A stretch of 20,000 bases of DNA. It comes from Scenedesmus sp. PABB004. Lineage: Eukaryota. Below, piece by piece: positions 1 to 20,000 of the stretch (its first letter is position 1; each line of letters starts with the position of its first letter). The notes beneath the pieces were generated by a model. The model ran no database searches and was not told the origin of the DNA. It saw only the letters and a program-made list of their open reading frames with translations. The stretch spans positions 671,690 to 691,689 of the forward strand of contig JABVCE010000022.1 of assembly GCA_014905635.1 (NCBI GenBank). Reading direction: 5' to 3'. The translations under genes and the position numbers were made by a program.

Positions 1-534
1 CGCCCGCCGGGCTGACTCCCCGGCGGCCCGCCGGCGCGGGGCACCGCGCGCGCCGCCGCCGCCGCCGCTGTGCTGCGCGCGCTGCGCGACCGCGCCGCCG
101 CCGCGGGCCACGAGCTGGCCAGGCCGCCGCCGAGCGGTGACCCTGGCAGCAGGCGGCGCGTCCCATGCCCGCTCCGCGCGCCGCGCTGGCACGCGTGGCT
201 GCGCGCGGGCGGCAGCGGACACTGAGCGGCGCCGCACCAGACGCGGCGCGTCCCTGGCGCAAGCGCGTTTGCGGACGGCCGGCGGTGACCAGGGAAACCG
301 CAGGGGCGGGCTGTCGCGCGCCCACGCGCGCCACCGTCCCGTTCCGCAGGGCTCTCCGCGCTCGCGCGCCCGCTCGGTGGCGGGCGCGCCCGGCGCGCCT
401 CGGCGGCACGCACGCGGCGCAGCGGCATCGCACAGCCCACACTGAGGCGCCGCCGGCACGCCGCGCGCGCGCATGTGAGGCGCCGGCCCCCCGACCCGTC
501 GCGCCGGCGCGAGCAGGCGGGACCTACGCGCAGG

Positions 535-3500
535 ATGGACCGCGGGCGCGGCCGCGGCGGCTACGGCGGCGGCCCGGGGCGCGGCGAGGGCGGTGCGCGG
601 CGCGCTCGCGCGGGGCGCATCCCGCTCGCCTCTCCGTGGCACGGAGGGGCGTGGGCCGTCCCAGGCCGGCGCTGCCGCGCCCCGACCGTGCCCCGAGACG
701 GCCCAGGCGGCGCGCGCGCGTCGCGGCGGCCCGCGCGCCCCGATCTCGGCGCTGAGCAGCGGCGCCGCCGCTGCTGTCGCGCGCAGGCTACGGCGGTGGC
801 TACGGCGGCCCGCCCGGCGGCCGCGGCGGTGGCAGAGGTGAGCGAGGCGCCTGGGACGGGGACGCGCAGCGCCGTGGCGCGGCGGGCAGGGGCGAACTGG
901 CGCGCGGCGCGCGGCGCGCCGCTCAGCAGCAAGCTGGCGCCCGCGCGGCGCGCCCCGCGCGCAGGCTACGAGGGCGGCGGCGGCCGCGGCGGCTACGGCG
1001 GCAGCGGCGGCGGCGGCTACGAGGGCGGCGGGGGCCGCGGCGGCGGCTACGAGGGCGGCCGCGGCGGCGGCTACGAGGGCGGCGGGGCCGCGGCGGCGGC
1101 TACGAGGGCGGCGGGGGCGCGGCGGCGGCTACGAGGGCGGCCGCGGCGGCGGCTACGAGGGCGGCGGGGGCCGCGGCGGCGGCTACGAGGGCGGCGGCGG
1201 CCGCGGCGGCGGCGGCTACGGCGGCGGCGGCCGCGGCGGAGGTGCGGCGCGCGGCAGAGCCGGTGGCGGTGGCGGCGGCGGCGGCGGCGACGGCGCGGGG
1301 GCGGCCGCGCCAGGCCGCTGCGCCCGGCCCCACGCTGCGCCCGCCGCCCCCGCTCCCCCCTGCGCGCACAGGCGGCTACGAGGGCGGCCGCGGCGGTGAG
1401 CGGCCGCAGCGCGCTGCGGGGCCCGCCAGCTTGCCGCCAGCCTGCCTGGCGCGGCCAGAGCCGCCGACCCGCGCTGGCCCGCTGCCACCCCCTCCTCTCT
1501 CTCCCCCCCTCCGCAGGCGGCGGCTACGGCGGCGGCGGCGGCGGCGACTATGGTGGCGGCCGGGGCGGCGGCGGCCGCGGCGACTTTGGCGGCGGCGGCC
1601 GGGGCGGCGGGCGCGACTTTGGCGGCGGCGGCCGGGGCGGCGGGCGCGACTTTGGCGGCGGCGGCCGCGGCGGCGGGCGCGACTTTGGCGGCGGCCGCGG
1701 CCGCGGCGGCGGCCGCGTGTCGGGCGGCGACATGCAGCTGCCCCTCGACCGCGCGCTGTCGGAGCTCTCGGCCGCGTTCTCGCGCGTCAGCGTGCGCGGC
1801 CCCGAGGTCGTGCGCTGCGCGCGCGGCAGCGTCGTGCCGACGCGCGCGCTGCGCTCGCGCGCGGGCGGCGAGGGCACCGCGGGCACGTCCATCGCGGTGC
1901 GCGCCAACCACTTTTCGCTGAGCCTCAACGCCAGCCAGGCCTTCCACTACGACGTCAGCATCGACCGCCTGCTCAGCGAGGAGGAGGCGGCGCGCGCCTC
2001 GCGCCGCAAGGCGCCCGCGCGCGCGGGTGAGGCCCGCCGGCCTGGCGTCCGTGGGAGGGGGGGGGGCGCACGCCCCGAGGGGCGCGCAGGCCCGCCTGCG
2101 GCGCGCGCCGAGCCGCGCCCCGCCGCCCCGCCCCGCGCCGGCCGCCGCCGCGGCGCGCCCCGCAGGCCCCGACCGCGGGCTGCCGCGCCCGATGGTGCGG
2201 CGCGTGCTGCTCGCGCTGAGCGCGCAGGAGGGCTGGGGCAGCGTCGGGTGGGCGAGCGACTGGGGCAAGAACATCTACGCGCCGTCCGCCTTCCTCGGCG
2301 TCGGCGGCGGCGAGCCGCGGCTCTACACCGTGCGCACCCAGTTCACCGCGCCCGACGGCAGCGCCGTGGACAAGACCTGGACGGTCGCGATCAAGTACGC
2401 CGCGACGGTCGACCTCAGCGCGCTGTCCGCCTACATGGCCGGCACCGAGGCGGACGAGGAGATGCCGCGCGCGGCCATCCAGGTGCTCGAGGTCGTCATG
2501 CGCTCCGGCGTCAGCGGTGAGACCCACACCCGCGCCGCGCGCGCAGCGCGGCGCGCCGGCCGCCTCGCCGCCGGGCCTGCGCAGGCGCCGACGCCCGCCC
2601 GCTGCCCGCCCGCCTCGCGCCCGCCGCGCGCGCCGCGCGGTGCGCTGCAGCGCGTGAGAACGCGCTGGTGATCGGGTCGAGCGTGTTCTTCCACGTCCCG
2701 CGCGACCCCAACCTCTACATGGCCCTCCCCGGCGGCGCCGAGGCGTGGGCGGGGTACCGCCAGGCGGTCAAGCCGTGCCAGGGCGGGCTGACGCTCAACA
2801 TCGACCTCGCCGCGACCGCCTTTCTCACCAGCGGCCCGCTCCTGCGCGTCATCTGCAGCGTGCTCAACCTGCGCAACCCCGGCGAGCTCATCGGCCCGCA
2901 AGGCCTGCCGCCGCGCGCGATGCGCCAGCTCAAGGAGACCGTGCGCGGCGTGCGGGTGCGCCCCGCGCGCGCCCGTTCCTGCGCGCCCGCTCGAGCCCCT
3001 CGCGCCCGCGCGCCCGTGCTGCGCGCCGGTGCTGCCGCCGCCGACGCGGCGCCGCCTGCCCGCCGCGGTCAGGTCGCGTACCACTGCCCCACGGGCGTCA
3101 TCCGCAACAAGCTCGTGCGCGAGATCGGCAGCCGCGGCGCGGCGCAGACGATGTTCAAGCTCGACGACGGCCGCGAGGTGCCGCGCGCGCCGCGCCGCTC
3201 GCAGCGCGCCCCCCGCTCACGCGCGCCCCCGTCCGCGCACCGCCCGCGCCGCCGCAGGTGAGCGTGGCGGCCTACTTTTCTGTCACGTACAAGCTGCAGC
3301 TCCAGTTCCCCGGCCTGCCCCCGCTCAACGTGTCGAGCCAGCCCGGGCGCAAGGTCTGGGTGCCCATGGAGCTCTGCCAGTGAGGCGGCGCGCGCGCGGC
3401 GGCGGGAGGCGCGGCGCGGCGGGAGGGCTGCGGCGGCCGGGCGACGCGCGCGCGGCGGCGCGGCCGTGCGGGCGGGCGCCGCCGCGCCGCGCCGACGCCG

Positions 3501-6025
3501 CCGCGCGCGCCGCCGCGCAGCGTCGTCGCGGGGCAGCGCCGGCGCATGCTGAACGAGGCGCAGACGACGGGCATGCTGCGCTTTGCGGGGCTGCGCCCCG
3601 ACGAGCGCGGGGCGTACCTCACGCAGGTCATCTCGCGCGACGACCTCGGCGGCTTCAACAGCGGTGAGCCACCGCGCCCCCCGCCCGCCCGCCGCGCCGC
3701 GCGGCCGGCCGCGCCGTGGGGCACGCCGCGCTCACGCCGCTGCCGCCGTGCCGCGCGCGCGCGCGCGCCAGACCCCGCGGTGCGCGCGTTTGGCATCCAG
3801 GTCGAGACGGCGATGAAGACGGTGCAGGCGCGCGTGCTCAACCCGCCCCTGCTCGCGTACGGCAAGCCCGAGGCGCTCACGCCCGGCACGCGGGTGCGCC
3901 GCGCCGCCGCCTGTGTGCGGCCGCCTCGCCACCCGCGCTGCTGCGCGCGCCGCTCGCGCCGCCGCCCTCGCCGCCGCCCGCGCCGCCCGGGTCGCCGCCC
4001 GCGCCGCCGCTCCGCCGACGCCGCCCCGCGCCGCTGCGTGCGGCAGGGGTCGTGGAACCTGCGCGAGGTGCGCTTCCCTGCGGGCGTGGTCATCAGCAGC
4101 TGGGCGTTCTGCAGCCTTGTCGACCCGCAGTACCTCGTGCCGGACGGCGAGACGGGGACGCAGACCTTCCTGCGCGACCTCGTGCGCATGTGCAACAGCA
4201 CCGGCGTCGAGTGCCCGCCGCCGGCTATGGGCCCCTGGATCCCGCGCGCCGACCCCGAGAGCCTCATCCGCGCCGCCGCCGAGGCCGCGACGGCGCACTT
4301 TGGCAGCAAGTGCGGCGCGGCGCGGCGCGGCGCGCGCGCGGCGGGGCGCCGACGCCCGCGCGGCGCGCGGCGGGGCGCCGACGCCCGCGCGGCGCGCGGC
4401 GCGGCCGGCGCGCAGGTGCCAGATGGTGCTGGTGCTGCTTGAGCGCAAGCAGACGAGCGGGTCGAGCCCCTACGCGTTTGTGAAGCAGGCGGGCGACAGC
4501 GTGATGGGCCTGCGCACACAGTGCTTTGCCGCCGACAAGGCGGGCGTGGGCCGCAACGCGCGCCCCCCGCGCGGGCGCCAGCAGTACTGCGCCAACCTCG
4601 CCATGAAGGCGCGCGCGCGCGCGCCGCGGGGGCAGGGGCGCTGCGGGCACCGGGGGCGGCGCGCGCGGCAGCAGACGGCTGCTGCGCCTGGCGCTCACCG
4701 CGCGCGCATGCGGGGCGCGCCGCCCGCCGCCAGATCAACACCAAGATGGGCGGCGTCAACGTCAAGCTCGTCGACGACCCCGCCGCCGTGAGCGCCCGCG
4801 CCCCGCTCGCACGCGCCGGGCAGCGCGCGCCGCGCGCCGCCGCGCGCCTCCGCGCCTCCGCTCCGCCGCGCGCCCACGCCCCGCGCGCGCCGCCGCGGCC
4901 GCGCGCCGCAGCCCAAGGCGGTGCCCGTGGTGGGCACTGTGCCGTTCATGATCTTTGGCGCCGACGTGACGCACCCGACCTCGTTCAACCCCGACGACCC
5001 CTCCATCGCCGCCGTGTGCGCGAGCTACGACCGCACGCTCGGGCGCTACATGAGCCGCGTGCTGCGCCAGGCGCGGCCGCGCCGCCGCGCGCGCCCCGCG
5101 CGCGCCGCCCGGCCCGCCGCGCGCCGCCCGCCCGGCCCGCCCCGCGCGCGCCCGGCGCTCCTCCCCCGAGCGCCGCCCGCCCCGCCCCGCCCCGTGCTTT
5201 GCAGGGCCACCGGCAGGAGGTGATCGGCGCGCTGAAGGACGTCGTCGCCGACATGCTCAAGGAGTTTCACCGCCGCAACCGGGGCCACAAGCCCGAGGCG
5301 ATCATCTACTACCGCGACGGCGTCGCCGACAGCCAGTTCCCGGCCGTGCTGGAGCACGAGTACACCGCGTTCCGCCAGGCGCGCCCGCACGCGCAGCCGC
5401 GCGCGCAGCCACGCGCGCGCGCGCGCGCGGCCGCGCTGCGCACGACGCACGCGCAACGCGCGCGCCCGCGCCGCTCGGCCGCGCCGCGCCCGCGCCGCTG
5501 ACCGCCCCCCGCCGCGCCCGCGCCCCATGCGCGCAGGCGTGCTACAGCCTGGAGGAGGGCTACTGCCCGCCCATCACGTTTGTGGTGGTGCAGAAGCGCC
5601 ACAACACGCGGCTCTTCCCCGCCGACCGCGCGGGCGCGGACAACAGCGGCAACTGCCTGCCCGGCACGGTCGTGGACAGCGGCATCTGCCACCCCACGCA
5701 GTTTGACTTTTACCTCAACAGCCACGCCGGCCTGCAGGGCCACAACAAGCCCGCGCACTACCACGTGCTGGTCGACGAGAACGGCTTCAGCGCCGACGCG
5801 CTGCAGCTCTTCACCTACTGGCAGTGCTACCTCTACTGCCGCTGCACGCGCAGCGTGAGCTACGTCCCCGCCGCCTACTACGCCCACCTCGCCGCGTTCC
5901 GCGGCCGCCTTATGAAGCGCGAGGGCGAGGAGGGCAGCGTCGTGTCGAGCGGCAGCGGCGAGCGCGCGCTCGAGGTGCTGCCGATCCGGGACGACTACGC
6001 CAACCAGTGCATGTTCTTCGCATGA
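535..6025 (+). CDS. AGO: Argonaute (eukaryotic AGO clade), 17 exons, ~1133 aa if the two single-base deletions in exon 3 are corrected
   Basis: Exons read by hand: 535-592, 787-837, 965-1241, 1372-1395, 1517-2026, 2166-2516, 2651-2955, 3073-3177, 3258-3379, 3521-3663, 3772-3893, 4047-4309, 4416-4608, 4734-4787, 4912-5070, 5205-5378, 5537-6025. Motifs: N domain (VRANHF..FHYDVSI), L1 ([18 protein letters not shown]), PAZ ([25 protein letters not shown]), MID (YAFVK..TQC, NLAMKINTKMGG), PIWI ([67 protein letters not shown]), C-terminal MFFA*. Confidence 0.96.
965..1716 (+). repeat. Coding tandem repeats of the AGO glycine/arginine-rich N-terminus ([14 protein letters not shown] units in exons 3-4; [11 protein letters not shown] x4 in exon 5)
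   Basis: Repeated ggctacgagggcggc...ggccgcggcggc units at 965-1241 and gactttggcggcggcggccggggcggcgggcgc-type units at ~1582-1716. Confidence 0.9.
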
Positions 6026-6375
6026 GCGCGGCGGCGGCGCCGCGGCGGCAGCGGGATGCGTCGCGGGCGGGGCAGGGCGGGGCGGGGCGGGACGGGCCGC
6101 GCCGTGTGTGCGGCCGGCGCCCGCGCGGGGAGGGAGCAGGGGACGCACAAGCCGGAGCCCGGGGCGGGGGGACACTGACCAAGCCTGCACCACTCACGCC
6201 CCCTGGTGAGGCGAGCACTTTTTCACGCAGCACACGCAGCCTCACTCCCCACTGCCACTCCACTCCCGCCGGCCGGCGGCGGGCGCCGCGCGGCCGGGCG
6301 CCTTCAAACGCACGCAGCGGGCGGGGACCGGGTCGGGGGGGGGGGGGGGGGTCGGGCGTACACCTAAACTAGAGT

Positions 6376-6380
6376 TGTAA
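6376..6380 (+). promoter_or_regulatory. Probable polyadenylation signal (TGTAA) of the AGO gene
   Basis: TGTAA, the canonical chlorophyte poly(A) signal, in a rare AT-rich patch (cctaaactagagttgtaa) about 350 nt after the AGO stop codon. Confidence 0.6.
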
Positions 6381-6504
6381 CGCCACCAAGTTGCGGCTCA
6401 GGCTCAGTGGCTGGTCGGCGCCCGCCCGGCAGCAGCCCCCCGGGCCCAGCCGCCCTCGCCTGCGCCGCCGGGCGGCCCTGGTGCGGGTTGACCGGGCTCC
6501 GCAG

Positions 6505-7975
6505 TCGCCGCGCTGTTGCCAGCGCACGCCGTCTTCGGCGGCGCCGAGGACGACGGCGCCGGCGCGGCGGCTGCTGGCATCAACACGGGCGACCCCGCCG
6601 CCGCTGTGGCGGAGCTGCCCGAGGACGTGGAGCAGGCCAAGGGTGCGCTGAGCGCGCACGCGCCCCGGCACCGAGCACAGCACGCGCTATGCGCGGCCAG
6701 CCGCCCCGGCCCCCGCGCCCGCACACCGCGCCCGACCCCCCGCACGCGCGCCCGGCCGCGTGCAGCCGAGGTGCTGCCTGGCAGCGACGCGGAGATCACC
6801 GACTGGATGGCCGACACGCTTGACGCCGCAGCCGGCGCCGCCGCGGAGGGCGGGGGCGGCAGTGGCGGTGGCGTTGGCGGGCTGCGGTTCATCAACTTCA
6901 ACACCGCCTCGACCTACAACCCAGGGCTGGGCTTTTTCGTCGCGCTCGACGGCGCGGCGCGGCTCGCACGCCTGCTGCCCGCGGCGGGCCTGGTGTCGCT
7001 GAGCCCGCCGGGCAGCCTCTACGCCGACACGCCGGTCGTGGACGACGTGAAGGTCACGCTCGACTTTGACCTCTCCGCGCCCCTCGCAGCGCCGGTGGGG
7101 GGTTAGGCGCCCTTCTCGCGGCGCCGCCCGCGCAGGCCCCGCCGCCGCAGCGCGCGCCGCCCCACCCCTCGCCCCCCTCGCCCCCTCGCCCCCCGGCCCC
7201 GGGCCCCCCGCGCCGCCCCGCTGCCGCTGTCAGTGCTGGCTGGACGGCTACCAGCAGTTTGCCGGCGTCCCCTACGCGCCCAGCCTGGTCGCCATCATCG
7301 ACGTTCGCGCGGTGCTCCCAGGCAGCGCCAGCAGCGCGCCCGTGGGCTGGGCGTGCCTGCCCGTGTTTGAGCGCGCCGGGCGCCACGTCGCGAGCGGGAC
7401 GCACCACCTGCCCCTCTTCCAGGGCGTGCCCAGCGCGCAGCTGCTCGCCGACCTGGCAGCCGGCGACCCCGACGAGGCCATGGCCGCCGCCATCCGGGTG
7501 CGCCGGCGCAGCTGCCCGCGCGCCGGGCGCCCGCGCGCGCGCGGCGCGCGCCACCCCCGCGGTGACCTCTGCCGCCGCCGCCGCCGCCGCCGCCGCTGCC
7601 GCGCGCGGCGCGCAGGCGGGGCGCGTGCGCCCGAGCCTGGAGTGCTCCAGCGTGCTGGCGCGGCTCATGTGCGGCACGCGCCAGGGGCAGCTCGAGGCGC
7701 CGGCCTGGAGCCTGCCGCTGGCGGAGCTGCGGCTGCCGCGCTACGTGGCGAGCGAGCTGGGGCCGCGCTTTGTGGGCGAGGCGCGCAAGGCCATGCGCAA
7801 CAAGACCTACGCGCAGGCCAAGCCCCCGGCCCTGAGCGACGCGGCGTGGGTCGACAGCATCGCCGACACGCTCATCAAGGTCGCCGGCCTCGACGCGGCG
7901 CTGCCGGGCGGCGGCGCGGACAGCGGCGACGAGGGCGAGGGCGAGGGCGGGCGCGAGGCAGGCGGCGCGGCCTAG
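6505..7975 (+). CDS. Uncharacterised protein with a C2-like beta-sandwich region; 5' end missing or unresolved (possible gene fragment), ~362 aa visible
   Basis: Phase-consistent GT-AG exons 6505(or 6523)-6642, 6766-7094, 7234-7497, 7616-7975 with coding-like codon use. Peptide: ..YNPGLGFFVALDG..SLSPPGSLY..DDVKVTLDFD..CWLDGYQQF..LVAIIDVR..VGWACLPVFE..VASGTHHLPLFQG..SVLARL. The GW..LPVF..SG...LPLF pattern recalls C2-type domains (inference). There is an in-frame TGA at 6489 and no ATG until 6807. Confidence 0.7.
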
Positions 7976-8681
7976 GCGGCACCTGCGACCGGTGACTCGG
8001 CGGCAAACGTGCGGCGGCGCCCGCGTCCCTGCGTCCGCGCTGTGCACGGCGGCTGCGGCGCCGCCTCCTCGAGCGAGCTCGCGCGGCTGCGCGTGCGACC
8101 ACCGCTTGCCGTCGGGTTGGTTCGTTTACTCCGTAAACTGTGTGTTGCTAAAAACTTGACTGACGCACAGGCGCCTTTGCCTGCCTGGTATGCGCACAGG
8201 CGCTGCAAGTTCCGGGGACACACACGCTCGTCGGCCGTGGCAGGGCCGCTCGCGCTCATGCGTTGAGGGTGCGAGCCTGGGGGCCGGCCCCGTTCGCTGC
8301 TGCGCGCAGGCGCAGCAGCCGGGGCCGGCGCGCCGCCGCCCACGGGCGAGGCGGCGCGCACCGGGCAAGTGCTCAGTGCGGGCGCGCCTCTGCGCGAATC
8401 CGGATGCGGCCACCGGGCGCGCAGGCAGCTAAGCTATGTCGTCAGCCGCGGCAGCTTGCAGTGGTGCATCCCTGCTGCGCCGCGCGGCGGCGCGCCGCCG
8501 CGCGCGCTGCAGCCAACAAGAGCCCCCGACCGCACACAAAACAGGACACGACGCGCCACCCGAGGCAGGCCGGCGGCGTGAGATGCACGCCGCGCACGCC
8601 CAGCGGGCCTCAACACGCAACCAGCAACTAAGAGTCATTCTTTGGGGGCGGGGGGCCGGCGTCGCGCCGGCGCGGCACACG

Positions 8682-10196
8682 TCACACAGCCACCGCGCTG
8701 ATGTTGATGGCGGCCAGCGCGGCGCACGCGGCGGGCTTGCCGGCGCCGGCGGCCGCAGCGCTCTGCAGCTCCGGCGCGGGCGCCGCGTCGGCCGCGTCGC
8801 GCTCCTCCTGCCGCGCGTGCTTGCGCCAGCCGGCCTCCACCTGAGCGAGGCGCTGTGCGCGGCGCTCCGCCTGCAGGGCCTTGAGCTTCTCGCGCCAGTC
8901 CAGCACGAGCGGCTGCGTCCCCAGCAGCTTGCCCACCAGGCCGGCGCCGGCGCCCGCCGCGGCGGGCCTGGCCGCGGCGGCCGCGGCGGCCGCTGCCGCC
9001 GCGGCCGCCTCCTCGGCGGCCTCGCGCCGCGCGCCCGGGCGCTCGGGCCAGGTGTCGCGGCGCACCGCGCGCATCTCGGGGCTGTCCTCCAGCACCACCA
9101 CGGCGGCGAGCGCGCGCCCGCCCGCCTCGGCCTCGGCGCAGCCGTCCCGCCACGTGACGCGCTTGCTGAACCTCGGGCTGCTGCCCGCCGAGCTCGCGCT
9201 CCCCGCGCGGCTGACGAGGATGCTGCGCGGCCGCCCGCTGCTGCTCGCCACGCTCAGCACGCTGCTGTTCACCGACGCCGCGCTGCACAGGCTGCTGCTG
9301 CTCGCGCTGCTCGTCAGGCTCGCGTCGCAGGGCGGCAGCCCGTCGTCGCTGCCGCAGTCGCTGCCGCCGCTGCCCACGCGCGCCAGCGGGTGCGCGAGCG
9401 GCCCGTCCGCCGCCGGCGCGCCCGCGGCGCACGGCCGCGCGGGCACGGGCGACGCCGGCGGCGGCGTGGGCGGCTTGGCCGGCGGCGGCGAGCGCGGCGA
9501 CGGCGGCGCGGCCGCCGCCGCCGGCGCCTGCGCCGGCGCGCTGTGCGCCCGCGGCGCGAGTGGCGGCCGCTGCGCGCCGCCCGCGGCGGGGCGCTCGGGC
9601 GCGCGCGGCGGGCGGCGCTGCTTGTCGCCGGGGCTCGCCGCCTCCGGCGCGGCGCGCGGCGTGCCCGGCGCGCTGCCGGCGGCCGCCGCCGCGGCGCGGC
9701 GCGCGGCGGCCTCCGCGTCCGCCTGCCGCGCTGCCTGGGCCACCAGCTCCATGAGCGATAGCGGGGCGCCGCCGCCGCGGGCCTCGCCGCCGCCGGCGCG
9801 CGGCGCGCCCGCGCCGACAGTTGGGGCGCCCGCGCCTGGCGCGCCCGGCGCGCGCGGGGAGGGCATGTCCGGCGTCCCCGGCGTCGCCGGCGGGCTCTGG
9901 CCCGCCAGCGGCGCGCCTCGGGGCGGGGCACCCGGCGCGCGGGGGGATGGCCCAGCGCCTCCGCTGGCCGGTGCGGCGCCGTCTGCGCCGCTGCGCCGGC
10001 CCGATCGTTCACCGGTCTTGGGTCGGGGCGGTGGGAGGCCAATCATGTGCGCCGGCGCCTCCTCGCGGCCGCAGTGCGAGGCCGGCCAGGCTGGCGCTGG
10101 CGCGTCCGCCTCCACGCCGCCCCGGAAGCGCCGCGGCGGCCCCGCAGAAACGACCGCCGCCTCCCAGGCCGGCCGCGCCGGCGTGCCTCGCGACAT
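8682..10196 (-). CDS. Hypothetical intronless Pro/Ala/Ser-rich protein (504 aa) with SILK-like and RVxW motifs and a short C-terminal helical segment
   Basis: ATG-to-stop ORF containing non-random segments (LSLMELVAQAARQADAEA; SLCSAASVNSSVLSVASS..RSIL..KRVTW; LVGKLLGTQPLVLDWREKLKALQAERRAQRLAQVEAGWRKH). It fills the gap between flanking genes. The start codon is uncertain. Confidence 0.65.
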   Translation of the reverse strand: MSRGTPARPAWEAAVVSAGPPRRFRGGVEADAPAPAWPASHCGREEAPAHMIGLPPPRPKTGERSGRRSGADGAAPASGGAGPSPRAPGAPPRGAPLAGQSPPATPGTPDMPSPRAPGAPGAGAPTVGAGAPRAGGGEARGGGAPLSLMELVAQAARQADAEAAARRAAAAAAGSAPGTPRAAPEAASPGDKQRRPPRAPERPAAGGAQRPPLAPRAHSAPAQAPAAAAAPPSPRSPPPAKPPTPPPASPVPARPCAAGAPAADGPLAHPLARVGSGGSDCGSDDGLPPCDASLTSSASSSSLCSAASVNSSVLSVASSSGRPRSILVSRAGSASSAGSSPRFSKRVTWRDGCAEAEAGGRALAAVVVLEDSPEMRAVRRDTWPERPGARREAAEEAAAAAAAAAAAAARPAAAGAGAGLVGKLLGTQPLVLDWREKLKALQAERRAQRLAQVEAGWRKHARQEERDAADAAPAPELQSAAAAGAGKPAACAALAAINISAVAV

Positions 10197-10966
10197 TGCC
10201 TCGGCGAGGCGTGCGCCAACGCCTAGCGGCCGGGCCCGGCGCGGGGCGTGCGGGAGCCCATGAGGGGCGGTGTGCTTGGGGGACCGTCTCTGCGGGCGCG
10301 CGGGGGCAGCGGGGCACCTGGCGACGCGCGAGGCGGTGCGCGCGCAGTCGCCTCAACCATGTCGCGACTGGCTGTCAGGCGCGAGGCGACGCCTGGCCTC
10401 GCCAAAAACTGCGCGGCCAGGGTGGCGGGGCGCGCGCAGCTGCTTGGCGCGCGGCGGCGGCCGCCGACGGCCGCGCGCGCCGGCCTCATCCACAGCCAGG
10501 CACCAGCAACCCACCACCGCCAACGCGCCGCCCCTGCCAGCGCTGCGCAGCAGCAAGCCATGCGCACCTGCCAGCCCGCCGAGCGGGGCGGCGAGCTGTG
10601 GCGCGCGCGCCCGCCTGAGCTCGCGCCGCCCCGCGCGCTGCCGCGCAGGACGCAGCGCGGCGCCTGGTCGCGCGAGCGGCGTGGTGGAGCTCAACCTCAT
10701 CGCGGAGGACACAAACCAGTACGGCCAGCACAGGTGCGGCCGCGCGGGGCAGCCGGCTTGCTGGCCGAGGCGTCGTTGCCGCTGTGCGCGTCGGAGCACG
10801 CACCCGTGCAGGCGCGCGACGGCCGCGGCGACCGATCGGCAAGCAAGAGTTCCAGCATTGCAACAGCAACTCCGGAGCACGCCCGGCGGCGCGACGGCGC
10901 CCTGCGCGCCCACCTGCCAGCCACGCGCGCGCCGCTCGCCCCGCTCGCGCGCCCACTCTGCCGCCC

Positions 10967-12037
10967 TCACTCCGACGTGACGTCGATGGCCGGCCCCTCG
11001 CCGGCCTGCTGCTGCCGCTGCTGTGCGCCGCGGCGCCAGCTGCCCTCGCCGGCGGCGAGGCGGCCGGGGCCGCCCGGCTGCCGGCCCGGCGCCGGCTTGC
11101 GGGCGCGAAGCTTCGCGGCCGCCACGGCCTGCCCGTCGCCCCGGGGCACGCCGGCTGCGGCCTCCGCTGCGTCGCCGGTCGGCTGCTGCGGCTTGGGGTC
11201 GGGGCTGGCCGCGTCGTCGGCGCCCGCGCGCTCGGCGCCGTGCGCGCCGTCGCCGCTGGTGGCCGCCGAGCCGCTGGCGCCGCCGTAGGGCATGAGCACC
11301 TCCTCCAGCCGCGCCGGCGGCGCACCCGCGCCACACCCCCACCCGGCGCCCGGGCTGATCAGCTGGCCCACGCTCTTGAGCGTGCCCAGGAACAGCTTGG
11401 AGCCGGCCTCGCCCGCCCCCGCCGGCGCCGGGGGCGGCGCCGCCTGCTGCGCTTGCTGCCGCTGGGGCCGCGCCGCCGTCTGCCCCGTCGCGCGCGCAAA
11501 CGCCGCCTTGCCCCGCTCGACTGCGCTCCCCACGGCGCTGCCCAGCATCGCCTCCACCTGCCGCGCAACGTTCGGCCTGACGGCCTCCGCGCGCGCGCGC
11601 TGCGCCGCCTGCGCGTCGCGCCCCTGTGCCAGCGCGGCGCGCGGCGGCGCTGGCCGCGGCGCCAGCTGCTCGCCGCCGCGCGGTGCGCCCCCGCTGCTGT
11701 CGTCGCTGCCGCTGCTCAGCAGGTCGCACGTCTCCGGGGGCGGCCTGCCCGCCTGCTGTGGGCTCAGCTCCAGCTCCAGCTGGGAGCGCCCGCCCTCGCC
11801 CGCGCTGCCGCCGCCCTCGCTGGCGCTCTGCGCGGCCTCCTCCTCCAAGCAGCGCCGCGCCAGCTGCGCCTGCTCCTCCTCTGTGGGGGGCCGCGGCGCC
11901 TCGCCGGGCCGGAGCACGACGCCGCGCGCTTGCGCCGGCCGCTCCGGCCCGCCCTCGCCGCCGCGCGCCCCAGCTGCTGCGCCGCCGCCGCGCCGCCTGC
12001 CCTGGCGGCCCTGCTGCTGCTGCTGCTGCTGCTGTTG

Positions 12038-12084
<47 letters not shown>

Positions 12085-13407
12085 GCTGGCCCCGCTCGCG
12101 CTGCTCCATGTGCGCGCCCAGGACCTGCTCGAGCCCCCGCTGGGCGACGTCCTTGATCGCCGCCTGCCCGCCGCGAGCGGGTCAGCAGTGTCGCGCGGCG
12201 CGGCGTGAGAGGGCGGCGGCAGCAGCGCAGAGCTCGCAGCAGGCAGCCCTGCTGGCTTGGGAGCAGCCCCGCGCAGGCGTGCAGGGCAGCAAGCTGCGTG
12301 CGGCGCGGGCGCGCGCCGCTCACCAGCAGTGGGCGCAGCAGCTCCTCACCCAGCTCCTCGTCCAGCGCGGGCAGCTGCGCGGTGATGAGGGCCAGCATGC
12401 GCCGCGCCTCACCCGGCGGCACCGCCGCCGTGCCGACCTTGCTGGCCAGGTCGCTGCCCAGGTGCGCAAACGTGCTCTCCAGGCCTGCGCCGGCGCAGCG
12501 TGCGGCGTGCGCGGCAGATGCGTCGGGGCCCGCAGCGCCCCCGCGGCGGCGGCGGCTGCGCCTGTGGCGGCCACCTTTGCGCCGGGGCAAGCGTCCCCAT
12601 GACTCACGCTTGCTCAGGTCCGTCACTGCGTGCGGGTTGTCGCCAGCCGCCGCAGCCAGCAGCCACAGCGCCTTCTCCCTGTGGTCGTCGGCCGCCGCCG
12701 CGCCTGGGCTGCAGTCGTCGTCGCTGCACAGGTCGACCGTGTCAGCACCAGGCCCGCCCTGCTCGTCCATATCCATGGCCTGCGGCTGCTGCGCCTGCGG
12801 CGGCGAGGCCGGCGGCGGCGCGTCCACATCCATGGCCTCGGCCTGCGTTGCGTCGGCGCAAACAGGCGGGGGCGCACAGCCTTAGCGGCAGCTGTCGCTG
12901 CAGGACTGTGATGCCAGACAGCTGCGTGGCTGGACACCCCACCCCACCCCCCGGGCTGGGCCGCCCACCTGGTGCGTGCAGCGCGCCGGCTGCGCCTGGC
13001 CGCCCTGGCGTGCTGCTGCCGGCCCCTCCTCGGCTGCGGACGTGTCCTGGTCGCTGGTGCACGCCGACTCGCCCGCGTCATCAAAGGTCCTCAGCGGAGC
13101 CCGCTGCCCTGCTGGCACCTTGACGCCGCACCCGGACGGGCCCTGCTGCTGCTCCTGCTGCTGCTCCTGCTGCTGCGGCTGCGGCTGCTGCTGCTGCTGC
13201 TGCTGCCGCTGCCGCGCCTGTCGCTTGCCGGGCGGCTGCTCCTGGGCGCGGTCGTCGCTGTCGCTGTCGCTGCACCACTCGGGCACGCCCGGGTGCAGCC
13301 GCTTGACGGCCACGCTCTGGGGCTCCCAGTTTTCGTCGTCGTCCAGCAGCTTTCCCCCGCCGCCTGCCACGCCGGCAGCTGCGGGCTGCTGGTGCTGGTG
13401 CTGCTGT

Positions 13408-13452
<45 letters not shown>

Positions 13453-16400
13453 AGCTGCTGCTGGTGCTCCTGTCGCGCGAGCTCCGCCTGGGTTGGTCGC
13501 CGCGCGCCGGCGGCGCCGCGCTTGCGCTGCGCCAGGTGCTGCCGGTGCTGCTGCAGCGCCTCGTGCACACGCGGCCAGTAGTCGGCAGGCTCCACGTACG
13601 CGTACACGGGGCTCAGCCTGCGGCGCCACACGCGGCGGGGGCGCGCCGCGGCTCAGGGGCGGCGCGGCGCGCAGCGGCGCAGCGCCAGCGCCGGCGCGTG
13701 CCGCGCGGGGCGCCTCACTCTCCGGGCTCCTTTTGCTGTTCCACGCGCGCGCGCGCGGCGTCCACGGCCGCGTGGTAGTCGGCCACCTCCGCCACCGCCG
13801 CGGCGACGGCCGTGGCGTGCTTGTCGGGCGCCTGGTCGACCATGAGCTGCAGCAGCTCCGCCCGCAGGCGCGCGCGCAGGCACGACGCGACGGCAGGGTC
13901 AAACCACGCCTCGCTCAGCAGCAGCGGCTGGTGCGCGCAGAGGGCGCCTGCGGCGGCGGCGGCGGCGGCACGCGCAGGCGCGGCGGGGGCGTCGCGGCGC
14001 GGCGGGGCCGTGGAGCGAGCGCAGTGCCGCTGGTCCGAGGAGCACCCGCGCTGAGCGGCAGCGCCGGGGCGTCGGCGGGGATGCGCACCCGTGCCCTTCC
14101 TGTTGGCCTCCACCGCGGCGATGCTGATGACGCGCGGCGCGGCGGCGGCGAAGAAGTTGGCATACGTCAGCACAAACAGCCCGCAGTCGCAGTGGTTGTC
14201 CTGCTTGGGCAGCCACGCCAGGCGCTTGAACGGCAGCGCCTGCGCGGCCGCGCGGCGGGGGGAGGGCGTCGCGGCAGCCGGCGGCCAGGGGCCGCGTGCG
14301 GCGGCGCTGCGCGCGCAGCGAGCGGTGAGCGCAGCGCGCGCAGCGCGACGCACCTGGCCGCTCAAGTCGAGCGCCTCTGGCGCTGCCGCCTGCGCGCCGT
14401 CCGCTTGCGCCGGCGCGCGCTCCCGCTCCGCGCGCGCCTTCCACTCCTGCTCCAGGTACGTCCGCAGCGCAGGGGCGACCAGCCGGCTGCCGTTGTTGTG
14501 GCCGCCTGGCGCGTGCGCGCGGCGCGGGGGGGGGGGGGGGGGGCTCAAAGCGCGCACGAACCAGCCACCACACCCCCCCCCCCCAGCGCCCCCCGTCCCG
14601 CGCGCGAGAGTTGAGGCGCCGCACCCGCCATGCTGTCCAGGTGCAGGATGCAGGGCGTCGCCGCCGGCGCTGCGTCGCAGGCGGTCCCCGGCTGCCCCGC
14701 CGTCGTCGCCGCCTGGCGCGCGATGGCTGCCGCGCCCGCCGGCGTGCGGGCCGCGCCGCCCGTCGCGCCGGCGCCGAGCAGGCGCGGGTGGCAGACGATG
14801 GCGAGGCTCCAGTGCAGCGCGTCGTGGATGGGCACGACCAGGAAGTCTTTGCCAAAGATGTCCACGCCCTGCGCCGCACGCGGGCGGCGGGCAGCGCGGG
14901 CAGTGGGCGCGCCGGGCGCAGGCGCGCGCGCCGCTGCCGTGCCGCGCGCGCGCCACCCCGCCGCCCCCGCCGCGGCGCGCGCCTTGGTCCACGACTTGAC
15001 GCGCGCGTGGCTGCGCTGCGCGGCGGCGGCCTTGCCGGGCTTGGCGGCGCCCGTGTCGCGCTCGGTGAGCTTTTTGAAGAAGAAGGAGTTGAAAAAGTGC
15101 CACCGCCCCGCCTCGCCCGCCGGCAGCGAGCTCTCCAGGCGCCTGCGCGCAGCGGCGGGGCCCTGTGCACGCGCGCGCGCGTGCAATGGCGCGCCGCGCC
15201 GCGCCGCGCCGCGCGCGCCGGGCCCGCCCGCTGCGCCCCTGCCCTCCCCCCCCCCCTCACTTGAGCGCGTAGTCGATGACCGTGTCGTTCAGGAACTCGT
15301 CCGGGTCGAGGCGGGCGAGGTCGTCCGGCGTCACGCGCACAGCGCCGCGGCCGCCGCCGGTCGGGAACAGCGCCGCCAGGCCCTGCGGCGCCGGCGCGGT
15401 ACGTGGGCGCGGGCAGGCACGTGGCGAGGCGCCAACGTGGCACGCTGCGCGGCGGCACGCGGCGCGCGGGCGTGCACCGCAAACTTGATGGCCGCGCCGG
15501 GGCCGATGTCGACGCTGATGCGCGCGCTGCGCCGCCGCGCCGCGCCGTCCTCCTGCTGCGCCAGCTCGGGCGCGGCGCCGTCGTCGCCGTCGTCGTCGCT
15601 GTCGCCGATGGTGATGGGCGTGTCCTGCGTGTCGCGCCGCGCCGCCTCAGCGCGCCGCGCCCAGCCCCGCGCTTGCGGCGCGCCGCGGCGCACGCCCACC
15701 TTGCTGCCGTGCCTGCTCGACCGCGCAGCGGCGCTGCCACGCTTGCTGGCGCCCCCAGCTGCGCCGCCACCCACGCGCGCCGGGGCCTGCGCGGGCACCT
15801 TGTCCGAGCGCAGCGGGGCGGCCTGCGGGGGTGCAGCGGGCACGCCCCGTGTGTGCAAGAGCGCTCGAGCAGCGCCCGCCCGTGATTGCGTCGGGCCGCC
15901 GCACCGCTGCTCTCACCTGCACGCGCCCCGGCGGCACGCTGCACTTGCCGCAGACCTTGCCATGCGCGTGCGCGATGCTGCTCGGCGGCAGGGGGCCCCC
16001 GCACTTGCTGCACTTGGCCGCCACGCTCCTGCGCAGCAGGCGCGGCCGCAGCCGCTCAGACGCGGGGTGGGGCGGCTGCGCGCTGTTGCAGCACAGGCCG
16101 CGGTGCGCAGCGGCACGCGCCCCGCAGCTCACCAGCCCTCCGTGCCGGCGCCGGCGCTGCTCAGGCCGGCAGGCCCCTTGAGCGGCTGGGAGGGCGTCAG
16201 CATCAGCTTTGGCCCCCACTGCTGCTGCTGCTGCAGCGGCAGCTCGGCCTTGTACTTGGCCACAGCCGTTTGGTGCTTGGGCGGCTCCTTGTACTGGTGC
16301 TGCTCGTACACGCCTGCGCGGCGCGGCAGCAGAGGTGTGTGAGGGCGCGCAAGCAAAGGCGGCGCGCCGGCGCGCGAGCGCTGCGGCGGCGGCGTGCCCC

Positions 16401-17290
16401 CCCCCCCCCCTCCCAAGCTGCCACGCACTCCGCTCGCGCGCCGTCGGCGCCGCCGGCGGCCCCAGCGCATGCGGGTAGTCCAGCGCCACGCCGCGCCCCA
16501 CTGGCGCGCCCCGCACCGCCGGCGCCATCGCCGCCGCCTGGCGGCTGCTGTTGGCGCCGCGCGGGGGTTGTGGGCGCCGCGGCCCTGCGAGTGACGTGCG
16601 CGGGCGAGCGCCGTGAGCGCTGCGAGGCCAGGCCCAGCGGGGCGAGCCGCGCACGCGGTCCGCGCCAGGCCGCGCCACAGCCACCACGGCACCCACTTGG
16701 CCTTGGCGAAACCACCCCGCAGGACCGACTGGTGCGTGCCCAGGGTGCTGCGCACCGCCCGAGGGCGCCAGCAGCTGGTCCGCCTGCTGCTGCTGCCTCT
16801 GCTGCTGCTGCTGCTGCTGCTGCGGCGGGCGCGCACGTGCGGCGCGCGCCAGGTTCAGTCTGTGGGACGGCGGCGCGCGAAGCCCGCGCGCCGGCCCAGT
16901 GGGGGCGCTGCGGCTGCCGCCCACCTGTATCAAGGCCTTGCCGCGCTCCGCGCGCTGGCCCAGGATGACTGCCGCGCGAATGCTGGTGATCATGGCGCTG
17001 AGCTTGGTCTCGTTCTTGTTGTCGAGGATGCCCGCCAGCGAGTTGCGGTTGCTGGCCAGCTTGCTCTGCAGGTCCTGGAGGGTGGGAGACACCCTGCGGG
17101 CCTTCTCGGCCAGCGCCTCCAGGTCGGCCTCGCTCAGGTCGGTCAGGTCCCGCTCGCCCGGCAGCGGCGCGGGGTCCCTGGGGTCCGCCTTGAGCGCCCG
17201 CATCGCCTGCGCAGCTGGATCCATGGCGCCTGCCCCCCCGAAGTCTGCGCAGAGGTGCTCATACGCCGGGCTGCGCCGCGGCTGCGCCAT
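10967..17290 (-). CDS. SUMO (ubiquitin-like) protease, peptidase C48 family, OTS1/ULP1c-d-like; 17 exons, ~1503 aa
   Basis: Phase-consistent exons (minus strand): 17290-16925, 16819-16693, 16584-16429, 16313-16133, 16028-15917, 15822-15700, 15624-15478, 15382-15261, 15142-14983, 14868-14625, 14505-14354, 14239-14089, 13947-13719, 13617-12969, 12842-12608, 12484-12324, 12163-10967. Catalytic domain: [59 protein letters not shown] (His), ILHLDS (Asp), PKQDNHCDCGLFVL (Gln/Cys), WFDPAVASCLR. Terminal exons are less certain than the core. Confidence 0.9.
12011..12083 (-). repeat. (CAG)n microsatellite encoding a >20-residue polyglutamine tract in the SUMO protease C-terminal region
   Basis: A (ctg)n run on the + strand with two ttg interruptions, in frame with the last exon. 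Further polyQ tracts lie at ~13143-13205, ~13385-13462 and ~16785-16822. Confidence 0.9.
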
Positions 17291-17628
17291 GCGGCGCGCC
17301 GGCGTGCCGCCGCTGCTGCAGCGCGCCCCGCGGGCCGCGCCGCATCACAGGCCGGCCGCCCGCCGGCGAGGTCGAAGCGGGAGAGGGCGCGGGCGTGGGC
17401 CCGTGCGGCGTCGGGCGAGCGCCGGGGCGCGGGTCGGGCGCAGCAGCACAGCAGCACGAGCCTGATGCCGCGTCGCTGTCGCCGTGCGCCTGAGCGCCGC
17501 ACGCGCGCGGCAGGCGCTGAGCCGCCTGTTAGTGCGGCGGGGCGTGGCTGGAATGGGGCGGGGCGCGCGAGGGGGCGAGCGGCGTCGGCTGCAGGCGGCG
17601 TGCGTTTCAGTCGCCCGACGCTGCGCCC

Positions 17629-17668
<40 letters not shown>

Positions 17669-17716
17669 CCGCCGCTGACACGCCGGCGCCTCCCCGCTGC
17701 GGCCGCCCGCCTCGCG

Positions 17717-19721
17717 TCAGACCGCCGCCGCCTCGGCGCGCGCGGGCAGGCCGTCGACCTGGCGCGCCGCCGCCGCCGCGGCGGTGAGGGCGCGGATGTC
17801 GCGGCACGCGGCGCCGCCCTGGACGAGCAGGTGGCGGCCGAAGCGCAGCGCGCGGCGCTCGCACGCGGCGCGCGCGTCGTCGCTGGCGATGCTGTCCATG
17901 TCGGCCGTGTGCGCGATGCCAACGAGGCGGCGGATGATGAACGCGCCCGCAAAGCCCACGGCGTCGGCAAAGAGCTCGGCCAGCAGCGCTGACTGGCAGG
18001 CCGCGAGCGCGGCGCGGCCGTTGGCGGCGGCGCTGCCCAGCAGCGCCGGCGGGCAGAGGTCGCCGCCGGCGTCCGCCTTGGCCGTCCAGAGCTCCAGGAA
18101 CCTGCGGCGCGCGCGAGGCGCTGAGCGCCAGGCAGGGCGGGCGGGCCCGCCCCCCTCGGCGCCCCCGCTGGCCGGGCCACGCCGTGCGCCGCACCGCGCG
18201 GTGAAGGTGTCCCACAGCTCGGCGATGCAGTCCAGCAGCCACGCGCGCTGCGCCGCCCTGCTGGCCGCGCCCGGCGCGGCCTCGTGGCCGTCGCTGGCGA
18301 AGAAGGCGATGAGCAGCTCGGCCGTGATCTTGGCGGGGTCAAACGCCAGCGGGCCCATGAACGCAAACTCGGGGTCGATCACCTTGCTGGCCTCGCCGGT
18401 CACCTGTGAGCGGCGCGCGCGCGGCGGCCCTCGGCGGCGGGGGCGGCGCGCGCGACGGGCCCGCCGCGCGGCGGGCCGCGTCGGCGGCGGCGCACCATGA
18501 TGCTGCCCGTGTGCAGGTCGCCGTGGACGAGGGCGTCTGCGTTGCAGCAGAACTTGCGCTTGAGCGCGGTCACGGCGGCCTTGGCCTCCGCGTCGCCGCG
18601 CAGCGCGGCCGCGTCGGCGTCGAGGTGGGGGCTGGTCCAGCGGTTGTGGTGCGAGTCGGTGTAGGGGTCTGTGAAGATGACCTGCTCGGTCAGCGCACAG
18701 AGGTCCGGGTTTGTGAACCGCACCACCAGCTCCCTGAAGCCGCGCGAGTCGAGGGCGAGCAGGCTGGTGTTGAAGAGCGTGTCGGCGAGGAAGCGGCCCG
18801 TGTGCCGCCCGACGGCGGGGAAGGTGCGGCCCGCCACGATCGCGTGGCGCAGGATGACGGCGGGCGCGCCCAGCAGCTCCATGACCACCACCGCGGCGGC
18901 GGGGTCGTACTGGTACACCTGCCGCGCGCGTGCGCGCGTGTGTGTGTGTGTGGGGGGGGGGCATGTCAGCGCGCGCCGCCGCGGGCGCGCGTGGGTGTGG
19001 GCGGGGCAGGGCGGGGCGGGGCGGCGGGCCGCAGCCGCGCCGACCTCGGGCACGTGGTCGGGGCAGAGCTTGTGCTCCAGCTGCAGCGCCTCCGCCTCGA
19101 TGCGCGCGCGGTCCTGGCTCAGCGGCCAGCCCTCGCCCACGCAGCGCACGTACGGCAGCGCCTGCTTCACGCACACGCCCCCAGCTGGGCCCTGCGAGCG
19201 CGGTTGCCGGCGGCGGCGGCATATGGTGGTGGCGCCGCCGCGAGACTGCGAGCGCGCGGGTGCGCCGGCTGGCCCCGGCCCACCAAGCCCATGCGCGCGC
19301 GAGGCGGTCACCTTGACGATGTACACAAAGTTGAGGTTGCCGTCCCCCACCTTCTCCACGGACCAGCTGCCCTCGCTGCCAGGCGGGCCCACCCGCGCCG
19401 CCAGCGCGGGCCGCGCCGCGAGGAAGGCCGCGACGCCGACGGTGCCGAGCGCGCTCACGCCGCTGCTGGCCTTGGCCGCGGGCGCGGCGCCTGGCGCGGG
19501 CGGGGGCGCGAGCTCAGCTTGGCAGCTGGGTGCAGGCGGCCGGCGGCCGGCGCCGCCAGCGCGCAGCCCCCGGCCTGCCGCAGCGCGCGCGAGCGCGGCG
19601 TACCGGCGCTGCCTGCGGGCGCCGCCGCGGCGCCGAGGCGCGCGGCGCGTGCAGCCATGAAGTCGGCCACGCGGTGCGCGCCGCTGGCGGCGTCGCGGGG
19701 CACGAGGCCCTCCTCGGTGAT
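17717..19721 (-). CDS. mtnK: 5-methylthioribose kinase (methionine salvage), 5'-truncated by the telomere; in-frame upstream remnant resembles the C-terminus of MTR-1-P isomerase
   Basis: Exons (minus strand): 19721-19604, 19490-19312, 19191-19045, 18918-18496, 18403-18195, 18101-17717. MTK motifs: VGDGNLNFVYIV, VKQALPYVRCVGEGWPL, LTEQVIFTDPY, LVHGDLHTGSIM, VIDPEFAFMGP, IIRRLVGIAH. The first in-frame ATG is at 19658 (465 aa product), but the frame stays open up to the telomere junction (ITEEGLVPRDAASGAHRVADFM). Confidence 0.93.
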
Positions 19722-19722
19722 G

Positions 19723-20000
19723 GTTTAGGATTAGGGTTAGGGTTCGGGTTAGGGTGTAGGTTTTAGTTTTTAGGTTTTAGGTTTTAGGTTTTAGGTTTTT
19801 AGGTTTTTAGGTTTTAGGTTTTAGGGTTGTAGGTTTTAGGGTTTAGTTTTAGGGTTTAGGGTTTAGGGCTTAGGGTTTAGGGTTTAGGTTTTAGGGTTAG
19901 GGTTTAGGTTTTAGGGTTTAGGGTTTAGGGTTTAGGGTTTAGGGTTTAGGGTTTAGGGTTTAGGGTTTAGGGTTTAGGGTTTAGGGTTTAGGGTTTAGGG
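19723..20000 (+). repeat. Telomeric repeat array (TTTAGGG)n, with degenerate variants at the proximal end
   Basis: The G-rich strand runs 5'->3' toward the window end. It is pure TTTAGGG after ~19925; TTAGGG, TTTTAGG, TTTTAGGG and other variants lie between 19723 and ~19925. Confidence 0.98.

Follow-up and report, generated by a model that had tools for sequence, protein, structure and literature searches.

How has a chromosome come to end against the coding sequence of a metabolic gene, and what did that gene look like before the end was formed? The window (the whole 20-kb stretch of DNA that was analysed) closes with a 279-bp telomere array that starts at 19722, extends to its last base and consists of TTTAGGG-type units, with the G-rich strand reading 5' to 3' outward. 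Allowing 1 mismatch at most, TTTAGGGTTTAGGG is matched 20 times, always on the plus strand, versus 0 in 200 shuffles, and neither CCCTAAA nor TTTAGGG occurs outside the array anywhere in the 20-kb window. One study (PMC12636532) describes TTTAGGG as the likely ancestral telomere repeat of green algae. We infer that the array is the physical chromosome end. An Argonaute gene and a gene for a Ulp1 protease are found in the same window, which has ordinary genes up to its end and no subtelomeric repeat. The features at the telomeric side of the window are the following.

19910..20000, plus strand: distal telomere tract, 13 perfect TTTAGGG units up to the window end (91 bp)
19722..19909, plus strand: proximal telomere tract, 188 bp, degenerate variant units
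19716..19723, plus strand: junction and putative telomerase seed GGTGATGG, from sequence reading and homolog alignment
17717-19721, minus strand: predicted MTR kinase gene, remnant of 2005 bp
19604..19721, minus strand: first surviving exon, 5' side cut off, from homolog alignment
19656..19658, minus strand: ATG, the internal Met of DFMAARA, context GACTTCATGG
19491..19603, minus strand: intron 1, 113 nt, GT..AG, phase 1, linking the MtnA-tail frame to the kinase frame
17717..19490, minus strand: MTR kinase (MtnK) half
19490-19312, 19191-19045, 18918-18496, 18403-18195 and 18101-17717, minus strand: kinase-half exons
17719-17717, minus strand: stop TGA

The surviving kinase gene

Homology identifies the gene at 17717-19721 as a predicted methylthioribose (MTR) kinase (MtnK). 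The NCBIfam model TIGR01767 matches the open reading frame at 18400-19776 with an E-value of 5.3e-73 (246.4 bits, profile positions 96-242 in the best stretch) and the one at 17717-19513 with an E-value of 2.6e-32 (112.4 bits, profile positions 305-398 of 401). Each of these unspliced frames alone scores under the curated cut-off of 275 bits, since neither covers the whole gene. A Pfam scan of the three unspliced frames returned 0 families; the APH family (PF01636) does match the homologs. Among structures in the PDB, the gene matches Arabidopsis MTK (2pyw, E 2e-57) and Bacillus subtilis MtnK (2olc, E 2e-36), and in the alignment to 2pyw residues 14-248 and to 2olc the sequences GDGNLNF, KQALPY and HGDLHTGS are conserved, as is IDPEF. 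These four are taken to be the nucleotide-binding and catalytic motifs of MTR kinases.

The spliced model encodes 486 aa in six exons with five GT..AG introns and is free of frameshifts; the introns of the kinase half measure 120, 126, 92 and 93 nt, each with GT..AG borders. Of the columns that are invariant in the alignment with homologs, 69 of the 71 falling in the surviving part are kept. On this predicted structure the kinase half is intact, in agreement with the first-pass annotation, which had described it as undamaged.

The junction between gene and telomere

The first surviving exon encodes the last ~8 residues of an MtnA (IF-2B) domain (ITEEGLVP...), then a tail ending in ...VADFMAARA and the start of an Ala-rich linker. 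On the plus strand the sequence ...CTCGGTGATGG is followed, without a gap, by TTTAGG ATTAGGG TTAGGG..., and no spacer or subtelomeric repeat between gene and array was seen in the window. The minus-strand frame ATC ACC GAG GAG GGC CTC GTG CCC CGC GAC is stop-free as far as 19721 and is ended by a TAA of telomeric origin at 19727-19725. The gene's final codon, at 19719-19721, is GAT (Ile on the minus strand). The GG at 19722-19723 fits gene and repeat alike, which leaves an ambiguity of 1-2 nt, and because the cut gene has well-conserved relatives the breakpoint can be placed to within those 1-2 bases. An intron boundary at 19721/19722 was ruled out: no AG acceptor precedes 19721, so the cut does not lie at the edge of an intron.

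The open frame is not by itself a sign of coding. Window GC is ~79%, and 33495 of the 39270 21-codon stretches in the window (85%) are stop-free; because stop codons arise rarely in GC-rich DNA, their absence is weak evidence either way, and the open frame was dropped as proof. The 63 nt above the ATG at 19658 are counted as coding for a different reason, namely their homology to the MtnA tail in fusion proteins. They encode the conserved MtnA end ITEEGxVPRD...DFMAARA, and 16 of the 21 residues are identical to those of the fusion homolog P0001. Over the slightly longer stretch 19721..19635, the window aligns to P0001 residues 347-375 with 22/30 identities (E 9e-12) and no indel, and the tblastn matches of P0001, P0002 and P0055 (three of the five homologs tested) begin exactly at 19721. 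By this alignment the truncation point is placed exactly, and the predicted gene is cut inside a coding exon.

One competing account is that nothing has been truncated, and that the locus is a normal stand-alone MTR kinase translated from the ATG at 19658, with the 63 nt as a 5' UTR that happens to be open. Stand-alone MTR kinases do exist (Arabidopsis 2pyw, B. subtilis 2olc and the plant-type homolog P0008), and the 85% figure makes chance openness unremarkable. Against this, the 21 codons above the ATG are colinear with the MtnA tail of three homologs from exactly 19721, the Met at 19658 is conserved and internal in the homologs and not an ancestral start, and within the kinase frame no ATG precedes the kinase core. 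All 8 homologs aligned extend upstream of the start of the window protein, seven by 282-346 residues and P0002, which is N-terminally incomplete, by 102. We regard this account as scarcely tenable. Reading the minus strand from the window end, this same ATG is the first encountered, with none in the 342 nt upstream, and it is the sole possible start for a kinase-only protein; a gene caller would annotate a normal kinase from it, and the truncation would be hidden.

These comparisons bear on most of what the first-pass annotation had proposed. Its central claim, a telomere seated directly inside a coding exon, holds, with homology to the MtnA tail running exactly to 19721, and its remarks that the minus-strand frame is open to that base and that no subtelomeric spacer intervenes before the repeats at 19722 agree with the sequence. 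Its use of the open frame as a sign of coding survives only through the MtnA-tail homology, openness alone being no more than chance would give. The counter-case it had named, in which orthologs would start at the ATG at 19658 behind 63 nt of unconserved UTR, fails on the eight homologs, which continue upstream through a conserved stretch.

The fused relatives and the missing isomerase

The two best of 61 homologs are MtnA-MtnK fusions (P0001 with 70% and P0002 with 65% identity over the spliced model). PF01008 together with PF01636, or PF01008 alone, was found in 13 of the 61, and the order isomerase then kinase occurs in P0001, P0005-P0007 and P0012, the last of which is named Selaginella by its source. 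Two matches classed as kinase-only, P0004 and P0014, start inside the MtnA tail, and the metagenome locus L001 carries the fusion as a single 817-aa open reading frame. A search for related loci with the fusion alignment kept 80, of which 78 cover only about residues 1-407 or less, the isomerase part; L001 (residues 2-712) and L073 (3-470) are the only ones that reach into the kinase, and none of the 80 is close enough to give any exon structure at the breakpoint.

The isomerase itself has almost entirely gone from the window. In P0001 the IF-2B domain spans residues 45-354, and because the match begins at 347 and the domain ends at 354, only about 8 of its residues survive. A tblastn search of the 20-kb window with P0001 residues 1-346 gave low-complexity matches only (E at least 0.002), and the frame at 19455-19724 had no Pfam or NCBIfam match at all, including to the IF-2B domain (PF01008). 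Among the homologs, 106 invariant columns fall in the missing part. A degenerate DNA pattern for I/V-T-E-x-G-x-V-P-R-D...G-x-H-x-V, scanned over the metagenome contigs, found 0 stretches. Measured against the homologs, what is missing is ~346 codons, nearly the whole isomerase, together with the promoter. The first-pass annotation had recognised the loss of a 5' part; the homologs confirm it and extend it to a whole enzyme domain. Because the window holds only the last ~8 isomerase residues and the kinase, the predicted gene is a remnant of an MtnA-MtnK fusion and, lacking the isomerase body, not a member of the fusion group.

Formation and age of the chromosome end

The reading that we consider probable is a terminal deletion that telomerase healed at a GG seed in TG-rich sequence, leaving a promoterless remnant of the fusion gene. 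The ancestral gene would have been a bifunctional gene of methionine salvage, with MTR-1-phosphate isomerase (MtnA) upstream of the kinase (MtnK), and its transcription would have run inward from the distal side, in the direction of the centromere. A break would have fallen inside the exon that codes for the final strand of the MtnA domain, the broken end would have been resected back to the TG-rich site GGTGATGG, and its terminal GG could then have primed telomerase, which built the new telomere. On the distal side ~346 MtnA codons with their introns, the promoter, the 5' UTR and whatever lay beyond would have been lost, leaving a promoterless piece of 2005 bp that comprises a complete, undamaged kinase and the linker. 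The outcome is most likely a young gene remnant, effectively a pseudogene, directly under the telomere, and presumably silent.

Break and telomerase healing are a mechanism that we infer from the anatomy of the junction. As judged from the homologs, sequence beyond the junction has been lost, and unique, non-subtelomeric DNA abuts the repeats, the combination by which a healing event is recognised. The seed GGTGATGG is followed by TTTAGG, and the GG common to both is a short repeat overlap at the junction, consistent with the GG/TGG seed that the first-pass annotation had suggested. TG-rich 8-mers ending in GG, a seed definition chosen post hoc, occupy only 0.5% of plus-strand positions in the window.

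The array itself bears on the age of the end. Fresh healing events elsewhere are described as beginning with canonical repeats at the breakpoint, and this feature was not found here: the first 188 bp contain only 7 exact TTTAGGG units, among the variants TTTTAGG, TTTTTAGG, TTTTAGGG, TTAGGG, TTCGGG and CTTAGGG. Repeat purity climbs outward, from the degenerate proximal to the perfect distal tract. The degenerate first 188 bp suggest that the end is not brand new, that telomerase was error-prone, or that the consensus contains errors.

The last of these touches on a further alternative, in which the array was mis-joined to the middle of the gene during assembly, or belongs to a minority variant, a sub-clonal or one-haplotype terminal deletion, with the main genome keeping an intact fusion. 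Part of the degeneracy could indeed be consensus noise in a low-complexity tract, and matching DNA was seen only as low-share contigs from freshwater metagenomes. Five DNA-type freshwater metagenome runs, and no RNA run, are listed, each of the five with 0.05-0.10 of the sampled words; short contigs of 151-221 nt from four of them (X1-X4, over 17000-19745) match the kinase exons nearly exactly. None of the listed contigs bridges the junction, so they have no bearing on it either way. Joints with short sides of 21-24 nt in metagenome contigs (88% likeness) were treated as noise. Against an artefact, the consensus beside the junction is of coding quality to the last base, with the 22/30 residues matching the homolog and no indel, and the orientation of the G-rich strand and the GG overlap are as expected of a real healed end. 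In addition, the distal array is perfect although coverage is normally poorest there, so the proximal variants are unlike random end-of-contig error. An artefact or minority variant is unlikely on this evidence.

Another possibility is that the array is interstitial, a telomere-like insertion into the exon, made for instance by telomerase at a break within the chromosome or left by an ancestral fusion of two ends, with the DNA continuing beyond it, perhaps into the MtnA exons. The window stops within the repeats and nothing is visible beyond them, which leaves room for this. On the other side, terminal rather than interstitial arrays typically show a gradient from proximal-degenerate to distal-perfect, as seen here, no head-to-head CCCTAAA was seen, and a tile boundary would have had to fall by chance within a short internal array, which is improbable (279 of 20000 bp, provided the array is no longer than that). 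We consider an interstitial array very unlikely; if real, it would disrupt the gene inside the exon all the same.

An old end would be harder to reconcile with a dead remnant, given the undamaged kinase half and the 16/21 identity kept in 63 nt that could not be translated. The locus might instead be a gene fission in progress, with the kinase half kept as a working gene under the telomere, transcribed from, or at the edge of, the C-rich repeats acting like plant telo-box promoter elements, and translated from the Met at 19658, which would be the first AUG of any transcript starting in the 342 nt upstream. Degenerate proximal repeats, as in an end that is not brand new, combined with a flawless kinase half are what fission predicts; we nevertheless hold it to be decidedly unlikely.

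Under the preferred reading of a healed terminal deletion, the locus indicates that an ordinary, putatively single-copy metabolic gene can adjoin a telomere without a subtelomere in a gene-dense, very GC-rich alga-like genome. Should the genome have no other copy, methionine salvage would lack its MTR-1-P isomerase step and retain the kinase, with a predicted block and accumulation of MTR-1-P; with another copy present, this end would serve as a dated marker of turnover at chromosome ends. Expression of the remnant would make chromosome breakage a way in which a bifunctional gene can be split, with telomeric repeats as the promoter.

Comparison with known systems

Like stand-alone MtnK/MTK enzymes (2pyw, 2olc), the window gene matches the kinase from 2pyw position 14 on and has GDGNLN, KQALPY, HGDLHTGS and IDPEF. 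Unlike them, it has a leftover MtnA tail and linker before the kinase part and lacks an ancestral start codon, with 63 nt to the telomere and no visible space for a promoter. The Tetrahymena thermophila MtnAK is reported as a fused MTR-1-P isomerase and MTR kinase (PMC6302742), and the fused relatives of the window gene share its domain order (isomerase, kinase) and pathway; the window, unlike MtnAK, retains the kinase but no more than the final ~8 residues of the isomerase domain.

New chromosome ends have been described in other green algae. Terminal truncation with de novo telomere addition is reported for mutation-accumulation lines of Chlamydomonas reinhardtii (bioRxiv 10.1101/2022.05.23.493040), and in Auxenochlorella a chromosome fragment carries a putative de novo telomere (PMC12636532). 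These cases resemble the window in that a green-algal chromosome terminus was lost and a new telomere followed; they were demonstrated by reads and comparison with the ancestor, whereas the window event is read from a single sequence, with homologs standing in as the 'ancestor'.

In Plasmodium falciparum 3D7, chromosome ends are described at which the telomere repeats lie within truncated var genes (PMC5550746). The window is similar: repeats fused into a coding region, no subtelomeric elements, a TG/G-rich junction and a truncated gene. The window differs from 3D7 in its very GC-rich, green-alga-like genome and TTTAGGG repeats, in the degeneracy of its first 188 bp of repeats, and in the gene that was hit, which is a putative single-copy metabolic gene and not one of a subtelomeric multigene family like var. 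Telomere healing inside genes is already known from Plasmodium and Chlamydomonas, and the window would add a clean natural example.

The methylthioribose kinase remnant

Two minus-strand open frames, 18400-19776 and 17717-19513, match S-methyl-5-thioribose (MTR) kinase. The NCBIfam model TIGR01767 hits the two unspliced frames at E 5e-73 and 3e-32, and solved structures of MTR kinase from Arabidopsis (2pyw, E 2e-57) and B. subtilis (2olc, E 2e-36) are matched as well; a Pfam scan of the same unspliced frames gave no match. These frames read through because introns 2, 3 and 5, three of the five in the gene, are stop-free and multiples of three in length. Splicing gives the remnant a reading frame of 486 residues that is free of frameshifts, and all five introns are GT..AG, bearing out the first-pass annotation in its description of the kinase part as intact.

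Genes and repeats of the window
973-1309: GGC repeat, 113 copies, preceding the Argonaute gene
About 1900-6000, plus: Argonaute gene (Pfam ArgoN, ArgoL1, PAZ, ArgoL2, ArgoMid, Piwi, in order)
12011-12088, 13143-13212, 13385-13472: CTG/GCT trinucleotide arrays, 23-29 copies each, within open frames
About 13700-15300, minus: Ulp1-type (Peptidase_C48) protease, domain pieces in two frames
19721-19604, 19490-19312, 19191-19045, 18918-18496, 18403-18195, 18101-17717, minus: six exons of the kinase remnant, TGA at 17719-17717
Between these exons, minus: five introns of 113, 120, 126, 92 and 93 nt

The spliced model is 70.4% identical to the homolog P0001 (252/358 aligned positions), 64.6% to P0002 (263/407) and 43.5% (193/444) to a fusion named Selaginella by its source. 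In an alignment with eight homologs, the window covers 71 of the columns that are invariant in at least six of them and matches 69; 106 more such columns fall in the missing part. Four freshwater metagenome runs hold short contigs that are nearly identical to the window but depart from it in kinase exon 4, at 18550, 18658, 18712 and 18799; all four differences are synonymous third-position changes, and each rests on a single contig of low depth and may be an error.

Open frames carry little information in this DNA. GC content per kb is 69-85% (C 40%, G 39%, T 11%, A 10%), and the six frames hold 101 stop-free stretches of at least 130 codons, mostly overlapping one another, so lists of open reading frames are nearly useless here. 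Introns split the Argonaute coding sequence over several frames, the Ulp1-type pieces score E 2.6e-11 and E 4.9e-4 (the second just under the Pfam cut-off), and the CTG/GCT arrays are probably homopolymeric amino-acid runs of some gene.

The missing isomerase half and its fused relatives

In the alignment with the Arabidopsis enzyme (420 residues), its residue 14 falls near 19430, and the kinase core thus starts well downstream of the telomere. A search of a large protein collection (E <= 1e-10) gave 61 matches, 13 of them with PF01008 (IF-2B, the fold of the isomerase MtnA); the two best are single proteins with both PF01008 and the kinase domain PF01636. The frame 19724-19455 aligns with residues 346-375 of P0001 (22/30 identities, E 9e-12; ITEEGLVPRD...VADFMAARA in the window, IITEEGGVPRD...VADFMAARA in P0001), at the end of an IF-2B domain spanning residues 45-354, and with P0002 at E 7e-10. 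In tblastn against the window, matches of three of five homologs tested (P0001, P0002 and P0055) start exactly at base 19721, and the other two, more distant, first match within the kinase.

The first-pass annotation had read the minus-strand frame as coding up to 19721. Homology supports this, but openness itself is not evidence, because 33495 of 39270 21-codon stretches in the window (85%) lack stops, and an open frame alone proves nothing here. From the alignments and the shared tblastn start it follows that the 63 nt upstream of the ATG at 19658 are conserved and encode the last part of the isomerase domain, rather than being untranslated leader, and that the Met at 19658 is an internal residue. 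All eight aligned homologs extend further upstream than the protein encoded in the window, seven by 282-346 residues and P0002, an incomplete transcript, by 102; residues 1-346 of P0001 found only Ala/Gly-rich low-complexity matches in the 20 kb (E >= 0.002, <=31 bits). The proposed removal of the 5' part of the gene is upheld: the homologs do not begin at the ATG at 19658, and the 63 nt before it are conserved.

Domain tables under-count the fused form, as some apparent stand-alone kinases start in the MtnA tail or linker. P0004 and P0014, listed with PF01636 only, begin inside the MtnA tail (...WNPSFDVTP...) and are therefore cut fusions; P0003 (PF01636 only) starts in a linker resembling that of the fusion P0007. 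The contigs carrying these three are 1.9 to 12 kb long. P0008 is a stand-alone kinase of plant type. On the metagenome contig L001 (about 60% GC; 5947-8400), the isomerase-kinase fusion is one uninterrupted 817-residue ORF. This architecture and that of the window's closest relatives are the same as in Tetrahymena, where a fused MtnAK has already been described (PMC6302742).

The telomere array and its junction

The terminal array
19722-20000, plus: TTTAGGG-type tandem array (279 bases, the window's last)
19722-19909, plus: proximal variant tract (188 bases), only 7 exact TTTAGGG units
Last 91 bases, plus: distal tract of 13 perfect TTTAGGG units

A two-unit probe allowing at most one mismatch gave 20 matches, all in the array and on the plus strand, and none in 200 shuffles; across the whole window no telomere motif was found outside 19722-20000, nor any subtelomeric repeat. 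Proximal variants comprise TTTTAGG, TTTTTAGG, TTTTAGGG, TTAGGG, TTCGGG and CTTAGGG. Their order is non-random, with runs of 7-nt TTTTAGG and of 8-nt TTTTTAGG / TTTTAGGG units, the latter of which are the Chlamydomonas-type unit, followed by TTTAGGG. Such runs suggest slippage in T and G runs or the spread of variant units.

Unique sequence directly abuts the array (...CTCGGTGATGG then TTTAGG ATTAGGG TTAGGG...), so the described junction of telomere and gene is real, with the array running from 19722. The gene's final codon is ATC (Ile, 19721-19719). The breakpoint is fixed to within 1-2 ambiguous G at 19722-19723, because the codon that follows (ACC) already belongs to the repeat, as GGT, and differs from the Ile or Val of the closest homologs. 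An intron boundary at the cut was ruled out, there being no AG before base 19721. Just before the repeats the plus strand ends in GGTGATGG; TG-rich 8-mers of this kind, under a definition set post hoc, occur at 0.5% of window positions.

The array may have been mis-joined to the gene, the truncation may be carried by a minority variant, or the array may be interstitial, with DNA continuing past the window. The outward direction of the G-strand, a repeat purity that is worst beside the gene and perfect at the far end, and a consensus of coding quality to the last base speak in favour of a genuine terminal telomere. The public runs that share sequence with the window are freshwater metagenomes only, at low share, and among the contig pieces listed from them none bridges the junction.

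A probable telomere-healed terminal deletion

We read the locus as a telomere-healed terminal deletion. The deletion would have broken an mtnA-mtnK fusion gene inside an exon, with loss of the promoter, some 346 codons and all distal sequence, and the broken GG end would then have been capped by telomerase.

Fresh healing events are generally described with canonical repeats from the breakpoint onward, whereas the window's first 188 bp are degenerate. The end may therefore be many generations old; alternatively, telomerase may slip in T and G runs, or all ends of the species may look alike. A weak bound in the other direction comes from the 63 untranslatable nt, which have kept 16/21 residues in common with P0001, and from the undamaged kinase half: measured against the split from the closest relatives known, the event is young.

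Only 63 nt separate the repeats from the first ATG, at 19658, whose context is weak (T at -3); it lies in a different frame from the kinase, which has no ATG of its own upstream of the core, and the 342 nt upstream of it hold no other on the minus strand. By default the remnant is read as silent. By analogy it could instead be a kinase-only gene whose transcription starts at the edge of the telomere, since stand-alone MTR kinases (2pyw, 2olc) are functional enzymes and telomere-repeat motifs are described as acting in plant promoters (PMC3022908).

Telomere healing inside genes is already known, and the locus is not a new mechanism. The healed ends described in PMC5550746 lie within truncated genes, without subtelomeric elements and at a TG-rich seed, and a putative de novo telomere is described from Auxenochlorella (PMC12636532). 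The terminal-deletion reading rests on this match in anatomy: the window shares with the ends of PMC5550746 a gene cut by repeats, no subtelomeric repeat and TG-rich sequence at the junction, and would add to them a bifunctional metabolic gene cut in two by a healing event whose position is mapped precisely, a case well suited to follow-up.

Follow-up and report, generated by a model that had tools for sequence, protein, structure and literature searches.

The 20,000-nt stretch of DNA analyzed here (hereinafter the window), which is the terminal 20 kb of contig C16 of the Scenedesmus sp. PABB004 assembly (40 Mb, 80 contigs, ~79% G+C), has at its end a diverged second version of this alga's MtnA-MtnK gene, capped by telomere repeats. 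We consider it likely that a fairly recent terminal deletion, followed by telomere healing, truncated this redundant copy of a gene for a fused methylthioribose-1-phosphate isomerase (MtnA) and methylthioribose kinase (MtnK), and that what remains is a young, promoterless pseudogene.

A truncated MtnA-MtnK gene abutting a telomere

Right after the telomere tract, the minus strand reads from 19721 as ITEEGLVPRDAASGAHRVADFMAAR, which opens a frame starting with ITEEGLVP. Six exons on this strand (19721-19604, 19490-19312, 19191-19045, 18918-18496, 18403-18195, and 18101-17717), separated by introns with GT-AG boundaries throughout, yield a single 486-residue open frame with its stop codon at 17719-17717. 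The features of the truncated gene and of the chromosome end are:

19723-20000, plus strand: telomere made of TTTAGGG repeats, with many variants in the inner zone; contig C16 has its true end here
19604-19722, minus strand: clipped exon with the last ~8 residues of the MtnA (IF-2B) domain, the C-terminal tail that follows, and the first half of the linker, equivalent to residues 346-384 of the intact fusion
19656-19658, minus strand: first ATG past the telomere, Met22 of the open frame, which would start a 465-residue linker-plus-kinase protein
19491-19603, minus strand: 113-nt GT-AG intron inside the Ala/Gly/Pro linker, common to the intact copies
19312-19490, minus strand: exon with the end of the linker and the start of MtnK (GDGNLNFV)
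19045-19191, minus strand: MtnK exon (VKQALP)
18496-18918, minus strand: MtnK exon (HGDLH)
18195-18403, minus strand: MtnK exon (IDPEF)
17717-18101, minus strand: final MtnK exon, including the stop codon

Each of the five downstream exons separately matches the MTRK model TIGR01767 (E 1.7e-5 to 1.5e-44, from a scan made exon by exon and not against the whole-protein cut-off), and the kinase motifs GDGNLNFV, VKQALP, HGDLH, and IDPEF are all present within the single open frame. The clipped 39-residue first exon alone has no Pfam or NCBIfam match, and its identity is therefore taken from its relatives. The sequence-only reading had held that the peptide encoded by 19604-19721 is the tail of MtnA, spliced in frame to the kinase, and both points stand: in the closest fusion orthologs the peptide aligns at the ITExG end with scores far above those of shuffled sequences, and tail and kinase share one frame across the linker intron. 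Specifically, a 25-residue remnant peptide scores 103 against residues 350-374 of the Tetradesmus fusion protein P0002 (maximum of 43 in 500 shuffles), 101 against P0003 (shuffle maximum 50), and 84 against P0005 (shuffle maximum 44). Its scores against remoter fusions are weak (P0006, 53, shuffle maximum 43; the moss protein P0022, 35, shuffle maximum 39), and those against two stand-alone flowering-plant kinases (24 and 22) are at shuffle level. The corresponding uncut exon of the intact copy matches positions 255-279 of 280 in PF01008, 310-333 of 335 in TIGR00512, and solved MtnA chains. What survives of MtnA in the window copy is ~8 residues of the Pfam domain plus the tail; the frame begins at residue 346 of the intact protein, so that the MtnA domain is incomplete, and none of the seven MtnA motifs checked is present. 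Thus, the copy is without a promoter, a start codon, or any isomerase active-site motif, and its kinase half is undamaged.

Intact fusion genes in the same assembly

A DNA search with window positions 17700-19724 recovers three further copies at 93% identity, on contigs C11, C39, and C53, each with IF-2B/MtnA exons directly upstream of the kinase. For the C11 copy, an 11-exon model built from splice signals and homology gives an open 832-residue protein without internal stops; the C39 and C53 proteins are identical. Ten introns interrupt the intact fusion gene, the first two with GC donors (L022:2320 and L022:2544), and such donors were also seen by eye in the neighboring protease and Argonaute genes (window 14982 and 4609). 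The intact copies carry all seven MtnA motifs (RGAPAI, RPTAVNL, THCNTG, ETRP, GADR, NKIGT, and FDVTP) at residues 47-338 and all four kinase motifs after residue 433; their exons match TIGR00512 with a best E of 1.6e-46. Collinearity between the window copy and the intact gene extends from residue 346 onward. By family membership, the C-terminal kinase of the intact polypeptide is predicted to phosphorylate methylthioribose and the N-terminal isomerase to convert the product to methylthioribulose-1-phosphate.

Among themselves, the intact copies share 99.5-99.8% identity, and they sit in a tandem unit of ~25.5 kb that is split between three contigs; this arrangement represents either a recent amplification or assembly redundancy. 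Besides the intact fusion, this unit (C11:754360-784350, C53, and C39:1-11111; L021-L028, L160) carries a RimO-like gene, a scrap of Argonaute, and a truncated Ulp1 gene. As the window gene is a redundant duplicate, the organism still has the fusion. A distant second MTRK-like gene is found at C14:436548-438041 (TIGR01767, best E 1.8e-14).

The search for an intact MtnA half in this genome thus ended in these three full MtnA-MtnK genes, and no orphaned half was found among the best-scoring candidates. Four other IF-2B loci (C13, C16:38k, C7, and C4) were considered and rejected as the orphan, as they score weakly or not at all as MtnA; we take them for eIF2B subunits. Likewise, the assembly, which may not be complete, yielded among the best-scoring candidates no copy at ~90% of either the MtnA half or the upstream 5.2 kb, apart from a 350-bp scrap described below; the isomerase half was therefore apparently lost rather than orphaned. 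Accordingly, of the earlier proposal that telomere addition split off the isomerase half, the involvement of the telomere is borne out, as the repeats start directly after the last base that matches the intact gene, but the half was lost and not freed, with no diverged orphan found among the best-scoring candidates.

Phyletic spread of the fusion

A search with the largest kinase exon as query, restricted to the 8000 best candidates and to protein lengths of 248-2000 residues, retained 99 kinase homologs, 61 of which have an MtnA half, N-terminal to the kinase in every one of the 61; among the 30 top homologs, 28 are fused. The named fused homologs come from Tetradesmus, Monoraphidium, Volvocales, Chlorella, Coccomyxa, Trebouxia, Ulva, a moss, liverworts, and a lycophyte, and the named flowering-plant homologs are stand-alone kinases of ~420 residues. 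With fused orthologs across the chlorophytes and three intact genes in the same assembly, the ancestral gene was an MtnA-MtnK fusion, as had been suggested from the sequence. The nearest named protein is P0002 of Tetradesmus obliquus (72% identical over the query exon), and in the tree the kinase clusters with Tetradesmus and two transcriptome proteins, followed by Monoraphidium (support 100/99), which marks the organism as a green alga of the Sphaeropleales type. The stand-alone flowering-plant kinases nest among fused streptophyte proteins in this tree. We observed fused forms in moss, liverwort, lycophyte, and Mesotaenium (P0022, P0055, P0059, P0070, and P0077), whereas the flowering-plant proteins and one from Closterium are stand-alone (P0054, P0064, P0071, P0080, P0086, and P0038). 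A literature search returned nothing evidently on a land-plant fission of MtnA-MtnK.

The fusion is an ordinary and already known architecture. The cited passages of Salim et al., 2009 (PMC2759508) name mtnAK in Tetrahymena and also report it from Ostreococcus tauri, two Micromonas genomes, and Phaeodactylum; the Tetrahymena case recurs in the part of a review that we cite (PMC6302742). Hence, the earlier statement that such fusions have been described in ciliates is correct for Tetrahymena and too narrow, as PMC2759508 includes green algae. The intact copies are plain members of this group, with the same domain order and 832 residues as against 779 in the published account; unlike them, the window copy keeps residues 346 onward only and ends at a telomere. 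Like the stand-alone kinases (TIGR01767; ~420 residues in flowering plants), the window frame taken from Met22 holds the whole kinase domain and its motifs, but it differs from the flowering-plant enzymes in having ~25 extra linker residues and no promoter of its own in view, and from the plant stand-alone kinases in the tree in grouping with fused Scenedesmaceae-like proteins.

A duplicated block with rearranged neighbors

The truncated gene is part of a larger duplicated block, whose relevant features are:

11779-19722: duplicated block, ~90% identical to C39:12731-4959; the part from 13433 to 19722 also matches C11 and C53
10967-17290, minus strand: Ulp1-family (Peptidase_C48) protease gene, located in the same block, with an open frame in the 14 exon stretches that were compared; serves as the control below
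10425-10775, plus strand: 350-bp frameshifted scrap (88%) of a radical-SAM (MiaB/RimO-like) gene

Neither flank of the block has a counterpart elsewhere in the assembly, which points to a local duplication; a whole-genome duplication or a second full haplotype was rejected as the source of the copy, as the match ends at 11779 and the flanks are unmatched. On C16 the protease gene continues in frame beyond 11779 to a stop at 10967; on C39 its frame stops a few codons past the block edge, and on C11 and C53 it is cut earlier. The C16 version consequently has a C-terminus ~270 codons longer than that on C39 (window 10967-11779 vs L026:2731-2760). The RimO-like gene sits upstream of the intact fusion, and its scrap in the window is hence DNA from beyond the break. 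Conversely, 740 bp (88%) of the window's Argonaute gene are found on C11 and C53 (L021:2033-2771), within the tandem unit. These reciprocal scraps, together with the sharp edge at 11779, indicate a complex rearrangement. The Argonaute gene itself appears complete (window ~535-6025, plus strand; Piwi domain and Gly-rich N-terminus), and the differences in its 740-bp scrap are, by eye, mostly synonymous. Two more gene-like stretches lie between it and the protease gene (window ~6500-7975, plus strand, and ~8690-10200, minus strand).

Divergence and selection

The window copy and the intact gene are separated by 33 synonymous and 14 nonsynonymous differences (dS 0.09, dN 0.013, dN/dS 0.146; Fisher p 2e-10), and the window copy differs from all other copies by 7-10%. 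Its 1461 nt contain neither a stop nor a frameshift, the single indel being of 3 nt and in frame, and none of the 10 splice sites has been lost; in the introns, 44 of 518 sites differ from the intact gene and there are 12 indel events. An old, decayed pseudogene was accordingly rejected, there being no stops, frameshifts, or lost splice sites and a dN/dS that is not near 1. If the copy had been dead since the divergence, ~53 nonsynonymous changes and ~11 frameshifts would be expected. Given the intact frame, the retained splice sites, and the low ratio, we infer that, over most of the period since the two versions separated, it was complete and functioned as a fusion gene. The neutral part of its branch is at most about a quarter, a rough bound that takes the indel rate from low-complexity introns and assumes a background ratio of 0.10.

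Nevertheless, the low ratio is mostly a record of the time before the break and not of present function. The protease-domain exons of the uncut neighbor give a dN/dS of 0.16 (whole neighbor 0.44; kinase vs protease p 0.79), so that the low kinase ratio needs no selection after the break. The two end branches are of equal length (0.011 vs 0.012). A window-specific change, E to K, affects a nearly invariant site that directly precedes the GDGN motif, and the intact copy has a comparable P to L change; with one such change in each, neither looks more decayed than the other. Polarization by outgroups assigns ~3-4 derived amino acid changes to each side, with half ambiguous. Of the synonymous changes toward A/T, 15 fall to the intact gene and 8 to the window copy, which hence has no signal of drift by this measure. 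In the 63 nt upstream of Met22 there are two changes (p 0.10 vs the intron rate). The 9% divergence could be that of either long-kept paralogs or alleles of two lineages that were later brought together.

The telomere and its junction

Identity to the intact gene ends at 19722 and the repeats start at 19723 (junction as in the assembly), i.e., they are joined directly to sequence that continues in the uncut copy. The genomic end reads ...GGTGATG and is followed by GTTTAGG, with one G in phase with the repeat. We surveyed 100 of the 160 contig ends (60 starts, 39 ends, and the window) and found telomere repeats at 30 of them, two being copies of one end, in tracts of ~70-340 bp. The window tract resembles the other telomeric ends in length and form, and looks real and typical. 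Its variant-rich inner zone (~195 bp) ranks second in length among the 29 measured, whose median is 91, and this could be a weak hint that the end is perhaps not very young. The first 60 telomere bases have a longest exact match of 21 nt to any of the 29 other ends.

Inner variants of the TTTTAGG type occur in short tracts at the 30 telomeric ends, and the adjoining DNA is largely unshared (L061-L159 and the window). No common subtelomeric repeat was found among these 30 ends, with only small groups sharing 100-300 bp. This is consistent with another Sphaeropleales alga, which is described in the cited passages as being without subtelomere-specific repeats (PMC8287924). At the C2 end (L122), the 400 bp adjoining the telomere are repeated in inverted orientation 10 kb further in (C2:1580604-1581003, 99% identity) in a fold-back-like arrangement, and an open frame with coding-like codon use, which has no Pfam match, runs into the telomere. 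A crude codon-score screen of the other ends for cut genes gave C2 and C77 as candidates, both without an uncut paralog. A freshwater metagenome containing 6% of the words matches the intact locus in short pieces; in the 8 of 91 that were listed, the longest is 361 bases and none is near the junction.

Origin of the truncated copy

Taking these observations together, we propose that the chromosome end probably broke inside the last isomerase exon of a redundant fusion copy, that telomerase would then have added repeats onto the TG-rich broken end, and that everything distal, including the promoter and the isomerase exons, would have been lost, leaving a young pseudogene without a promoter and as yet without decay. 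The loss could be tolerated because the other copies supply both steps, and we assume the remainder to be silent. This reading is favored by the presence, on the same contig, of a diverged scrap of a gene from beyond the break, by the largely unshared DNA adjoining the other 29 telomeric ends, and by the inverted 400-bp end of C2. Against a young end that has escaped decay stands the nearby RimO-like scrap, which is frameshifted within one short exon, whereas the kinase half has no frameshift in 1461 nt. Neither ingredient of this proposal is new, as MtnAK fusions and intragenic telomere healing are both known already. In the passages cited, terminal deletion followed by telomere addition is described in Chlamydomonas lines, with 94 and 163 kb lost (PMC9977147), and healing inside coding regions in Plasmodium (PMC5550746).

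The same undecayed kinase half, at an end whose telomere looks settled, would also fit a working gene fission, in which transcription from in or beside the telomere tract and translation from the AUG at 19658 produce a selected, 465-residue stand-alone methylthioribose kinase. As the minus strand has no ATG further upstream, Met22 would be the first available, and the stand-alone flowering-plant kinases start ~25 residues downstream of it, so that the whole domain would be included; in the tree, these kinases nest among fused streptophyte proteins. Moreover, low-level antisense telomeric transcripts (ARRET) are reported at four of eight Arabidopsis arms (PMC2883606, in the passages cited). However, the room for a promoter is small (~64 nt from the telomere to the ATG), and Met22 is inherited, as the intact copy has it and so do 6 of 16 aligned fused homologs, and lies in a weak context (T at -3). 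Further, the dN/dS is fully explained by the history before the break and intact copies already supply the kinase. ARRET is a low-level RNA linked to siRNA, and the cited passages of PMC2883606 do not describe initiation inside the repeats. We therefore regard this explanation as unlikely, and slightly more so its one-step form, in which a break at the domain boundary created the gene outright, with the telomere tract being or adjoining the promoter and an internal Met starting the kinase. A targeted literature search returned no published case of telomere healing creating a working gene by fission. If true, a single alga would have repeated the change from fusion to fission that separates mosses and lycophytes from flowering plants.

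Two further explanations concern how the end came to be. The isomerase half might never have been on this chromosome if copying from a diverged allele or paralog, e.g., by break-induced replication, stopped in the exon and was capped by telomerase. Such an arrest would give the same sequence outcome as a deletion, and the sharp proximal edge at 11779 and the scraps that the loci hold of each other (Argonaute on C11 and C53, RimO-like on C16) are in line with it. However, a near-identical donor is absent from the assembly, in which the best other copies are 90-93% identical, and C16 looks like the resident copy because its protease gene alone runs on in frame past 11779 to 10967; we hence consider this origin quite improbable. 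Least credible is an assembly artifact that wrongly linked a telomere tract to a collapsed or chimeric copy. The locus is indeed hard to assemble, with its ~25.5-kb tandem unit over three contigs, but the 7-10% difference from all other copies is codon-structured, a pattern that errors would not give, the inner telomere pattern is unique (at most 21 nt of its first 60 bases match any of the 29 other ends), and the tract is like the other telomeric ends in length and form.

Comparison with known healed ends

If terminal deletion and healing are indeed the origin, as we favor, the window resembles the ends described in the cited passages on Chlamydomonas mutation-accumulation lines (PMC9977147) and Plasmodium (PMC5550746) in having repeats fused directly to coding sequence with the distal DNA missing. 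It differs from those cases, as far as the cited passages describe them, in that the cut falls almost exactly at a domain boundary, with the 5' half gone and a complete downstream enzyme frame left with an in-frame ATG. It would thus be a clean example of a known form of chromosome-end repair, for which the uncut gene is available base for base. It also carries a warning for annotation, in which this copy would pass as an intact kinase of the stand-alone type. Should the clipped copy prove to be expressed, telomere healing would be a route to gene fission, and the alga would hold a natural pair of a fused and a free kinase, 97% identical, with which to ask what purpose the MtnAK fusion serves.
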